Virus record (IMG/VR): IMGVR_UViG_3300012944_000001
Span: 32,001-96,000 of that record
DNA: 64,000 nucleotides
Source: a virus
Direction: 5' to 3' (one strand)
Part shown: positions 1-64,000 of the stretch, piece by piece
Numbering within the stretch: the stretch's first letter is position 1
Layout: each line of letters opens with the position of its first letter
The notes under the pieces: model-generated
Seen by the model: only the letters and a program-made list of their open reading frames with translations
Database searches by the model: none
Told to the model about the DNA's origin: nothing
Position numbers and translations under genes: made by a program

Positions 1-616
1 CACTCTCAGTGTTCGCGCAGTGAGCCATGAACCAAGTGTTCTCAGAGACTCCAGCCGGAACAGCAGGAAGCGTCTCGGGAGCCTCAAAGTCCTCAGCGAT
101 CTTGGACTCCTCAAACGTAGGCGTCCAAGTCTCGGGGAACTCTGCGTCAAGCAGCTTCTCTACGATCTCATCCATGATCTTTCCCGCTTCCTTCGCCTCT
201 ACCATTCGTGGAACGGTAACAGTCTCCACAATCTCACTGTTTTCGTTGAGCGTGTAAGTCTCGTCAAGCTGAGGGGAAGGCACAATAGGCGCCTTAGCCT
301 TAGTGGCACGCTTCGGCTTGGGAGCCTCTGCCGGAGGAAGCGGGTGGGTCATCAGAGCGTCATAAGCGGTCTGCTGAGCATTGGTCTCGCTGACATCCGG
401 AATGGCGACCCACACGTTACCTCGTTCGAAACCGATAAGCTCAGCGTCGGCGAGGATGTTCAGGGCATCGAAAGTGCTCTGCCCAGTCTCGTCGTCCAGT
501 TCCTGGACGGTAACAGGAGACTCCTCAGTAGGCGAGAATTCCACCACAGTCACAAACAGGGCAACCAGGTCGGTACCGTCAATCTCGACACTCTGAACCT
601 TGGTACGACTAGCCAT
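1..616 (-). CDS. Acidic hypothetical protein, runs off the window start (partial)
   Basis: ATG at 616 (minus) with AAAGGA RBS; frame MASRTKVQSVEIDG... is open to position 1; promoter directly upstream. Missing from the ORF track because no stop lies in the window. Confidence 0.8.
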   Translation of the reverse strand, partial: MASRTKVQSVEIDGTDLVALFVTVVEFSPTEESPVTVQELDDETGQSTFDALNILADAELIGFERGNVWVAIPDVSETNAQQTAYDALMTHPLPPAEAPKPKRATKAKAPIVPSPQLDETYTLNENSEIVETVTVPRMVEAKEAGKIMDEIVEKLLDAEFPETWTPTFEESKIAEDFEAPETLPAVPAGVSENTWFMAHCANTES

Positions 617-666
617 TGTGCTTGTCCTTTCGTTCGTGGTTCCCCTCTAGGAACCTCACAAGGAAG

Positions 667-695
667 ACACTAGCGATCAGTGTCTACCCTGTCAA
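667..695 (-). promoter_or_regulatory. Sigma70/HrdB-type promoter
   Basis: Minus strand TTGACA-17 nt-TAGTGT. Confidence 0.7.
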
Positions 696-714
696 GCCAC
701 TAGCTCAAGATCTT

Positions 715-1263
715 TTACAACTCACATGGTCCCATACACACGGGACACTCATACTCTTCTACGTCGTAGAAGTCGTAAGGGTCCGTCAGAGCGTCGTAAT
801 CGGTCCAGTCGTAGTCTTCTACGGCGTAACCGTACTCTGCCTCTTCCTGCTGCTCACGCTCCCACTCACGTAGCCACAACACGCGTTCCTTGCGCTTGAT
901 CTCCCTACGGAGAGTCTTACCGCGCTCCCCTTCATCTCTGTAGTGGTGTGACAGGACACGAGAGTTAGCAGAGACGCCCGCACCGTTCTTGTACTTACGG
1001 CGTCCGCCGCTCCGCAAGCGCGAAACAGGAACGCCTTTTTCTGTAGCGTGAACCAAGTTCGGACGCTTGTACTCATAAGCGGGGGGAAGGGATTCGACAA
1101 ACGCATCCCAAACCTTCATTTTGGAAACGTAGCGATAAGTCGCTTTGGTGTAAAGCGAAATGTCACCATTGAATTCCGAAAGGCGCGGGTATTCGGGCTT
1201 TTCCATGCGCTCTCGCGTCTCCCGGTTGAAACCCACCCACTTACCAGCGCGGTAGTAGATCAT
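715..1263 (-). CDS. Hypothetical protein, basic core with acidic Tyr-rich C-terminus ending CPVC
   Basis: ORF track 715..1320; start moved to ATG 1263 (MIYYRAG) after AGGAAGG RBS and downstream of the promoter. Confidence 0.75.
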   Translation of the reverse strand: MIYYRAGKWVGFNRETRERMEKPEYPRLSEFNGDISLYTKATYRYVSKMKVWDAFVESLPPAYEYKRPNLVHATEKGVPVSRLRSGGRRKYKNGAGVSANSRVLSHHYRDEGERGKTLRREIKRKERVLWLREWEREQQEEAEYGYAVEDYDWTDYDALTDPYDFYDVEEYECPVCMGPCEL

Positions 1264-1300
1264 TCGCCGTGTTCCTTCCTGCTGTCTTGCTGTTGTGTCC

Positions 1301-1330
1301 AACTTAGTGGACACCCCCACACCCTGTCAA
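1301..1330 (-). promoter_or_regulatory. Sigma70/HrdB-type promoter
   Basis: Minus strand TTGACA-18 nt-TAAGTT. Confidence 0.6.
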
Positions 1331-1590
1331 GCGACAGGACACAAGAGAATCAACTAGCCAAGATCAGAAATTATACTCTTTATGGAATACTGATCGAACA
1401 CTGGTTCTTTCTTTCAGTAATGACTTTCAGTGTGAAGCAATAACAAAGAATACTATCAGCACGACAACCATTAGCGTGATAAAAGATCCTCCGCCATTGT
1501 TTTCTTTTTCGTTTATTTCTTTCTTCATGAGATTTCCCTTTCTAGGAAACCATAACCACTCCCCTGATTTAGGGGAATGATTAAAGCTTA

Positions 1591-1800
1591 CTAGAGAATA
1601 AGACTACCTAGCCACCAGAGTAGAAAACCTAGTCCCACAAAGAAAGCGGGAACAATAGTTATGGCAGGAAGAAGACAACAACCATAAACCAGTCCTTTGG
1701 CTAGTGGCCCTTCATCACCATAACCGTTTTCGAATGCGGATCCCATACGGTCACGTAATGGAGCGTTACGAGTTGAATTGAATCGCGCCCATTTTGGCAT
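1591..1800 (-). CDS. Small membrane protein
   Basis: Hydrophobic C-terminal helix; start overlaps the stop of the upstream ORF at 1800. Confidence 0.7.
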   Translation of the reverse strand: MPKWARFNSTRNAPLRDRMGSAFENGYGDEGPLAKGLVYGCCLLPAITIVPAFFVGLGFLLWWLGSLIL

Positions 1801-1982
1801 TAGATCAGCTCAAGCTTTCGTGCCGTGGTGCGCTTGATAACACGCATTTGCGTAGTAGAGGAAAATCCCTTGATAAAGCCATTACAGGCTTTCTTGGTAA
1901 GCGGAAGTGTCCAACCGAATACTACGCGCTCACTCTTAGCCGTGCGCTCAGTGACAACATAATGCCGATCGGCAGCAAGCAT
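1800..1982 (-). CDS. Hypothetical protein
   Basis: AGGAGG RBS; co-oriented with neighbours. Confidence 0.7.
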   Translation of the reverse strand: MLAADRHYVVTERTAKSERVVFGWTLPLTKKACNGFIKGFSSTTQMRVIKRTTARKLELI

Positions 1983-2019
1983 CTGTGAAACCTCCTGTGT
2001 GCCGTTGTGTGGGACTGGA

Positions 2020-2310
2020 TCAGATAGCAGTGTACAGTTCCCGCAACGTCTTACGGTAAGCGCTCATACGGTCAGTCAGAGCCTTGAACTGTGCTTCCTC
2101 AGCGACAGTCCAGCGACTGATTCCCCGCACGCCCGGAAAACGTGTTGCAGGAATTTCGGGGTTATTGAATTGTGCCACCGTGTAATTGTTGATGTAGAAA
2201 TCCGGACCGTAATCCTTGATAAAACGCGCACGCATAGCGATCTGCTTATTGCGCATACGGACAAGATGCGGGTTAGCGGCAATAGTGTGGGCGAGCTCAA
2301 TTTCCTGCAT
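2020..2310 (-). CDS. Hypothetical protein
   Basis: GAGGA RBS; co-oriented gene array. Confidence 0.7.
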   Translation of the reverse strand: MQEIELAHTIAANPHLVRMRNKQIAMRARFIKDYGPDFYINNYTVAQFNNPEIPATRFPGVRGISRWTVAEEAQFKALTDRMSAYRKTLRELYTAI

Positions 2311-2392
2311 TTTCTGTTCCTCTCTTGTTGGCTACCTCTAGCCAACCATACCCGCCACCCTGTGTCAAGCACAGAGAGACGAGTAAAGCAGT

Positions 2393-2584
2393 CTAGATCG
2401 GGTAAAGCTCAGTGCCTGTTACCAGTACTCCGTTATTTTCCCACGTGTGATCGAATACCACCCGATATACTTCACAGTTGGGCAAGCACTCAATAATAGT
2501 TCCCCGAGAACCCCAGTCTCGGGTTCGGCCCACACGATCATTTACTGAGTATTCATGAACAAATCCCCAACTAGAAGTAGCCAT
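2393..2584 (-). CDS. Small hypothetical protein (SH3-like beta pattern)
   Basis: AGGAG RBS; YSVNDRV...GTIIE...YRVVFD pattern. Confidence 0.6.
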   Translation of the reverse strand: MATSSWGFVHEYSVNDRVGRTRDWGSRGTIIECLPNCEVYRVVFDHTWENNGVLVTGTELYPI

Positions 2585-2592
2585 TAACACTC

Positions 2593-2916
2593 CTAAAAAT
2601 CTAGTTCCCGGTTTTCCTCGCAGTCAATCACTTGAGTTCGTACTGCGTGTGGAGCATTGTACACCTCGCCGCACTCTTCCGCAGGCTCACCACACGGGCA
2701 GGATGTCTTAGCTTCCTCCTCACACGTTCTCGTACGCGATGCAGCACATAGGAACGCATCAGACTCGCTACGTGTCTTGTAAGGCACGTCATATCCGTCT
2801 GTGTCCACCTGATACCAGCCGTTGATGTGCCGAGAAACGGTGGTATTTGCCCACAAATCTTCTGCTTGCCAAACACGGTATTCCCGCATTTCGGTCCAGC
2901 CGTTGTAAGTGGCCAT
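2593..2916 (-). CDS. Hypothetical Cys-rich protein
   Basis: ORF track; start abuts the upstream stop. Confidence 0.65.
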   Translation of the reverse strand: MATYNGWTEMREYRVWQAEDLWANTTVSRHINGWYQVDTDGYDVPYKTRSESDAFLCAASRTRTCEEEAKTSCPCGEPAEECGEVYNAPHAVRTQVIDCEENRELDF

Positions 2917-3182
2917 CAATCCTCACGCTCTTCCACATCTTCCATAGCGTGGATAACTACGCCATGAAAAACAGCAGTAAGACCAAACGCTAGAGATTCC
3001 TTAGGAACACACAAAATTGTGTGCTTTTCCTTAGTCTCCTCTGCTAGGCGAGCCGCTTCTTCTTCAGCACTATTAAGTGCGTTATAACCGCCCATATCGG
3101 TATGAGTATAAAATGTTTTTGGAATTCCTTGAAAAACAATATAGCACTTGTCCTCAGGGGCCATTTCTGTAAATTCTCCCAT
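2916..3182 (-). CDS. Hypothetical protein
   Basis: AAAGGA RBS before ATG 3182. Confidence 0.65.
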   Translation of the reverse strand: MGEFTEMAPEDKCYIVFQGIPKTFYTHTDMGGYNALNSAEEEAARLAEETKEKHTILCVPKESLAFGLTAVFHGVVIHAMEDVEERED

Positions 3183-3199
3183 TAGTTCGCTTCCTTTCA

Positions 3200-3253
3200 A
3201 CTAGGCGAACAACACCGAACACCTTTGCAGATGTGCGATGCAATACGTCTAGT
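3200..3253 (-). repeat. Conserved intergenic hairpin motif, copy 1 (ACAACACC...GATGCAAT on + strand)
   Basis: Same two 8-mers, with a variable inner hairpin and covarying outer stem, at 3200-3253, 3868-3916 and 4840-4890. Confidence 0.75.
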
Positions 3254-3440
3254 CTTCAACTAGCAGTGCGTTCCGAATCTTTCGCAAGTCAGGGTCCGTA
3301 AAGAAGTCTTCCAATGCCCCTTGGATTCTCTCAGAACTCAAATCCCTATCCTTGAGAATACGCACAAAGGCAATCATGCCATCAATCAAGCCTTCGGTAA
3401 TACCTTCTTCAGAACGGCAACTTCCCATTTCCTCAGACAT
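3249..3440 (-). CDS. Hypothetical protein
   Basis: ORF track; co-oriented. Confidence 0.6.
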   Translation of the reverse strand: MSEEMGSCRSEEGITEGLIDGMIAFVRILKDRDLSSERIQGALEDFFTDPDLRKIRNALLVED

Positions 3441-3458
3441 ATTAATTAGCTTTCTGTG

Positions 3459-3842
3459 TTAGGCAAGAACAGAAAGGGCACGTACTTCAGCGTCTCCCCA
3501 ACTATTGCCATTATCCTGATAACTCTGAGCGTAGCGCAGCATATCCAATGCCTTACGCTCAAACTCAAGAATTCCTCGCCCGGACAAACTCTCTACTACG
3601 CTCCGTGCAGGGCGAGTCTCATAGTCTGAGAGAACATACAAGGGAACCCCAAGTCGATGCAGAACATTACCCACAATGCAGCCCGGCTTGTCTGTGTGAA
3701 CGTACTGGCACTGAATTTCTACAGCGTTTTCCAAATTAGCTACCTCACCCGCTTCATTGGTGTATACGTAATCTGCTCCCTTTTCCTCCACCGCTTCCCT
3801 AAGAGCCTCAGCGACACTCTCTACGGAAAGAGCAATGGTCAT
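3459..3842 (-). CDS. Hypothetical phage protein
   Basis: GGAAGGA RBS before ATG 3842 (MTIALSVESV); CQYVH..PGCIVG..L motif. Confidence 0.75.
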   Translation of the reverse strand: MTIALSVESVAEALREAVEEKGADYVYTNEAGEVANLENAVEIQCQYVHTDKPGCIVGNVLHRLGVPLYVLSDYETRPARSVVESLSGRGILEFERKALDMLRYAQSYQDNGNSWGDAEVRALSVLA

Positions 3843-3867
3843 AATGTATTCCTTCCATTGTTTGCCC

Positions 3868-3916
3868 AATCGGACAACACCACTCCCGAATTACTCAGGA
3901 ATGATGCAATGCGATT
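3868..3916 (-). repeat. Conserved intergenic hairpin motif, copy 2
   Basis: AATCG-G-ACAACACC...GATGCAAT-G-CGATT. Confidence 0.75.
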
Positions 3917-4061
3917 AGTCCTGAATGGTAGGCCACTGAGCGCGGTCGGCAGAGAGCCACACAATCTCGTCCCTGTCATCCATCAGAACGGCTACAGAGC
4001 CGTCAGAGCGCTTCCCACACGTGATACCCGTACGGCCATCAACGAAATGAGCCTTACGCAT
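3915..4061 (-). CDS. 48-aa hypothetical protein
   Basis: AAGGAG RBS; MRKAHFVDGRTG...; below the ORF-track length cutoff. Confidence 0.6.
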   Translation of the reverse strand: MRKAHFVDGRTGITCGKRSDGSVAVLMDDRDEIVWLSADRAQWPTIQD

Positions 4062-4161
4062 GATGTCTCCTTTATCTTGCCGAATCCTCTAATTCGGTCA
4101 AAGCCACTTCCGGAACACATTTCCCACAAGGAAAGGATTTCCGGCCATGACTCAAACAGAA

Positions 4162-4314
4162 TTAAAGCCTGTCTACCATAGGAGAGAGAATTTGAACCCT
4201 GTCTGGAGAATATTCTTCCAGCAGTTCGGACACTCTGTCTTCTGCATCATTAAGCGTATCGTGCTCGGAATCATCCGACCAGCAATATGTATAGGCCACC
4301 TGTACTTTGAACAT
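4162..4314 (-). CDS. 50-aa hypothetical protein
   Basis: MFKVQVAYTYCW...; purine-rich RBS; upstream promoter-like TAGACA-18-TAGCGT. Confidence 0.55.
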   Translation of the reverse strand: MFKVQVAYTYCWSDDSEHDTLNDAEDRVSELLEEYSPDRVQILSPMVDRL

Positions 4315-4405
4315 GTGAACTTCTTTCTCTACTCGCACTCAACTAGGTGGACAGTGGAGACGCTAGCATGGCCTTTGAGAGGTTGTCTAGCGTCCCACAA
4401 TCCGA

Positions 4406-4810
4406 TTAGAGGGTAATACTCAGTGCTCGACGCTCCAGAACCACTAGGCGCCAAAGGTTGGTCAGACGGTCCAATGCATCAGAGTTGGAATACCTTCCCC
4501 AACCCTCTGTAACATCGAAATCGTCAAAGGGTACATCTTCCGCATTGAAGCCGTGGGCGATGTATGTGTTGTCGTCTGCGGTATTCGCGTCATTGGTGAG
4601 CCCGAAGTGCCGCATACCATCCAGCCAATCCCTTCCCACACCCAAGTGCTGAGCAGCTTGAGCAGTCACACAGGCCATACCGTCGGACACATTCAGAGTG
4701 TCAAGGTTGAGCAGCTTCCACCAGTCAGGGAATCGCTCGTCCAACAGAGCAACACCCTTAGCCACACGAGCGGAATAATCGATGTCGCCCGGCAGGTAAT
4801 CAATCGTCAT
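4406..4810 (-). CDS. Hypothetical phage protein
   Basis: RVAKGVALLDERFPDWW..LNLDTL...C motif; RBS present. Confidence 0.75.
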   Translation of the reverse strand: MTIDYLPGDIDYSARVAKGVALLDERFPDWWKLLNLDTLNVSDGMACVTAQAAQHLGVGRDWLDGMRHFGLTNDANTADDNTYIAHGFNAEDVPFDDFDVTEGWGRYSNSDALDRLTNLWRLVVLERRALSITL

Positions 4811-4839
4811 AGCTTTTCCCTTTTCTCTGCGGAATTGCC

Positions 4840-4890
4840 CTGATTGGACAACACCGAATTCACAGAGTGAATACGATGCAATTCAATCAG
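4840..4890 (-). repeat. Conserved intergenic hairpin motif, copy 3
   Basis: CTGATTG-G-ACAACACC...GATGCAAT-T-CAATCAG. Confidence 0.75.
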
Positions 4891-5057
4891 CGATTCTTAT
4901 TGGAAAGTCCAATCACAAAAACGATGGCAAGTCCAAGAAAGGACCCCACGCCCGCCCATATGATGAGCCAGCCAATCGCGTTCGCAATTTCCTCAACAAT
5001 ATCCATTAGGTCTGCTCCCTTTTGATTAGTTGACCATAGGCAGGCTCAATACTTTAT

Positions 5058-5261
5058 TTAGGAGAGTTCGTTCTTGGCACTTTCCAGTGTCCAGAAATCG
5101 GTTTCGTAGATGTAATACTTCTCATCTTCGAATTTGATGAGGGAAAATATGACCGAACCAAACATATCGTGCTTATAAACTCGAATGTTTTCCTTTTCGT
5201 ACACCATTACTGAATCATTGATGTATTCAGCGGCGCCGAAGGTTTCGAATTCAATCCACAT
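5058..5261 (-). CDS. Hypothetical protein
   Basis: ORF track; co-oriented. Confidence 0.6.
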   Translation of the reverse strand: MWIEFETFGAAEYINDSVMVYEKENIRVYKHDMFGSVIFSLIKFEDEKYYIYETDFWTLESAKNELS

Positions 5262-5403
5262 GGCATTTCCATTCTGTATTGAGCCTACTTAAGGTCAACC
5301 ACTCAACTCACTTACTGCACAAACACACATTATGTGCGCGGCTCATTCAGTGAGGAATGGAGACCATTTACTAGGCAGTGATAGGGCCACTGGAATTTTT
5401 ATA

Positions 5404-5712
5404 TTACATTTCTGAAATTTTACGGGAATGTTCTACGATGTCAGCCACGGTCAACCAGCCAATTACATTATCGAATTCATTGGCCCCGATTTTTACAGTG
5501 ACTGTGTTGACTTCACTGTCTCGCAGCAGAATTTCCCACAGTCCTTGATTTGCCCCGTAGGTTCCTCCAAAACCGCTCTTTCCTTTGCGGTTTCGAATGA
5601 TAGAAAGACTGTAGCCATTCTTGAAATGGACCTCATATGCGTGGTTGATGGGATCCGCGTGTTCCTCTACGAATTCCACACCATCAATTGCGTAAAGTTC
5701 CTGGAAGTACAT
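5404..5712 (-). CDS. Hypothetical phage protein
   Basis: AGGAG RBS before ATG 5712; FKNGYSLSII...YG...GLWE motif. Confidence 0.75.
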   Translation of the reverse strand: MYFQELYAIDGVEFVEEHADPINHAYEVHFKNGYSLSIIRNRKGKSGFGGTYGANQGLWEILLRDSEVNTVTVKIGANEFDNVIGWLTVADIVEHSRKISEM

Positions 5713-5789
5713 AGGATTTCTCCTGCCTAATTCCAGTGACCTTAACACCGCCTAGTATAAGCTTGGCGTCCACTATTGAGTTATCAAGG

Positions 5790-6236
5790 ATCCTGATTCC
5801 GTTTCGAGTTGCTTTCGCTTCCCGTCCCGCTCATTCGGTGTTGCTGGTAGAACCGTACTGCCTTGCGGTGTTGCTGTCAACTCCCCTGCCCAGTAGGCAT
5901 GTTGGACTACACACCCGCAGGCTATCGTCTTTCCCCACCCTAAAAGGCAGGGGAGTCAAATTGTGGCTAGTTCTGTATAGCTTTTGCCTAGTGGCATGAG
6001 CCCTACCCCTAACCCACCACACGAGACTAGAGGACTCTCTCACTGCTGTACAGAACTTGCGTTCCCTCGTCTAAGCCAAGAACAGAGCCTTTTCCACAGG
6101 TGGGTTTGCGCCCCGCTGATACTCTAAGCGTTCAAGGATACGAACTAGCCGGAACTATCACCAGCGTATGAGCGTCCGTTGCGTCGTTTTAGGCCCTAGG
6201 GCTGTCTCGCTCTGGCGTTGCTCTGTGCTGCTGACA
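5790..6236 (-). ncRNA. Candidate large structured non-coding RNA or leader
   Basis: No credible ORF; promoter at 6243-6270; long-range helices 5880-5890/5946-5956, 5965-5973/6142-6150, 5828-5834/6168-6174; GNRA-capped hairpins on the minus strand. Confidence 0.5.
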
Positions 6237-6242
6237 GGTAGA

Positions 6243-6270
6243 ACACTACTCAGATCCGGCGCTGTGTCAA
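6243..6270 (-). promoter_or_regulatory. Sigma70/HrdB-type promoter
   Basis: Minus strand TTGACA-16 nt-TAGTGT. Confidence 0.55.
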
Positions 6271-6281
6271 GTCCAGACACA

Positions 6282-6329
6282 GAAACACCCTCTGACCAGG
6301 TCTTTTCGCCTAGTACAGAGGGTGTCTCA
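6282..6329 (-). terminator. Probable intrinsic terminator hairpin
   Basis: ACACCCTCTG/CAGAGGGTGT inverted repeat just after the stop of 6333..6530. Confidence 0.55.
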
Positions 6330-6332
6330 TGC

Positions 6333-6530
6333 TCAGTCTTGCGCCGCGTACAGCCTGTTGATCATGTTCATGACTTGCACATAACGTAGCCCTATAGTGG
6401 CGTTGTCATTGAGCACGTACAGAGCCTGCGTCAGTAGGTCTAGATCCTCCTCTGTGAGCCCTGTAAGGCTGTAGAGGGGTTCCTGTACCTCCGTCGGCTC
6501 CTGGGCGCTCTGAGAGTCGTTTACGGGCAT
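6333..6530 (-). CDS. Hypothetical protein
   Basis: GGAAGGA RBS before ATG 6530 (MPVNDSQ). Confidence 0.65.
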   Translation of the reverse strand: MPVNDSQSAQEPTEVQEPLYSLTGLTEEDLDLLTQALYVLNDNATIGLRYVQVMNMINRLYAAQD

Positions 6531-6543
6531 TGGATGATCCTTC

Positions 6544-6870
6544 CTAGATGTCGTACAGCGCGTGCTGTAGTTCCACACCTTCCGAGTCTTCCAGAGACAC
6601 AAGATCCAGCGCATCTCTCAGACGCTCCAGATGTCCCTCTGAGAGATCCGTCAGCATGTACCGACCTGATCCAGTCATCCACACAGTGGGAGACTTGACA
6701 AGAGCCTCTGAAGCAGTGCCTGTGCCTTCCTCTGTGTATCCGGCGCACTGAACAAGCTCTGATCTATCAGTGTGACTATGAGGAGCATGCTCGATTTCAT
6801 CCCATGCATCTTGGCAACCCAACCAAGCGACTACTTGGGAACGCTTATTGTTAGCCAGCGACATTGTCAT
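6544..6870 (-). CDS. Hypothetical protein
   Basis: AAGGA RBS; WMTGSGR..LTDLSEGHL motif. Confidence 0.65.
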   Translation of the reverse strand: MTMSLANNKRSQVVAWLGCQDAWDEIEHAPHSHTDRSELVQCAGYTEEGTGTASEALVKSPTVWMTGSGRYMLTDLSEGHLERLRDALDLVSLEDSEGVELQHALYDI

Positions 6871-7368
6871 CTTCCTTTACTGGAATTTCTGAGTCAGTAA
6901 GAATAGAAACTACTTGAGAACAAATAAGAACTATTGCTCCTCCACCATCATATGGAAGAAAAGTATATGAATCATGATTACGAATATTCCATTCCAATAA
7001 CTGAATAGGAATTTTGTTTAGGACAGTCATTTTTACATTTCCCAATAGAAAGAATTGAACTCTTCGCTCCTCCACTAAAGGATAACCAGAGGGAAATGGA
7101 TCAATATCTTTACGTTTGAACAATTCTATTCTCCTTTTGTTCCATAAATAATAATCCAAGCAAGGAATAAGAAACACATTCCAGAAGGAATACCAAAGAC
7201 AACCAGCCAATCAAATAAAGATACTTCTGGCAAAGATATATCCTTTCTTTTATGTATAAATATACAATATGTTTTTCCTATGAAAAGAATATACATATTA
7301 TATAAAGAAACATAAACGATTATATTTAGAATATCTATTCATATATTCTTTTGTATTTATAAAAGAAG

Positions 7369-7398
7369 AGTGTACTACCAAGAGACTGTAATTGTCAA
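7369..7398 (-). promoter_or_regulatory. Sigma70/HrdB-type promoter
   Basis: Minus strand TTGACA-18 nt-TACACT. Confidence 0.6.
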
Positions 7399-7425
7399 TC
7401 CCTTGGTAGTACCCCTTACAGCCTC

Positions 7426-7662
7426 TCAGACTCCACAGAAATCCTGAATGGTGACGGAATCGTGATAGTCGTCCCATACAGCCGTAGAACCCTCGTTCAT
7501 AGCCGTTTCCAGCAGGGCAAAGCCACACTCATGCGCGAACCAACGCCCGGCTACGTAAGCATCATATGCCCATGAGCCGAACTCTTGGGATACGAAAACC
7601 TCGTAAGCCTCAAACACGTACTCATAAACGTCATCCTCACAGTTGTAGAACCATGCGTACAT
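7426..7662 (-). CDS. Acidic aromatic-rich hypothetical protein
   Basis: GAGGA RBS; ORF track. Confidence 0.65.
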   Translation of the reverse strand: MYAWFYNCEDDVYEYVFEAYEVFVSQEFGSWAYDAYVAGRWFAHECGFALLETAMNEGSTAVWDDYHDSVTIQDFCGV

Positions 7663-7825
7663 GTCTCGTTCCTCTCGCTTGGCCCTTAAAGGGCTCTGTA
7701 CGCTCCTCTAAGCGTCCAACACAAGTCAGGTGGCACAATCCCTCACCTGACTCATGCAAGGTGCTTACAGCGGCTTAGGCAAGGCTCTTAGAAAGTTATT
7801 ATTTTATTGAATTTCACTCGCGTAT

Positions 7826-8191
7826 TTAGATAAAAATCGTTTTATACACGTATTCGAGATTATCGTCATTAGCTTTACCTTTATCTACAGCAGCTCTTAG
7901 GAGTTTTGCCGAATAGAATTCTGAATAATTTTTTCTGTTTCCTTCCAACATATAGAAATTTACGAAAAACTTTGTACGAAAAGATCCACGAATACCGCCT
8001 TCCAATGTACCACCTTTATGTTTTGCTTCCGTTTTTGCGGCTATGTCAGTTACGATAACTTCCATTACCAGCACACCACATTTATATACCAAAAGGCTAT
8101 ATGCTTTACCATCGTACATTTCGTATTCTCCTCTGATTGGCGAATAACGCCATGCAAGGCTCTCAGCGGTTCGTGTGCCAAGTTCCCACAT
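7826..8191 (-). CDS. Hypothetical protein (start uncertain)
   Basis: ORF track; co-oriented, AT-rich. Confidence 0.45.
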   Translation of the reverse strand: MWELGTRTAESLAWRYSPIRGEYEMYDGKAYSLLVYKCGVLVMEVIVTDIAAKTEAKHKGGTLEGGIRGSFRTKFFVNFYMLEGNRKNYSEFYSAKLLRAAVDKGKANDDNLEYVYKTIFI

Positions 8192-8271
8192 ATTTTCTCT
8201 TGGCTTTACGACACATTTTGCAATAGCGGTATTGATAAATGGAATATGCGGGCCAATGCCATTCGCCCCAT

Positions 8272-8637
8272 TTATGCAAATGCATTTTTATCCTTTCGAG
8301 AAAGCATGAAATTGGTTTCCTTCTGACTTTCACATTCACAGTAATTCGTATGAATTTCCTCACCCACATTTTGCATGTGCTGAATATACTGTGAAAGTGC
8401 ATTCAAGCACATACGGGCATTTCCATTCGCTTCCGCGTATTCTTTATCGGTAGCGAAATCGGAAAGCTGAGCATCACACGTGACCACGCCCAGGGTGCTA
8501 AGAGCAGTTGAATTCGGCGAACCAGGAGAATGCCACCAGGCAGCGATAACCTGTGCACACTTATCCGTGATGATGTCCTCATGCAGCCACGCGTCCGCTA
8601 CGACCGTATAAACGGCTTGCTCGTATTCAGTGGGCAT
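8272..8637 (-). CDS. Hypothetical phage protein
   Basis: ITDKCAQVIAAWWHSP motif; RBS present. Confidence 0.7.
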   Translation of the reverse strand: MPTEYEQAVYTVVADAWLHEDIITDKCAQVIAAWWHSPGSPNSTALSTLGVVTCDAQLSDFATDKEYAEANGNARMCLNALSQYIQHMQNVGEEIHTNYCECESQKETNFMLSRKDKNAFA

Positions 8638-8913
8638 TTACAGGACTTCCTTCCTCATTGGCCTTAATCCAATTGACTTCAGCGTGCGCGACGCCCTTGG
8701 ACATTCCGCATTCCTGGTAAAGCGCATTCAGCAGCAATCCAAAGGGCTCATTGTTCTTCCATGCACTCACAACAGCACGTGCGAGAACATGCTTACGAGT
8801 TTCCATTCGCTGTACGCCTTTCTAAGCGTCTCTCGGGCTGTAGATGGTCCCTACTGCCATAGACACTCTGCGAGGCTCTTAGAGAGTCACGCAGGATGCC
8901 TAAAGCGGTACGG

Positions 8914-9885
8914 CTAGAACTTGTCTGCACAGACCGGGCCGATACCTTGCTCGATGCTGATCGCCTTGGTAAGCGTACGCCCACAGCAGCAGCATGTCCC
9001 TGTGCGCCGTCCAAAGGCTTTGGCGTTCGCCAGAGACAAGAGCATGTCCGGAGTGATGTTGCGGACTTCACCAGGCGCGTACACGAATTCATGGGTCTTG
9101 GTTGCGGTCTTCATTACGACAGGTTCCGCAAGCTCGGTCAACAGCATGGCATACGGCTTGCCACTCGACTGAGAGATCTTTACTTTCCAGATCTTCTCCC
9201 CGTTGCCGTACATTCCCTCCTTCAGCTCTTCCAGGGAAGGATTGGCGACCTTGATCTCTTCCTGACGCTTACGGTCGATTTCCTTCTTAGCGCCATTGAA
9301 CAAAGGGAGAACACTGTCAATAAGCTTTGAAGCGCTGCTTTTGGTGTATTTTCCCTTTTCCAATTGCTCATTGAAAGCATCAAGCATTCCCATGCCGAAT
9401 GCCTCATCAATTGTGGTGTAGATTACGCGCAGGAAATCAACCTGCTTTTCGGCAATCTCATTCACAAGTTTTCCCTTTCCATATCCCATGGAATTCCCAT
9501 CCGTATTCCTACGCTGAGAATCGGGGTTATTCGTGATAACCGTAGTGGCGTAATTGCGGGTAGCCAATGCGGCACGGTAAAGGGCAATTCGAGAAGCGCT
9601 GTTCTCTTCACCCTTCTCATAGTCCCTTACCACGTCTTCCAGCATTGCCCACTGCTCACCGGTACGCCGCATGCTGATGAACGTCTTCTGCGCTTCCGTC
9701 CACGTACCCTCTGTGTCCTCCACCCGGGCTACGCGGGCACAAGACTTGCACAGCCTGTCGGCAGGCACACGCTCACCCATGAGAGCGACACGACCACACA
9801 GGGAGGAAACACCAGCACTCAGGGCAAGGTGTGTGACCTGCCCGCCCTTACGCGTTACCCGAACCATCTCGGCTACCGTGATCAT
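8914..9885 (-). CDS. DUF6011-like Zn-ribbon C-terminal protein
   Basis: C-terminal CCCCGRTLT...SIEQGIGPVC matches the DUF6011 pattern; GGGAGG RBS before ATG 9885. Confidence 0.75.
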   Translation of the reverse strand: MITVAEMVRVTRKGGQVTHLALSAGVSSLCGRVALMGERVPADRLCKSCARVARVEDTEGTWTEAQKTFISMRRTGEQWAMLEDVVRDYEKGEENSASRIALYRAALATRNYATTVITNNPDSQRRNTDGNSMGYGKGKLVNEIAEKQVDFLRVIYTTIDEAFGMGMLDAFNEQLEKGKYTKSSASKLIDSVLPLFNGAKKEIDRKRQEEIKVANPSLEELKEGMYGNGEKIWKVKISQSSGKPYAMLLTELAEPVVMKTATKTHEFVYAPGEVRNITPDMLLSLANAKAFGRRTGTCCCCGRTLTKAISIEQGIGPVCADKF

Positions 9886-10069
9886 GATGTGTGCCTCCCT
9901 GTGAACTACTGACACTCAGACACTTCCTTAGGAGGGTGCCGGTGTCAAGACCCTAGAACAGTAAAGCTTGAGCAAAGCCTATCTAGCATGATCGAAAGCT
10001 CTGTGTGGCGTTGTAAGAGCCTTGCAGAGGAGGGGTGGACCAAGTGCCCACCCCATACCTCGCAGCCTC

Positions 10070-11107
10070 TCAGACGTCGCACACATCAATCACACGGATG
10101 ATGCTCGCCCAACCGTCTCGCGGCATACCGGAACCGTTGCGCACCCCGTACATGTTGGCGATTACTTCTGCGTTCGCAGCATTGGCTGCCGACACCGTGA
10201 ATTTGTGCCAACCGAGATCAACCGCTGCACCCGTGGACTCATCCACAACGATTTCCAACAGGTATTCCTGGGTCACCCACTGCACGCTGTTTTCCTCGGC
10301 GTACCGGGCCATTGCGGTGCAGAAACCACACACATGCCCCTCTGACGTGTTCTCAGGGGTCATGCTCATGTCTCCGTGGACTCCGCACCGAACGCACTTC
10401 TGGGGATCAAGAGGAGCATTCTGCTCAAGGGAGAACACTTCCCCCTTCACCACTCGCAGGAGCCTGTCACCCATCTTGCCCTCAGGGATCGAAAGGCACG
10501 GCATGATACGAACCATGCTGTTCGAGTTTTCCAGAATGGCCTCATACCACTCGGGAGTTCCCTCACTGGCGTAATCGCTCGACACATCACCCATTTCCAT
10601 AATGAGGATTTCGGCGACCGATTCGAAATTCATGCACAGCACGTCACCCGCACTCTGCCCGTAACGCTTCATTTCCCGCTGAATGTCACGGCAACCAGGG
10701 GTGTGGTAGTGGGTGATTCCCGCCATACCCGTCCCGTTCTGAATGACTCCGACCACGGAGACACTCAAGGCTTCCTCGGCCGCGTACTGGGCTGTCAGGA
10801 CTTCAGAGAGCGTCACCACACCCTCACGGATGTAAGCGTCTTCCAGGGCCTGAAACTCACTCAGACGCATGGTGTGTGCATCCTTGTCCGCCGTGATCTT
10901 GTTCGCTTCCGTGATGACACTCGCCGCTGTGTAGGTGAAGACGATCTTGCCCGTCTTCTGGGTGACGATCTCTACCGTGTCACCCATGCACAGCTCATCC
11001 GCGCTCTTGGCGAAGAGTTCGGCCGCCTCAACCGCGCGTCCCTTGTTCGTGTAGGTCTTGTCCTGTGTGATCCCGTTGAGCTTGATCATGTATACCGTTG
11101 CGGCCAT
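10070..11107 (-). CDS. Hypothetical protein with HYH..GC and CxxC...CxxC motifs
   Basis: AAGGAG RBS; long ORF. Confidence 0.75.
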   Translation of the reverse strand: MAATVYMIKLNGITQDKTYTNKGRAVEAAELFAKSADELCMGDTVEIVTQKTGKIVFTYTAASVITEANKITADKDAHTMRLSEFQALEDAYIREGVVTLSEVLTAQYAAEEALSVSVVGVIQNGTGMAGITHYHTPGCRDIQREMKRYGQSAGDVLCMNFESVAEILIMEMGDVSSDYASEGTPEWYEAILENSNSMVRIMPCLSIPEGKMGDRLLRVVKGEVFSLEQNAPLDPQKCVRCGVHGDMSMTPENTSEGHVCGFCTAMARYAEENSVQWVTQEYLLEIVVDESTGAAVDLGWHKFTVSAANAANAEVIANMYGVRNGSGMPRDGWASIIRVIDVCDV

Positions 11108-11201
11108 TTCGATCACTCCTTTTGTGGGTCAAGCCTTGCAGGGTAACCATACCCCCATAGCCACGCTCGCAAACTCACGAGGATGACTAAACAGGTAAGG
11201 G

Positions 11202-11489
11202 TCAGACTGCGCAGCCTACGAACAGCGCGTAAGCCATGTTCTCAAGGTTCCTGTAGTCGTAGGTCATCCATGCGTTCATGTTCCTACGTGCCATGGCGTC
11301 CATGGTGGCTGCTGCGCGCTCAACGATCCAGGAGCGCTCAGTCTCGGTCACCTCACACATGAACTGTCCCTGGTACTCCACGCCGTTCATCAGCCGCTCA
11401 CGCAAGCCTGACAGCGTCCGTGAAGGAAGCAGGATGGACATGTCCACCACGTACTGACGCTGTTCCCTGTTGATCTCAATCAGGATCAT
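11202..11489 (-). CDS. Hypothetical protein, first gene of the minus-strand arm
   Basis: ORF track; RBS; upstream TTGACA at 11548-11553. Confidence 0.7.
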   Translation of the reverse strand: MILIEINREQRQYVVDMSILLPSRTLSGLRERLMNGVEYQGQFMCEVTETERSWIVERAAATMDAMARRNMNAWMTYDYRNLENMAYALFVGCAV

Positions 11490-11559
11490 GATCCCTGCCT
11501 CTCATCGGTACTGCCTACTAACCACATCCTCCCATACACAGTCCCCCTGTCAAGGTCCC

Positions 11560-12630
11560 CTACAGGTAAAGGCTCCCTAAAGGATTTCGCGGCGAACCAT
11601 AGAAATTTTCATATGTCAATACCTACTCCCACGTATAGTAGAGAAACCCCTACACACCCTTCTAAGAACCTCTCAGCACTCTCTAGGTCTCCTCATACCA
11701 ACCCTCACCTACCAGGCCCTTACAGACGATTTTCACTCACTGTAGGGACTAGACCAATAGACCACAGAGTCTAGACCACTATTGGTATATCCTCTGACCT
11801 GGTGTGGTTCACTGTAGATGCATATGCATATCCCTTAGACCCACAAACCATACCCTAGGTACTCTATGTCTTTCTCTGTACCTTATGTCCAATATAAAGA
11901 TACTCTCTGTTACTAGACAACAGTAGACAGGTACATATCATAGTTAATCAGGATATATCCTAGTACATGGGTAACTAAGAGATTAGTCAATACATACCAT
12001 TACCAATAGGGATAACATAGGTAACTTAGGGAAAAGGCATAATATAGCCTCACATGAGTAACATACGGGATATAGAAGATATACCATTACTAGGCACTAC
12101 AAATACCCATATATCCCCCAATTTCCACTCGTATCTATCCATTCTTATCTAAAATAGTCTTTTATAGTCCATTACATCGCATTTCAGCGCACAATAGCCT
12201 ATTAGACCCATACCAGACTAATATACTCATATCTCGCACACCTCTCATACCTAATATATCCTCTAATATGCTCTCATTCTGGTTCTTTATATCATGTATG
12301 GTGTCAATACACCCTTATAGAGCATACTTCTCCTATAGGAAAAGAAGGCATAAAGTGCATTTCTCATATCATATGTGACGTTAGGAACATATCTTCTATA
12401 TCAGGTATAAAGGACATCTCAGCGCATAGTACACATAGAGTATATGAGGGGCAAAACGGACATTCAGGGTAGAAATAGCCTATATGGGGAGGGGGTACCT
12501 TTAAAACGGACATATGGGGATATAGTGGGCCTAGTTTTCCGATTATGATTTCATGTTTATGCGGGGTACAGTATCTAAAAATTACTAACAGTATCGAGTA
12601 TTGCGATAAAGTATCTTATTTGATATACTC
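11560..12630. other. ~1.1-kb ORF-free divergence region (candidate genome-end junction or replication origin)
   Basis: No ORF in the track; G-poor + strand; strand switch of flanking genes; AAAACGGACAT direct repeat at 12453 and 12503. Confidence 0.5.
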
Positions 12631-12635
12631 TCTGT

Positions 12636-13040
12636 ATGAATCATGAACTAAGAAACTATAGTAAGAAGACTTTAAAAGGGTATTGTCTTACCTGTAATGG
12701 AATAGTAGATATAAAGAATAGAGGAAAAGAATATCTATGCTTTCGCACACCTGAGTATGCAATTCCACAAATACCTAAGAAAGAACCTAAACCTAAAAAG
12801 AAATATGTATATGACCAGACATATAAACATGGGCTAAAAAGAAGCGAAGCGGATGCTATGAAAGCTATTAATCCTTGTGCTATATGTGGAGAAACAGATA
12901 TATCTAAGTTATGTATTGATCATTGTCATAAAACTTTGATTATTAGAGGAGTGCTATGTAATGACTGTAATTTAGGTATAGGTAGATTTAAGGATAATCC
13001 AGATCTTTTGGTGGCTGCCGCTAAATACCTTAAGGGATAA
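12636..13040 (+). CDS. Endonuclease VII-family His-Me nuclease
   Basis: CAICG...IDHCH....RGVLCNDCNLGIG.FKDNPDLL..A..YL signature. Confidence 0.9.
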   Translation: MNHELRNYSKKTLKGYCLTCNGIVDIKNRGKEYLCFRTPEYAIPQIPKKEPKPKKKYVYDQTYKHGLKRSEADAMKAINPCAICGETDISKLCIDHCHKTLIIRGVLCNDCNLGIGRFKDNPDLLVAAAKYLKG

Positions 13041-13043
13041 AAG

Positions 13044-13229
13044 ATGTGTATAAACTGTTCTGAGTATGAGTATTCAAGGAATTGTGGTCCTGATTGTACA
13101 GATCATAATTGGGTATTGGAAACGGCTTTCTCTGATGAAGAGGGTTGGTACTATAGTTGTTCTATATGTAATAACGGTAAATGGGTACTACCAGGCCAGA
13201 CAGCTCTTGACGCGCCAAATTGGGACTGA
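13044..13229 (+). CDS. Small Cys-rich protein
   Basis: AAGGGA RBS; several CxxC motifs. Confidence 0.6.
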   Translation: MCINCSEYEYSRNCGPDCTDHNWVLETAFSDEEGWYYSCSICNNGKWVLPGQTALDAPNWD

Positions 13230-13448
13230 TAGAGTACCTATATGGTAATCTGCGATAGGGATCTATAATGGTCGATAAGATAAAGAAGAACTACCTGGAG
13301 CCATATGATACTAAAGAACAAGCATTAGCTGCTCTGGAAAGATTCTCTAAAGATATTAAAAGGATGCGCTTTATAGGAAGAGGTATTACTTTGACAGTAG
13401 AGAAATATCAGAAGCGTTGGTGGATAGTAGCTATTGACCGTAGATAAC

Positions 13449-13491
13449 AAAGAAATCCCCGATCTCGTTTATAGAGAAAGGGGATTTCTTT
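13449..13491. terminator. Bidirectional terminator between convergent gene blocks
   Basis: AAAGAAATCCCC/GGGGATTTCTTT inverted repeat at the convergence point. Confidence 0.7.
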
Positions 13492-14052
13492 ACTTACTAT
13501 ATGGACATTCAGGGTTGGGACAACTGTCTCCGCTGGATATACCACCACATCTACATGTATAAGGCATAATTATTACTTGGCTTTCTTGTAGTTGGGACAT
13601 TCAGAATTAGGGCAGTTACCTCCACTGCTCTGGGCACGGCATTTTGGACATACATATTCTTCTTTTGGTTTAGGCACAATAGTTCTCCTTTTTATTAGTT
13701 ATGCTTTGCCCATGCTATTACTTCTTCTCTGGTATTCGCTGAGAACATATTAAGTCCTCTTCGTTCAGCAACCCATTTTTCATCTACTAATTTTATAACA
13801 TAGTCATTTACTTTTTCATACTTCACAGGTTAGCCTTTCTTTGGTTCTGATGCGGGTACAGGCTTTCTGGGAAGATCTGCTGGCGGAAGTATTGGTCTGT
13901 TGATTAGCATTATCGATTATTCCTCTGCTCTTTATGGTTATAGAACTTACATAGACATTTAACTTTATCCGGGCCGAACTTAGAAGTACATTTCTTATGG
14001 TCTTTCCTCATACAGGCTGGACATATTCCCATACTGTCCCGGGAGTTTTCCC

Positions 14053-14673
14053 TTACCATCTATAGACTCCCTCCGAAGTATAGCTTTCCGTAATAATAGG
14101 TTCCATAGAGCCTAATTGAAATTCTCCCAGAAGGCGCTGAGGATCCTTCTTATGGCCTCGCAGGTATGCGTAGGTCTCCTTGTTCCATAGAGCATCTGCT
14201 AGAGCGTTGTGGGCCCCTTCAGACTGCTCTGGGACCCTAGGATTTCCCATACTTACCATCAGACTCTTCAAGTCATTGGTATACATGGGAATTCCATGAG
14301 GAAGATCAATCATTCGCCCGAAAAGCTGACAGAGTGCAACATGGTCATAGGCTGAATAGTAAGCCCACAATTCGGGATTAGTAGTACCTATAATGAATTT
14401 TCTTACTTCCTCGGCAATAGTTTCTTTAGATTTTATAGCCGAGTAATCTGGGTGCTTTGTGTTGTAACCTAAAGTACCTTCTTCATTGATTGAATAAGGA
14501 AGATACTTGAGAACATTTTTTAACAGCCAAGGATTGGTGCTGGCATCGAATATTACTGAATAGTCATCTACAACAGCGTAATACTTCTTACCGTCTTCTC
14601 GGACCATTCCTATACTGATGAGACGAATAGTCTCTCCATTTTCCAGAAATTCAGTATCATAAAATATTTTGAT
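14053..14673 (-). CDS. Rv2179c/RNase AS-like DEDDh 3'-5' exoribonuclease, apparent ATC start
   Basis: Frame extends upstream of ATG 14607 to IKIFYDTEFLENG (ExoI motif); also YSAYDHV..CQLFG.M and HNALADA; AAGGAG lies 7 nt before ATC at 14673. Confidence 0.85.
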   Translation of the reverse strand: MKIFYDTEFLENGETIRLISIGMVREDGKKYYAVVDDYSVIFDASTNPWLLKNVLKYLPYSINEEGTLGYNTKHPDYSAIKSKETIAEEVRKFIIGTTNPELWAYYSAYDHVALCQLFGRMIDLPHGIPMYTNDLKSLMVSMGNPRVPEQSEGAHNALADALWNKETYAYLRGHKKDPQRLLGEFQLGSMEPIITESYTSEGVYRW

Positions 14674-15181
14674 GGTATTTCTCCTTATAGTTCTTTATTC
14701 TTCTTATATAGTTCGTTGGCATTCTTATCGGAAAGAATAAAAGTATGCCTTTTGTCATAGAGATACCATTTTCTTTTCCTGCGGTTGAATTTCATATAAC
14801 TGCCGTTCTCCATAGGGATACATTCTCCCCATAGTTGTCCCTTTTTAAAGAAAACCATCAATACTTCTTTCTATATTCCTGTATAACCTCTGTAGTTACC
14901 GATATTCCATGATCTGCCAAGATATATACCAAGTCTTCCGGAGAAATATTTCTATTATCTGTGTAATTAAGGGGTACTTCCAGACTCCATAGAAGATACT
15001 TAAGCATTCTGGCAGTTTTAGCTACTAATTTCATTACCTCCCTCGGAATTTCTTAAGATTTTCCTTATTCTTATTAGAAGTAATAAGATTTCCCTTTTTA
15101 TCATAGAGATACCATCGTTTAGTTACCGTATAAAAACGGATATACCTACCGCCAGAAAGTACTTCTGGATCTCCCCAATCC

Positions 15182-15709
15182 TTATCTTCCACTGATTTCC
15201 TCTTTCCATTCCCGTATTATTTCGAAATGCCCGTCTTCCAGGCCGAATTTAGGACTGACCAACATAGTTGCGCTTCCTGGAGCACAATTCTCTTCAACCC
15301 AGGCTCTGTCTCTTCTGGTTACCTCATCATCAATCCACAGAAAGGGAATTCCTGGACGGTTTTCATTCATCCAGGCTACTAATTTCTGAGTTTTCCAATG
15401 AAGTCTCTCTGTATCCCAGAGATCTCGGTCTTCCCAAGGAATATGTGGGAGTACCGGTAAACCTATATGTGGTCCGATCCAGTCATTCGCTTCTTCCTCC
15501 CAAGCAGTAGCCCATATCAACTCACAACCTATCTCCATTAGGCGGAAGCCATCAGTGGCTCTCAGACGGATTTTCATAGGGTTACCTGTCTCCCAACCCC
15601 TAGGACGGCTGCTGTGCTCTACAAACCCCGCTGGAAGCCCTTTAGGAGCACTCCAAGGGTTCAGTGGCCCGTCAACATCCAGGAGTAGTATCGGTTTCGA
15701 CACGCTCAA
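15182..15709 (-). CDS. HAD-superfamily phosphatase (HAD_SAK, RNA-repair type)
   Basis: LLLDVDGPLN (DxD), WATAW, conserved K, WIDDE motifs. Confidence 0.85.
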   Translation of the reverse strand: MSVSKPILLLDVDGPLNPWSAPKGLPAGFVEHSSRPRGWETGNPMKIRLRATDGFRLMEIGCELIWATAWEEEANDWIGPHIGLPVLPHIPWEDRDLWDTERLHWKTQKLVAWMNENRPGIPFLWIDDEVTRRDRAWVEENCAPGSATMLVSPKFGLEDGHFEIIREWKEEISGR

Positions 15710-15842
15710 TCATCCTTTGCATTTACTTTATCCAATCAATCCGACCAAAACGCCAGATGCGGGAGCTGTGCTTGCATGAATTCCAGACCCATGTGACAGT
15801 CCCGCATCTATGGCAATACCATTGAAATCTATTCCACATATT

Positions 15843-16031
15843 TTACTTAATAAGTCTCGTTGGTACTTCTGCATGAGCTAACCAGCGAGCACATTCCTGT
15901 TTGGTGAGACCTAAATATTCATATAGAGGAATACCCGTCTTACCTAAAGAAGACCACTCTTGTGTTTGCGCTGTCAGAAGATTTTTGGCTCTCTTTTTAC
16001 TATCTCCTGCTCCAGGTTTAAAAAGACCCAT
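15843..16031 (-). CDS. Small hypothetical protein
   Basis: AAAGGA RBS; LYEYLGLT..E...W motif shared with 29802..30038. Confidence 0.65.
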   Translation of the reverse strand: MGLFKPGAGDSKKRAKNLLTAQTQEWSSLGKTGIPLYEYLGLTKQECARWLAHAEVPTRLIK

Positions 16032-16425
16032 ATTTAATCCTTTCCTCATTACACCAGGCATGTAGTGCTACTACATTTCTTTTGTGGATAATCATTTCTA
16101 CATATTGATAATCTTTGTGTTCTTGGGTAATAGTCAAATTACAGTACATGCAACGATAACCTTCTGGAATATTGATTCCTATTTCCAGTTTCTTTTTCCA
16201 GTCCAGAGGATACAGCGTATCGCTCTTAAGGTTATTACACGTCTTATGTGTTAACTGGATATTGGATCTTTCATTACCTCCACCAGAAGCCCGAGGAACG
16301 ATATGGTCACGGGACGCATCAATCAATTCCACGTACTTACCGCATAAGGCACAGATACCCTCATAGTCAGCATGTATCTTTACCAGCGGTTTGGAGTAAT
16401 AAGAACTTTGATTTTTGTGTCCCAT
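16018..16425 (-). CDS. HNH endonuclease
   Basis: CALCG...SRDHIVPRASGG.N..SNIQLTHKTCNNLK. Confidence 0.9.
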   Translation of the reverse strand: MGHKNQSSYYSKPLVKIHADYEGICALCGKYVELIDASRDHIVPRASGGGNERSNIQLTHKTCNNLKSDTLYPLDWKKKLEIGINIPEGYRCMYCNLTITQEHKDYQYVEMIIHKRNVVALHAWCNEERIKYGSF

Positions 16426-16434
16426 GATGACCTC

Positions 16435-16692
16435 TTACTTGTTTTTTACCGCCTCTAGATATTGGCTAAAAGTTTTTCTATAGAGAAACTGTCTCATTGC
16501 TTGCCAGCACTTAGGACCAAGCTCATGTTCCTTTGGATGACCAGTCAGTAGACACGGACCTATCTCTTTGATATCCTCTACACTCTTGTAGTTCATATAT
16601 TTGACTTTCTGTTCTTTGTTGAACCCCCACCGTTCTCCCTTATAGAGAACTCTAGCAGAATCTGTACCCCCTTGGCAACCAGAGACCTGCAC
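16435..16692 (-). CDS. Hypothetical protein (start probably ATG near 16596)
   Basis: ORF track; co-oriented. Confidence 0.45.
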   Translation of the reverse strand: MQVSGCQGGTDSARVLYKGERWGFNKEQKVKYMNYKSVEDIKEIGPCLLTGHPKEHELGPKCWQAMRQFLYRKTFSQYLEAVKNK

Positions 16693-16791
16693 TTGATTAA
16701 CCAGACGAAGTTTGGTAGTATGTGGTATGTCGAAGCATTACCTAGAAAAAGCATAAATATAAAGTCTTCCAAAGAAACATATTATAGACAC

Positions 16792-16820
16792 TTGACAGTC
16801 TGTGGTACCTTCTGTATACT
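16792..16820 (+). promoter_or_regulatory. Sigma70/HrdB-type promoter at the start of the tRNA region
   Basis: TTGACA-17 nt-TATACT. Confidence 0.7.
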
Positions 16821-16899
16821 TTCTTTTATAACAAAGATACTAGAACATACATATATGTTTCTTCTATGTATCTATATATTCTATTTATAGGAGAAATAT

Positions 16900-17076
16900 A
16901 TGGAAGGCATTAAAAAGACTAAGCTGTCCAGAAGTGTTCGTCTGGAAAAAGATACTTTAGACGAACTGAAAAGATTAGCAGAGGAAATGAATATAGGTAT
17001 TACTGTTTATATAAGAAGAGTATTAGAAGCAGTAGTAGAAAATTCTAAGAATCCAGAGATACTAGAGGCAGTTTAA
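16900..17076 (+). CDS. Ribbon-helix-helix (CopG/Arc-like) DNA-binding protein, 58 aa
   Basis: MEGIKKTKLSRSVRLEKDTLDELKRLAEEMNIGITVYIRRVLE; AGGAG RBS; below the ORF-track cutoff. Confidence 0.75.
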   Translation: MEGIKKTKLSRSVRLEKDTLDELKRLAEEMNIGITVYIRRVLEAVVENSKNPEILEAV

Positions 17077-17077
17077 T

Positions 17078-17287
17078 ATGAAGGATTCTCTGGAAGAAGT
17101 TCTTTACACTTCTATTTATAATCATTTGATAAAAGAAATAAAAATAGAAGAAGAGTATGAAAAAAGATTTGTAGATGCTTTGGTAAAAACAGCCACAGAA
17201 GGTGTACAAGAGTATGTAAGGGACCTGGAAGAAGCAGTATCACATCTTCAAGAAACAGTCAAGAGGTTAAGTCATGTTGACTCTTGA
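17078..17287 (+). CDS. Hypothetical coiled-coil protein
   Basis: ORF track; RBS. Confidence 0.65.
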   Translation: MKDSLEEVLYTSIYNHLIKEIKIEEEYEKRFVDALVKTATEGVQEYVRDLEEAVSHLQETVKRLSHVDS

Positions 17288-17492
17288 GGAAAAACTTGCT
17301 AGGTTCTTGGCAGTAGCTGTTTGGCAACTTGGGGGTAGCCTACAGATTTCTAAAGAACTCATTGACAGCATGGTACCGGTTAGACTAGTATTAGACGAAA
17401 CATCAGAAACTGATCAAGTAACTTTGGCAGTTATTAACAATGACGTTATTACTATAGTTATTGACAAAGCTGGTGCAGTAGAGGTACAGTAA
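17274..17492 (+). CDS. Hypothetical protein
   Basis: ORF track; GAGG RBS. Confidence 0.65.
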   Translation: MLTLEEKLARFLAVAVWQLGGSLQISKELIDSMVPVRLVLDETSETDQVTLAVINNDVITIVIDKAGAVEVQ

Positions 17493-17717
17493 TGAGTACT
17501 TACTCAGAACGTAAATGTTGGTTTACTACGTGTCAAGGACAGAAAGCTTTTTGGGTAACCATTAATGGAACTCTAAGACATGTGTGCAAAAAACACTGGA
17601 AAGTATTTTCATCTTCCAAAGAAGATGAAGCTTGACTTTAGGATGGCCGGATGTTACAATGAACTTGCCTCCTTTCAACAGGGAGTATACGGTCCCCTCT
17701 CCCGTATACTCCCACCT

Positions 17718-17789
17718 CGGGTGCGAGGAAGATGGCAATCCGCCTGGTTTGGGACCAGGATAAACTGAGTTCGATTCTCAGGCATCCGA
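17718..17789 (+). tRNA. tRNA-Pro(TGG)
   Basis: Cloverleaf; anticodon arm CCTGG-TTTGGGA-CCAGG; T loop TTCGATT. Confidence 0.85.
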
Positions 17790-17934
17790 CTAGTCATGTA
17801 TTTGCTAACGATAAATAATGGCAAATGTAAGAACCCATGGTAATGGGACGCATGGCAATAATTTGAGTTAGCACAAATGTATACACTCTCAAATATAAAT
17901 AAATATTAGTGCTCAACATTTAATAACTCATTAT

Positions 17935-18008
17935 GCCGTTGTAGCTCAGTCCGGAAGAGCATTCGGTTGAAGCCCGAAGGGTCGTAGGTTCGAATCCTAC
18001 CGGCGGCA
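17935..18008 (+). tRNA. tRNA-Phe(GAA)
   Basis: Canonical cloverleaf; TTCGG-TTGAAGC-CCGAA. Confidence 0.95.
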
Positions 18009-18056
18009 CTATGAGTCTCTGGATACTCATAGAGGAACACAACAAAATCCAGAAAT

Positions 18057-18128
18057 GGCGCAATAGCTCAGAGGAAGAGCATCCGCTTCATACGCGGCAG
18101 GTCGCTGGTTCGAATCCAGCTTGCGCTA
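18057..18128 (+). tRNA. tRNA with CAT anticodon (elongator Met, or lysidine Ile)
   Basis: Cloverleaf; CCGC-TTCATAC-GCGG. Confidence 0.85.
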
Positions 18129-18129
18129 C

Positions 18130-18206
18130 TGCACGGATAGAGAAACGATGTCTCACCAGCCTCATAAGCTGAAAAGTAGTGGGTTTGACTCCCGCCTGTG
18201 CCCCCA
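18130..18206 (+). tRNA. tRNA-Met(CAT), atypical, 1-72 mismatch (possibly initiator-like)
   Basis: CAGC-CTCATAA-GCTG; T loop TTTGACT; encoded CCA; lacks the GGG/CCC initiator anticodon stem. Confidence 0.65.
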
Positions 18207-18278
18207 CTTAACAATGTTAATTTTGACAATGCCCTATCTTGCGTGGTACTCTTCAGTCCTCAACGACTTGGAGGAATT

Positions 18279-18632
18279 ATGGGAGATAGGGCAAACGTTT
18301 ATATTCACGAAGGTGATTCGCCTGGTGTATATTTATATACTCACTGGGATGGTACAGAACTTCCACAGATTGTGCAAAGTTCTCTACTAACAGCTAGAGC
18401 AATATCTAGATCTACAGATATTGCCTATCTAACTAGAATTATCTTTGAAGATATGATAAAGGATGATTTAGGCGGAGAAACGGGATACGGTGTTTCTGCG
18501 GAAGTACAAGATGGGGATGATCGGATAGTAGATATTAATGTAGATTTCCGTAATGGAATCACAACTACTTTAATCGGTTATCCTTATACTTGGGCAGATA
18601 TTCCTGAAGATCCGTTTTCATTTGAAGATTAA
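18279..18632 (+). CDS. Hypothetical phage protein
   Basis: GGAGGA RBS; MGDRANV...VYLYTHWDG motif. Confidence 0.8.
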   Translation: MGDRANVYIHEGDSPGVYLYTHWDGTELPQIVQSSLLTARAISRSTDIAYLTRIIFEDMIKDDLGGETGYGVSAEVQDGDDRIVDINVDFRNGITTTLIGYPYTWADIPEDPFSFED

Positions 18633-18711
18633 GTAAACTATTGACGGGCCTGGGTCCTACACTGTAGGATGGATGAGAGCCAGTGAGTTGAGGGTGGTAC
18701 CTCTTCCTAAT

Positions 18712-18784
18712 GCGATATTAGTGTTTAACGGCAGCACGACAGTCTTCCAAACTGTAAGAGGGAGTTCGAATCTCCTATATCGCT
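18712..18784 (+). tRNA. tRNA-Gly(TCC)
   Basis: ACAGT-CTTCCAA-ACTGT; cloverleaf. Confidence 0.95.
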
Positions 18785-18842
18785 CGTAATGAGGTTCTGC
18801 GGTACGCCTCCTGGTGAAAAACCAGATAAACACCGCCTTTAT

Positions 18843-18913
18843 TCCCCGATGGTGTAACGGTAGCACTACTGCCTCTGGAGCAGTAAGACTTGGTTCGAAT
18901 CCAGGTTGGGGAG
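18843..18913 (+). tRNA. tRNA-Gln(CTG)
   Basis: ACTGC-CTCTGGA-GCAGT. Confidence 0.95.
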
Positions 18914-19161
18914 CGGGCGTAAGTAGGGCAAATAGTAAGCGCACGGATACTAGTCAAGTCGTGTGATAGGGTATGTCCGAAGATTCTAGAGCGTGTAAAT
19001 CGACTCAGAGCGCGCACACCACTTGGTATGTAAGAATGAGGAGCCCCCAGCAATGAATGGTCGATACTGGGAATAGGTGACGCTCATTGATAAACCTCCT
19101 GAAAAATAAAAGGGAGGCCAAAGTTCATATGTCCATTACCATATGACGCATATCAATACTT

Positions 19162-19232
19162 TCCCCCTTGGTGTAATGGCAGCACACGAGCCTTTGGATC
19201 TCGTAGTTTTGGTTCGATCCCAGACGGGGGAG
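19162..19232 (+). tRNA. tRNA-Gln(TTG)
   Basis: CGAGC-CTTTGGA-TCTCG. Confidence 0.9.
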
Positions 19233-19438
19233 CTTTAGTAAATACTAAAGGAGGTAAATATGTTTATGGATCCAAGCATTTATAAGGATATTGAAATACT
19301 TAAAGTTCAAGTTGAAGGTTTAAAACAAATTATAAATACTCTTGTAGGAGAAACTCCAGGTATTAATGATTTAGTTCATATTAACTATGATTTTACTCAA
19401 GAGTTAACTAAACTCAGAAAGCTGGGAGAGTTAATTTA

Positions 19439-19759
19439 ATGGGTTATTATTCTACATTTGAAGTACTAGAGACAGATATTATTGACGCTTATACAGTATT
19501 AAATGATTTGACTGAGTCAGACTGGGATAGTTCGCCCGGTTTTTCCTATTGGGATTCTAATAATAGTGTTCATTCATATGATTCAGCTAAGTGGTATGAC
19601 TGGTTGACAGATCTGGGACAGCTTGCTAGACTCTACCCAGACAGTTACTTAGTAATGGAACGTCGTGGAGAAGAATCCCCTGATATTTCCAGAGTCATAG
19701 TAAAGCACGGAAAAGCCGTAGAGATTGAGCCAGAGCTGGTGTGGCCTGAAGTTCTGTGA
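19439..19759 (+). CDS. Hypothetical phage protein
   Basis: MGYY...KWYDW..DL...YP......GEE motif. Confidence 0.75.
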   Translation: MGYYSTFEVLETDIIDAYTVLNDLTESDWDSSPGFSYWDSNNSVHSYDSAKWYDWLTDLGQLARLYPDSYLVMERRGEESPDISRVIVKHGKAVEIEPELVWPEVL

Positions 19760-19813
19760 TACAGTAGAGCAACCGTACGCCATGCGACGGTATATAAATA
19801 GGGCATGGCGCCT

Positions 19814-19885
19814 GGACTCATAGCTCAATGGTAGAGCACCAGCTTGTCACGCTGAAGGTTGCCGGTTCGAATCCGGTTGGGTCCG
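19814..19885 (+). tRNA. tRNA-Asp(GTC)
   Basis: CAGC-TTGTCAC-GCTG; cloverleaf. Confidence 0.95.
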
Positions 19886-19900
19886 CGTTAAGGAGAGATA

Positions 19901-20068
19901 ATGGCTAACCTAAGTGCTAAATATGCTGCAATGACTAATGAACAACTCAAAGCTGAAATAGTAAGACTTAAGCGCCTTAAGAAAGAGACGCTAGATATTA
20001 ATACAGTAAAGAGCTATAACGCAGAAATACTTCGTATAGTTAAGGTCTTAGAAGTAAGAGGTTTATAA
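19901..20068 (+). CDS. 55-aa helical protein (paralog of 20090..20251)
   Basis: AAGGAG RBS; read manually. Confidence 0.65.
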   Translation: MANLSAKYAAMTNEQLKAEIVRLKRLKKETLDINTVKSYNAEILRIVKVLEVRGL

Positions 20069-20089
20069 TCTTTAACGTGTGGAGCAAAC

Positions 20090-20251
20090 ATGAATTCAAG
20101 GTATGATTCTTGGAGCACTGATGATCTATTAGTAGAGATCATCAGATTAAAGCAGAGGATAAAAGAGTCTCTGACAGTATATGGCTCTACACTTGATAAA
20201 GATAAATTATTAGCAATTACTAAAGTATTAGAAAAAAGACGTAATAATTAA
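20090..20251 (+). CDS. 53-aa helical protein (paralog of 19901..20068)
   Basis: GGAG RBS; read manually. Confidence 0.65.
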   Translation: MNSRYDSWSTDDLLVEIIRLKQRIKESLTVYGSTLDKDKLLAITKVLEKRRNN

Positions 20252-20252
20252 T

Positions 20253-20323
20253 GCCGCTATCGTATATAGGTAGTATGCAAGCTTCTCACGCTTGTGGACA
20301 GAGTTCGAATCTCTGTAGCGGTA
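20253..20323 (+). tRNA. tRNA-Glu(CTC)
   Basis: CAAGC-TTCTCAC-GCTTG. Confidence 0.9.
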
Positions 20324-20521
20324 CTAGCAACACACCTTACAGGTCTTCAGAGTGTCGTGCTTTCTGAGATAAAAGAAAAGCGGCTCGTTAGCCAAAATAG
20401 AGATAGGCTGCCTGTTTGATGCTAACAAACCGAGGAAGTATGTGTGGGACTAGACTCGGATACTACTGATATAGGTATGCTTAGTGTGTACACACTAATT
20501 GGCAAAGGTATCAGTAGGTAT

Positions 20522-20593
20522 GCCCCCATCGTATATTGGTTAGTATCTGAGGCTTTCAATCTCAAGGAGAGGGTTCAATTCCCTCTGGGGGTA
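20522..20593 (+). tRNA. tRNA-Glu(TTC)
   Basis: TGAGG-CTTTCAA-TCTCA. Confidence 0.9.
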
Positions 20594-20849
20594 CGTAGCA
20601 CGTAATGGGATACTCTTCGGAGTAGGAGTGCGTTCCGGGAGATCACCCATTCGATCCTCTGGGTAGCATAGGAGCGGCGCGAACAAGGGAAGGGCCGCCA
20701 GGTAGGAGATACTGCATTCTGTGGCAGGAATGTAAGCAGGCATAAGGGATGAGCCTACCAGCCACTTAAACTAAATAACCTTTCTGAGATACAATTAGAT
20801 TGCTATAGCGATTACTGTTAAAGTAATTCTTTCTAGAAAGGTTCAAATA

Positions 20850-21164
20850 ATGGCTTTTACGTATTCACTTGTTACAGTGAACAACCTTGCTGTTGGTGAC
20901 CAGGTACGTGCCGCTGTTGCTGCTGATGGACATGCTTATGTGTTCCCAGTTCCAACAACTGGTGGCGCTTCTTTCCCAACAACAGTTCGTGCTATTTACC
21001 CAGCAGCAGTACCTCCTGGAACTGATAGTGCGGGTAACCCAGTTACCAATACTTCTGTTCTTTGGACAATTCAGTTAAACAACAGCTCTGTGTTCAATCT
21101 ACCAACAGACTTCACTTTGAATGTTGGAACAGACTTTGTTGTCAAGGCTACTGGTACAGCGTAA
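20850..21164 (+). CDS. Thr/Val-rich beta protein, possibly virion-associated
   Basis: AAAGG RBS; codon usage resembles the structural genes. Confidence 0.7.
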   Translation: MAFTYSLVTVNNLAVGDQVRAAVAADGHAYVFPVPTTGGASFPTTVRAIYPAAVPPGTDSAGNPVTNTSVLWTIQLNNSSVFNLPTDFTLNVGTDFVVKATGTA

Positions 21165-21217
21165 GCTTTACTCCTAGTGGGACGTATGGTATCCTCCTTG
21201 CTGTACGTCCCACCCAG

Positions 21218-21291
21218 GCCCCTATAGCTCATGTAGGCAGAGCAGCGCTCTTGTAAAGCGCAGGCGGAGGGTGCAAGTCCTTCTGGGGGCT
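21218..21291 (+). tRNA. tRNA-Thr(TGT)
   Basis: GCGCT-CTTGTAA-AGCGC; variant T loop TGCAAGT. Confidence 0.9.
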
Positions 21292-21309
21292 CTTTAAAGA
21301 AAGGTTATT

Positions 21310-21507
21310 ATGAAAATCTCTGATCCTATAATTCAGGAAGCATTAAATTCTGGAGCAGCTATTGGTATGGATAATTATCCAGAACATTATGCGGTAGTCT
21401 TGACAAACGGAGACTACTACATGTATCCTGACTATCCTAGCAACGACGTACGACACTTACTTGAAACAAAAAGTGTTGAGTTAGTGGACTGCTGGAAAGT
21501 TTTGTAG
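21310..21507 (+). CDS. Hypothetical protein
   Basis: AAAGG RBS. Confidence 0.65.
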   Translation: MKISDPIIQEALNSGAAIGMDNYPEHYAVVLTNGDYYMYPDYPSNDVRHLLETKSVELVDCWKVL

Positions 21508-21521
21508 TATCTTAGCTTTAT

Positions 21522-21595
21522 GCTCCAGTATCCCAACGGTAGAGGACATAGTCTCAAAAACTATGATAGTGTCGGTTCAAATCCGACCTGGAGTA
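21522..21595 (+). tRNA. tRNA-Leu(CAA), short variable loop
   Basis: ATAGT-CTCAAAA-ACTAT. Confidence 0.9.
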
Positions 21596-21730
21596 CAGCG
21601 CGGGTTCTTTCCAATAGTACTGAGGAAACCTCGTTAGTTACTGTAGTTTAAGTAAGCCCAGGCTAATTAAAAAACACTCAACCTAGGATAAGAGAGATAT
21701 GACCTGCTTGGTGGTCATCAGTAACGTTAT

Positions 21731-21803
21731 GGTTCTATAGCCCAATGGCAGAGGCATTCGACTTAAAATCGAAACAGTGACGGTTCGAGTCCGTCTAGAA
21801 CTA
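21731..21803 (+). tRNA. tRNA-Leu(TAA), reads UUA, short variable loop
   Basis: TTCGA-CTTAAAA-TCGAA. Confidence 0.9.
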
Positions 21804-21880
21804 CTTGACTAGAGACGTATGAGAAGGTAGACTCATAATCTATCAGAAGGCTACGACGAACTGTAGGCTCTCTAGTTTAT

Positions 21881-21956
21881 GCTCCTGTAGCCCAATTTTG
21901 GCAGAGGCGTCGGTTTTAGGTACCGAAGGTTGTCAGTTCGAGTCTGACCAGGAGTA
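21881..21956 (+). tRNA. tRNA-Leu(TAG), short variable loop
   Basis: TCGGT-TTTAGGT-ACCGA. Confidence 0.9.
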
Positions 21957-21990
21957 CGTTTTACAAAATCCATAAAAGGAGGCAACTGAT

Positions 21991-22206
21991 ATGGGGTTTG
22001 ACGTTACTCAAATTCTAGGATTTTTGGGACCTATTGGTCTTATGGGAGCATTTCTACTCTTTATGATTATGCGTAAGGGATGGGGATGGGCTCAGTTTGT
22101 TACAGCTTTTGTTTTTACTCTGTTGGTAGCTTCTGCACTTCCTGCCTTGCCACAAGCAATGCACAATGGTATGGTAGGCGTTATCAATGCATTTCAAAGT
22201 AAGTGA
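21991..22206 (+). CDS. Small membrane protein with two hydrophobic helices
   Basis: AAGGAGG RBS; hydrophobic sequence. Confidence 0.75.
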   Translation: MGFDVTQILGFLGPIGLMGAFLLFMIMRKGWGWAQFVTAFVFTLLVASALPALPQAMHNGMVGVINAFQSK

Positions 22207-22227
22207 TTAATAGCCCTTCGGGGTTTT

Positions 22228-22298
22228 AGGAATATACGTCAATGGAAGACTAGCGGCCTCCAAATCCGCTGATGTGGGTTCGAATCCTACTATTCCTG
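22228..22298 (+). tRNA. tRNA-Trp(CCA)
   Basis: GCGG-C-CTCCAAA-T-CCGC; cloverleaf. Confidence 0.9.
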
Positions 22299-22299
22299 C

Positions 22300-22328
22300 T
22301 TGACAGAGACTAACAACTCTGTTAGTAT
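22300..22328 (+). promoter_or_regulatory. Promoter upstream of tRNA-Asn, the Y-RNA-like array and Ro60
   Basis: TTGACA-17 nt-TAGTAT. Confidence 0.7.
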
Positions 22329-22364
22329 CAGTAAAATACCTTCCTCCTTGTAGGTAAGGTTTAT

Positions 22365-22436
22365 TCCTTGATAGCTCAATGGCAGAGCAGTCGACTGTTA
22401 ATCGACCGGTTGTTGGTTCGAATCCAGCTCAGGGAG
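22365..22436 (+). tRNA. tRNA-Asn(GTT)
   Basis: GTCGA-CTGTTAA-TCGAC; canonical. Confidence 0.95.
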
Positions 22437-22497
22437 CCTTAGCCCCTTTTCAAGCCTCTCGATGAAGCTCAAATGAGAAGGGCCAAAATTTAAATTT

Positions 22498-22619
22498 GTG
22501 ACGATGCGAAGAATAGAGTTACTTCGGTTAATTAGTGGTTCGATTCCATTCTCTGTAGTAAAACACAGATAGGCGAGTATAAAAACTCGTACATACTTTA
22601 TTCAAATTTTTCTAGTCAC
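22498..22619 (+). ncRNA. Y-RNA-like element 1 (T-arm-containing cargo)
   Basis: GTGAC/GTCAC terminal stem, GATGCG, GAATAGAGT/ACTTTATTC stem, TACTTC, TTTCTA; cargo contains GTGG-TTCGATT-CCAT. Confidence 0.7.
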
Positions 22620-22625
22620 TTAAAC

Positions 22626-22718
22626 TTGATAGAAGGTTGGGGTAGCCTGCTAGCGGCTGTAATCGGGCGAAAACGTCCCTTGTAATACTGATACGAACGT
22701 TCACATCCCTTCTATCAA
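22626..22718 (+). ncRNA. Unclassified structured RNA inside the array
   Basis: Perfect 11-bp closing stem TTGATAGAAGG/CCTTCTATCAA and two internal hairpins; lacks the array motifs. Confidence 0.5.
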
Positions 22719-22725
22719 CTAACTT

Positions 22726-22866
22726 GACAGCGATGCGCAGATAAGAGATACTTCACAGGGAACTCCGGGTCGTAGGTTCGAATCCTACTCTATCGACTCT
22801 TCGGTAGATAGCTCAGTGGTAGAGCAGGGGTATATAAAGAACTTTTATCGACTTTTTCTAGCTGTC
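22726..22866 (+). ncRNA. YrlA-like Y RNA, element 2 (circularly permuted tRNA-like domain)
   Basis: GACAGC/GCTGTC stem plus array motifs; the T arm GTAGG-TTCGAAT-CCTAC precedes a closed acceptor-like hairpin and then a D arm TA-GCTC-AGTGGTA-GAGC; adjacent to Ro60. Confidence 0.85.
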
Positions 22867-22874
22867 TTTATTTT

Positions 22875-22967
22875 TATGACCAATGCGTAGGCACGGGGTT
22901 ACTTCAAATTAATTGATAATTGACGGGCATAGCCCAGTAAACCTCAGCCGATTATTTCTAGGTCATA
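22875..22967 (+). ncRNA. Y-RNA-like element 3
   Basis: TATGACC/GGTCATA stem, AATGCG, GGC..GGGGT/ACCTC.GCC stem, TACTTC, TTTCTA. Confidence 0.7.
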
Positions 22968-22979
22968 TAACTTAATATT

Positions 22980-23054
22980 TCTACCCGATGCGACGCCGCC
23001 GGTTACTTCAACCCTTCGCAGAAAAAATCCGGCCGCACATTTTTCTAGGGTGGA
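22980..23054 (+). ncRNA. Y-RNA-like element 4 (minimal cargo)
   Basis: TCTACCC/GGGTGGA stem, GATGCG, GCCGG/CCGGC stem, TACTTC, TTTCTA. Confidence 0.7.
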
Positions 23055-23061
23055 TCATTTT

Positions 23062-23169
23062 AGTTCCGATGCGTGGATTACTGGTTACTTCAATGCTAAT
23101 GAAAAGGTACGGTTCGAATCCGTTTAAGGCATGGCGCCCACACACCAGAAATCATTATTTCTAGGAACT
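23062..23169 (+). ncRNA. Y-RNA-like element 5 (anticodon-arm plus T-arm cargo)
   Basis: AGTTCC/GGAACT stem, GATGCG, GATTACTGGT/ACCAGAAATC stem, TACTTC, TTTCTA; cargo TTCA-ATGCTAA-TGAA then ACGG-TTCGAAT-CCGT. Confidence 0.7.
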
Positions 23170-23179
23170 TATTAATCTT

Positions 23180-23220
23180 CCCCTTGGTTAGGCATAGCCT
23201 TACTTGAGGGGTTTATTTTT
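23180..23220 (+). terminator. Terminator-like hairpin between the RNA array and Ro60
   Basis: CCCCT...AGGC/GCCT...AGGGG followed by TTTATTTTT. Confidence 0.55.
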
Positions 23221-23254
23221 ATCTACTTAACGTACCACAACATAGGAGGATACA

Positions 23255-24874
23255 ATGGGTAAGTTCAATAAGGTTAACAGCACAGGCGTTCAGTCACCTA
23301 TAAAGACTGTAGGAAAGATTATTAATCATGATGCTCGTGTAGCTTTTGCGCGGGATACCCAGTCTGAACTGTATTTGTTTGCAGTATCCAACTTTGTTGG
23401 TCAGGATACGTTCTATGAGAATGCTAAGGCCAGCGATGATCGCTTTGTTATCCTTTCTCAAAAGGCCGCTGTAGCAGATCGTGCCTGGTTTGGCTACTTC
23501 GTGAGCTGGCTTCGTAACGAGGCATTCATGCGTAGTGCTGCTGTTGTGGCGGCTGTTGAGGGTGCCAAGGCATTACACGCGGCTGAGTCGTTTGTAGGGG
23601 CTGAGAATGCCTCCTGGCCCCGTCATATAGTTAGTGCTGCTCAAGCACGAGCTGATGAGCCCGGTGAAGTATTAGGATACTATGAAGCTAAGTACGGTAA
23701 GAATTTCCCGGCTTGGTTAAAGAAGGGTGTTGCGGACGGCGCAAAGCGTCTCTATAATGAGTATTCTCTTCTTAAGTACGATACAGTTTCTCACGGTTAT
23801 CGTTTTTCTGATGTAATTCAGCTTACTCACCCTAAGCCTGATAATGAAATACAGGAACAACTATTTAAGTACGCGATGAATAGTCGATACAATAACACAG
23901 AGTTTGTTGGCCGAGAGAATCATCTGCCCATGATAGAGACTCGTAAGGCTATTATGGAAATGCCTGTTCGTAGTCGAAAGGCACTTATAGGTAAGGGCGG
24001 AACAGAGGTACAGAGCCTATTCAAGAATGCAGGAATGACGTGGGAAGCTCTGTCTGGCTGGCTTCAGGGTCCTATGGATGCTGCGGCTTGGGAAGCCGTT
24101 ATTCCTTCTATGGGATACATGGCGCTGCTTCGTAATCTTCGTAATTTCCAGAATGCTGGTATCCGTGCTAAGGTGCTGAAGGAAGTTCTTGGTAAGCTTG
24201 CTGATTTCGAGCAGGTTGCAAAGAGTAAGCAGTTCCCTTTCCGATTCCTTGCTGCTTACCAGGCAAATAAGGATAATCTACAGATCTCTGCCGCGCTAGA
24301 GAGTGCTTTGCAGGCTTCTTTGGCCAATGTCCCTTCCCTTAATGGGAATAGCTTGATTCTAGTTGATCGCTCTGGTAGCATGTTCCAGACTGGTGGAGGT
24401 GTCCAAGGACTCGATCGTGCAGACACGGCTGCTATTTTCGGTACCGCTCTGGCTATGCAAGCAGAAAAGGCTGATCTTGTGCAGTACGGTTCAGCATGGT
24501 ATGGTCAGGATAGTTCTTCCAAGGTAGTATCTTTCCGTAAGGGGAATTCTATTCTGCCGATGCTCAGTAAGTTTGAGAATCTTGGCGGAACAGACACCAC
24601 TGGAGCTATTAAGCGACACTTGACACCGAAGCATGACCGAGTTATTCTCATCACTGATGAGCAGTACAACGGCTATGGTGTCGATCCAGGAAGCATTGTT
24701 CCTGCTAAGATTCCGATGTACACTTGGAATCTTGGAGGATATCAAGCGGCTCACAGTGAGTCTGGTTCAAAGAAGCGTCACACCTTTGGCGGATTGACTG
24801 ATAAGGCATTTGTACAGATTCCTATGATTGAGGCTGGGCAGAATGCTGTATGGCCTTGGGAGGCTAAGAAGTGA
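23255..24874 (+). CDS. rsr: Ro60/TROVE-domain RNA-binding protein with C-terminal vWA domain
   Basis: TROVE motifs (TFYE, RADEPGE, KYD, TWEALS, MGYMALLRNLRN, SKQFPFRF); vWA MIDAS LVDRSGSM, GGTD and ITDEQ. Confidence 0.95.
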   Translation: MGKFNKVNSTGVQSPIKTVGKIINHDARVAFARDTQSELYLFAVSNFVGQDTFYENAKASDDRFVILSQKAAVADRAWFGYFVSWLRNEAFMRSAAVVAAVEGAKALHAAESFVGAENASWPRHIVSAAQARADEPGEVLGYYEAKYGKNFPAWLKKGVADGAKRLYNEYSLLKYDTVSHGYRFSDVIQLTHPKPDNEIQEQLFKYAMNSRYNNTEFVGRENHLPMIETRKAIMEMPVRSRKALIGKGGTEVQSLFKNAGMTWEALSGWLQGPMDAAAWEAVIPSMGYMALLRNLRNFQNAGIRAKVLKEVLGKLADFEQVAKSKQFPFRFLAAYQANKDNLQISAALESALQASLANVPSLNGNSLILVDRSGSMFQTGGGVQGLDRADTAAIFGTALAMQAEKADLVQYGSAWYGQDSSSKVVSFRKGNSILPMLSKFENLGGTDTTGAIKRHLTPKHDRVILITDEQYNGYGVDPGSIVPAKIPMYTWNLGGYQAAHSESGSKKRHTFGGLTDKAFVQIPMIEAGQNAVWPWEAKK

Positions 24875-24963
24875 GTAGGTGGTTCTGTATTTTTTGTCGA
24901 GAATGGTGGAAGCCGAGAGAAGCAAAGTGTCCAACATGTAGCCGACCAAAACCGTTGTCTTGA
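24871..24963 (+). CDS. 30-aa zinc finger (WxCxxC-x10-CxxC) coupled to Ro60
   Basis: GTG overlaps the Ro60 TGA; GGGAGG RBS; MSRWFCIFCREWWKPREAKCPTCSRPKPLS. Confidence 0.6.
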   Translation: MSRWFCIFCREWWKPREAKCPTCSRPKPLS

Positions 24964-24989
24964 CTTTGACTCATACGATCTGATACAGT
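24960..24989 (+). promoter_or_regulatory. Promoter upstream of the tRNA-Ala/Lys block
   Basis: TTGACT-18 nt-TACAGT. Confidence 0.6.
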
Positions 24990-25036
24990 ATTAAGAGCAG
25001 TTGGCGGACTGCCCTCTAGTAAAAAACCGCCACGAT

Positions 25037-25109
25037 GGGCCTATAGCATAATTGGGAATGCACCTCTTTTGCAAGGAGACGAGTGTCGGTTCGAATCCGA
25101 CTAGGTCCA
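25037..25109 (+). tRNA. tRNA-Ala(TGC)
   Basis: G3:U70 pair; loop TTTGCAA. Confidence 0.9.
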
Positions 25110-25236
25110 CGCGGAAGTCCGTATTAGCTACCTAAACCGGTTGGGTCGGACCCAGAACGCTAATAACATGGGATAACAGAATATTAAAGAAAGTTAATTC
25201 GGCCGAATTATACCTACTAGTATTTTGCCCATGCAT

Positions 25237-25309
25237 GCTCCGTTAGCTCAGTTGGTAGAGCATTCGCCTCTTAAGCGACAGGTCGTCCGTTCAAGTCGGA
25301 CACGGAGCA
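25237..25309 (+). tRNA. tRNA-Lys(CTT)
   Basis: TCGC-CTCTTAA-GCGA. Confidence 0.95.
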
Positions 25310-25351
25310 CTGAGTTTTAGTAGCGCGGTTTCTCTAAAAAACCGGGACAAT

Positions 25352-25424
25352 GATTCCTTAGCTCAGTTGGTAGAGCAGCGGACTTTTAATCCGAAGCGCG
25401 TCGGTTCGAGCCCGACAGGAATCA
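25352..25424 (+). tRNA. tRNA-Lys(TTT)
   Basis: CGGA-CTTTTAA-TCCG. Confidence 0.95.
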
Positions 25425-25577
25425 CATGAATATATTGAGAGATCTTTATACAGTTAAAGGTTTATGGTATTACGTGTGTCCACGTCCAAAATGTAAATTC
25501 ACTACTGTAAGTAACTTAACATCTAGAGCTGATGCTATCGGAGCAAGAGCTAATCATGAGAGGGAACACGATAATTA

Positions 25578-26144
25578 ATGATCACTCCTCAGCCTGGAGA
25601 CTTTGGATTAGTCGCCATTAAAGGCGGTGTAGGTAAACTGATCCGTATTGGTCAATGGTTGAATGGTGATGGTTTCAATGACTATGAACATGCTTTCATC
25701 TATATTGGTGAGGGTAAGATAGTAGAAGCTGAACCAGGCGGAGCACTTCTATCAGATATAAGTGGGTATGATGGTAGATTCATTCTATGGTCTACAGGTC
25801 TTATTCCTTTGACTGATATTCAAAGAAGTTCTATAATAGACATGGCTCTAAAACAAATTGGCACACCTTATAGTTTCTTAGATTATTTTGCTATAGCGCT
25901 TTATAGAGTTGGTATTCGTCATCCAAAAGTATCTGATAGAGTTATCAGTTCAAAACATTTGATATGCTCTCAGTTAGTTGCCCAAGACTATGCCGATTCG
26001 GGAGCACCCGTAACAAAGTATCCACCTTACCTGGTGACCCCTGGACGTTTGGCAGACTTTTTGGTAAGCTTCAGACACACAAAACGTCTAGGCAAGATGG
26101 TTCAAAAATCTGGATCAAATAGCATTAATATTCAAATAGCCTAG
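25578..26144 (+). CDS. Permuted papain-like NlpC/P60 (YiiX/YaeF-type) enzyme
   Basis: PGDF...HAFIYIG..IVEA...GTPYS...CSQLV, with His before Cys. Confidence 0.85.
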   Translation: MITPQPGDFGLVAIKGGVGKLIRIGQWLNGDGFNDYEHAFIYIGEGKIVEAEPGGALLSDISGYDGRFILWSTGLIPLTDIQRSSIIDMALKQIGTPYSFLDYFAIALYRVGIRHPKVSDRVISSKHLICSQLVAQDYADSGAPVTKYPPYLVTPGRLADFLVSFRHTKRLGKMVQKSGSNSINIQIA

Positions 26145-26149
26145 ATTAT

Positions 26150-26222
26150 GCATCCATAGCTCAACGGATAGAGCACTTGATTACGGATCAAGAGGTTGGG
26201 GGTTCGAATCCCTCTGGATGCA
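26150..26222 (+). tRNA. tRNA-Arg(ACG)
   Basis: CTTGA-TTACGGA-TCAAG. Confidence 0.95.
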
Positions 26223-26368
26223 CAGGGACATAGGGTTCATCTATGTGAGGGTTGTCCCTCGGAAAACACGGAGATCATAGAGTGCGTTCCTGCACGTCCA
26301 GACCAAGCAGGTCAGATTGACGGTACCTGAATATTACCGTTATTAAGCATTTAACTGTGGGAGGTACT

Positions 26369-26845
26369 TTGTCTCGTACATTAAAAGATCGTCCTTACTG
26401 GGTATTAAAGAATGATCCAAAAATGTCTCGTTACGCTACTCACGCGCATATTGTTATGCAGCGGGAGGAGATCGGTGAAGAAGAGTATGACAGATATCCT
26501 TGGCGACCTGACGTAGATCCAGTAACACATATAAGAAAACTTTACAGAAGATGGTACGAGAATATACCTTGTACTCTTGATATACCAGAACAGTCACGTC
26601 ATGCTAGACAGTATGCTCGTTGGCAAGGTAGACATACCAACGAAGAAATGCTTGAAGGCAAATATTGTGAATATTGGCTGAGATACTATCCTAATATGAA
26701 GAGCGATAAAGCTTTCAAGCAGTTGACAAACCAGGCGATACGATCTAGAATAAATCAACAGCTTCGGGCAGCGTGTCATGAAGATCCTGAAGACGTTGAC
26801 ATAAGCACCGACACGAAGTACAATAGTCGTGGCTGGTGGGACTGA
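26369..26845 (+). CDS. Basic hypothetical protein
   Basis: GGGAGG RBS before TTG 26369 (SRTLKDRPYWV). Confidence 0.75.
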   Translation: MSRTLKDRPYWVLKNDPKMSRYATHAHIVMQREEIGEEEYDRYPWRPDVDPVTHIRKLYRRWYENIPCTLDIPEQSRHARQYARWQGRHTNEEMLEGKYCEYWLRYYPNMKSDKAFKQLTNQAIRSRINQQLRAACHEDPEDVDISTDTKYNSRGWWD

Positions 26846-26866
26846 TAAACACAATAGGAGGATGCA

Positions 26867-27025
26867 ATGGGCAAGCCTAAGGCAAATTCAAATGTTTCGA
26901 TCCCTAAGAATCGTACGGGAGTTGTAACTGAAGTCGGAGAGACTAGGTCACACGTTCTAATTGAAGATCCAGAGGACCCTAAGAAGAGTATTACAGTTAT
27001 CGTTCCTAATAATAAGATTAAGTAG
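26867..27025 (+). CDS. 52-aa SH3/KOW-like protein
   Basis: AGGAGG RBS; promoter TTGACA-17-TACAAT upstream. Confidence 0.65.
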   Translation: MGKPKANSNVSIPKNRTGVVTEVGETRSHVLIEDPEDPKKSITVIVPNNKIK

Positions 27026-27057
27026 TGGGATAGAACAAAGTGTGCTATACTTAGTGT

Positions 27058-27375
27058 ATGCCTTATAAAAATAGAGAAGATCAATACGCATCGCAAGCAG
27101 CACATCGGCAACGCAATTTTGAAGCTATGTGGTCGATTCTCCGCAACTCGTCATGTACGGATTGTGGAGAATATGATCCCATAGTGCTAGAGTTCGATCA
27201 CCTTCCAGGTTACGAAAAGCGATTTGAAATTGCTAGAGCTGTAGGAAGTTCTACTAGAAGTTGGAAGGCTATAAAAGCAGAAATAGACAAGTGTGAAATC
27301 GTATGTGCTAACTGTCATAGACGTAGAACAAATCAGCGAGGATTGCACAAGCGTCATCTTGCTCCCGTAGACTAA
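27058..27375 (+). CDS. HNH-family nuclease
   Basis: CTDCG...LEFDH...EIDKCEIVCANCHRRRT. Confidence 0.85.
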   Translation: MPYKNREDQYASQAAHRQRNFEAMWSILRNSSCTDCGEYDPIVLEFDHLPGYEKRFEIARAVGSSTRSWKAIKAEIDKCEIVCANCHRRRTNQRGLHKRHLAPVD

Positions 27376-27433
27376 TGGACAAGTCACCAGCCTTCTAAGC
27401 TGTTAAATGGGGGTTCGAATCCCTCCGGGAGTA
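27361..27433 (+). tRNA. tRNA-Arg(TCT)
   Basis: CAGC-CTTCTAA-GCTG; overlaps the last codons of the HNH ORF. Confidence 0.9.
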
Positions 27434-27466
27434 CGTAAGTATAGTTAAACACAATGGGAGGCAATT

Positions 27467-27664
27467 GTGGGATATAAGTTTAGAAAAGGCCAAGAAGTAG
27501 ATACGGTCGATGGTAAGGACGGCAGAATTACTTCTCGATCGGATGATTTCGGTAGGCAACCACGATATGTAGTAAATGGCAAGCTATATTTTGAGGAAGA
27601 ACTTCAGGCACAAACTTCGGACGAAAAGCCAGCAAAGAAGAGTCGCTGGGGTAGAAATAAGTAA
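27467..27664 (+). CDS. Small SH3-like protein
   Basis: GGGAGG RBS; KFRKGQEV...GRI...Y...FEEEL. Confidence 0.7.
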   Translation: MGYKFRKGQEVDTVDGKDGRITSRSDDFGRQPRYVVNGKLYFEEELQAQTSDEKPAKKSRWGRNK

Positions 27665-27686
27665 GTTAAAAGCCCTTAGGGGCCAT

Positions 27687-27757
27687 GCCCGCTTAGGTTA
27701 ATGGAAGACCAGTAGTTTTACACACTACATGCGGGGGTTCGATTCCCTCAGCGGGTA
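27687..27757 (+). tRNA. tRNA-Val(TAC)
   Basis: GTAGT-TTTACAC-ACTAC. Confidence 0.9.
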
Positions 27758-27780
27758 CTCGTAACAAGCAGGAGGCAATT

Positions 27781-27984
27781 ATGGCAAAAGTAGGCGACAT
27801 CGTAAAGATGCAAAAAGGAACATACAAGGATCGTCTGGGAGTAGTTATTGCTATCCGTAATAATATTCTGTGTGATGTAAAGCTAGCTCGTCCAGGTGAG
27901 CGGCGTTCCAGAATTAGTCTGGATATGCCTGGAATAGTAGTTACCAATTGTCTTGAAATTGAAGATTTCATCATATCTAAATAG
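27781..27984 (+). CDS. KOW-motif small protein
   Basis: KVGDIVKMQKGTYKDRLGVV; AGGAGG RBS. Confidence 0.7.
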   Translation: MAKVGDIVKMQKGTYKDRLGVVIAIRNNILCDVKLARPGERRSRISLDMPGIVVTNCLEIEDFIISK

Positions 27985-27990
27985 TTTTAT

Positions 27991-28069
27991 GGGTCTGTAA
28001 GGTTTCGTCTGAACTTAAAGCCGCACGTCGGAAACTTTCAGCACCCCGGTTCGATTCCGGGCAGATCCA
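27991..28069 (+). ncRNA. Miniature tmRNA-like RNA (tRNA-like domain only)
   Basis: Acceptor GGGTCTG/CAGATCC-A with G3:U70; stemless D loop TAAGGTTTCG; CTGAA/TTCAG helix; T arm CCCGG-TTCGATT-CCGGG; no anticodon arm and no tag ORF. Confidence 0.7.
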
Positions 28070-28073
28070 CTTT

Positions 28074-28150
28074 GCGCATTGATCTAATCCGCATGGTGTG
28101 GAGTTGGTCTGCAAAACCAATGATTTCCGGTTCGATTCCGGTAATGCGCT
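28074..28150 (+). tRNA. tRNA-Cys(GCA), atypical D arm
   Basis: TTGGT-CTGCAAA-ACCAA; U73. Confidence 0.8.
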
Positions 28151-28163
28151 CTTGGAGGATAGC

Positions 28164-28316
28164 ATGAAACAAGGAACAATAACTAAGATATATGGAAAAT
28201 ACAAAGCGGAATATGTAAAACCTGATCGTAAGTATGGAAGACATTGGGTAACGATTTTAGAAGGCCCTGATATAGGAAGAACTATAACTGTTCCCGCAGA
28301 TCGTCTTGATAAGTAA
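28164..28316 (+). CDS. 50-aa SH3-like protein
   Basis: GGAGGA RBS before ATG 28164. Confidence 0.65.
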   Translation: MKQGTITKIYGKYKAEYVKPDRKYGRHWVTILEGPDIGRTITVPADRLDK

Positions 28317-28320
28317 ATAT

Positions 28321-28406
28321 GGAGAAGTGGCTGAGTTGGTCTAAGGCATCTGATTGCTAATCAGAAGGGTGTAAAAGCTCCGCAGGTTCGAATCCTGTCT
28401 TCTCCG
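28321..28406 (+). tRNA. tRNA-Ser(GCT)
   Basis: TCTGA-TTGCTAA-TCAGA; long variable arm. Confidence 0.95.
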
Positions 28407-28535
28407 CTCTGGTATCAGTCCTATATCAGGAACCTGAAAGACGACGTGTAGTCCGGATTAGTAAGGTAGCTAAATATACATAAAAGAAGTGCTCGACTAC
28501 ACATACGCTTTTATGTATAATTTAGTATGGACATT

Positions 28536-28623
28536 GGAAGTTCCAACCGATAGATGGCGCCGGTCGCAGTCTTGAAAACTGTTGGGTGTAATAGCCGTAG
28601 GGGTTCGACCCCCCTAGCTTCCG
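28536..28623 (+). tRNA. tRNA-Ser(TGA), atypical D region
   Basis: GCAGT-CTTGAAA-ACTGT; long variable arm; G73. Confidence 0.85.
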
Positions 28624-28675
28624 CTGGCTGATAGTATTGACTATTGAATCACTATGTTATAGTGTGGCCTAACTT

Positions 28676-28751
28676 GCTCCAGTGGCCAAGTCTGGTGAAG
28701 GCGCCCGTCTTATAAGCGGGAGATGCGTCGGTTCAAATCCGACCTGGAGTA
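28676..28751 (+). tRNA. tRNA-Ile(TAT)
   Basis: CCCGT-CTTATAA-GCGGG. Confidence 0.85.
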
Positions 28752-28808
28752 CAAAGACTGCTATCCGTTAGATTCGGATATAATCCTAGTTGGACACTAG
28801 CAGTCCTT

Positions 28809-28882
28809 TCAGGTATAGTGAAATCTGGTCATCACAACACTCTGATAAAGTGTAATTCTGGGTTCAAATCCCGGTACCTGGA
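28809..28882 (+). tRNA. tRNA-Ile(GAT)
   Basis: ACACT-CTGATAA-AGTGT. Confidence 0.9.
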
Positions 28883-28978
28883 CGTTAAGGAGATAACTAT
28901 GATTAAATGTTCAAGATGCAAAGCAAAGAATATAAAAGGTAGTCGTTGGTGTCATAGATGTGGCAAGGAGTTAAGTTA

Positions 28979-29293
28979 ATGTATTCGGTAACTGATGCTA
29001 CATTTCATGAAGTATTACACAACAATAAGTCTGTCATTGTAGATTTTTGGGCACCCTGGTGCGGTCCTTGTCGTCAAGTAGCACCTGTGCTAGACTCTTT
29101 ATCACAAGAGCATACAGATATTACTTTTGTCAAAATGGACATTGATACAAATCATATGACATCTAATAAGTATGAAATATTATCTGTTCCAACAATTGCA
29201 CTATTTATTAATGGTGATTTAGTAAAAACAGTAGTTGGAGCAAGACCGAAAGTAGCTCTTGAAAGAGAATTACTTTCTGCCCTATATCAATAG
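28979..29293 (+). CDS. trxA: Thioredoxin
   Basis: VDFWAPWCGPC active site; SVPT cis-Pro motif; AAGGAG RBS before ATG 28979. Confidence 0.95.
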   Translation: MYSVTDATFHEVLHNNKSVIVDFWAPWCGPCRQVAPVLDSLSQEHTDITFVKMDIDTNHMTSNKYEILSVPTIALFINGDLVKTVVGARPKVALERELLSALYQ

Positions 29294-29299
29294 GGTTAT

Positions 29300-29372
29300 G
29301 GTGTTTGAGGCCAAACGGATAGGCGCCTGGTTGTGGTCCAGGTTAAAGCGGGTTCGACTCCCGTCATTCACC
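29300..29372 (+). tRNA. tRNA-His(GTG)
   Basis: CCTGG-TTGTGGT-CCAGG; G-1:C73; two T-T mismatches in the acceptor stem. Confidence 0.8.
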
Positions 29373-29478
29373 CTTAAGGTCCAGAGTAACCATAAAAATC
29401 CTCCTCTCTGGTATGCAATGGATGCCTCTCACACCTCTATATAACGAGGAAGGTGGAGGATAAGGCTCCTGCGCCAAT

Positions 29479-29559
29479 GGGTGAGTTGAGCAATTGGTTG
29501 GCTCAGCGGACTGTAAATCCGTCTCTTCGGACATGGGGGTTCGAATCCCTCCTTACCCA
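29479..29559 (+). tRNA. tRNA-Tyr(GTA)
   Basis: GCGGA-CTGTAAA-TCCGT; variable arm present. Confidence 0.95.
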
Positions 29560-29730
29560 CCTTAAGGAAATAAATGGCTAGTATAGTTGATGAATTAATT
29601 AATGGTATTGCTCATTTTGAATGTTTGGGCTGTAAGACTACTGCTACTAAAAATGTAGGACAAAGTAGAACAGCTTATGATAAAGCCTATAATAAATTCT
29701 TAAGTAAGCATTTGTCTTGTAAGTAGTACC

Positions 29731-29762
29731 AAATCCTCTATGTGTCACATAGAGGATTTTTT
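29731..29762 (+). terminator. Intrinsic terminator closing the tRNA region
   Basis: AAATCCTCTATGTG/CACATAGAGGATTT followed by a T run. Confidence 0.8.
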
Positions 29763-29801
29763 ATTGACGTAGATCGTACCACACACTGAGGAGGAAATAT
29801 C

Positions 29802-30038
29802 GTGCGTCCATGGACTAAAGATGAAAGAGAAGCATATAAAGATTCGACCATGCATTATCACAAGTACGATCTCTATGGATATGTAGATGATCTTATTGAG
29901 ACTTGGCACACTTCTATGGGCCTAAATGTTTCTCTTTATAGTTTCCTAGGACTTTACGAAGGAGAAGTGTCAGACTGGGCCGGTAAGAATATCATTCCGG
30001 ATCGTATTGTAGTTATGTGGGAGGAAGGAGAATACTAA
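29802..30038 (+). CDS. Small hypothetical protein
   Basis: GAGGAGG RBS; stop overlaps the RNA ligase start. Confidence 0.7.
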   Translation: MRPWTKDEREAYKDSTMHYHKYDLYGYVDDLIETWHTSMGLNVSLYSFLGLYEGEVSDWAGKNIIPDRIVVMWEEGEY

Positions 30039-31114
30039 TGCTTATACATGATTTACTTAACATCCGGGATTTAGATACTATGCTTACGGAAGGTTATGTA
30101 AGATTTGGTATTCATCCCATTTTTCCAAATGTTCGTATATTTAACTACACTGAAAAGGCTCAATTCGCCAACGAGTGGAATGACATAACTCGACAATGCC
30201 GTGGTCTTATAGTTGATTGGGATACCAAAGAAGTACTTGCGCGCCCTTTTGACAAGTTCATGAATTATGGTCAAGATCAGGCAGACGTAATTCTTGCTGG
30301 CTATTCAGTTAAGGTATATGACAAGTTAGACGGATCTCTGGGAATTCTATTTCGTCGTCCTGATGGTTTTTGGGAAATAGCTACAAGAGGTTCCTTTCAA
30401 TCAGACCAGGCGTCGCATGCCACAATACTTCTTCGTCAAAAGTACAGTTCGTTTTTACTGGGATTAAATAGTGATCTTACATATATGTTTGAAATCATCT
30501 ATCCACAAAACCGTATCGTATTGGATTACGGAGACAAAGATTCCCTGGTATTACTTGGTGCCAGAAGTATTGACGAAGGCTCTACGTACGGGCCTGAGAG
30601 CCTCCCAGATTGGCACTGGGACCGAACTACTACCTTCCCTTACAAGACTCTCAGTGAGGCGCTGAAGGCCCCTCCTAGACCTAATGCAGAGGGTTACGTG
30701 GTCTACTTCCCGGAGTTGGACCACAGAGTCAAGATCAAGCAGGATGATTACATAGCGATGCACAAGATCGTTACGGGCTTGACAGAGCGTCGTATCTGGG
30801 AGAACATGAAGGAAGGTAAAACTCTAGAAGATCTTGTAAATATTATTCCAGACGAATGGCATGATTGGCTCCAAGAAACGTATACTAAGATCAAGAAAAA
30901 TTATTGGGCTGAATGGAGTACTATTCTTGAGGAGTTTAATACACATACCATGTGGTTGGACGTGGCTAATTATCAAAAATGGTCCCGAAAAGATTTTGCT
31001 TTGCGAGTTAAAGACTCAAGATATAAAGGCTTTATGTTTTTAATGTTGGATAATAACAACGTAACTGACAAGGTATGGCAATTGGTTCGACCACCCGCTG
31101 AGTCATTACTGTAA
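30038..31114 (+). CDS. T4 Rnl1-type RNA ligase
   Basis: CRGLI...ARPFDKF; motif I KLDGSL; ATRGSF; FEII.P.NRIV; EGYVV; VKIK. Confidence 0.9.
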   Translation: MLIHDLLNIRDLDTMLTEGYVRFGIHPIFPNVRIFNYTEKAQFANEWNDITRQCRGLIVDWDTKEVLARPFDKFMNYGQDQADVILAGYSVKVYDKLDGSLGILFRRPDGFWEIATRGSFQSDQASHATILLRQKYSSFLLGLNSDLTYMFEIIYPQNRIVLDYGDKDSLVLLGARSIDEGSTYGPESLPDWHWDRTTTFPYKTLSEALKAPPRPNAEGYVVYFPELDHRVKIKQDDYIAMHKIVTGLTERRIWENMKEGKTLEDLVNIIPDEWHDWLQETYTKIKKNYWAEWSTILEEFNTHTMWLDVANYQKWSRKDFALRVKDSRYKGFMFLMLDNNNVTDKVWQLVRPPAESLL

Positions 31115-31267
31115 GTGTTTATACGCCTGAGCAGTCTAGTGCTATCCTTATAGAGAAATGGCACTAGACTGCTACTAATAGATCATTTGGGGTACTTATT
31201 TGAAGAAGTAATTGACAGCTCGCGGTCTAGTATTATTATTCCTTTTTGAATATCTAGCCCGAGCGAG

Positions 31268-31708
31268 TTGCTAATGCCAACACAACCGAATGCCCCAAAT
31301 TGGTCAGAAGCAGTCCAAAGAGAGCTAGACAGTTTACAGAGAAACGTGGATACACGGTTCGTAGATTTTTCTAGCCGCCTGGACAGACTGCTTACACTAA
31401 CTGAGTATTATGCGGACAAGCGTTCTTCAGATATAAGATTCGAAAATGTCAATGAAAAAATTGAAGATACTGAGAGTGATATAGCAGCTTTAAGATTGGA
31501 TTTGAGAAATTCTTTTGAGTCTTTAAGAAGAGACTTGATGAAAGAGCGTAATCGATATGAGGCATCTTTAAATAAAGAGACTACAGAAAGAAAGAAAGAA
31601 CATAGTGATTATCTAAAATCTAGACAGTCTCAATTTAGATGGCTTATATCTATGGTCATGATTCCAATAACCATTGCAATTGTTGATCTCATAGTAAGTA
31701 AGAAGTAG
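31268..31708 (+). CDS. Coiled-coil protein with a C-terminal transmembrane helix
   Basis: ORF track; hydrophobic tail. Confidence 0.7.
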   Translation: MLMPTQPNAPNWSEAVQRELDSLQRNVDTRFVDFSSRLDRLLTLTEYYADKRSSDIRFENVNEKIEDTESDIAALRLDLRNSFESLRRDLMKERNRYEASLNKETTERKKEHSDYLKSRQSQFRWLISMVMIPITIAIVDLIVSKK

Positions 31709-31771
31709 ACACGAATCTCTGTATAGTGTAGGATGTACTGCACTATACAGATTTTTTATAAGGAGGCAAAT

Positions 31772-32863
31772 ATGTGGGGAAACTTAGAATATATTTCAAA
31801 CATCGATCAGCTATATATGTTGGCTTCTGAAAATGATAATGTCGCCGAGGTGCTGGCAGATAAATCTAAGGGCCGCGCATCAGTATGTAAAATTCTTGCG
31901 GGCAGCGGATATGCTGTATCTGAGAAATTAATTCGTACATTTCGCAATAAACAAGAAGCAATTACAGATAAAAATATTAGAGAGGCGATGGACTATATCC
32001 AGGAGTCATATAACTATAGTCCTACATATAGCACCACAGAAGGCCAGGTTCATACAGTACCCGGATATTGCAATGTAACTAATATTTCAAAAAATACTAA
32101 AGCAAAGACTATTGTTATCATGCCAGATGTGCAAGCGCCATTGCATGATGTTGCTTTGGTAGATAAGTTCATTGATTTCCTAGGAGACTATCAGCCAGAT
32201 GAGCTTGCGCAAGTTGGAGATTTCACTGATTCTACTGAAATCAGTCGGTGGGTACGAGGTAAGAAAACCGAATATGCAGGAGACCTACAAGACGGATTCA
32301 ATTCTGCCAGAGGCATCTTGGAAAGTATCAGAGAAGTATTCGATGGACGATTCCGTATAGTCCGGTCGAATCATGATGACCGACTTGAGCTTTATATTGA
32401 ATCGTGCGCTCCTGGATTGGCGTCCCTTGATGTACTTTCCATTGAGAACCTTTCTGGATTCGATGAATTCGATGTCGAGTTTGTACGAGACGAAGTTGTA
32501 GAACTTGCGCCTGGTTGGGTCATGGCACACGGAGATGAAGGTTCTTTGAGTCCATCAGCGGGTCGTACAGCCTTTGGTTTGGCCAAGAACAAGTTTGGTA
32601 CCAGTACTGTCTGTGGACATACTCACAGAGCTGGTATGACATCAGAGAGTACAGGTTACAACGGAAAGATTCGTAATACCCTGACAGGTCTTGAGGTAGG
32701 TCACTTTATGGATCTTACTAAGGCCGATTATCTAAAGAAAAAGGGAGTAGCTGCTAATTGGCAGCAAGCCTTTGGAATTCTTGAGATTCACGGTTCTCGT
32801 GTGTATCCCAGACTTGTCACTGTTCAGGATGGTTGTTTCTCGGTAGATGGTCAACTTTACTAG
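31772..32863 (+). CDS. Calcineurin-like metallophosphoesterase with N-terminal extension
   Basis: PDVQ, GDFTD, SNHD, HGD, GHTH motifs; AAGGAGG RBS before ATG 31772. Confidence 0.9.
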   Translation: MWGNLEYISNIDQLYMLASENDNVAEVLADKSKGRASVCKILAGSGYAVSEKLIRTFRNKQEAITDKNIREAMDYIQESYNYSPTYSTTEGQVHTVPGYCNVTNISKNTKAKTIVIMPDVQAPLHDVALVDKFIDFLGDYQPDELAQVGDFTDSTEISRWVRGKKTEYAGDLQDGFNSARGILESIREVFDGRFRIVRSNHDDRLELYIESCAPGLASLDVLSIENLSGFDEFDVEFVRDEVVELAPGWVMAHGDEGSLSPSAGRTAFGLAKNKFGTSTVCGHTHRAGMTSESTGYNGKIRNTLTGLEVGHFMDLTKADYLKKKGVAANWQQAFGILEIHGSRVYPRLVTVQDGCFSVDGQLY

Positions 32864-32872
32864 GAGTTAAAC

Positions 32873-33283
32873 ATGCAGTATTCTCCCATGGAGAATTTGA
32901 AAGAATTTCATGATACTTTTACATCTGAGCAAAGAGAAGACGGTTTAGCTAGTAAAATTAATCGCCGAGGAAATCTTATACAAGAAGAAGAACAAGAAGT
33001 ACAAGAAGCACTCGATTTTCTTGATAGAACTGATATAGGATTAACTTCTTCTACTTATGAAGAAGCTTTGATTGAGTTAGCTAAAGAACTAGCAGACCTT
33101 CTTTATGTCATTTACGGTACAGCCGAAGAACTAAATATTCCTTTGCAAGATATATTCAATGCAGTACATAGATCTAATATGGGAAAAATCTGGCAAGATG
33201 GTAAAGTACACTATAATAAATTTGGCAAGGTTATAAAGCCGCCAGAATATCGACCACCAGATTTGAGTTTTATTAATGAGTGA
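32873..33283 (+). CDS. MazG-like all-alpha NTP pyrophosphohydrolase
   Basis: EEEQE...KELADLLYV.YG...VHRSNM.K...GKVIKP. Confidence 0.85.
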   Translation: MQYSPMENLKEFHDTFTSEQREDGLASKINRRGNLIQEEEQEVQEALDFLDRTDIGLTSSTYEEALIELAKELADLLYVIYGTAEELNIPLQDIFNAVHRSNMGKIWQDGKVHYNKFGKVIKPPEYRPPDLSFINE

Positions 33284-33509
33284 TGGAATAGTTTTCCACA
33301 GCCCTGTACAAGACGAAGGCTCTGTGTGGGAAGAAGAAAGCTGGACCGCTAACACAGGACAACCTGTTGGTTATGAACCTTATCTGTTTGTAGATGTATG
33401 TCAATTTGTAGATGGAAAACATGTTTTTGCTGGATATTATTGTCCACATAAAGTAGATGGTTCAGAAGAAACAGAGTTTCCGGCAGGCTGGACTGTTAAT
33501 AACAATTAA
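33276..33509 (+). CDS. Hypothetical protein
   Basis: ORF track; overlapping operon. Confidence 0.6.
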   Translation: MSDGIVFHSPVQDEGSVWEEESWTANTGQPVGYEPYLFVDVCQFVDGKHVFAGYYCPHKVDGSEETEFPAGWTVNNN

Positions 33510-33517
33510 GGATCACT

Positions 33518-33709
33518 ATGCCACAAACTAATATAGGTTGGACAGCCCAATCTGCTCATGGTTGGGTACATGATGAGGGAACTCCTTCTAATGTATTTAC
33601 TGAAGATCAGCTCCCTGATCCAGAAATTCAGAAGAAAGCCAATATAGATCCAGACAAATATCGAAATCAGCCTGGTCTTATTATGGATCCAACAGAAGTC
33701 TCTGAGTAA
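33518..33709 (+). CDS. Hypothetical protein
   Basis: AAGGA RBS. Confidence 0.65.
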   Translation: MPQTNIGWTAQSAHGWVHDEGTPSNVFTEDQLPDPEIQKKANIDPDKYRNQPGLIMDPTEVSE

Positions 33710-33714
33710 AACAC

Positions 33715-33752
33715 ATAGCCTGCACTGTATTATTACGGTGCAGGCTATTTTT
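33715..33752 (+). terminator. Intrinsic terminator
   Basis: ATAGCCTGCACTGTA/TACGGTGCAGGCTAT followed by a T run. Confidence 0.75.
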
Positions 33753-33766
33753 ATTTAGGAGATATT

Positions 33767-34234
33767 ATGCCAAGAAGAAAAGTAACTAATAGGATTCCTC
33801 CTATAGCGCCAATGCGCAGCGCCCAAAACAGAGCAGGATCGGCATGGGATAGAACCTTTCTGGGCTCCAACACCCCACAAACAGCTTCCAATCCTAGACG
33901 TTCTGTATTAGATCTTAACGAAGTCCAGGCTAGAGCGGCCAAATTAACAGATCTTCATGTGGCTCAAGAAATAGAAATGGCCATCAATGGAGATGACGAA
34001 TTACTTCTTCCTTATCAACCTACGCCTACTATAAATCCCGGCCGCCCTAGAACTTTGGCAGCAGGCTATGATGAAAGAAGTCAGGCTCTAAGAATTAAAT
34101 TTAGAGACGGAGAGTATTATACATACTATAATGTACCTCCCTCAGTGTGGTGGAAGTTTCAAAGAGCAGCTTCCCCTGGAAGGTATATAAACACAGTTTT
34201 AAATAATTATCCATATAATAGAGGACTAGCATAA
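33767..34234 (+). CDS. KTSC-domain protein
   Basis: GYDERSQALRIKFRDG..YTYYNVP...W..F..A.SPGRYIN. Confidence 0.85.
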   Translation: MPRRKVTNRIPPIAPMRSAQNRAGSAWDRTFLGSNTPQTASNPRRSVLDLNEVQARAAKLTDLHVAQEIEMAINGDDELLLPYQPTPTINPGRPRTLAAGYDERSQALRIKFRDGEYYTYYNVPPSVWWKFQRAASPGRYINTVLNNYPYNRGLA

Positions 34235-34242
34235 GGAATATA

Positions 34243-34590
34243 ATGCACTATTCGAAACACGATCTAGGACCATTATTCGTACACAGAATACAGTTACAAA
34301 AGAAATCTCCCTTAGTACATAGATATCCTTCGCATGAGATGGATGAGCCTTTTCGATGGTCTAACTCCTTGATCCTACGCTTGCCCTGGGCTCGTCAAGG
34401 GCTTGTAGTAGGTCTGTGGCGTTCCACCAACCGTACTGAGGAGCAAACCCTGTTGGATGCTCTAGAAGGTCGTCAGATGAGCGACATAGAGTTTTCAGAG
34501 ACTGAAAAACAACACATACGTAGAAATATGATTAAACGACAATTTTCCGCAGAAGAACAAAAACTACTAGTAGACGTATTGGATTTGTGA
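34243..34590 (+). CDS. Hypothetical protein
   Basis: AAGGA RBS. Confidence 0.7.
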   Translation: MHYSKHDLGPLFVHRIQLQKKSPLVHRYPSHEMDEPFRWSNSLILRLPWARQGLVVGLWRSTNRTEEQTLLDALEGRQMSDIEFSETEKQHIRRNMIKRQFSAEEQKLLVDVLDL

Positions 34591-34865
34591 TGGCATTTTT
34601 TAGAAAAAACTATCGTCCAGATGAGAAAATACGTGGACGACTTCTTAAGAGACTTCGCAATACCAGCGATTCTGAACTTGTACGATGGATGGATAATATT
34701 CATACCGGTATAGGAAAAAATATAGCGGAAATACGAAAGAGCCCAACCCATAGAAATCCGGATCAGGCTCTCGCATATATAGAAGATACTCGTACAGGTG
34801 CAGTATCACTTTTGGCCGCCCTACAAGTATTAGAAGAACGATTTATCCAACTTCAGGGACAGTAA
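34587..34865 (+). CDS. Hypothetical helical protein
   Basis: Coupled to the upstream stop. Confidence 0.65.
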   Translation: MMAFFRKNYRPDEKIRGRLLKRLRNTSDSELVRWMDNIHTGIGKNIAEIRKSPTHRNPDQALAYIEDTRTGAVSLLAALQVLEERFIQLQGQ

Positions 34866-35100
34866 GAAAGATATAAGTATATAGAAGCAGCCCGATTACA
34901 CCAGCAAGAACAAGGGCAATCTTAAGCCAACGACAAATAATAGTAATAGTTCTATTGGTGTTAACCCAGATGCCAAAGCGTGTTTGATCCAGTCTATGAC
35001 CAATATAGCCCCCTACAAGTCCTGCTATAGCAGGACGCACAAAGTGCTGAACATTATTGGAAGATGAGGATGCTTGATCGAATACGTTGTTGTCTTGCAT
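34843..35100 (-). CDS. Small membrane protein, lone minus-strand gene
   Basis: Own promoter (minus TTGACA-17-TACGCT, 35132-35160); GAGGA RBS before ATG 35100. Confidence 0.7.
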   Translation of the reverse strand: MQDNNVFDQASSSSNNVQHFVRPAIAGLVGGYIGHRLDQTRFGIWVNTNRTITIICRWLKIALVLAGVIGLLLYTYIFLTVPEVG

Positions 35101-35204
35101 GGTACTTCCTCTCGGTAGGTTTCTTTCTATCAGCGTAGTACGAATCTCCCTGCCTGTCAACTTAGGTACAATAGAGATTATGAGTTACGAATTGGGAGAA
35201 TAAT

Positions 35205-36779
35205 ATGACAACCGAAATAGAATTAGATGAATTAACTGCTGAAGAACTAGATGCGATAAATAAAACTCGTATCGATTTGGATCCACATTCTAAGGCTTTT
35301 GTGGATGCCTTGGTAGAGAGACTGTTAATATTTGCTGACGAACTTTCCGGTCATCCACTTTATGGCTATCAAAGACCTTTCGCAGCTCGTTTAATAGAAT
35401 CAGTTATCATCAATGATGGGGCGACAGTAACGGCTTTGTTCTCTCGTCAGTCAGGAAAAACTGAAACAGTAGCAGCCACTGTGGCTACCCTTATGATAAT
35501 GCTGCCCCGGCTAGCTAAAGTAGAACCCTTCAATGAGTGGTTAGATGATTTTAAAGAAGGTGTGTGGGTTGGTGCTTTTGCTCCTGTAGATGACATGGCC
35601 AAGACCTTGTTCTCGCGTATTGTATCTATGCTTACTTCGGAACGAGCGCAAGCCATTCTTTTGGATCCCGCTATAGATGAAAAAGTAAAAGGTCGTGGAT
35701 CTGAAATTAAGCTGGAGAAGTGCGGATCTTTAGTACGTCGTCAAACTGCTCACCCTAGAGCTAATATTGAAGGAAAGACTTATCATATTGCTTTGTTGGA
35801 TGAGGCGCAGGTTGCAGATCAAAAAGTAGTAGACAAATCTATACGTCCTATGCTTGCTTCAACTAATGGTTCTTTTGTTATGACAGGAACTCCTACCTAT
35901 GAAAAGGGAGTATTCCACAGAGAGATAACACATAATAAAAGAAATGGCACAAAGCGTGGAGCTAGGATTAATCATTTTGAAGCCGATTATCGTGAAGTAT
36001 CCAGATGGAATCAGCGTTATGAGAAAGCCGTAGCGGGAGACATGCTGCGCATGGGATTTGATTCCGATGAGTTTAAACTATCCTATCGCCTTATCTGGCT
36101 TCTGGAACAAGGAATGTTCACAACTTCTGAGCGTCTGGATGAGCTTGGCGATAAGTCTATGGAAACAGTAAAGAGCTATTACACTACTCCCATAATCATA
36201 GGTATTGATCCTGCACGAAAGATCGACAGTACTATTGTTACTGCCATGTTCGTTGACTGGGAAAGACGAGATGAATTCGGTTATTACCATACACGTATCT
36301 TAAACTGGTTGGATCTTCAAGGACAAGGTTGGGAAGCTCAGTACCATAGAATTGTAGAGTTTGTTTCCAAATATAATGTATGGGCTATAGGAGTAGACTC
36401 TGGAGGAATGGGAGATCTATTCATTTCTCGATTAGAGGTACTATTACCTCATATAACCATTGTTGATGTTTCTTCCCAAAGACCTGCGCAATCAGACAGA
36501 TGGAAATATCTGAGAGAAGTCATAGATCGTGGAAAGATTAGCTGGCCTGCCCACGCTAAAACGAGAAATCTTCGTACCTATAGAAACTTTGTCCAGCAGA
36601 TGTCTGATCTCCAGGTAAAGTTTGAGGGACCTTATATGTTGGCAGAGGCTCCCAAGGAAGCTAATGCACATGATGACTACTGTGATTCTTTGTCTATTGC
36701 CTTAAGCGTGATTCCTGAGAGTATTCAGGAAGAAGTATCTATTTCGAACAATCCATTTTATGATAGAAGAAGAAGTTAA
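35205..36779 (+). CDS. Terminase large subunit
   Basis: Walker A SRQSGKT, Walker B LLDEAQ, TGTP coupling motif, nuclease GIDPA and HDDYCD. Confidence 0.95.
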   Translation: MTTEIELDELTAEELDAINKTRIDLDPHSKAFVDALVERLLIFADELSGHPLYGYQRPFAARLIESVIINDGATVTALFSRQSGKTETVAATVATLMIMLPRLAKVEPFNEWLDDFKEGVWVGAFAPVDDMAKTLFSRIVSMLTSERAQAILLDPAIDEKVKGRGSEIKLEKCGSLVRRQTAHPRANIEGKTYHIALLDEAQVADQKVVDKSIRPMLASTNGSFVMTGTPTYEKGVFHREITHNKRNGTKRGARINHFEADYREVSRWNQRYEKAVAGDMLRMGFDSDEFKLSYRLIWLLEQGMFTTSERLDELGDKSMETVKSYYTTPIIIGIDPARKIDSTIVTAMFVDWERRDEFGYYHTRILNWLDLQGQGWEAQYHRIVEFVSKYNVWAIGVDSGGMGDLFISRLEVLLPHITIVDVSSQRPAQSDRWKYLREVIDRGKISWPAHAKTRNLRTYRNFVQQMSDLQVKFEGPYMLAEAPKEANAHDDYCDSLSIALSVIPESIQEEVSISNNPFYDRRRS

Positions 36780-36822
36780 CTGATATCATATAAATATAAT
36801 GATTAACTATTAAGGATATAAT

Positions 36823-37260
36823 ATGGCTGAAATGTACCAGGAGGCAGGACGCGCCGTACAGCTTGCGCCTGCTCCAAGATTCCCTGAAAGAGACCGTGGC
36901 GCAGTTAACTACGAAGGTAAGACGGCATCAAACCCTGAGCGTCGTGGACCTTTGCGTTTTGAAGAAGGTCTAGCCACTGATACAGACGTTCCTAATGATT
37001 TTGAATTAGGTGTTATGCAGGGCTACCGTACCGCTCCCGGCCGCCCTAACCACAACATGAATGTATTCGAGAAGCCTGCTGCTGAGACAATGCGTGAGCG
37101 TGCACATGTAGGCTCTGCTGCATGGATTGATTCTGCTGGTATGACCGGAGAATTCATGCACGGAGTTAATGTAGATACTAATGCTTCTCGTCGCTTTGAG
37201 CAAGTAAATCGTTCTGGTGGACGTTATGAGCGTCTTCACGGGGCCATTGTTACCGACTAA
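36823..37260 (+). CDS. Hypothetical protein, probably virion-associated
   Basis: Lies between terminase and portal; RGPLRFEEGLATDTDVP. Confidence 0.75.
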   Translation: MAEMYQEAGRAVQLAPAPRFPERDRGAVNYEGKTASNPERRGPLRFEEGLATDTDVPNDFELGVMQGYRTAPGRPNHNMNVFEKPAAETMRERAHVGSAAWIDSAGMTGEFMHGVNVDTNASRRFEQVNRSGGRYERLHGAIVTD

Positions 37261-37280
37261 TTAAACTAAAGGAATACTAT

Positions 37281-37487
37281 ATGGACTCCACTGATATAAC
37301 TAATCGTTTTACGTTTCATCCGGCATCCTCTGAACAAGGAGCCATATATGGCTCTATTCGTTTATATGCAAAAGATTTTGCTACTTGGCTTGACAGCACG
37401 TTGCCAGATAGTAGAGAAAAGTCTTTAGCTATAACTCATTTGGAAGAAGTAGTTTTCTGGAGCAATGCTTCAGTAGCTAGACACTAA
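37281..37487 (+). CDS. Acb2/Tad1-like helical hairpin protein (candidate nucleotide-signal sponge)
   Basis: RFTFHP...SREKSLAITHLEEVVFWSNASVAR resembles the Tad1 C-terminal helix. Confidence 0.6.
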   Translation: MDSTDITNRFTFHPASSEQGAIYGSIRLYAKDFATWLDSTLPDSREKSLAITHLEEVVFWSNASVARH

Positions 37488-37500
37488 TAAAGGATTAATA

Positions 37501-37755
37501 ATGAGCGTATTTACAGAACTAGAGACAAAGCTAGCTGACCTAAAAGATAAGGTAGAAGGAGATCTTCATACCTTAGTAGTCAAGTTAGAATCTATTTTCC
37601 AGCACGTACACTTGGCTCCCGTTGAGGATCTAGTCAAGGAAGCCGTTGCTGCTGATATCCATGCTGCTGCTACTCAGGTTGAGACTATTTCTGACACCCT
37701 TCGTTCTGAAGTGACAGATGCAGTTACTCAGGCTGTAAAGCCAGCTACTAAGTAA
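37501..37755 (+). CDS. Hypothetical helical protein
   Basis: AAGGA RBS. Confidence 0.7.
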   Translation: MSVFTELETKLADLKDKVEGDLHTLVVKLESIFQHVHLAPVEDLVKEAVAADIHAAATQVETISDTLRSEVTDAVTQAVKPATK

Positions 37756-37783
37756 TTTCTTCTAATAATTTTGGACGTGAACT

Positions 37784-38152
37784 ATGGCCGTATTTACCGC
37801 AACCGTAACAGTAGGTACTAGCTCTACTACAACTACTTTCACAGGCTGGGCTCCTTATGTAGCTGTAACTGTTCCTGCCGGAGCAGCTAACTCAGTCTAT
37901 GTAACAACTGATGGAAGCACACCAACTGTGGCTGGTGCAGACGCAGTTGCTTGTCCTATCGGAACTACTTACTTGCGTAATAGAACTGAGCGACCTGAGA
38001 TAACTGCTACTACTCCACTTGCTACAGATCCTTCTGCACCAGGCGCTTTCACTGCTGCTGCTACACCTGTAAAGGGTATTGGTACAGCCAGCGTAGCCGG
38101 AGTAACTATCAGCCTAGTTTCTAGTGCTGGTGTACAGCCTGTTATTGGTTAA
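37784..38152 (+). CDS. Small beta-rich virion protein, paralog 1
   Basis: YVTTDGSTPTVAGAD motif shared with 38396 and 38714. Confidence 0.7.
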   Translation: MAVFTATVTVGTSSTTTTFTGWAPYVAVTVPAGAANSVYVTTDGSTPTVAGADAVACPIGTTYLRNRTERPEITATTPLATDPSAPGAFTAAATPVKGIGTASVAGVTISLVSSAGVQPVIG

Positions 38153-38162
38153 GGAGTGAGCA

Positions 38163-38387
38163 GTGACAGTCTTTCATGATAGACGAACTGCTTCTTTTAA
38201 AGAATTGTCCGGGAATAGTGGTGGATATTTATTCGCAAATGTTCCCGGACAAGAAAATGCTGATGTTCAGCAGCGTAATGATTTTCTGAACAAGTTAGGT
38301 TTTAGTGGAGGACACATTCCTTCCCGTTCCGATATCCGAGAACAGTATCCAGTAGACCAGACTACTGCGGTCGTTAATATGCGTTAG
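38163..38387 (+). CDS. Hypothetical protein
   Basis: AAGGAG RBS; GTG start. Confidence 0.65.
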   Translation: MTVFHDRRTASFKELSGNSGGYLFANVPGQENADVQQRNDFLNKLGFSGGHIPSRSDIREQYPVDQTTAVVNMR

Positions 38388-38395
38388 GAAATACT

Positions 38396-38698
38396 ATGGC
38401 TGCAAGTAGAGCAAAATCAGATACTCTAACAATAAATACGGAATATACAGTTAATTTTCCACAGTATCTTGCGAATATCACAGTGATACATAGAGGCACT
38501 ACAGGTACTATATGGTTACGTACTGATGGTAATGAGCCCGTAATTTTGGCAGACGACAATTATCCTGTGTTACCGGGGCAAGCTGTCACATTTCCTAATG
38601 GCATTTTATCTCAAGAACCTATTACTCGATCTGTTAGTGGAACAAGTGTATTATTAATATCAGATACAGCAATTCCATTTACTGTTTACGCCTCTTGA
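38396..38698 (+). CDS. Small beta-rich virion protein, paralog 2
   Basis: IWLRTDGNEPVILADD. Confidence 0.7.
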   Translation: MAASRAKSDTLTINTEYTVNFPQYLANITVIHRGTTGTIWLRTDGNEPVILADDNYPVLPGQAVTFPNGILSQEPITRSVSGTSVLLISDTAIPFTVYAS

Positions 38699-38713
38699 TA
38701 AGAAAGAATTAAT

Positions 38714-39016
38714 ATGGCTATTCATACTCAAAGTGGAAGTACTGTAGCGAATACGGTACTACCAGTCATTTTTAACAGTTGGAATTCTACTGTAGAAATT
38801 ATAAATAGAGGTACTACAGATATATGGTTCCGTACAGATAAAATTGATCCTACTATAGCGGGAGATGATTGTCATTTTGTTGCCGCTAATAGTTGGGTTG
38901 ATGCCATAAGGAATGGTCAAGTACCTTCAGAACCTGCCACCGGAATAGTATCAACTACTGAAGTACGTCTAATATCTTCTGCCATCGTACCTTTTACAAT
39001 TGAGGTGCAACAATAA
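38714..39016 (+). CDS. Small beta-rich virion protein, paralog 3
   Basis: IWFRTDKIDPTIAGDD. Confidence 0.7.
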   Translation: MAIHTQSGSTVANTVLPVIFNSWNSTVEIINRGTTDIWFRTDKIDPTIAGDDCHFVAANSWVDAIRNGQVPSEPATGIVSTTEVRLISSAIVPFTIEVQQ

Positions 39017-39549
39017 TGGCTAGAGGAAGTTTTGGCGGTGGAGGTTTTAGTTCGGCGGGTACGGGATTAACGGCCTCAGGCTCTACCATAAGTTTAGTTG
39101 CACCTGTAAGCCCCTCTAATTTACCTGCACTTAATCAACTAACTGTTCCTACAGGCGATTTAAATTTAAATACACATAAATTAACTAACGTAATTAATGG
39201 AACAGCTAGTACTGATGTAGCGACATTTGGACAGACTACTAAAGTATATAATAGTGGTACTATTCAATCAGCTTCAAAAATCTTTACTGGAACAACAACT
39301 ACAGATAGTGCAGGAGTATTTTCTTTTAATCTTACTTCAGCAGCATTTACTACTATATTTAGTTTTACTGTAGTTATTGTATCTTCTGGATTAACTTCAG
39401 CAGACATGGGTTTTGCCTCTGTAAATGTGGTGAGTACTACCACTCTTTCTGGTGCAGGTTTTCAAGGAGCAGGAGCAGTATTAAGTGCTCTACCTTTTGC
39501 ACTACTACCAGCGGGACGAACTGTCTATGCTACAGTACTGGGTATTTAA
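39016..39549 (+). CDS. Fibre-like virion protein
   Basis: DLNLNTHKLTNVINGTASTDVAT resembles an adhesin/fibre neck motif; Gly/Thr/Ser-rich. Confidence 0.65.
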   Translation: MARGSFGGGGFSSAGTGLTASGSTISLVAPVSPSNLPALNQLTVPTGDLNLNTHKLTNVINGTASTDVATFGQTTKVYNSGTIQSASKIFTGTTTTDSAGVFSFNLTSAAFTTIFSFTVVIVSSGLTSADMGFASVNVVSTTTLSGAGFQGAGAVLSALPFALLPAGRTVYATVLGI

Positions 39550-39608
39550 ATTTATGCTAATCTTTATAGTATAAATACTAATTCGGCGAACTTATAGGAT
39601 GTAAATTA

Positions 39609-41318
39609 ATGTCAATGACTTTCTACTCTCCTTCAATGAGAGCTTCTGCTTCAGACCTAGCGATTGCTATAAGCCCGCTAGGTCTAGTTGAGCTTTCTGA
39701 CGAAGAGTTTGAAATGCATGGACCACGTTTAAATAGATACGCAGAATACTGGGCCTGGTACTTAGGGCATCATTGGGGAACTCGTAGAGAATTTGGTGAT
39801 CCTCAACTTACCTTTAATTACATAAAAGCCTTTGCTGATTATATTAATAACTTTTGCTTCTCCAGAGGAATTTCCTTTGATACCATTAAAGAGTACGATC
39901 ATATTATTCCTGCCTTACTAAAGAGAATTTGGCAACAGGATAATAATATGAAAGCTGTTACTTGGGAATTGGGTCAGCAAGGAGGTGTCTCTGGAGATGC
40001 TTTCGTTAAAGTAGCTTATGAACCCGCTTGGGAAGATGAAGCAGGAAATATTCATCCCGGAAGAGTTCGTATCCTTCCTCTTAATTCTGCTTATTGTTTC
40101 CCTACGTGGCACCCACACGATAGAGACAGACTTCTTGAGTTTAAATTAAAGTACCGTTTCTGGGGAACAAATACGGAAGGTACTAGATCTGTATATACAT
40201 ATACTGAACTTATTCGTTCTGATACCATCAGAGAATTTGTTAATGATGAACTAATTGATGAGCGCCCAAATGCTCTAGGCGTTATTCCTATTGTGCATAT
40301 TGCTAATCATCCCGCTTCCGGATCCCCTTGGGGAATGTCCGATGTGCAGGATTTGATTACCCTTAATCGTCAGTACAATGAAACTGCTACTGATATCGCA
40401 GACATCGTTAATTATCATGCAGCTCCTATTACCGTTGTTATCGGTGCGAAACCTTCTCAGCTTGAGAAAGGAACCAACCGCGTTTGGAGTATTGGTAACA
40501 AGGATGTAGATATTCATAACCTTGAAAATGGCGTAGATCTACAGTGGCCCTTGGAAGTTCTTAATACTCTTAAGCGTTCCATGCATGAAATGACCGGAGT
40601 ACCTGAGTCTGCTTTGGGCCAGTCACAGCCCATTTCAAATACCTCTGGTGTGGCTCTTGCTATTCAGTTTTATCCTTTAATTCAAAAGTTCGAGCTAAAG
40701 AAGATACAATATGGTAAGGGACTAGCAAAAATAAATGAATTAGCATTAAGAACTTTATTTATTTTTGAACCCGAAGCAGCTTTATATGATCCTACTACTG
40801 AAGGTATTATTAAAGAAGGTCAACCTTTGGCAGTAGATCCAGCAGATCCACTTCTTTATTTCAGTGATATCGATTGGCCATCTCCACTTCCAGTGGATCG
40901 TTTAGTCAAGTTGAATGAGATTGCTGCAATGATGAATATGGATATGGAAAGTCGTAGAGGAGCTTTGAAGGATCTGGGAGAACAATTCCCAGACGATAAG
41001 CTACAAGAAATCTATGATGAACTGCACGAAGATGCTATTCGTGATGGTGCACTACGTATGCTAAGAACACAAATTGATTCTGTAACTGCTGAACTTACCG
41101 GAATGGTTCCACAACCAGACGGTACTTCAGAAGTAGTAGATCCAGGTAAGGATGCCGAAGGCAATCCTAAGCCTCCTTCTGGAGGACCAGGAACGATTAA
41201 TAAAATCGACTTGGATAAGCTTGATGGTGCAGGTTCTATGAATGCCTTACGTGAGGCAGTGGTCACAGCGTACGGAACAAAGCTAGGTTCTCGACAGCTA
41301 CCTACAGACGACAACTAA
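39609..41318 (+). CDS. Portal protein
   Basis: Size and synteny; SGDAFVKV, IPIVHI.N, WGMSD, SGVAL motifs of SPP1-like portals. Confidence 0.9.
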   Translation: MSMTFYSPSMRASASDLAIAISPLGLVELSDEEFEMHGPRLNRYAEYWAWYLGHHWGTRREFGDPQLTFNYIKAFADYINNFCFSRGISFDTIKEYDHIIPALLKRIWQQDNNMKAVTWELGQQGGVSGDAFVKVAYEPAWEDEAGNIHPGRVRILPLNSAYCFPTWHPHDRDRLLEFKLKYRFWGTNTEGTRSVYTYTELIRSDTIREFVNDELIDERPNALGVIPIVHIANHPASGSPWGMSDVQDLITLNRQYNETATDIADIVNYHAAPITVVIGAKPSQLEKGTNRVWSIGNKDVDIHNLENGVDLQWPLEVLNTLKRSMHEMTGVPESALGQSQPISNTSGVALAIQFYPLIQKFELKKIQYGKGLAKINELALRTLFIFEPEAALYDPTTEGIIKEGQPLAVDPADPLLYFSDIDWPSPLPVDRLVKLNEIAAMMNMDMESRRGALKDLGEQFPDDKLQEIYDELHEDAIRDGALRMLRTQIDSVTAELTGMVPQPDGTSEVVDPGKDAEGNPKPPSGGPGTINKIDLDKLDGAGSMNALREAVVTAYGTKLGSRQLPTDDN

Positions 41319-41388
41319 GTACACATTTAAGTAAATTCACATGGGACATATTCGGAAAACAAATAGCTAAAATTTAGGAGATATAACA

Positions 41389-42207
41389 ATGGCAACTCCA
41401 GTACAGCCAAATTTGGTGACATCAATTGAGTCTCCAAATCCGGCAGGAAACGGTGCGCAGAGTCCGAATCCTTCCCCAGCAGCTTTTCAGCATGGCGCTA
41501 CAGGTGAACGAATATTTACCGCAGACGACATTGCAAAGGCTCGTAAGGAAGAGAAGGATAAGCTGTATCCCGAGCTGACTTCATTAAAGGAACAATGGGC
41601 AGAAGCTCAGAAAACCTTACAGACGCTTGCGGATCAACGTACTGCGGAACAAGCCGAAGTCGATCGTAAAGAAGCCGAGAAGCAAGCTTTAATCCAAGCT
41701 AAGAAAGATGAAGAGATGTCTGCAAAGGCTCTTCTGGAAGCTAAGCTGGAGGAGACTAATAATACCTGGGAATCACGTTTTGCCCAGTTGCAGCAAGAAA
41801 GAGAATCTGAACGTGCAGTACTTGCAAAGGAAAGACAACTAAACGAACTTGTAGATTATAGAAATTCTCAATTACAAGCAAGCAGTACTGAGATCGCACC
41901 TCAATTCCATAATTTCATTACAGGTGAGACTAAGGAACAAATTGACAACGCTATAGCACAAGCAAAGGTTGCTACTCAGTCAATCGCAGAAGAAGTCGCT
42001 CAAGCTCGTACGCAACAAACACAGCAGGCTCGTGGAGTTTCTCCCACAGGCTATACAGCTCTTGGTCCACTAGATGGAACCATGGGGCAGAAGCAGTACA
42101 CAGCTGAGGATATTAATAAGATGTCCATGGCTGAATACACTAAGTGGCGTCAGGAGTATGGAATTGCTAATAGTGACGCTCAAAGAAGCCGTGGCATTCT
42201 CGGTTAA
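41389..42207 (+). CDS. Capsid scaffolding protein
   Basis: Coiled coil between portal and capsid; C-terminal INKMSMAEY..WR. Confidence 0.8.
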   Translation: MATPVQPNLVTSIESPNPAGNGAQSPNPSPAAFQHGATGERIFTADDIAKARKEEKDKLYPELTSLKEQWAEAQKTLQTLADQRTAEQAEVDRKEAEKQALIQAKKDEEMSAKALLEAKLEETNNTWESRFAQLQQERESERAVLAKERQLNELVDYRNSQLQASSTEIAPQFHNFITGETKEQIDNAIAQAKVATQSIAEEVAQARTQQTQQARGVSPTGYTALGPLDGTMGQKQYTAEDINKMSMAEYTKWRQEYGIANSDAQRSRGILG

Positions 42208-42280
42208 GTAAATGCTTTAAAAGAAACTATCTGGGCTTATCGGCTAGTGCCCTTGCCCATACAAACGATAAGGACTAAAC

Positions 42281-43318
42281 ATGGCAGGATCAGCCATTAC
42301 GGGCACACCGAATATCTCTGGTGCTCCAACATCTTACCCTGGTGGTAGCTCAGCTCTTTCTCCAGCTATCCAGACCGTATGGTCAAAAGAAATTCTATTC
42401 CAAGCAATGCCGATTCTAAGATTCGAGCAATTTGCTGTAAAGAAGACAGAGCTTGGTGTTACTCCAGGTCTTACAATTAACTTTATGCGTTACAACAACC
42501 TAGGACAAGCTAGCCAGCTTGTTGAAGGTATCCGTATGCAGACTGCTCCACTGACAGCTAGTCAGTTCAGCATTACTGTAGCTGAGCAGGGATTCGCTGT
42601 TGCTGTTTCTGAGCTTCTGCTAAACGCTTCCTTTGATGATGTTATGGCTTCTGCCTCACGTCTTCTAGGACGTAACATGGCTACCTATCTAGACGTATCT
42701 GCTCGTAATACTCTTCTACAGGCTTCTTCTCAGCTCTTCGGGTATGAGAAGGACACTGGTGCATTGAACAACCAGGTTTACTACAACACCGGTACTCCTG
42801 GTACAGGTAATGTTTCCATGACTGGAGACTTCAACCTAACTTCTCAGACAATCTACGACGCAGTAGAAACACTGGCAACAAAGAACGTACCCCGCCTAGG
42901 GGAGACATATGTCTGTTTTGTCCACCCTCACCAGAGCCGTTGGCTACGTAACGATCCTCAGTTCATTGAGATGACTAAGTATGCAGCCCCCGGTAACTTT
43001 ATGCTAGGTGAAATCGGGCGCCTAAATGACGTAGTCTTCATCGAGACTACTCAAGTTCGTAATGTTGTCGGTGGCGCTGGCGCCGGTTGGACAACAGATA
43101 CAACAACTGGTGGTGTAACAACTGGTAATGGAAACGCTAACCGTTATGACTCTATCTTTATCGGAGACAATGCATTCGGTCATGCTATTTCTCTACCCGT
43201 TGAATTACGTGACGGCGGAATTCTTGACTTCGGAAGAGAGCACGCACTTGCGTGGTACGCTATCTGGGGACTTGGCCTGATTACTGATATTTCTGTAGTT
43301 ATCGCCTCTACTAACTAA
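42281..43318 (+). CDS. Major capsid protein (N4 gp56-like)
   Basis: GLTINFMRY, YVCFVHPHQ..LR.DP, GEIGRLNDVVFIET. Confidence 0.9.
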   Translation: MAGSAITGTPNISGAPTSYPGGSSALSPAIQTVWSKEILFQAMPILRFEQFAVKKTELGVTPGLTINFMRYNNLGQASQLVEGIRMQTAPLTASQFSITVAEQGFAVAVSELLLNASFDDVMASASRLLGRNMATYLDVSARNTLLQASSQLFGYEKDTGALNNQVYYNTGTPGTGNVSMTGDFNLTSQTIYDAVETLATKNVPRLGETYVCFVHPHQSRWLRNDPQFIEMTKYAAPGNFMLGEIGRLNDVVFIETTQVRNVVGGAGAGWTTDTTTGGVTTGNGNANRYDSIFIGDNAFGHAISLPVELRDGGILDFGREHALAWYAIWGLGLITDISVVIASTN

Positions 43319-43345
43319 TATTTACTTTATGTCCGTTTAGGACAC

Positions 43346-43380
43346 GCCCCTTCTCAGTGCCCCTTGCTGGGGAGGGGCTT
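43346..43380 (+). terminator. Terminator-like hairpin after the capsid gene
   Basis: GCCCCTTCTCAG/CTGGGGAGGGGC. Confidence 0.6.
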
Positions 43381-43416
43381 CACACTAATACATGAGCTAC
43401 AAAATTGGAGAATAGA

Positions 43417-43794
43417 ATGCCACCACGTAAAAGAGCCGGAGATCTTACCGGCATTGAGACTGAGCGTCTACAGAAGGAAAATGCCGCAGAGCTTAAGAAG
43501 CGCGCACAAGAAATTTCCTTGATGGCTGAAGTTGAAGCTGAGATCAATGAAATTCCCATCGATTATTCAAACGGACCTATTACTTCTGTACAAACAGATG
43601 AACTGGACGTTGATCAGGAAATTCAGCTAGATACGCCTACTCGTGTTATTGTTCCTAATACAACATTAGAGCAAGTTACTTTCGGTGCCGGAAAGCATTA
43701 CACTTTTGAAGAAGGACGAAAGTATACTGTCTCTGTAGAATTAGCACGACACCTATCAAGTAAGGGCCTCCTTTGGGAGGGCGGATACCGCTAA
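43417..43794 (+). CDS. Hypothetical head-associated protein
   Basis: GGAG RBS; synteny. Confidence 0.7.
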   Translation: MPPRKRAGDLTGIETERLQKENAAELKKRAQEISLMAEVEAEINEIPIDYSNGPITSVQTDELDVDQEIQLDTPTRVIVPNTTLEQVTFGAGKHYTFEEGRKYTVSVELARHLSSKGLLWEGGYR

Positions 43795-43809
43795 GAAAAG
43801 GAATAATAC

Positions 43810-44262
43810 ATGTCAGGCAATCTAACGGATACTACGGATCGTGCCATCCTTAATTGGATAACTGGTACATCTTTGGGCGGATGGATACCTCCCACAACAG
43901 GTTATGTGGCTTTGCTGACGGTAGATCCTGGTACTACTTCTGCAAACCCCACAGATCCTCAAGTATCTGAATTAACAGAATTAGCTGCGGTTGGTTACTC
44001 CCGCCAAGCAGTTACTTGGACAGCGGCAACTTCTCCAGTTAATGGAACAAGTCAGATTCAAAATAATAACTTAGTAACCTTTGGTCCTTTTACAGCATCT
44101 AATGGTTCAGGTACTCCTACTACATATGGCGCTTTAGTTACTACAGCATCAGGTACTACAGGAGAAGTTATTTCAGTATGGGAATGGGACACACCTGTTC
44201 TTGCTGTTCAAACTCAATCCATTACTATTCCGATTGCCAATATCACTCTCACACAACAGTAG
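43810..44262 (+). CDS. Virion structural protein
   Basis: YVALLT.DP...GYSRQAVTW...N...VTFGP motif. Confidence 0.7.
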   Translation: MSGNLTDTTDRAILNWITGTSLGGWIPPTTGYVALLTVDPGTTSANPTDPQVSELTELAAVGYSRQAVTWTAATSPVNGTSQIQNNNLVTFGPFTASNGSGTPTTYGALVTTASGTTGEVISVWEWDTPVLAVQTQSITIPIANITLTQQ

Positions 44263-44268
44263 GTCTCT

Positions 44269-45093
44269 ATGGCATTTACCGTGCAGGATATTATTAACAG
44301 AGTCCGAATAGAGTTAGGGGATACTGGCGCACCTTTCTCCGACACCTTTCTTGGTACAGGAATGCTTTCTACCTATGACTTAACTGAGTTCAATATATGG
44401 AATGAAACAGTGACGTGGATTAGAAATCAATCCCCTGTTCTTCTTGTAAAAAATACTGACTATACCATGAACTACCAAGAAGGACGTATATTTCTTACAG
44501 GAATTCCTTCACCTCTCCCACAAGGAGATACCTTGGTAGTATCTGGCCAAGCCAGCGGTATGTTCTCTGATGAAGAATTAGGATCATTTGTTAACGATGC
44601 CGTTCTTCAACATGCACATGGAAGAACAGTAAAAACTAGATTCAAAGATTCTAATGGCTTCATAAAGTATGTAACAGTACCTATGGATCTATCAAATCTT
44701 CCTGACGTAGAAGGTACCTTAGTTGCTTTGAGAGCAACAATTGATGCGCTATGGTCTCTAGCAACAGATGCAAGTACTGATATTGATATTTCCAGCGCAG
44801 ACGGAACTTCTGTTCCTCGTAGTCAGCGTTACCATCAGTTGCGTGAGCAGATTGATGGTATGACCGATAGATACAATCAGTTATGCGCTATGATGAATAT
44901 TGGACTTAATGCTATTGAAATGTCCAAGATAAGAAGAGTATCTAAGACTACCAACCGTCTTGTTCCGATCTTTGAGGACAGAGAATACGACGACTACGAA
45001 TTACCACGTCGCCAGTTGCCTCCAATTGATAATCGTGATGAAGACGAATCCAACCTGCAATCTCCTGTCTTTGGTGGAATGTGGGGACTATAA
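44269..45093 (+). CDS. Head-to-tail adaptor
   Basis: RVRIELGD...FSDEEL..F motif; synteny. Confidence 0.7.
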   Translation: MAFTVQDIINRVRIELGDTGAPFSDTFLGTGMLSTYDLTEFNIWNETVTWIRNQSPVLLVKNTDYTMNYQEGRIFLTGIPSPLPQGDTLVVSGQASGMFSDEELGSFVNDAVLQHAHGRTVKTRFKDSNGFIKYVTVPMDLSNLPDVEGTLVALRATIDALWSLATDASTDIDISSADGTSVPRSQRYHQLREQIDGMTDRYNQLCAMMNIGLNAIEMSKIRRVSKTTNRLVPIFEDREYDDYELPRRQLPPIDNRDEDESNLQSPVFGGMWGL

Positions 45094-45129
45094 ATTGATG
45101 AAGACCCTTATAGACAAGGATGTATCCCT

Positions 45130-45885
45130 ATGGGAAGAATAGGTTGGAAAGGTGGACGCTTTTCCGTAGACTTTGAAACATCCGAAATCTATAAGGGTCT
45201 TCGTGATTGGCAGCGATGGACTGGAGATAATGTTTATTATTTCAGATTCGCCTATGATCAATCCAGCGTAGATCCTGTATATGGAGAAGCGGACTCCCCT
45301 ATGGGACGAGTTTACTTTGGCCCTAATTTGATTCCCGCTCTTCACGTTATCCATATTGAAGGAGATAACGATAATACAGAAGACGGTTTTTACTACAATG
45401 ATCGTGCACATATAACATTGTCTTTTGATCAACTAAAACGTACTGGCCTAGATCGCATGGATTTGAATACGCAGAATTACTTAAAAGACAGATTTATATA
45501 TGATACTAAAGTATTTCGTGTAACAAGTGTTCAGATTCTAGGACAGATTCAACAAAAAGATATAATTGTATCAATTGATGCTACTCAGGTAAAGCCTGAT
45601 GAAATGGTCAATGATCTTCAATTTGCTCAATATGTATCTCCCAATGACAAGCAGTTCTCTCAGAGATTCAGTCTTAACGACGCAGTCTACGATCCTTACG
45701 TCAGTGGTCAAGGTATGTATCCTTTGAACTACTCTCACGCTTCTCCCGCTGGTGCTATGAGTAAAGCACTACAGCAAGTATCACCTTCTCTCCGCAGTAC
45801 TGTATATGCTCCACCAATTATCTTGGTATATGGAGAAGGTTTTTATGGTGAAGGAGGTTATGGTGGCGGCCCCATTACATCTTAG
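45130..45885 (+). CDS. Head closure/stopper-like neck protein
   Basis: DPVYGE motif; synteny. Confidence 0.6.
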   Translation: MGRIGWKGGRFSVDFETSEIYKGLRDWQRWTGDNVYYFRFAYDQSSVDPVYGEADSPMGRVYFGPNLIPALHVIHIEGDNDNTEDGFYYNDRAHITLSFDQLKRTGLDRMDLNTQNYLKDRFIYDTKVFRVTSVQILGQIQQKDIIVSIDATQVKPDEMVNDLQFAQYVSPNDKQFSQRFSLNDAVYDPYVSGQGMYPLNYSHASPAGAMSKALQQVSPSLRSTVYAPPIILVYGEGFYGEGGYGGGPITS

Positions 45886-45897
45886 AAAAGGTATCTT

Positions 45898-48084
45898 ATG
45901 GCACTAGTACTACCTGTTCGCGGACAAGCGGATTGGGATATAGCCAATAACAACGCTTTGATATATCTTCAAAGTGCTATTAACGTTGCCTCCTCTCAAA
46001 TTAATGGAGTAACAGTATCTGGTACTCCAAATGTTGATGACGTAATAAAAGCTACCAGCTCTGTTACAGCGCATTGGGCCCCAGGAGGCGGAGCTGTTGG
46101 CGCCTTACTCGCAGCTAATAATTTATCTGATCTGCAAAGTGCTCCTACAGCTCGAACCAATCTTGGCCTAGGAACAGCCGCTACGGCCTCTTCTAGCGCC
46201 TTTGACGCAGCGGGGGCAGCAACCACCGCACAAACAAATGCAGGCTCTTACACGGACGCACAGATAGCTTCTGAGGTTACACGTGCTAATGCCGCTTATC
46301 TGGTCAAGGCAAGTAATTTAGCTGATTTAACAAATGCGGCAACCGCTAGAACTAACCTTGGATTAGGTACCGCTGCTACTCAAGCCAGCTCAGCATTTGA
46401 TGCTGCTGGTGCTGCTACAACAGCTCAAGCAAATGCTATAGCTGATGCTATTACTAAGTACATGCCTCTTCGTGCTGACATATTTGATGTTACTAAATAT
46501 GGCGCTAAGGGAGATGGACAATTCATTATTGATGGAGCTATTACTTCTGGACAAGCAGATCTTACATCTACCTCGGGAAAATTTGTTTCTGGGGATGTGG
46601 GTAAGTATATATTAATTAAAGGCGCTGCTAACTCTACAGTAACCTCTCTAGTGGCCCAGATTATTACTTTTGTAAATTCTAACCATGTAGTAATTAATAC
46701 AAATGCTGTAACAACAGTAACGAATGCTCTAGTGTTGTGGGCAACAAATGATACTGTTGCTATTCAGACAGCTATTAATGCTGCAACGGTATATGCCGCT
46801 GCTCATGGAACAGCCACAGTATTCTTTCCTACAGGTTCCGGATATTTCTACGGTATTGCTGGATCACTAGACACTACACATTCTGGAAACTCTCAACTAT
46901 ATCTAGCTCCTGTAGTTACTACAGCTAACAAATCCAATCTGATATTTCTAGGAGTAGGTAATGGCTCTGTTCTACAGCACTGGCTACAGAAAACTCCGCA
47001 ACTAAGCGGAAGTACTTTAGTATCCTTTGGCTTGTATGCAAACTCTACCGTTCAGAATAGTGATATAACTGCCCACGGAAATGCCTGTGTAATTGGCGGT
47101 CCAGCTCAACCTAGTGGTTATGGAACTTCTTCACTTCTGTTCAGCAATATGGGTGTGACGTTCAAGGATATATCTATTCTTGTTCCTCATAGTATGGGGG
47201 GCCTAAGTTATTCCGCTGGAGATATGTCAGGAGTTTCTAATTGTTGTTTATTTGATTTCGCTTACGGAACAGCAGGAGTAGTTCCTGACGGAGATTATGT
47301 CAATCCTAATCTCTTTGCCGCCGGACTATCTATTGGATGGTTGATGCCTGCCAATGGAAATAATGATTTGTGCACCGTAAGAAATGTCACTTGTCATGGT
47401 GGTTTTGTATTTGCTTTCTTTATGACAGAACATGCTGTAATTGATAGTATGAGAATTCTTTACTCTTGGTCCGCTTTATGTCCTATAAGTACATACTTTG
47501 GATCAGTAGGAGCTTCCCATGCTATGTGGGTAAATCAACTATCCGCAGAAGGCTGTGTCAACGAAGTGAATATCTTTGGTGCTGGGGTATCTGGTATAGG
47601 TCCGTTCCTAAATATCGATCAATTGGATACTGAACATAGTAATATTACTTTTACAGATAGAAATTCCGGAACAGCTTTAGCTGCCGCATTAGGTACAGTA
47701 AGACTTGTGGGATTATATACACCTTCCAATGTTACGGTTACAGCGCCTACTGGTCTAAAGATTATTGATGGACAAAGAGCTTATCCTTCTAAAACTGTAA
47801 CTGCTAATTATAATGTATCGGTTATTGATGAGACTATTTACGCAGATGCCACCGCTGGAGCAATAAATATTAATTTAACTAGTGCGCAATGGACACCTAA
47901 CACTTATACAATAGTAAAGACAGATTCCAGTGCCAACCATGTAAATGTAATAGCCCAGGGCGGACAAACTATTATAGGTACTATAGGTTTGGGCACAGGT
48001 ACAGCAGCATTGACTAGTCAATATCAGAAAATAAAAGTGGCACCACAAGGCGGTATAAATACTAATTGGTACGAAGTACTATAA
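45898..48084 (+). CDS. Fibre/spike protein with pectin-lyase-like region
   Basis: FDVTKYGAKGDG...DTVAIQTAIN...VFFPTG; two NLSDL..ARTNLGL repeats. Confidence 0.75.
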   Translation: MALVLPVRGQADWDIANNNALIYLQSAINVASSQINGVTVSGTPNVDDVIKATSSVTAHWAPGGGAVGALLAANNLSDLQSAPTARTNLGLGTAATASSSAFDAAGAATTAQTNAGSYTDAQIASEVTRANAAYLVKASNLADLTNAATARTNLGLGTAATQASSAFDAAGAATTAQANAIADAITKYMPLRADIFDVTKYGAKGDGQFIIDGAITSGQADLTSTSGKFVSGDVGKYILIKGAANSTVTSLVAQIITFVNSNHVVINTNAVTTVTNALVLWATNDTVAIQTAINAATVYAAAHGTATVFFPTGSGYFYGIAGSLDTTHSGNSQLYLAPVVTTANKSNLIFLGVGNGSVLQHWLQKTPQLSGSTLVSFGLYANSTVQNSDITAHGNACVIGGPAQPSGYGTSSLLFSNMGVTFKDISILVPHSMGGLSYSAGDMSGVSNCCLFDFAYGTAGVVPDGDYVNPNLFAAGLSIGWLMPANGNNDLCTVRNVTCHGGFVFAFFMTEHAVIDSMRILYSWSALCPISTYFGSVGASHAMWVNQLSAEGCVNEVNIFGAGVSGIGPFLNIDQLDTEHSNITFTDRNSGTALAAALGTVRLVGLYTPSNVTVTAPTGLKIIDGQRAYPSKTVTANYNVSVIDETIYADATAGAININLTSAQWTPNTYTIVKTDSSANHVNVIAQGGQTIIGTIGLGTGTAALTSQYQKIKVAPQGGINTNWYEVL
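46114..46428 (+). repeat. Two 40-aa (120-nt) coding repeats in the fibre gene
   Basis: 46114-46233 and 46309-46428: NLxDL...TARTNLGLGTAAT.xSSAFDAAGAATTAQ. Confidence 0.85.
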
Positions 48085-48099
48085 GGATAGGAAAACAAT

Positions 48100-50019
48100 A
48101 TGACTTTTACTCCCATTGTTAAAGGAACACCTAATTGGGATGTTCCTTTAAACAGTGCGCTAACTTCGTTAGAAAATGAAATAACCGCTGGTGCTTCTGT
48201 TATCAATGGTGTAACAGTAACTAATACACCTGTTACTAACAATATTCTTACCGCAACAGGCCCTACTACTGCCGCCTGGACTACTACTCCTTTTCCTTCT
48301 TCCGCAGTAGTTCAAGTACCAGCTCCTACAGGAGTAGCCGCCACAGATCAAACAAACATTAATAATGCCATAGCTACTCTTCCTTCTGGGGGAGGAATAG
48401 TACAACTACAAGCAGGTACCTACGTAGTGCCCGCACCCGGATCCGCCTCTAGTGGTTGTGTAAACATGTCAGTCAATAATTCAGTATTGGCAGGCATGGG
48501 CATGGGAGTAACTACTATCAAACTGGCGGCAGGGTCTACCGGAGTTACTGGAATTGCCAGAACACCTTCTGCTGTAGCCAATTCTAAAATTACATTTAAA
48601 GATTTTACTATCGATGGAAACGCAGCCAACCAAACAGGCACACCTGTTATTGTAGGTTTTTTCTGTGGAGTAACGCCCAATAGTACTGCGACTGATACAG
48701 ACATAGCCGTAATTCGTGTAGAGATTATGAACTGTACTGGTTATGGTTTTGATCCACATGAAAGAACAACACGCCTATATATGCTTGGATGTATATCACA
48801 TAATAATGGTACTGATGGTGCCCATGATGGTTTCACTTTAGATGCTTGTTATGATTCTCAGATCATAGGGTGTGTAAGTTACTCTAATGGACGTCATGGC
48901 TTTAATTTAGTTACTGCCTCTAACTCAGTACAATTAATAGGTTGTGAATCCTATAGCAATTCTGGTGCAGGAATAGTATTACAGAATGGTTCCAAAAATA
49001 CTATTATTACTAGTTGCAAAGTACGTAATAATACTTTAGAGGGAATTCTTATTAATGGATTACCACAATCGGGGCAGCAAGATAATACTCCTGGTGCCAG
49101 CAATTCTGTAAAATCTAATGAGATTTTACTATCAGGTACTCACGGTATTCACATAGTTGGTGGAAGTTATAATCATATCTCCGGAAATACTGTAAGAGAT
49201 TCTTCTCAAACTACTACTAATACTTCTAATCAAATTTATTTAGATGAATCTGGAACAACATATTCTACATATAATACTGTTACAGACAATGATCTAAACG
49301 TAAGCGGTGTTACGAATGCTCCTAAATACGGTATATTTGAGAAGACAGTCAATGAAGATTTTAATTTCGTATTTGGTAACAGAAGTCTAGGCGCTGTAAC
49401 TTCGCAAATCTTGTTGGCAGGAACCACATCTGTACGCCTTGCCGCACACAACGGAGTCAATGAGCACCCTGTTACTACTCCTTATGTGCAAGATATTCCT
49501 TCCATGCACGGATTACTTGAATGGCCTTTTGCTACTTCACAAGCTGGAGGTAGCAGCACTTTAAGTAAGGGACAGATAACTTTACAACGTATAACATCGC
49601 AAACTGGTGGAACTATATCTAATGTAGCATTCAACGTAGTTACTGCCGCAGCCGGATTAGCTACTAGTTTTATAGGAATTTATAGTGCTGACGGACAAAC
49701 ATTACTAGCACAGTCTGCTGATTTTTCTAGCACAGTTGGGACAAGCACCGGTTCTTTCACTATCCCGCTTACTGCTTCTTTTGTACTAAGTCCTGGCCAA
49801 GTTGTTCTTGTAGGAATACTTGTAGGAAATGCAACCACTACAGCCTTCGGGCCAGCGAGAGCAGCCACAGGTGCTAATACTAAGAACTACGGACTTACTA
49901 CAGCTTCTCCATTGATGACTTCTACCTTCGGTACCACTTTGACCGCACTGCCTTCTACAATAACTTTGGCATCTACAAGCGGTACCGGTGCTGTTGACTT
50001 CTGGTTCGGGCTTAAATAA
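48100..50019 (+). CDS. Right-handed beta-helix spike protein (possible glycan depolymerase)
   Basis: DQTNINNAI...GGIVQLQAGTY; repeated CxSxxNGxxG coils. Confidence 0.8.
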   Translation: MTFTPIVKGTPNWDVPLNSALTSLENEITAGASVINGVTVTNTPVTNNILTATGPTTAAWTTTPFPSSAVVQVPAPTGVAATDQTNINNAIATLPSGGGIVQLQAGTYVVPAPGSASSGCVNMSVNNSVLAGMGMGVTTIKLAAGSTGVTGIARTPSAVANSKITFKDFTIDGNAANQTGTPVIVGFFCGVTPNSTATDTDIAVIRVEIMNCTGYGFDPHERTTRLYMLGCISHNNGTDGAHDGFTLDACYDSQIIGCVSYSNGRHGFNLVTASNSVQLIGCESYSNSGAGIVLQNGSKNTIITSCKVRNNTLEGILINGLPQSGQQDNTPGASNSVKSNEILLSGTHGIHIVGGSYNHISGNTVRDSSQTTTNTSNQIYLDESGTTYSTYNTVTDNDLNVSGVTNAPKYGIFEKTVNEDFNFVFGNRSLGAVTSQILLAGTTSVRLAAHNGVNEHPVTTPYVQDIPSMHGLLEWPFATSQAGGSSTLSKGQITLQRITSQTGGTISNVAFNVVTAAAGLATSFIGIYSADGQTLLAQSADFSSTVGTSTGSFTIPLTASFVLSPGQVVLVGILVGNATTTAFGPARAATGANTKNYGLTTASPLMTSTFGTTLTALPSTITLASTSGTGAVDFWFGLK

Positions 50020-50043
50020 TACATATTAATGTAGGGGTTGTGC

Positions 50044-50664
50044 ATGTTTATCTTTAATGAAGACAGAGCCATGAAGAATAAGTTTTCTAATTTGGTTGTA
50101 CAAGATGTAAATGCTCCAGATATGGGATCACCTGTGCAAGTCATATGGTTGGACGCTGATGTAGAACTTACTAATCTGACCTATCCTTCTATCATTGTTG
50201 CTAATACTGGATTATCGTTTGCCGAGGATAGAGCTCATTCAGGCTGGTTTCAACTTCCTTATACTCCTGAAAATTTTGATCAATGGATAAGTGATAGTAC
50301 AGAAGATGTAACGCAAAGTCCTTATTGGGCTTTCACACCTATACCGTATAATATTGATTATCAAATAGAAATATTAGCAAGAAACAATAAACACTCTACT
50401 TTCCTTTCTGCCATACTATCTGGTCCAGACTTTCTTAGTGTGCGTCATGGGTATCTAGCTATTCCAGAAGATGGCACAGTACGTAGACTAGATCTTATGT
50501 CTGGGCCAGAAAGACAAAGTACGCATGATACGGACGGGAAGAGAATTTTCCACACAATTTATACGGTAAGAGTTTCTACGGAACTATTGCCTGTCGAGAT
50601 TGATGCCTATTCAAAGGTTACGAAAGTTGTGGATACTATTACTGTTCTTCCACCTGTAATATAG
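50044..50664 (+). CDS. Tail terminator-like protein
   Basis: YPSII...PIPYNIDYQIEI; immediately upstream of the sheath. Confidence 0.65.
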   Translation: MFIFNEDRAMKNKFSNLVVQDVNAPDMGSPVQVIWLDADVELTNLTYPSIIVANTGLSFAEDRAHSGWFQLPYTPENFDQWISDSTEDVTQSPYWAFTPIPYNIDYQIEILARNNKHSTFLSAILSGPDFLSVRHGYLAIPEDGTVRRLDLMSGPERQSTHDTDGKRIFHTIYTVRVSTELLPVEIDAYSKVTKVVDTITVLPPVI

Positions 50665-50698
50665 CTATCCATAATTATCAATTAGCTAGGAGATATTA

Positions 50699-52600
50699 AT
50701 GACTTATCAGCGTCCTGGTGTATATGTAAATACATCCTTGACTCCGCTGTCTACAGGAACAGTAAATCCTGGACAGTCAACGGCTGCTTTTGTAGGTGTC
50801 CATACTCAGGGACCAACACAGCCAACCCTTATTAAAAGTTGGAATGACTTCTTAAACATCTATGGTGGTTTCGGCACAGCCGCAAACTATTTACCTTTTG
50901 CTGTTTGGCAGTATTTCAATAACAACGGTAATCAGTGTTATGTAGTAAGAGCAGCCGCATCAGATGCTGTGACAGCCACACAGACGCTCAATGACCGTGA
51001 AGTAGGTACTGGAGGTATTCTTCCTCCCACAGGCGTTTCAGCTACTCCTGCGGGTACTGTAACTCCTTCCTACACATATGAGTACACAGTAACTGCGGTA
51101 AATGCCAGCGGGGAAACAAACGGTGGAGTACCAGCAACAGCGGTCGCCAACCAAGTACTGACAAGCTCTAACCATGTAACCGTTGGTTGGACTGCCGTTA
51201 CCGCTGCTACGGGTTATAAAATCTATCGTCGTAACTTGACAACTGGCGGTGTACTAGCTACTCCCCTATTACTAAGTGCTGTGTCTGGCCAATCTACTGT
51301 TACCTTTACGGATGATGGTAGTTTTACACCAATGACTAGCATTCCTTTATACAACACAACTGGTACAGCGGTACCTATCTTAAAAATTAGTTGTGTGTCT
51401 GTAGGTGTCTGGGGTAACAGTGTTTATATAGATATCACAGATAGCGTAACGGGTAATGGTAGATTTAATCTAACAGTTCGTTACGGCGGAACTGCCGATT
51501 CTAATATCGTTGAACGATTCTTAGATATAACAATGAATCGTACAGATCAACGTTACGCAGTGTCTATGCTTAACTCCACCTTGCTGGGTTCAAAGTATAT
51601 TCAAGCTGTGGATTTGGGCGCATACACTACATGGAATACTGCTATTACTCCAAAGACACAAAGTCCCATTGCTCTTGCTAGCGGTTCTGATGGTTCAGCT
51701 ACACCAAGTCTTCTTACTGCTACACAGACACTTTCTACAATTCAGGGAAATCTAGATCTAAATCTACCTGCCGTTACTGATACTACAATTCTTAATCCTA
51801 TTCTTGCCTGGACTGAGGCACAGCCAAATATCTTTACAGTCGTAGATGTTCCAAGAGCTCTTATAGGAGCCGATGGTGTTACTCCAAATGAAGCAGCTAC
51901 AGTAAATGAATACTTAGCTATGGTATTAGGCAACTCACAGATTACGCCTTCCGCTGCGGTATCTCTATATGGTCCTTGGGTACAAGTACCAGATCCTATC
52001 TCTGCTACTCCGGGAGCCACAAGAGTTCTTCCGCCAGGAGGAGCTGTACTAGGTCTGTACTCTCAGACAGACGGTTTGTACGGTGTACAGAAGTCTCCTG
52101 CCGGGGTAACTATTCCTCTACAACGAGTAGCGGGAACAGAGTTAGCTTTCCAGAATAGTAATCTGGATACTCTTAACTCTAATGGTGTGAATGTTATCCG
52201 TAATGTTTCTTCTTATGGATTCTGCGTAATGGGTGCCAGAACACTTCTTACTAACTTGCCTAGTCGTTATGTCTCTATTGAACGTACGCTGATGAATGTT
52301 CAATTCACCCTTACAGGGCTTACTCAGTTTGCAGTATTCGAGAATAACAATCCAACATTGTGGGCTACACTTAGTGCAGTAGTAAGTCAGTACCTACAGG
52401 GAATTTGGCAGCAAGGGGTTCTGCAAGGAGATACAGCCGAGCAAGCTTACTTTGTAGAGTGTGACTCTGGTAATAACACACCAACTTCCATTGCCGCTGG
52501 AGAGGTTCACGTACAGGTTGGTCTAGCTCTTAATAGCCCTGCTGAGTTCGTAGTAATCGATATCAACCAGATGGCTGCTTCTACTACAACTACAGCCTAA
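50699..52600 (+). CDS. Tail sheath protein
   Basis: YQRPGVYV, TAAFVG, LYGPW, LN..GVNVIR, GARTL, FENN...W, PAEFV. Confidence 0.95.
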   Translation: MTYQRPGVYVNTSLTPLSTGTVNPGQSTAAFVGVHTQGPTQPTLIKSWNDFLNIYGGFGTAANYLPFAVWQYFNNNGNQCYVVRAAASDAVTATQTLNDREVGTGGILPPTGVSATPAGTVTPSYTYEYTVTAVNASGETNGGVPATAVANQVLTSSNHVTVGWTAVTAATGYKIYRRNLTTGGVLATPLLLSAVSGQSTVTFTDDGSFTPMTSIPLYNTTGTAVPILKISCVSVGVWGNSVYIDITDSVTGNGRFNLTVRYGGTADSNIVERFLDITMNRTDQRYAVSMLNSTLLGSKYIQAVDLGAYTTWNTAITPKTQSPIALASGSDGSATPSLLTATQTLSTIQGNLDLNLPAVTDTTILNPILAWTEAQPNIFTVVDVPRALIGADGVTPNEAATVNEYLAMVLGNSQITPSAAVSLYGPWVQVPDPISATPGATRVLPPGGAVLGLYSQTDGLYGVQKSPAGVTIPLQRVAGTELAFQNSNLDTLNSNGVNVIRNVSSYGFCVMGARTLLTNLPSRYVSIERTLMNVQFTLTGLTQFAVFENNNPTLWATLSAVVSQYLQGIWQQGVLQGDTAEQAYFVECDSGNNTPTSIAAGEVHVQVGLALNSPAEFVVIDINQMAASTTTTA

Positions 52601-52613
52601 GGAGATTAACTAA

Positions 52614-53189
52614 ATGGCTACTTCAATTGCCGCTCCGATTGCTAAGGCGACTCCTTCTATTGCTCACCTTGCTACGGACCCTCTAAGAAATTTCAAGTTT
52701 AATGTAAATATCATGCATCCTCATATTCGTGGTTTTGCCACAATGGGATTCATGACCGTTTCAGGTCTTAACATCACAACTGAGGTGATTCCATACCGTG
52801 AGGGTGGAATGAACACAACTACCCAGAAAATGCCTGGCCAGTCAGATTTTGCACCTATCACGTTAAGTCAGGGTGTTGCTGTAGGTTCGGGCCCTATGTG
52901 GCAATGGATGAAGGAACTCTTCACCGTTATGCAGGGAACTGGTACAGGTTCTCCTGGCCAGGATTTCCGTGCAACTATTGATGTAATGGTTCTTGATCAT
53001 CCAGTAACGACACCGCAGGTACCTGTCAAAGCCATCTATCGTATTTATAACGCATGGCCAACAAGTATCGCGTTCTCCGATTTAGATGCTGGAGCCAATG
53101 CGGTTCTTATGCAGCAGCTATCTCTAGCTCATGAAGGCTTTGACATGAAGCTCGCTAGCTCTATAGGACTAAATGGTGTAAGCTTTTAA
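52614..53189 (+). CDS. Tail tube protein (T4 gp19-like)
   Basis: DPLRNFKF, GF..VSGL, YREGG, ITLSQG, NAWP, LAHEG. Confidence 0.95.
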   Translation: MATSIAAPIAKATPSIAHLATDPLRNFKFNVNIMHPHIRGFATMGFMTVSGLNITTEVIPYREGGMNTTTQKMPGQSDFAPITLSQGVAVGSGPMWQWMKELFTVMQGTGTGSPGQDFRATIDVMVLDHPVTTPQVPVKAIYRIYNAWPTSIAFSDLDAGANAVLMQQLSLAHEGFDMKLASSIGLNGVSF

Positions 53190-53223
53190 TCAATAATTAT
53201 CCGTATCAATATCTGGAGATTTT

Positions 53224-54090
53224 ATGGAATACCAGCAGCCTGATTATTCACTGAGTTTTGATGACGATAAAGGGCAGGTAGTCAATGCGGCTGCCCCTGA
53301 CAATTTGAATGAATTAACAAAGAAGGTTCTTAATTCTCTCAATCCTGCCCCTGTCATTGATGATCTGCCTGATACTTTTGTAAAGCTACCTGCGGGCCTA
53401 CTGATAGATGGCGTGGTAATTCAAGAAGCAGAAATTCAGGAATTGACAGGAGAGCATGAAGAACTTCTAGCCAAGGCACGAACTTCTAGCAATCCTGCAA
53501 AGTATGTAAGTACGTTATTACAGTGTGGGACTTTATCTATTGGAGATAAGCCTGCTACTTCTGCTTTGCTAGAATCCATGATCCAAGGTGATTTGGATAT
53601 GCTTATGCTGGGAATTCGCAGAGCCACATTTGGAGATGAATTTGAGATCTTTAATGTTGATTGTCCTGTATGCGGAGAGTCTAATGATCTTACTATGAAT
53701 CTTAAGGATATTCCTGTAAAGAATGCAGAAGATCCTGAAATTCGTGACTTTATCGTGGAACTACGAAAGGGACGTAAGGCCCGAGTTCAATTCCCTATTG
53801 GAGCTACTCAGACTGAAATATTTAAGAAGCAATTATCTATACCAGAAATGAATAGTCTAAGTCTTGCCGCCTGTGTTATCTCCTTTATAAACGCGGATGG
53901 TACAGAGATTCTTTCCAAGGGTCTGGGAGACGTAAAGAAGTTAGGTGTATCAGATCGTAAAACATTACAAGATTACATCTATGATAATCAACCAGGACCT
54001 AGATACGATCAAGTAGTCGCACAATGCGCTACTTGTGAGGGCGAGGTTCCTGTCCCACTGAATGTGGGCATTCTGTTTCGGGAACTCTAA
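53224..54090 (+). CDS. Tail/baseplate assembly chaperone (T4 gp26-like, Zn-binding)
   Basis: ELTGEHEE, GD...L.GIRRATFG, CPVCG, CATC; between tube and tape measure. Confidence 0.7.
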   Translation: MEYQQPDYSLSFDDDKGQVVNAAAPDNLNELTKKVLNSLNPAPVIDDLPDTFVKLPAGLLIDGVVIQEAEIQELTGEHEELLAKARTSSNPAKYVSTLLQCGTLSIGDKPATSALLESMIQGDLDMLMLGIRRATFGDEFEIFNVDCPVCGESNDLTMNLKDIPVKNAEDPEIRDFIVELRKGRKARVQFPIGATQTEIFKKQLSIPEMNSLSLAACVISFINADGTEILSKGLGDVKKLGVSDRKTLQDYIYDNQPGPRYDQVVAQCATCEGEVPVPLNVGILFREL

Positions 54091-54316
54091 TTATCAAGCC
54101 CTTTATAAAGATTACGAACAGTTAGTAGAAGCATTTGCTTGGTCTGTATCTGAATCACGAAAGCTTACCTATAGAGAACGTAGACATTGGGTTAGCAGAT
54201 ATGTGCATAAGTTACAGCAGGAATATGAAAAAATGCATCAACTTAATAACTCTACTCAAGTCACCGTGAGATCCGTAGGGCAAGGAGTTACTTTCGGAGG
54301 AATGCCGTATAGGTAA
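54062..54316 (+). CDS. Second tail assembly chaperone ORF (possible frameshift partner)
   Basis: WSVSESRKLTYRERRHW motif; overlaps the upstream ORF in the +1 frame. Confidence 0.6.
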   Translation: MWAFCFGNSNYQALYKDYEQLVEAFAWSVSESRKLTYRERRHWVSRYVHKLQQEYEKMHQLNNSTQVTVRSVGQGVTFGGMPYR

Positions 54317-54353
54317 TATAATGAAAGTAACAAACTAGCTTAGGAGATCTCAA

Positions 54354-57300
54354 GTGGCTGAGGAAAATAACATCGGAGCCAGCCGCCTGATTGGGACCAA
54401 CGGTCTACAACAGGCGGTTGATTCTTTGTCGTCCCAAGTAAATAGACTGGATTCCAGTATAAGTAAACTATCTACCGGATTCAATAATATGACAGGTTCT
54501 TATAATAGAACTTCCGGATCTGGCGGAAGTAATATGGGAACCCAATGGAATTCAGGATCTAACAGATCTTCTTATTCTTCTAATGGCGGTGGAAGTATAT
54601 TCACCAACGGTCCGGGAGGAACAGGAACTCTTGGAGGAAGAAGTCCTAATGGTGGTGGAGGATCCTTTGGAAGTACAGGTAGCGGTTCTAGACTTTCTTC
54701 TGGTCTAGCCGCAGGCGCCGCAGTAGTATCTGGGCTTACTCAGTATGCTAATAAGAATATGTCTACCAATATGCAGATGGATTTCTACGGAACTCAGTCA
54801 GCTATTGCTGGAGGATTCAGTGGCGGATATCGTGGAGCAGCAGAGAAAGCCCGAGATCTAGCATTCAATAATAACTACGTAGCTCTTAATGCAACAGACG
54901 CTGCTCAGGGTGCTTATATAAACCAATATACTTTTGGAAATTCTCAGTTCAATGGAAAAGCTAACCCGGCTTTTGTATCTGGTATGAGCCAAGCCAATTC
55001 TTTTGGTTACGCTAGTCCTACCTTGGGTGCAGGCGGAGCAGCAACAGCAGCTCAGCAAACGTATGCTGCTCGCTCTGTGATGGTTGCACCTGCTTTAGGC
55101 TTGGCCAGCCCTATCCTGGCTGGTGGACAAAAGAATTCTATGAGCAATATTGCTCAGTCTATTATGCAGAGAACTTTTGGCAACCAACAGATTACGAATA
55201 AGCAATTCAATGCTGCTATATCTCAAGGTGGATCTCTTGCTGTAAACCTTCAGTATTTCGGTCAAGCACTTGGATGGAATCAGCAAACTACTCAGGAGTA
55301 CCAGAACTACTTACAGGGGCAGGTGGCTGCTGAGAACAAAGGCATGTCTGCCACTCAATACAGCACCCTTATGCAGCAAGCTTCTGGTGGAAATAAAAGT
55401 GCCATAAATCAATTAGCTAAAACTACAGGCATGGGAAGTTCCATGTTTGAGAATCAACGTAATCTTAATTCCACCAAGCTTACAAGACAGAATGATATTC
55501 TTGATAGTCTTGCTCCCGCGTTCGATAACGCTACTCAAGTTGTGAATAAGTTTAGTAATGCCCTTACCAGTTTCTTGAAAGATACCGGTCTGGATAAAGC
55601 TATTGGTACTGGGGCAGGTTGGTCAGCGCCTATCTCAAACGCTCTAGGTGGCTTCGGGAGCGCCTTTGGAGTAGCTGGAGGTGTCATGGGTGCCATGCGC
55701 CTTATGGGAGGCGGAGGAAGCCTCCTGAGTGGTCTAGGCGGCCTGTTTGGCGGAGCCGGTGGGGCTTCTGCATCTGCTGCGGGTACAGGCGGTTTATTGT
55801 CTGCTACTCAAGGCGCTGGAGGCGTTTGGAGTGTTACTGGTGCAGGTGCCACCGCTGGATTAGGAACTGCTGCTACGGCAGGTTTAGCCGGGGCAGGTGT
55901 AGCAGCGGCAGGAGGCGCAGCCTATTTAGGTATGCATGCTGACGATAAGATAACAGCGGGAATGTCTAAAAGCGACATATATAAAAAAGCTGCGGGACAG
56001 TCATTAACAAATCCTGCAATGCTAGTAACTCCCCTAGGACAAATTGCTAATGCTGCTAAGTGGGGAAAAAAGGGACTTAATAAACTAACAAGTATCTTTG
56101 GTGGAGCAAGTGATTCTGCTACAGGCGGAGGCGGTGGAGGATCTACCAAAGCTACAGGAACTAATAGTGGAGCAAATGCTGCTCAAGTAATTGGTTTTGC
56201 AGAACAACAATTAGGTGATCCTTATGTATGGGGAGGTACAGGCCCTAATGGTTGGGATTGTTCTGGTCTTACTCAATGGGCTTATGGAAAAGCAGGAGTA
56301 AAGATTCCTCGCGTAGCCTCTGATCAGCAGAAGCAAGGAAAGGCAGTATCTACTGATGCTGTGCAACCAGGAGATCTTCTGTTCAACGGCAATCCCGCAC
56401 ACCATGTGGTAATGGCTATCGGCGGAGGTAAGATCATTGAAGCTCCTCGTACAGGATTGAATGTTCGTATTCGTTCCTTTAAGCCGGGAGAGTTCACCAA
56501 CGCTCGAAGAATTCTTGGCGCAATAGGCGATATGTCTTCTCTTACTAATGGCGGTGTAGGACAGAGCAATACCCTTAATGATCAGCAATCATTGGTTGGC
56601 GGAGATATCGGGGGAACTTACGGTGGAACTTCTGAACTAGAAGCTCTTATGGGATCTCTCAGTGGAGGAAATGTGGCGGCGGGAGCGATGCCTTTATCAG
56701 CATCCTCGGGAACTACTACAAGTACTTCAGGCAGTCAAAGCTCCACTGCCGGAGTATCTGGTACAGGAAGTAATAGAACTTCTTCTCTACAGGCATACGC
56801 CAAGAAACTCCTAGGAACCTATGGTTGGTCAGGTCAATGGGGATCATTCAATGCTCTGGAAATGTCTGAGGCTGGATGGAACCCTAAAGCTACTAATCCT
56901 AGTTCGGGAGCTTACGGTTTAGCACAAGCTCTTCCAGCGGGTAAGTACGCCAGCGCAGGATCAGATTGGAAGACTAGCGGCGAGACTCAGCTTCGTTGGA
57001 TGATGGGATATATCAAGGATCGTTACGGTGATCCCAACTCAGCCTGGTCATTCCATCAGAGAAACAATTGGTACGCTCAAGGTGCCTGGAGTATTGATAA
57101 AGATCAAAGTGCCACTGTTCACCAAGGCGAAATGATTATTCCTGCACAACAGGCTGAAACTATTCGTCAGACTTTATTGAACAATACTTTCAATCCCAAC
57201 CTTACAAATAACTCAAGTAGTACTCCTATTCAAATAGGAGATATCAATGTTAATCTTCCTAATAACTACACAGGCTCAGTACAAGATGCACAGACAACAG

Positions 57301-57365
57301 GTAAGATGATTGTTGATGCAGTAAATGAACAGCTTCGTATTAATAATCTGAAGGTGGGACAGTAA
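54354..57365 (+). CDS. Tape measure protein with NlpC/P60 and lytic-transglycosylase-like domains
   Basis: Gly/Ala-rich; PYVWGG...DCSGL...HV; EAGWNPKATNPSSGAYGLAQALP...YIKDRYG. Confidence 0.9.
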   Translation: MAEENNIGASRLIGTNGLQQAVDSLSSQVNRLDSSISKLSTGFNNMTGSYNRTSGSGGSNMGTQWNSGSNRSSYSSNGGGSIFTNGPGGTGTLGGRSPNGGGGSFGSTGSGSRLSSGLAAGAAVVSGLTQYANKNMSTNMQMDFYGTQSAIAGGFSGGYRGAAEKARDLAFNNNYVALNATDAAQGAYINQYTFGNSQFNGKANPAFVSGMSQANSFGYASPTLGAGGAATAAQQTYAARSVMVAPALGLASPILAGGQKNSMSNIAQSIMQRTFGNQQITNKQFNAAISQGGSLAVNLQYFGQALGWNQQTTQEYQNYLQGQVAAENKGMSATQYSTLMQQASGGNKSAINQLAKTTGMGSSMFENQRNLNSTKLTRQNDILDSLAPAFDNATQVVNKFSNALTSFLKDTGLDKAIGTGAGWSAPISNALGGFGSAFGVAGGVMGAMRLMGGGGSLLSGLGGLFGGAGGASASAAGTGGLLSATQGAGGVWSVTGAGATAGLGTAATAGLAGAGVAAAGGAAYLGMHADDKITAGMSKSDIYKKAAGQSLTNPAMLVTPLGQIANAAKWGKKGLNKLTSIFGGASDSATGGGGGGSTKATGTNSGANAAQVIGFAEQQLGDPYVWGGTGPNGWDCSGLTQWAYGKAGVKIPRVASDQQKQGKAVSTDAVQPGDLLFNGNPAHHVVMAIGGGKIIEAPRTGLNVRIRSFKPGEFTNARRILGAIGDMSSLTNGGVGQSNTLNDQQSLVGGDIGGTYGGTSELEALMGSLSGGNVAAGAMPLSASSGTTTSTSGSQSSTAGVSGTGSNRTSSLQAYAKKLLGTYGWSGQWGSFNALEMSEAGWNPKATNPSSGAYGLAQALPAGKYASAGSDWKTSGETQLRWMMGYIKDRYGDPNSAWSFHQRNNWYAQGAWSIDKDQSATVHQGEMIIPAQQAETIRQTLLNNTFNPNLTNNSSSTPIQIGDINVNLPNNYTGSVQDAQTTGKMIVDAVNEQLRINNLKVGQ

Positions 57366-58135
57366 TGACTTTTCCTATTGAACCTATCTCGGGCACTATT
57401 TATCCCACCATTAGCGGTAAGCCTGGTGTTACTGTATTCGAGAATCCCTTGTTCCACCCCAATATTCTAAATATTGGCGGAGCTAATGCAGCTATTAATC
57501 CTACTTTTAAGCAAGATTTCAGTACACGTCAAGGCAATTTGCACAGAGGTTTACTAGTAGGCGGTGCCGGTGTTGTACCAGGTTCTAAGGGAAATATTCA
57601 GTATAAGGTGAACTTTCTTTATAATCCGTCTACTATAAATGAGAGTAGATCGATAGACCTTAACAACGGAGTACTTCCTTCTTATGCTAGAAACCCAGAT
57701 GATCCAGGATCGTATGCTACTAGCCTTAATACCACAGTGTCATTCTCTCTGTTATTTGACAGAACATTCGAATTGTGGGATCAGTACTACAGACAAACTC
57801 AACCAGGAATCTATGGTGTGCGAAGTGATGTAGAAGCATTTTATAATTTGCTAGGAATAAATATTCCACAAGTACAAACTAACACAGCACCTCAAGCCGC
57901 ACCGCCCGCTATTAATCCCACTAAAGTAACTAATACTATTCAGGGACCTATGACCTTCGCACCCACAAAACTTTACTTTGGTGCGAATTCTAAAGGAGCA
58001 TTATCTTATTTCGGATACGTCAGTAGTATAAATATTACATACACACATTTCACTTCCGCCATGGTTCCTTCTCGTTGCGGAATTGATGTAGGATTTACAG
58101 TACTATCTCAAATGGCAGGAAGTTCTACTAGTTAG
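57365..58135 (+). CDS. Tail tube initiator-like baseplate protein
   Basis: FLYNPSTI, FSLLFDRT, GYVSSINITYTHF...MVP.R. Confidence 0.7.
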   Translation: MTFPIEPISGTIYPTISGKPGVTVFENPLFHPNILNIGGANAAINPTFKQDFSTRQGNLHRGLLVGGAGVVPGSKGNIQYKVNFLYNPSTINESRSIDLNNGVLPSYARNPDDPGSYATSLNTTVSFSLLFDRTFELWDQYYRQTQPGIYGVRSDVEAFYNLLGINIPQVQTNTAPQAAPPAINPTKVTNTIQGPMTFAPTKLYFGANSKGALSYFGYVSSINITYTHFTSAMVPSRCGIDVGFTVLSQMAGSSTS

Positions 58136-58143
58136 GAGTAGCG

Positions 58144-58425
58144 ATGACAATAAGCGCATTCAGTAGATATGCGGATAACACGGTAACACCTATAACAGAT
58201 CGTTCAGGTGATACGCGATCTACTATAATTGTCTCTCCTCCCACACAGCCTACTACGTATAGTATTAGTACCTATACGTGGCAGAACGAGGATCGTATAG
58301 ACTACTTAGCTTATTCAGCCTATGGAGATGAAACACAGTGGTGGAGGATAGCAGACGCTAACCCTGAAATATTATTCTGGAGTACACTAACTAACGGTAC
58401 TCAGATAAGGGTGCCTAATGCTTAA
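58144..58425 (+). CDS. LysM/P2 gpX-like baseplate protein
   Basis: DRIDYLAY..YGD..QWWRIADANP....GTQIRVP. Confidence 0.85.
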   Translation: MTISAFSRYADNTVTPITDRSGDTRSTIIVSPPTQPTTYSISTYTWQNEDRIDYLAYSAYGDETQWWRIADANPEILFWSTLTNGTQIRVPNA

Positions 58426-59659
58426 TCCTTCTCCATCGTTACCCTATTTTGAAATAGTAATTAATGGCAGTACACCTTTACCTCAATTTACACCTTGTGT
58501 ACAGATTATTCAGGAGACCAATTCTCATCCGCTGGCATTACTAGACGTTGTTTATGTGGGAAGTAATATAGGTACAACTACTCCAGGTGCTAGTAATACG
58601 TGGCAATATTTAAAGGAACAAACTCCTATACAGATAAATTATGGTCAGCGTCCTCATTTTGTTTCTGCTTTTCTAGGCTATGTAGCTTCTTATAAATTAA
58701 TGAGAACCGGTAAAGATCCTGGTTACAATAATGTGGTTACTACAACTGTGCAATATACCATTACAGGCACTTCTCAAGTTATGCAGTCCACTAATAATGT
58801 AGCTTGGAAGAATACAAGTTCTTCTACTATTGCTGGAAATATTGCAACAAAGAATGGCTTCAGAGGAATCATTCATAACTATATCTCTGCTATAACTTAT
58901 AGACTACAAAATGTCAGTGATTTTAAATTTATAGCTCAACTAGCAGATGAAATTGGTTATAGGTTCTACGTAGATAATACTGACTTATACTTTATTAACC
59001 CTAAACAAATTCTTGATAGAAGTAATACAAGAAATGTCCCGCAGTTCTGGTCTTATAATCAGCCAGGACTATGGGACACGATAATTAGTTTCAATCCAGT
59101 GGTAGGAACTATTACTCCCGACGGAGGTATTGTTGCCAACAGGAATGTTGTAGGTCTCAATCCCACAACCAAGTCTTTGGTGCAATCTACTATTCAACCA
59201 ACAATAACTTCATCCCAAAATTCTTCTACGCCATTAGCGCCTACAATAACTCAATACTATAATCAGGCCCCAGCAGAATCCTATTATGAGGCCACACAAA
59301 AAGTAACAGGAGATTATTTTAGAAATCTTTATTGGAACACCGCTAACGCTGAATTAAGAGGAGACGCCAGAATAAAACCTAATACCTTGGTTAATTTAGT
59401 AGGAACAACTATTCCAGTAAATGATGCAGGACTTTGGTTGGTGCAAAGTTCCACACACCTCCTAACTAAGGCAGCACCTACTGGAAGTAATGTAGATGTT
59501 ACTTACTCCACTTGTACTGAATTAGTAAGGGATCAAATCTATACAGCGAATACAACTACCTTCTCAGAGACTGATCCCATAATTCAAAATGTTCCAGCAG
59601 TCCTTATAGGGGGACGTTGGCGTTCTTCTAATATAGGAGCTACTGTATATGCAACTTAA
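58418..59659 (+). CDS. Baseplate hub (P2 gpD-like)
   Basis: Q..SDFKFI..LA.EIGY, GDARIKP...G.W.V....H. Confidence 0.8.
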   Translation: MLNPSPSLPYFEIVINGSTPLPQFTPCVQIIQETNSHPLALLDVVYVGSNIGTTTPGASNTWQYLKEQTPIQINYGQRPHFVSAFLGYVASYKLMRTGKDPGYNNVVTTTVQYTITGTSQVMQSTNNVAWKNTSSSTIAGNIATKNGFRGIIHNYISAITYRLQNVSDFKFIAQLADEIGYRFYVDNTDLYFINPKQILDRSNTRNVPQFWSYNQPGLWDTIISFNPVVGTITPDGGIVANRNVVGLNPTTKSLVQSTIQPTITSSQNSSTPLAPTITQYYNQAPAESYYEATQKVTGDYFRNLYWNTANAELRGDARIKPNTLVNLVGTTIPVNDAGLWLVQSSTHLLTKAAPTGSNVDVTYSTCTELVRDQIYTANTTTFSETDPIIQNVPAVLIGGRWRSSNIGATVYAT

Positions 59660-60458
59660 CTTTGATGCGCTGTATAGATCTATAGTTACTTCTAATACAG
59701 ATACTTCAAATTCAGGCAAGATAAGAGTTCAGTGTCCTCAAATAGCAGGCTTGGCGGAGATAAGACAGGCGGAGCCATTTAATAGCAATATGCCTGTGCC
59801 TACTGTGGGATCTATTGTCTGGATAGCTTTCAGTGGCGGAGATGTAACTAAGCCCTTTTATCTGAATAACACAAACTATATTTATTTACTATCTGATGGC
59901 GCCACTATACAAACAAAATCATTAACATCAGGAATTAATAACGATGCGGTAGTATTGTATCTAGCCAGCGGTCCTGCTGGTACTGAAACAGGAACCACGA
60001 ATCCTCACCTAACAATAGTTGATAATAACTTTACAACTCCGGCAGATATTCATTTATCTGGTAATGTCATTAAAGTAAATACTTCTGGGGTCTATCATGT
60101 GTGGCACAATATAACTCCAAATACTGGTTGGACACAAGCAGGTGGCGGCTTTCAAAATCTTCAGTATCGATTAGATACTAATGACAATTTAGTTCTCAGC
60201 GGTTCTGTATCTACCACAAGTGCTTTCGGTGCAGGAACTCATCAGATTACTGGAGTAAATCTTGCATCAGATTATCTGCCCGCATTTGATAGTAGAGTTA
60301 CTGGGGGAGAACATACAAGTTCTACCAATACTTGGAAAGCTCAAGCACTTGTAGATCTCACAGCTATTGGAACTATTAATGTAACCAGCAGCGTTGCTTT
60401 TGCTATTGGAGATGTTTTTTATATTAACTGCACAATACCTCTGCACAATATATCTTAA
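59649..60458 (+). CDS. Baseplate spike (gp5/gpV OB-fold)
   Basis: D....GKIRVQCP...PTVGSIVWIAFSGGD..P. Confidence 0.85.
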   Translation: MQLNFDALYRSIVTSNTDTSNSGKIRVQCPQIAGLAEIRQAEPFNSNMPVPTVGSIVWIAFSGGDVTKPFYLNNTNYIYLLSDGATIQTKSLTSGINNDAVVLYLASGPAGTETGTTNPHLTIVDNNFTTPADIHLSGNVIKVNTSGVYHVWHNITPNTGWTQAGGGFQNLQYRLDTNDNLVLSGSVSTTSAFGAGTHQITGVNLASDYLPAFDSRVTGGEHTSSTNTWKAQALVDLTAIGTINVTSSVAFAIGDVFYINCTIPLHNIS

Positions 60459-60480
60459 GGGATAGTGAGATAATAAATAT

Positions 60481-60900
60481 ATGAGTATGCAAATAACAAT
60501 TCCTTTCACTGTCCTTCAAAACGGAGCGGTGTCAGTAGAAACAGATCCTAATATTCAAGTCCAACAAAGAGTAGATGCTATTGTCTCTACGGAAATAGGA
60601 CAAAGAGCTATGAGAGCTAATATGGGTCTGCCTTTGTCGCGCTTACTTTTTGATCCCAATAATAATTTCATTGCTACAGAACTTAGTGGGCTAGTAACTC
60701 AACAGCTAAATACATATGAACCTGGTATACAAATACTTTCGGTTACTCCAGAGAGCAGCGGCTCTAACGACGGACTTGCTAGAGTTGCTGTTAACTATGC
60801 TCCAGTACTACAAGCCTCTACTGTCCGCGCTGTAGCAGATGTTGTAACAATTCATGTAGGAGGAACAGTGACAGAGGTGACAACTAATGGCAACAGTTAA
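60481..60900 (+). CDS. Baseplate wedge gp25/gpW-like protein
   Basis: T..GQR.MR.NMG...LLF....YEP.I. Confidence 0.85.
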   Translation: MSMQITIPFTVLQNGAVSVETDPNIQVQQRVDAIVSTEIGQRAMRANMGLPLSRLLFDPNNNFIATELSGLVTQQLNTYEPGIQILSVTPESSGSNDGLARVAVNYAPVLQASTVRAVADVVTIHVGGTVTEVTTNGNS

Positions 60901-62416
60901 TGCAGGCGTGCCTTCCATTGATTACACTAGTAAAGATTATGCTGGTTTTCTAGGATCGATGCTGACGTTTGCTACTACCGCTTTCCCAGAATGGACAAAT
61001 CAAAATCCTGGAAGCCTTGAGATCATGCTTCTAGAATCTGTAGCAAGAGAACTAGATGTACTTTCTTACTACGGAGATCGTATTGTAGGAGAAGCGTACA
61101 TAGGTACTGCTACTCAACTAGCCTCTGTACTTGAGTTGGCAACACTGCTTGGTTACACTCCGGGACAACCTTTGGCAGCCACAGGAACTGTTACTTTTCA
61201 AACAGCTAATCCTGGTAGTGCTGTAGCTATTCCTTTGGCCACGCAGGTAACCACTGATTATATTTCTAGTATAAATGGCCCCATAATCTTTGAGACTACT
61301 ACCTCTGCTACGGTTCCTTCCAATGGCGGTACGGTGGTTGTTCCCATCGTTCAGGGGGCCACTCAAGGCTCTGCAATCTTTACTGTAGGGAATTCTACTT
61401 CCGCGCCTTATTCCATCACCACAGAGCTCCTGGGAGCTTCTGATGGTTCTGAATTACAAGCATTTACTTTGGCTAATAATCCTGTAGTAAGTGGCTCTAT
61501 AACAGTCTATGTACAGAACCCTGCCTATCCTGGTACCAGTGGAACAGATCCTATTCTTGCTTGGAATAAGGTGGACACACTTCAGCAAGCTACCTCTTCC
61601 AGTCCTTCTTGGTCAGAAACTGTAGATGCTAATGGAGTAGTTAGTATTCATTTTGGTGATAATGTTAACGGAGCTATTCCTGCTTCAGGTTTGAATATCT
61701 ATGCCAACTATCGAGTAGGTGGCGGAACTATAGGAAATCTTTCTGCCAACTCCATTACTGATATAGCTTCTCCAATCTTGGGCGTAACTATAGCAGGATC
61801 TTCCGCCAGTACAGGGGGAACTCCAGCAGAGACCATAGATCAGATTCGTGTAAATGCTCCTAGAGCATTCACTACACAACAAAGAGCAGTCACATTAGCT
61901 GACTATGGAAATCTAGCTATGTCATTACCTGTGGTGTCCCAAGCAAGAGCCGTTGCAAATACTTATACAAGTGTGACGGTATATATAACTGGTACAGGAA
62001 ATACTATACCCACCCAGGCAATACTAGATTCAGTAACTGCATTTTTACAGCCGCTGGCATTAGCCGGAACATCCGTAACCTGTACTGCGGCTACCTTGGT
62101 TCCTATTAACGTGGGCGCTACAGCAAGTCCTGTACTAATAGGCTGTAGTTCTCGTTACAGTCCTTCTTCTATACAAACTCTAGCAACTCAAGCTATTCAG
62201 AATCTATTCGCCCCAAGTAATGTTACGCTTGGAGGAAGAGTTTCCTTAAGCTCAGTATATTCAGCGCTTTATACTATTCCAGGTGTGCAGTATGTTAATA
62301 TTCCTTTGTTCGTGAGAAGTGATGCGACCCAAACTGGCGCCGCTGATATTCTTATGCGCTCATACGAATTGCCTACTTCTGGAAACATAATTATCACTGT
62401 AACGGCAACTTCATAA
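60887..62416 (+). CDS. Baseplate J-like protein
   Basis: IDYTSKDY, PEWT, LSYYGD, FGD...G.IP, YRVGGG..GN, RAVTLADY. Confidence 0.9.
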   Translation: MATVNAGVPSIDYTSKDYAGFLGSMLTFATTAFPEWTNQNPGSLEIMLLESVARELDVLSYYGDRIVGEAYIGTATQLASVLELATLLGYTPGQPLAATGTVTFQTANPGSAVAIPLATQVTTDYISSINGPIIFETTTSATVPSNGGTVVVPIVQGATQGSAIFTVGNSTSAPYSITTELLGASDGSELQAFTLANNPVVSGSITVYVQNPAYPGTSGTDPILAWNKVDTLQQATSSSPSWSETVDANGVVSIHFGDNVNGAIPASGLNIYANYRVGGGTIGNLSANSITDIASPILGVTIAGSSASTGGTPAETIDQIRVNAPRAFTTQQRAVTLADYGNLAMSLPVVSQARAVANTYTSVTVYITGTGNTIPTQAILDSVTAFLQPLALAGTSVTCTAATLVPINVGATASPVLIGCSSRYSPSSIQTLATQAIQNLFAPSNVTLGGRVSLSSVYSALYTIPGVQYVNIPLFVRSDATQTGAADILMRSYELPTSGNIIITVTATS

Positions 62417-62425
62417 GGAGTAATA

Positions 62426-63103
62426 ATGGTAGCTGTATATCCGTCTGCTATTAAAACTTTCGCGTATAGAGAAGATTACACAGAGCTGGTAGAAGCTGCT
62501 GATGTCAATGTATCTTACGACGAGATTCGTGCATTACAAAGTATTTTAGGAGTTAATCCCCAGAACGATACTATAGATGGTGTGGTTAATAAATGGCCAA
62601 CCGTAGGATCACGAATTTCTGCGGTAAGATCAGGAGTATCAAAACCTTTTGCTAATGTATCCGCACACAATTTTCATGTGGACTATGCCCTAGATGATTT
62701 CTCCATATCTTGGACCAATAAGACATGGGATACACACGGTATGTGGAATGGTGGGACATCGTTAGTATGCCCTCGTTCTGGTGTATATAGATTTGATGTA
62801 TACGTCAGATGGGCGGCTGATAATCTTCCTCATGATAATCAGCAACCAATATTTAACAGAAACGGCGAACTAAAAATAGGCGTATCTCAGAATGGCGTAC
62901 ACTATCTAACTGCCGCCGCCGGTTTCTATCCAATAGGTTGGCAGAAGATAGCACATCAATCAGCCTCCATAACATTACCTTGGACAAAGGGAACTGCTAT
63001 GACTGCTCTGATTCGTCAAGATTGTTATACACCAACACTTTCTGCCAGTGCTTTCTTCTCTGCAACCTATGAGCGCGATGCGCCCACCGTAAATAATTTG
63101 TAA
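62426..63103 (+). CDS. Baseplate/fibre-associated structural protein
   Basis: A.DVN..YDEI.ALQ..LG N-terminus; C-terminal beta-sandwich-like region. Confidence 0.65.
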   Translation: MVAVYPSAIKTFAYREDYTELVEAADVNVSYDEIRALQSILGVNPQNDTIDGVVNKWPTVGSRISAVRSGVSKPFANVSAHNFHVDYALDDFSISWTNKTWDTHGMWNGGTSLVCPRSGVYRFDVYVRWAADNLPHDNQQPIFNRNGELKIGVSQNGVHYLTAAAGFYPIGWQKIAHQSASITLPWTKGTAMTALIRQDCYTPTLSASAFFSATYERDAPTVNNL

Positions 63104-63123
63104 TTCTACAACAAGGAGAATGA

Positions 63124-64000
63124 ATGAGTAAGGGTTATGGTATTGATATCTATGGAATAGATTTCTACGGATATTCACAGCCAGCAGATTATAGTGTGGC
63201 CCCCTTTATCGCTTCTCAAACTGGGTATAGGGAAATAACTCTTACATGGGCTTCTCCTAATGTAACTACTTGGAAATCACTACATCTTGTACGAAGTGTT
63301 TACGGCTTTCCTGCCACAGCGGCTGATGGAACTCTTATACAAGAAATAACTCCAGCAACAATAATTCGTTCCTACGATGATCCTCAATTAACTCCTGGAA
63401 CTATTTATTACTACACTATGTTTATAACTGTAGAAGCTCCAACATGGGATATTGCAGTAACCTATCCTCTAAATTCTCAGATATTGTATAACAATCTGTA
63501 CTGGAGTGCCATACAATCCAACACAGGGCAAACGCCTGCTGCGGGATCTGCCTACTGGACCCCCACTAACTATCTGCCTACATGGCTGCCAGCGGGATAT
63601 ACAGCCACTCTTGCTTTGGGAAACCAAGGCTATGGAGACATGCTATACAATCGTGCACCTCAGCCTTACAAAATAAATACATCAGATACCTTCAGTAATA
63701 CTGTGATAGATAACACCGCGCTACAGAATTATCTATCTCTATTTGGCTTCGGTTTAGATATAGTAAAGGCTCAGTATGATAGTCTTCTACAAAATAATAA
63801 TCCTGATGTAGTATCTGCCACGCAGTTGGATCTGCTTGGGCAGCAATTAGGAATAAATACTGATTACTTATCTACTCCTCAACAAAGAAGACAACGTGTA
63901 AAGAATGCTGCGGTAAATTACCGTATGAAGGGGCAGACTCAAGGTATCCATAATCTTATTGCAGAAGTAACTGGTTGGGATTCAGAGATTAACTATGGTC
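63124..64000 (+). CDS. Baseplate wedge / P2 gpI-like tail protein, partial (runs off the window end)
   Basis: AAGGAG RBS; frame open to the end; L..LGQQLG...RR..V.NA..NYRMKG..G motif. Confidence 0.75.
   Translation, partial: MSKGYGIDIYGIDFYGYSQPADYSVAPFIASQTGYREITLTWASPNVTTWKSLHLVRSVYGFPATAADGTLIQEITPATIIRSYDDPQLTPGTIYYYTMFITVEAPTWDIAVTYPLNSQILYNNLYWSAIQSNTGQTPAAGSAYWTPTNYLPTWLPAGYTATLALGNQGYGDMLYNRAPQPYKINTSDTFSNTVIDNTALQNYLSLFGFGLDIVKAQYDSLLQNNNPDVVSATQLDLLGQQLGINTDYLSTPQQRRQRVKNAAVNYRMKGQTQGIHNLIAEVTGWDSEINYG

What the first reader, a model, noticed from the sequence alone, without database searches (positions are those of the whole stretch)
22498..24963. Phage Ro60 locus with a tandem array of five modular Y-RNA-like RNAs: constant scaffold, variable cargo
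Seen in sequence: five elements (22498-22619, 22726-22866, 22875-22967, 22980-23054, 23062-23169) lie immediately upstream of a TROVE/Ro60 gene, behind one promoter (22300). Each has the same order of parts: terminal stem ending in C, (G/A)ATGCG, a second stem, (T/A)ACTTC, a variable module, second stem 3' strand, TTTCTA, terminal stem 3' strand. The stems differ in sequence but stay complementary (GTGAC/GTCAC, GACAGC/GCTGTC, TATGACC/GGTCATA, TCTACCC/GGGTGGA, AGTTCC/GGAACT), so structure is what is conserved. Established: Ro60/Rsr binds Y RNAs through a stem formed by the RNA ends; bacterial YrlA RNAs lie next to rsr and carry a tRNA-like module; Deinococcus Rsr-Y RNA tethers PNPase. Inference: one Ro60 is loaded with five RNAs carrying different effector modules, giving a modular RNP set. 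Possible roles are decoying host tRNA-targeting defences or tethering repair/decay enzymes. I do not recognise this motif set or an array this long from described loci, but cannot confirm novelty without a search.
Basis: partly seen in the sequence, partly recalled or inferred. Interest (0 to 1): 0.95.

Follow-up and report, generated by a model that had tools for sequence, protein, structure and literature searches.

The report
Five Y RNA genes beside phage Ro60
An uncultured soil-type phage carries five small RNA genes in a row, all sharing the same "handle" for the ring protein Ro60 encoded next to them but each with a different tRNA-like piece. This is an enlarged version of the two- or three-RNA sets that I found beside the Ro60 gene of Streptomyces bacteria.

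Summary
Window 22498-23169 holds exactly five elements with one scaffold:
- a terminal stem ending in C-G;
- (G/A)AUGCG;
- a second stem of 8-10 bp;
- an invariant UACUUC;
- a variable module;
- UUUCUA.

Both stems covary strongly. A covariance model built from them finds only these five in the whole 111.9-kb phage genome.

The same model finds 1-8 copies within about 2.5 kb of the Ro60 gene in every actinophage tested, and 2-3 copies upstream of rsr in most of the 44 cellular loci (nearly all Streptomyces) searched.

They are therefore Y RNAs of the YrlA/YrlB kind, an expanded phage version of a host-type locus, and not a new system. The handle is a variant of the published CGAA Ro60-binding motif.

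Rfam detects only element 2, below threshold. GenBank relatives leave these elements unannotated or call them tRNAs or small ORFs.

One detail I did not find in the papers I could read. Element 5 and many relatives carry an intact anticodon-like arm (7-nt loop, U33, A37) whose triplet differs between related phages.

Binding, expression and function remain untested.

This scan has already noted Ro60-like genes with RNA arrays in many other phages.

The parts
22300..22328 (+). Promoter-like site TTGACA-17-TAGTAT (10/12, TG extension) upstream of tRNA-Asn and the array
   Evidence: Consensus scan only. The 8 sites found in the region compare with 5.1 expected, so this is not evidence of function.
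22365..22438 (+). tRNA-Asn(GTT). It directly precedes the array here and in all BRock-like relatives.
   Evidence: ARAGORN; Rfam 65.8 bits; synteny in L001-L004, L006 and L007.
22446..22483 (+). Hairpin between tRNA-Asn and element 1, with a sub-threshold match to the Rfam abiF motif
   Evidence: 32.6 bits against a gathering score of 37, E 8.6e-4 in a 1-kb search. Fold -15.5 kcal/mol, z -2.2. Absent from the nearest relative L007.
22498..22619 (+). Y RNA element 1 (122 nt). Handle (terminal stem 22498-22502/22615-22619, GAUGCG, stem 2, UACUUC 22520-22525) plus a T-arm-like hairpin (22534-22550) and two further hairpins.
   Evidence: R1 73.2 bits, E 7e-19. Motifs and stems. The hairpins are in the MFE fold. 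My reading of the Alone3 ortholog shows the second and third hairpins kept with changed sequence.
22626..22718 (+). Structured insert of unknown kind between elements 1 and 2. It has an 11-bp closing stem and no Y-RNA handle.
   Evidence: Fold -27.2 kcal/mol. 89% identical block only in IMG/VR contig L007. No Rfam match.
22726..22866 (+). Y RNA element 2 (141 nt). Canonical YrlA type: handle plus T arm, closed acceptor-like hairpin and D arm (a permuted tRNA opened at the anticodon loop).
   Evidence: Rfam YrlA RF02553 full-length alignment, 37.7 bits (gathering 69), E 1.8e-6. R1 96.5 bits. Orthologs in relatives also hit YrlA below threshold.
22875..22967 (+). Y RNA element 3 (93 nt). Handle (AAUGCG variant) plus a short module with a GGGC/GCCC hairpin.
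   Evidence: R1 60.7 bits, E 3e-15. Stems. No Rfam match.
22980..23054 (+). Y RNA element 4 (75 nt). Minimal, YrlB-like: handle plus a small loop.
   Evidence: R1 53.3 bits, E 5e-13. Stems.
23062..23169 (+). Y RNA element 5 (108 nt). Handle plus anticodon-like arm, variable loop AAGGU and T arm (23109-23123). Here and in L007 the D arm and the long closed acceptor seen in BRock, Alone3, GiJojo, pSt2308 and L006 are missing.
   Evidence: R1 80.3 bits, E 6e-21. Ortholog comparison.
23089..23103 (+). Anticodon-stem-loop mimic inside element 5: UUCA-AUGCUAA-UGAA (U33, triplet GCU, A37, A38)
   Evidence: Read from the sequence. 15 of 44 T-arm-bearing phage elements have such an arm, against 1.4% of shuffles. 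The triplet differs among orthologs. The arm is not in the single-sequence MFE fold.
23180..23223 (+). Terminator-like hairpin followed by UUUAUUUUU, between the array and the Ro60 gene
   Evidence: Fold of 23170-23254. A hairpin plus U-run sits at the same place, with different sequence, in BRock, Alone3, L006 and L007. The simple terminator scan missed it.
23230..23249 (+). Conserved ACGTACCAC box followed by the AGGAGG ribosome-binding site of Ro60
   Evidence: Single exact occurrence in the window. The same box lies upstream of the Ro60 start in BRock, pSt2308, Alone3, GiJojo, L006 and L007.
23255..24874 (+). Ro60 (Rsr) ortholog, 539 aa: TROVE domain plus vWA domain with a DxSxS (DRSGS) metal site
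   Evidence: Pfam TROVE 1.3e-18, VWA_2 below cut-off. PHROG 850 'RNA-binding protein' 7e-41. Best solved relative is Thermus phage phiLo Ro60, 9KOP/9L5Y, E 4e-21. 59-67% identical to BRock-like phage Ro60 and about 50% to cellular Streptomyces Rsr.
30017..31114 (+). Context: T4 Rnl1-type RNA ligase at the end of the tRNA cluster, followed by a metallophosphoesterase (31733-32863)
   Evidence: Pfam RNA_lig_T4_1 1.7e-14. PHROG 562 2.5e-78 and PHROG 221 3.8e-71.

Best explanation
The region is a cluster of five Y RNA genes: one YrlA-type (element 2), three with partial or no tRNA-like parts (elements 1, 3 and 4), and one with an anticodon arm plus T arm (element 5). They serve the phage-encoded Ro60 ring protein.

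Inferred steps:
- The RNAs are transcribed on the + strand within the phage's 28-tRNA cluster, probably together with tRNA-Asn.
- Transcription ends at the hairpin at 23180-23223.
- The precursor is cut at the 7-12-nt A/U-rich spacers into RNAs of 75-141 nt.
- Each RNA binds Ro60 through the shared handle. The handle is the terminal stem closed by an invariant C-G pair, the asymmetric internal loop (CGAUGCG on the 5' side, UUUCUA on the 3' side), stem 2, and UACUUC.
- The differing modules (T arm, whole permuted tRNA, anticodon arm, plain loops) then give the Ro60 particle different partners or gates.

By analogy with Deinococcus, Salmonella and Thermus phage phiLo, the most likely partner is a host 3'-5' exoribonuclease such as PNPase, and/or tRNA-binding enzymes. 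That would place the particles in surveillance or turnover of structured RNA, tRNA above all, during infection.

Shown here: the scaffold, its covariation, its exclusive linkage to Ro60, and the tRNA-like modules. Inferred: expression, processing, binding and biological role.
For: Scaffold and numbers:
- Motif clustering is far above chance.
- The terminal stem has 6 of 7 pairs with compensatory changes. One pair shows AU 10, GC 9, CG 7, UA 6 and none broken.
- Stem 2 is present in all 32 aligned elements.
- Covariation is well above the shuffled and slid controls on both the MAFFT and the model-fitted alignments.
- Many G-U pairs mark the + strand as the RNA strand.
- Exactly five model hits in the window and in the genome.

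Linkage to Ro60:
- Model hits lie next to Ro60 in all 23 actinophage loci.
- They lie upstream of rsr in most of the 44 cellular loci searched.
- Genome-wide, hits occur only near Ro60 in five more complete phage genomes.
- A control chosen as a negative, Phredrick, had a model hit, and that hit lay 0.8 kb upstream of a TROVE gene I had not known about. phiKZ has neither.

Identity:
- Element 2 and its orthologs align to Rfam YrlA.
- The handle's CGAUG/CGAAG matches the published GNCGAAN0-1G / CGAA Ro60-binding motif (PMC4201824; PMC12135203).

Published precedents:
- M. smegmatis YrlA and YrlB lie upstream of rsr and are cut from one precursor.
- Phage phiLo Ro60 binds two upstream Yrl RNAs and PNPase.

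Locus layout:
- In Arthrobacter phage Atuin the elements lie on both sides of Ro60, so they are genes and not an mRNA leader.
Against: - There are no expression, end-mapping or binding data for this phage or its relatives.
- The Rfam YrlA gathering score is not reached by any element.
- The Rfam search down to E 10 returned no metazoan Y RNA model.
- Single-sequence fold z-scores are unremarkable.
- The handle has U where the published motif has A (CGAUG against CGAAG).
- UACUUC is invariant but no role for it is known.
- I could not fetch the experimentally validated M. smegmatis locus for a direct comparison.
Confidence: 0.85

Rival explanations
1. The elements are real structured RNAs, but they work independently of Ro60, for example as free tRNA-like decoys or processing substrates. 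They sit beside the gene only because the block was inherited together.
For: No binding data exist. A terminator-like hairpin separates the array from Ro60, so the two may be expressed separately. The modules alone resemble tRNA parts.
Against: The part conserved across all elements, phages and most cellular loci is the handle and not the modules. The handle carries the published Ro60-binding motif variant. Linkage to Ro60 holds across Ro60 proteins only 33-50% identical, and on either side of the gene.
Confidence: 0.07
2. The array is a cis-acting leader or processing cassette that controls Ro60 mRNA by attenuation or stability, and does not encode separate trans-acting RNAs.
For: It lies directly upstream on the same strand. 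A terminator-like hairpin and a conserved ACGTACCAC box lie between it and the Ro60 start.
Against: In Atuin four elements lie downstream of Ro60 and one lies 0.5 kb upstream, behind three tRNA genes. In Kela an RNA ligase gene lies between the elements and Ro60. Each unit closes on itself with its own terminal stem. M. smegmatis homologs accumulate as separate Rsr-bound RNAs.
Confidence: 0.04
3. The elements are decaying tRNA genes or tRNA-derived repeats with no function of their own, left within a large phage tRNA cluster.
For: They lie inside a 28-tRNA cluster. They contain T arms, a D arm and an anticodon-like arm. Some relatives are annotated as tRNAs in GenBank.
Against: Elements 3 and 4 have no tRNA parts yet keep the full handle. 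The handle stems covary, which needs selection. The order of the units is kept in most of the seven phages, whose Ro60 is only about 60% identical. ARAGORN and Rfam do not call any of the five a tRNA.
Confidence: 0.03

Closest known systems
Bacterial YrlA/YrlB Y RNAs with Rsr (Salmonella Typhimurium, Mycobacterium smegmatis; Chen et al. 2014, PMC4201824; Rfam RF02553)
   Same: - The RNAs are encoded next to the Ro60 ortholog.
- The two RNA ends pair to form a stem.
- A CGAA-type motif lies on the 5' strand.
- One RNA carries a permuted tRNA-like domain (T arm, closed acceptor, D arm).
- Shorter partner RNAs lack it.
- In M. smegmatis the RNAs lie upstream of rsr and are cut from one precursor.
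   Different: - Five RNAs instead of two.
- CGAUG instead of CGAAG in the handle.
- Additional invariant UACUUC and UUUCUA boxes.
- The Rfam model scores only 37.7 bits against a gathering score of 69, and for one element only.
- Element 5 has an intact anticodon-like arm, which the paper's text describes only for Yrn1, and there with a 6-nt loop.
Thermus phage phiLo Ro60 with Yrl1 and Yrl2 (NAR 2025, PMC12135203; PDB 9KOP, 9L5Y)
   Same: A phage-encoded Ro60 with Y-RNA-like genes upstream, recognised by a CGAA-type motif and a stem-bulge-stem shape. It is the best solved-structure match of this Ro60, E 4e-21.
   Different: Two RNAs instead of five. Protein identity is only about 24%. The host phylum differs. 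Binding and PNPase complexes were shown there and not here.
Deinococcus radiodurans Rsr-Yrn1-PNPase (RYPER) particle
   Same: This is the functional model: a Y RNA tethers Ro60 to an exoribonuclease through its non-handle module.
   Different: By the authors' account it is a separate RNA lineage with a different arrangement of tRNA-like parts. No PNPase link was tested here.
Cellular rsr loci, nearly all Streptomyces (found here, unannotated)
   Same: The same handle family, in tandem, directly upstream of a Ro60 about 50% identical. Most loci show a long-short-long layout of 2-3 units, and the first long unit often carries an anticodon-like arm.
   Different: Two or three units instead of five. 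The 3' box is mostly UCUCG instead of UUCUAG. This was read on the higher-G+C IMG/VR contigs and not checked on the cellular loci themselves. The loci are not embedded in a tRNA cluster.
Ro60-like (DUF2828/TROVE-like) genes with RNA arrays in crAss-like and other phages, noted earlier in this scan
   Same: A ring protein plus a row of small RNAs with one handle and tRNA-like pieces (AI notes that I did not check).
   Different: Those have very divergent proteins and another handle (for example ACAGCAA). Here the protein is a plain TROVE Ro60 and the handle is of the YrlA type.

Membership tests
Y RNA (bacterial YrlA/YrlB type) | Encoded within a few kb of a Ro60/Rsr gene | tested here: met
   The array ends 86 bp before the Ro60 start. 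Co-location holds in every complete Ro60-encoding phage genome scanned.
Y RNA (bacterial YrlA/YrlB type) | A stem formed by the 5' and 3' ends, supported by covariation | tested here: met
   7-pair terminal stem, 96.9% of cells paired, 6 pairs with compensatory changes.
Y RNA (bacterial YrlA/YrlB type) | Conserved 5'-strand Ro60-binding motif GNCGAAN0-1G / CGAA | tested here: inconclusive
   The window has C-GAUGCG (once C-AAUGCG), which is one base off. Relatives in the same model family have CGAAGUG or CGGUGCG. The motif definition is from PMC4201824 and PMC12135203.
Y RNA (bacterial YrlA/YrlB type) | At least one RNA per locus with a tRNA-like domain (T arm, closed acceptor, D arm) | tested here: met
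   Element 2 aligns to all 114 positions of Rfam YrlA, including both arms.
Y RNA (bacterial YrlA/YrlB type) | Rfam RF02553 gathering score (69 bits) | tested here: not met
   Best is 37.7 bits, for element 2. The other four have no match. The five cellular and twelve phage loci scanned at gathering score had no YrlA match either, so the curated model appears not to cover this actinobacterial branch.
Y RNA (bacterial YrlA/YrlB type) | Physically bound by Ro60 and dependent on it for stability | not testable with these tools
   Needs RIP/EMSA and northern blots in wild-type and Ro60-deleted phage.
Y RNA (bacterial YrlA/YrlB type) | Size of about 80-150 nt | tested here: met
   The predicted units are 122, 141, 93, 75 and 108 nt. 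The true ends are not mapped.
Ro60 / Rsr protein | TROVE domain followed by a vWA domain with a MIDAS site | tested here: met
   TROVE 67.9 bits (cut-off 23). VWA_2 20.8 bits (below the cut-off of 27), but DRSGS is aligned to the phiLo Ro60 vWA region.
Metazoan Y RNA (Rfam Y_RNA model) | Match to the curated model | tested here: not met
   The Rfam search down to E 10 returned no metazoan Y RNA model. The resemblance of CCGAUGCGUAG to the 5' end of human Y4 is recalled from memory only.

The most novel reading that the evidence does not exclude
The 'class B' Y RNAs are element 5 here, its orthologs, and many units at other actinophage and Streptomyces Ro60 loci. They display a complete anticodon stem-loop (4-5-bp stem, 7-nt loop, U33, A37) on a Ro60 handle.

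The triplet changes between closely related phages while the flanks stay fixed: GCU, GGA, GAU, GUU and others.

The array would then be a panel of Ro60-tethered baits or sensors for enzymes that read anticodon loops, such as anticodon nucleases of toxin or defence systems, or modification enzymes. Ro60 and its nuclease or ligase partners would be coupled to tRNA damage during infection. The phage expansion to five or more units would reflect an arms race.
Probability: 0.15. Interest if true: 0.85.

Novelty: new variant of a known kind. Interest (0 to 1): 0.55.

Why it matters
Ro60 and Y RNAs are conserved from bacteria to humans, where Ro60 is a major lupus and Sjogren autoantigen. What the variable part of a Y RNA does is still largely open.

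These phage loci offer a natural series. The protein and the handle are fixed, and there are up to five to eight different modules, several of them recognisable tRNA parts. That makes the 'module decides the partner' idea directly testable in cultivable Streptomyces phages.

There is also a practical point. The handle model finds unannotated Y RNAs in actinophages and Streptomyces that the curated Rfam model misses. It also flags tRNA and small-ORF annotations in GenBank that overlap these RNAs and probably need review.

Tried and rejected
- **Rfam at gathering score.** The window gave only tRNAs, and 17 related loci gave no YrlA.
- **Metazoan Y RNA.** The Rfam search to E 10 returned no such model.
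- **M. smegmatis locus.** I tried to fetch the experimentally validated YrlA/YrlB locus using the published probe sequences. There were no hits for YrlA-5', and only unrelated genomes for a YrlB core. A direct model test on proven Rsr-bound RNAs was therefore not possible.
- **RNAalifold on the MAFFT alignment.** It recovered only the terminal stem. Stem 2 had to be found per sequence and then modelled.
- **Structured insert at 22626-22718.** BLAST and an IMG/VR pattern scan found it in a single other contig, too few for covariation.
- **ACGTACCAC as a recurring phage promoter.** The only exact copy is upstream of Ro60.
- **Protein-coding reading.** The 58-aa ORF at 22988-23164 is rejected by inference. 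It spans elements 4-5, whose orthologs differ in length by amounts not divisible by three.
- **Anticodon-like loop in element 3.**
- **Pairing of UACUUC with GGGGUAU in element 2.** It appears in the MFE fold but, on my reading of the Alone3 sequence, it is not conserved there.
Full report
**What the window is.** It is part of a complete 111,914-bp IMG/VR phage genome with direct terminal repeats. Twenty-eight tRNA genes lie on the + strand between 17.7 and 29.6 kb. Inside this cluster, at 23255-24874, is a 539-aa protein with a TROVE domain (1.3e-18) and a vWA region carrying DRSGS. Its best solved relative is the Ro60 of Thermus phage phiLo. Its closest relatives are the 'Ro-like RNA binding proteins' of Streptomyces phages BRock, Alone3, GiJojo and pSt2308 (59-61% identity), two IMG/VR contigs (65-67%), and cellular Streptomyces Rsr (about 50%).

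The five elements are at the stated coordinates. ATGCG-N8-16-ACTTC occurs six times in 64 kb against 0.74 expected, and five of the six lie within 600 bp. A script found the following in each element:
- a terminal stem of 5-7 bp that abuts (G/A)ATGCG on the 5' side and TTTCTA on the 3' side;
- a second stem of 8-10 bp that starts two bases after GAUGCG and ends at TACTTC.

Folding energies of the single sequences are unremarkable, so the case rests on comparison.

**Comparative support.** The BRock-like phages have a homologous array of four or five units after tRNA-Asn, mostly in the same order. A MAFFT alignment of 32 units shows invariant C, UGCG, UACUUC and UU.CUAG.
- Terminal stem: 6 of 7 pairs have compensatory changes. 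One pair reads AU 10, GC 9, CG 7, UA 6 with none broken.
- Both stems together: 85.6% of cells pair, against 56% in shuffles and 34-52% when the partner is slid. There are 146 double changes against 47 expected.
- Frequent G-U pairs mark the + strand as the RNA strand.

**Specificity and linkage to Ro60.** I built a covariance model (R1).
- In the window it finds exactly five hits (53-96 bits), also with filters off. It finds the same five in the whole genome.
- It finds 1-8 hits next to Ro60 in all 23 actinophage loci. One IMG/VR contig has 7-8 in a row. Arthrobacter phage Atuin has one upstream and four downstream of Ro60. Gordonia phage Neville has four.
- In five further complete phage genomes (76-194 kb), every hit is within about 2.5 kb of Ro60.
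- I chose Streptomyces phage Phredrick as a control, assuming it lacked Ro60, but the model found a hit there. A Pfam scan then showed a TROVE gene 0.8 kb downstream of that hit. phiKZ has neither.
- On the enlarged, model-fitted alignment of 63 phage units, 90.4% of cells pair against 55.5% in shuffles.

**What it is.** Element 2 and its orthologs align end to end with Rfam YrlA, including the T arm, closed acceptor and D arm, but at 29-47 bits against a gathering score of 69. The handle's C-GAUGCG is CGAAGUG or CGGUGCG in other members of the same model family. It is therefore a variant of the GNCGAAN0-1G / CGAA motif that Chen et al. 2014 and the phiLo study take as the Ro60-binding signature. 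M. smegmatis YrlA and YrlB are likewise encoded upstream of rsr and cut from one precursor.

Most of the 44 cellular rsr loci searched (nearly all Streptomyces) carry two or three R1 hits directly upstream, mostly in a long-short-long layout. The phage array is thus an expanded copy of a host-type locus. The motif set is the actinobacterial Y-RNA handle and is not peculiar to this phage. The loci I scanned at Rfam's gathering score gave no YrlA match, cellular or phage. In the papers I could search, phage Y RNAs are reported for 22 phages by a tRNA-domain model and for phiLo with two RNAs. I found no description of such arrays.

**The modules.**
- Element 1: a T-arm-like hairpin and two further hairpins.
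- Element 2: canonical YrlA.
- Elements 3 and 4: short, without tRNA parts.
- Element 5: UUCA-AUGCUAA-UGAA, then a five-base variable loop and a T arm. That is the 3' two-thirds of a tRNA in native order.
- In BRock, Alone3, GiJojo, pSt2308 and L006 the orthologous unit continues with a closed acceptor and a D arm. It is then a whole permuted tRNA opened between the D arm and the anticodon arm.

Fifteen of 44 T-arm-bearing phage units have an arm of at least 4 bp with a 7-nt loop, U at position 2 and a purine at position 6. The rate in shuffles is 1.4%. The stems covary (UUCA/UGAA, UUCAC/GUGAG, UUCGC/GCGAG, UCGCU/AGCGA and others). The central triplet differs between orthologs:

| Phage | Triplet |
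|---|---|
| Window | GCU |
| L007 | GGA |
| BRock | GAU |
| pSt2308 | GAU |
| Alone3 | GCU |
| L006 | GUU |

A regex scan of all 80 cellular loci found the same kind of arm, with loops CUCUUAA, CUCAUAA, CUGUUAA and others. The text of Chen et al. mentions an anticodon arm only for Yrn1, with a 6-nt loop. The triplet variation may simply be neutral drift in an unconstrained loop.

**Layout and likely expression (inference).**
- A promoter-like site lies at 22300. A second, equally good one (TTGACA-17-GATACT) overlaps the 5' end of element 2. Element 2's terminal stem is nearly invariant among relatives.
- A hairpin plus U-run at 23180-23223 follows element 5. It is matched in position, but not in sequence, in the relatives I read.
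- The array is therefore probably its own transcription unit together with tRNA-Asn, with Ro60 expressed by read-through or from its own signals.
- An Rnl1-type RNA ligase and a metallophosphoesterase close the tRNA cluster. In phage Kela an RNA ligase gene sits between the Y RNAs and Ro60. This recalls the bacterial rsr-yrlBA-rtcBA RNA-repair operon named in earlier notes of this scan.

**Function.** The best-supported reading is a set of Ro60 particles whose modules choose partners: PNPase by analogy with Deinococcus, Salmonella and phiLo, or tRNA-binding enzymes. A preprint reports that a Ro60-like protein of phage Bas63 counters a defence system. The decoy or sensor idea remains speculative.

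**Verdict.** This is a real, well-supported Y RNA array and a new variant of a known kind. Other agents of this scan have already noted Ro60-like genes with RNA arrays in many other phages (not checked by me). This locus is the version closest to textbook Ro60/YrlA.

Noticed in passing
window 22626-22718: A 93-nt block between elements 1 and 2 folds into a multi-branch structure closed by an 11-bp stem. It has no Y-RNA handle and no Rfam match. It is shared at 89% identity with only one other IMG/VR contig (L007 1866-1960).
   Followed up: partly
window 22446-22483: The hairpin right after tRNA-Asn matches the Rfam abiF motif just below threshold (32.6 against 37 bits). abiF RNAs are named for abortive-infection genes, so a phage copy could be a mimic. 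The match is weak, and the hairpin is absent from the nearest relative.
   Followed up: no
window 22724-22752: A promoter-like TTGACA-17-GATACT is built from element 2's own terminal stem and its UACUUC box. This terminal stem (GACAGC) is almost invariant in seven phages, while the other units' stems vary freely. That hints at a second constraint, such as an internal promoter.
   Followed up: partly
window 23230-23238: ACGTACCAC lies 6 nt upstream of the Ro60 ribosome-binding site. It is conserved in all BRock-like relatives I read and occurs only once in the window. It may be a regulatory site for Ro60 expression.
   Followed up: partly
window 24871-24963: A 30-codon ORF starts at a GTG that overlaps the Ro60 stop codon. 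It encodes a CxxC...CxxC mini-protein. L007 has a 93-aa ORF at the same place ending in a similar CAFCEGWH motif, and BRock has an annotated 74-aa hypothetical gene there.
   Followed up: partly
L003 2099-2172; L004 2059-2133; L020 2204-2275; L021 1882-2292: Some GenBank features overlap Y RNA units found by the model. These are tRNA-Ser(gct) of Alone3, tRNA-Arg(cct) of GiJojo and tRNA-Arg(tct) of VanLee, which fall on units with an anticodon-like arm. Three small hypothetical CDS of Gordonia phage Neville (gp88-90) also overlap units. The annotated Neville Ro60 start also looks too far upstream.
   Followed up: partly
L001 4225-4388; L003 4292-4524: Sub-threshold matches to the manA RNA motif (48-50 bits against 55) lie between the two tRNA-Lys genes of BRock and Alone3. 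The window has only a 41-nt gap at that place.
   Followed up: no
L022 1344-2481: In Streptomyces phage Kela the order is two Y-RNA-like units, an RNA ligase gene, then Ro60. This is a compact Y RNA / ligase / Ro60 cluster.
   Followed up: no
L003 2100-2171 and orthologs in L004, L006: In the long class-B units GAUGCG is complementary to the first six bases after the T arm (UGCGUC or CGCGUC). An alternative tRNA-like cloverleaf with a six-pair acceptor could therefore form. This probably explains the tRNA calls. I checked the pairing by hand only.
   Followed up: no

Follow-up and report, generated by a model that had tools for sequence, protein, structure and literature searches.

A tmRNA tRNA-like domain without an mRNA domain, encoded in the tRNA island of a BRock-related actinophage

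Within a large phage tRNA island lies a stretch of about 80 nt that has the acceptor stem and T arm of an alanine tRNA and neither a D stem nor an anticodon arm, which raises the question of what kind of RNA it specifies and what such an RNA may do in the host. The window analyzed here is a stretch of 64,000 nt from a viral genome of 111,914 bp that has direct terminal repeats and is rated complete (CheckV 100%). An initial annotation, made from the letters alone, had described at 27991-28069 an alanine-type acceptor, a stemless D loop resembling that of tmRNA, a helix closed by a short segment in place of the anticodon arm, and a 3-nt linker to a canonical T arm. All of these features were found at that position, both in the sequence and in the layout of the MFE fold. 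The parts of the element, in window coordinates, are as follows:

27991-28070, plus strand: tmRNA gene consisting of the tRNA-like domain (TLD) only, here called mini-tmRNA; G1 to A73 (28069), plus a conserved C74 (28070)
27991-27997, plus strand: 5' strand of the acceptor stem, GGGTCTG, pairing with 28062-28068 (from the sequence)
27998-28008, plus strand: D loop of tmRNA type with no D stem, TAA GGTTTCGT (from family alignments including A1, A3 and A6)
28009-28013, plus strand: 5' strand of helix P2a, CTGAA; 5 bp in the window, up to 8 bp in the family
28014-28036, plus strand: closing segment in which an A-rich internal loop (CTTAAAG / AAACT) flanks the hairpin CCG-CACGT-CGG
28037-28044, plus strand: 3' strand of helix P2a, TTCAG (28037-28041), and linker CAC (28042-28044)
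28045-28061, plus strand: T arm CCCGG / TTCGATT / CCGGG (28045-28049 / loop / 28057-28061)
28062-28069, plus strand: 3' strand of the acceptor stem, CAGATCC, and discriminator A73 at 28069 (from the sequence and the family alignment)

The gene is 79-80 nt long in total and does not encode CCA, C74 alone following A73. Its 7-bp acceptor stem carries the alanine identity set, with G3 (27993) opposite U70 (28066) and A73 at 28069. The D loop of 11 nt includes GGTTTCG, which resembles the GGxUUCGAC of tmRNAs, and D loop, linker and T arm are together of tmRNA type: the window has GGTTTCGTC ... CAC and the T loop TTCGATT, and the homologue consensus for D loop and linker is GGTTTCGAC ... GGAC. The family consensus of the D loop is GGTTTCGA, in which the window copy has U18 (28008) for the consensus A; in the linker it has CAC versus the family GGAC, and C51 (28042) pairs with U18. 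Compared with the consensus, the window copy is therefore distinguished by U18.C51 for A.G, a P2a of 5 rather than 8 bp, and a 5-nt hairpin loop. The hairpin (28021-28031) has 3 bp, CCG 28021-28023 with CGG 28029-28031, closing the loop CACGT. Helix P2a encloses 23 nt with no stop codon in any frame. No mRNA-like domain (resume codon, tag ORF and stop) was detected in these 23 nt, and ARAGORN called no tmRNA or tag; pseudoknots PK1-PK4 and helices 2b-d were likewise absent from the 79-80 nt, the tmRNA model matching both ends with its interior deleted. The MFE fold has a z-score of -1.21, which is unremarkable by itself; as the folding energy of the single sequence is not significant, the case for the structure was built on covariation.

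The tmRNA model RF00023 aligned end to end with window positions 27991-28072 (model positions 1-374, 43.8 bits, E 1.7e-17). This score is below the Rfam gathering threshold of 47 bits. The ordinary tRNAs of the same genome reached no more than 13.6 bits with this model, and the gap between the two values indicates a specific match to both tmRNA termini with the interior missing. A covariance model, R1, was built from 15 homologues with the window element excluded; it gave 80.7 bits (E 5e-18) for the window element, which was the sole match in the window at E<0.001. ARAGORN, which predicted 28 tRNAs in the window, and Rfam at the gathering threshold made no call at 27991-28069. Identity as a tRNA-Ala was rejected, as the element has no Ala anticodon arm or D stem and neither program calls a tRNA there.

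The family was collected in two ways. A motif scan of viral contigs identified 75 distinct elements of 77-82 nt, among them the 15 used for R1, and the first homologue set (76 aligned sequences) was chosen on the hairpin sequence. MAFFT misplaced the 5' ends where the D loop differs in length, so model-based alignments were used instead, which favour the model's own structure. Among the 76 sequences, 97.2% of pair cells held standard pairs versus 68.7% after shuffling, and the covariation score was 0.67 versus 0.13 in shuffled alignments and at most 0.10 in slid controls. Double changes were present in all 8 family pairs of helix 2a and in most acceptor and T-stem pairs; acceptor pairs 4-7 covary, and G1-C72, G2-C71, G3:U70 and A73 are invariant (76/76). 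Because this set had been selected on the hairpin, a second search was run with D loop, T loop and 3' end as the only constant parts of its pattern. It yielded 89 distinct elements, 68 of which are 79-81 nt long; the CCG-CAYG-CGG hairpin occurs in 29 of the 89, and the others have different short hairpins at this place. The 71 distinct sequences of this hairpin-independent set were 96.5% paired with a covariation score of 0.67; the third pair of the hairpin covaries in them while CC..GG is kept, and G3:U70 is present in 70 (146 of 147 aligned sequences overall). The hairpin is conserved in Mycobacterium phage DS6A and in the 76 homologues of the first set. Covariation was also seen between nt18 and nt51 (window 28008 and 28042), with A.G in 47 sequences, C.U in 9, A.C in 8 and U.C, the window combination, in 7; their mutual information of 0.60 was reached in none of 5000 permutations (alignment A6, columns 29 and 72), which points to a non-Watson-Crick pair, conserved at the base of the TLD.

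Conservation in related phages, which the initial annotation had named as a check, was thus traced through about 140 distinct elements, including those of the BRock group and DS6A. As these share the same architecture with compensatory changes, neither chance nor a recent deletion nor an assembly artefact can account for the element; the mini form is old and widely distributed, and purifying selection acts on it. Model scores, homology to DS6A and covariation bear out the view that the element is a tmRNA TLD without the mRNA domain. The element is structured and conserved, is homologous to both tmRNA ends and belongs to the same family as the DS6A element, and its identity as a TLD-only (tag-less, CDS-less) tmRNA gene, made of TLD, helix 2a and a conserved short stub with a hairpin, is confirmed.

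The RNA ligase gene downstream of the element (30017-31114, T4 Rnl1-type) was used as bait and retrieved uncultured phages of ~112 kb. Those having the region carry an element of ~80 nt at the corresponding place, with tRNA-Val(tac) ahead of it and tRNA-Ser(gct) behind it; the RF00023 scores are 37-55 bits, three of which pass the cut-off (47-55 bits). The range was 37-76 bits in a wider sample, where 17 of 24 mini forms exceeded the cut-off. The ligase is 49.6% identical to that of Streptomyces phage BRock, the nearest cultured phage, which places the window phage as a distant BRock-like actinophage; it is a soil-type, low-GC actinophage. BRock itself has an unannotated mini element at NC_048650 97142-97225 in the same gene order, and GiJojo, LuckySocke, Alone3 and pSt2308, also Streptomyces phages of the BRock group, carry one as well; the element is present in independent cultured isolates. 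BLAST searches of cultured phages with two other subfamily representatives gave no match, and a third representative retrieved the same Streptomyces phages only. Megablast of the region for near-identity returned nothing but an unrelated tRNA-Ser match. A motif pattern for the element had no match in 401 sampled Actinomycetota genomes, a result that does not imply absence from prophages. The gene is missed by ARAGORN, by Rfam at its gathering threshold and by the GenBank records of BRock, LuckySocke, Alone3 and pSt2308, which leaves an annotation gap.

The kind of RNA is already known from DS6A; the breadth of the family is undescribed in the literature searched. DS6A is listed as "Mycobacterium phage DS6A (TLD only)" by Hudson, Lau and Williams 2014 (PMC4131195), and in the 2025 tmRNA database paper (PMC11915505) it is the sole phage named, beside CDS-less mitochondrial and two plastid forms; the supplements of the latter paper contain no phage entries. 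The DS6A TLD-only ssrA (tmRNA Website tmID 11587 / Phage__Mycobacterium.9) has the same ~80 nt and G3:U70/A73 acceptor as the window element, a stemless GG..TCGAC D loop, helix 2a, the CAC linker and the T arm, and the same GAAAA-CCG-CACG-CGG hairpin stub, with A73-C74 alone encoded. Both are recognized by the same model, R1, with 61.2 bits for DS6A (28478-28558) and 80.7 bits for the window. The window element has what defines the DS6A-type class, namely a TLD of ~65-90 nt with helix 2a and a short stub, and homology to DS6A. However, DS6A is a 60-kb temperate Mycobacterium siphovirus without a tRNA island, whereas the window element is embedded in a tRNA array of 28 genes in a BRock-related phage of 112 kb, has a shorter P2a and has U.C at nt18/nt51. 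The window thus adds to the family a member within the large tRNA island of a low-GC actinophage.

Other relatives are less close. Canonical tmRNAs (RF00023, including those of Streptomyces phage Faust and of L022) have the TLD, the alanine identity set, a GGAC-type linker and helix 2a in common with the mini-tmRNA, which in contrast lacks the resume codon, tag ORF, stop and pseudoknots and is ~300 nt shorter. Tag-less tmRNAs of jakobid and oomycete mitochondria and of Mallomonadaceae plastids, in the account of Jacob et al. 2004 given by PMC11915505, are similarly reduced to about the TLD and persist under selection together with SmpB. These organellar forms, likened here by description, are vertically inherited and serve their own translation, whereas the phage RNA has to rely on SmpB from the host, which it probably subverts. 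A TLD with only a few base pairs of helix 2a is also familiar from the laboratory. Engineered TLD mini-constructs were reportedly made for SmpB co-crystals by Gutmann et al. 2003 and Bessho et al. 2007, and a TLD with a few helix 2a base pairs closed by a loop is said to suffice for SmpB binding and alanylation in vitro; the mini-tmRNA differs from these constructs in being natural.

Full-length tmRNAs were detected in the tRNA islands of more distant relatives, in Faust (298 nt) and L022 (400 nt). Like the mini form, they lie in actinophage tRNA islands near an RNA ligase gene; both encode ..ALAA tags, that of Faust being ANSKNASAYALAA. Among 25 records, 24 contained the mini form without a full tmRNA and one contained a full tmRNA without the mini form; Faust and L022 each have a full tmRNA and no mini form. 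The two forms are mutually exclusive in this sample and the mini form replaces the full tmRNA, which we count in favour of the explanation preferred below.

Trans-translation is the main ribosome-rescue and protein-tagging pathway of bacteria and a drug target. No SmpB gene was found in the complete phage genome, and among the proteins encoded next to the 140 elements no family recurs at more than 16; with no partner tmRNA, no SmpB and no constant neighbour protein, the RNA must use host factors. We favour the explanation that it probably competes with tmRNA: charged by the host and bound by SmpB, it would keep SsrA tags from being added, either by sequestration or by transfer of the peptide without a tag. 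A transcript of the phage tRNA island would include the mini-tmRNA; RNase P would cut before G1, the 3' end would be trimmed and the host CCA-adding enzyme would complete the RNA. Host AlaRS would charge it with alanine via G3:U70/A73, and host SmpB and EF-Tu would bind the elbow formed by the tmRNA-type D loop and T loop. The charged RNA would then compete with host tmRNA for SmpB and stalled ribosomes, so that nascent (phage) chains would escape the SsrA degradation tag. This could happen by sequestration alone, or the peptide could be accepted without a tag template and then be released via ArfB-type factors or peptidyl-tRNA hydrolase (Pth). As a conjecture, a low-GC phage in a high-GC host likely stalls ribosomes often, and avoiding the tag would then be useful to it.

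The initial annotation had offered an SmpB decoy, a tag-free rescue RNA and one half of a split tmRNA as possible roles. A decoy or inhibitor is consistent with the DS6A literature. According to the passage of PMC4131195 that cites Mao et al. 2009, a DS6A-like molecule, chargeable or not, strongly inhibits tmRNA, maybe by titrating SmpB; inhibition of endogenous tmRNA by a DS6A-type molecule was observed in E. coli, as both PMC4131195 and PMC11915505 relate in citing that study. This evidence belongs to the DS6A-type molecule only and to E. coli. Since the inhibition is described in that passage of PMC4131195 as independent of charging, a pure decoy leaves the invariant alanine set unexplained. 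That invariance argues that charging is selected, which the published decoy model does not predict, and tag-free rescue agrees with the literature as well as with this invariant set.

The alternative that survives best makes the RNA a helper of rescue. A cheap, tag-less RNA would be produced whose alanylated form, escorted by SmpB and EF-Tu, would move into stalled ribosomes and accept the chain; ArfB-type release, or drop-off followed by Pth, would free the ribosome, giving more rescue during infection and no marking for degradation. We regard this as possible though rather unlikely. The invariant alanine identity set fits it, as do the position in a translation-support island, where distant relatives have full-length tmRNAs that encode a degron and no sampled record has both forms, and the persistence of CDS-less tmRNAs with SmpB in mitochondria and some plastids, where they are read as an aid for incomplete mRNAs (PMC11915505). 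However, the sole experiment cited in the passages of the literature referred to above reports inhibition of tmRNA, and the proposal overlaps with competition for SmpB, from which it differs just in the fate after binding. Put in terms of the ribosome, the mini-tmRNA would be more than a passive sponge for SmpB: charged with Ala and delivered by SmpB and EF-Tu, it would take nascent chains from stalled ribosomes without a tag template, and the phage would in this way turn the degradative rescue of its host into a non-degradative one; release would depend on ArfB or Pth, or alanine might possibly be added repeatedly, and the A-rich loop, the CC..GG hairpin and the ~80-nt length might provide a second contact on the ribosome or a host factor. 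We put this forward tentatively as a whole. If the preferred reading, competition with host tmRNA, is true, a natural and widespread phage RNA of 80 nt is a compact inhibitor or hijacker of SmpB-tmRNA, and cultured carriers such as BRock and GiJojo allow direct functional testing.

The surroundings of the element bear on a further alternative. The relevant features are as follows:

17718-29561, plus strand: tRNA island of 28 genes (ARAGORN)
25037-25110, plus strand: separate, ordinary tRNA-Ala(UGC) with G3:U70, A73 and loop TTTTGCA
28074-28151, plus strand: tRNA-Cys(GCA) with enlarged D loop (ARAGORN; Rfam tRNA 40.9 bits; same order in BRock)

The mini-tmRNA occupies a slot between tRNA-Val(tac) and tRNA-Cys / tRNA-Ser(gct), and the gene order of the island is syntenic in L010, L011, L012, L014, L021 and BRock. 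The tRNA-Cys(GCA), the D loop of which is ~10 nt larger, is probably co-transcribed with the mini-tmRNA, and RNase P cleavage at its 5' end would set the 3' trailer of the mini-tmRNA. An ORF stops 6 nt upstream of the element and the tRNA-Cys begins 4 nt 3' of it, a spacing that would suit processing punctuation, that is, a tRNA-like "t-element" directing RNase P/Z cleavage of a transcript of tRNAs and small ORFs. This role is very improbable: merely to direct cleavage, an RNA would require neither G3:U70/A73 nor the tmRNA D loop, the GGAC linker or a length-constrained P2a and hairpin, all of which are conserved, and tRNA arrays are lacking in many of the carriers, small phages such as DS6A.

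The tRNA-Ala at 25037, already pointed out in the initial annotation as a proper tRNA-Ala, is indeed one: its loop aligns column for column with that of tRNA-Ala(tgc) in five relatives. ARAGORN calls the same gene Cys(gca), a mismatch in the anticodon stem permitting two registers. The counterpart of the tRNA-Cys in the BRock GenBank record (L159 4189-4269) is on the strand opposite to all its neighbours. The island is flanked by the RNA ligase (30017-31114), a metallophosphatase-like protein and a thioredoxin (the latter two at 31733-32863 and 28958-29293), which together with a Ro60 protein make up an RNA-repair or translation-support neighbourhood.

This Ro60/Rsr orthologue (TROVE and VWA domains, 539 aa; 23255-24874, plus strand) is encoded 3 kb upstream of the mini-tmRNA, and Y RNAs mimic tRNA (PMC4201824), so that the mini-tmRNA might be a partner of the phage Ro60 in a Y-RNA-like module. 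In a related proposal it would be one half of a two-piece tmRNA. Either is highly doubtful. Both acceptor strands are contained in one piece, and the second piece for which a scan of the full genome had been suggested was not found: RF00023, RF04321, Rfam at the gathering threshold and ARAGORN detected no other tmRNA, standard or permuted, in the complete genome, in which SmpB is also absent. The best match of the permuted tmRNA model RF04321 reached 18.6 bits versus a cut-off of 47 and covered only the T arm and 3' strand of the mini-tmRNA itself. Beyond the window, the genome contained neither ARAGORN genes nor Rfam matches at the gathering threshold. The split-tmRNA role envisaged in the initial annotation was accordingly rejected. 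Ro60, moreover, has a separate YrlA-like Y RNA alongside (22741-22851, plus strand), ~400 nt upstream of its gene, with an RF02553 score of 37.7 bits (cut-off 69; E 5e-6) over the full model length. Within the BRock-like clade TROVE is conserved, but it was found in just 7 of the 25 carrier records searched, and DS6A has none.

Identity of the element itself as a YrlA/Y RNA (RF02553) was rejected as well, the YrlA-like match lying elsewhere and TROVE being absent from 18 of the 25 carrier records. In the same part of the island, a sub-threshold match to the abiF RNA motif (RF03085; 32.6 bits versus a cut-off of 37) is located at 22446-22483 (plus strand), directly 3' of a tRNA-Asn.

As for origin, Streptomyces-type host tmRNAs have the same D loop sequence, GGTTTCGAC, and the same linker, GGAC, and their genes end in ..TCCAC without CCA. 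When the mini hairpin was compared with the 3' strand of the host-type helix 2b, 10 of 12 positions were alike, in a free-gap pairwise alignment that was otherwise noisy; this likeness makes it plausible that the mini-tmRNA arose from a full tmRNA by internal deletion. That the element is instead a functionless, decaying remnant of a full phage tmRNA after a recent deletion, or an assembly artefact, is scarcely credible: full tmRNAs do occur in the same type of island in distant relatives and the hairpin does resemble helix 2b, but the same ~80-nt architecture recurs in ~140 distinct sequences, each helix shows compensatory changes, the length is tight (79-81 nt in 68/89) and independent cultured isolates carry the element. 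The initial annotation had allowed for full tmRNAs at this place in related phages together with a recent deletion or artefact here; the first part is true of the distant relatives Faust and L022, whereas the second does not agree with the covariation and the breadth of the family.

The 3' ends of host genes are of a similar kind. Host-type tmRNA genes in L177, L178, L180 and L181, which are large actinobacterial genomes, end in ..TCCAC followed by sequence other than CCA, and such ends imply that CCA is added after transcription, as the phage mini-tmRNAs must have it. The Microbacterium tmRNA gene (L179) does encode CCA.

Two further observations were made in relatives. ARAGORN predicted a tRNA with a 2-nt "anticodon" (ta) in one relative and one whose anticodon has 4 nt (gcaa) in a phage contig of 150 kb; these tRNAs, at L008 3797-3870 and L020 17990-18065, are possibly of an odd-loop or frameshift type. 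In L211, a viral contig of 43 kb, R1 had two matches ~1.3 kb apart, at 5-82 (45.4 bits) and 1317-1393 (54.3 bits), which indicates two mini-tmRNA genes on one contig.
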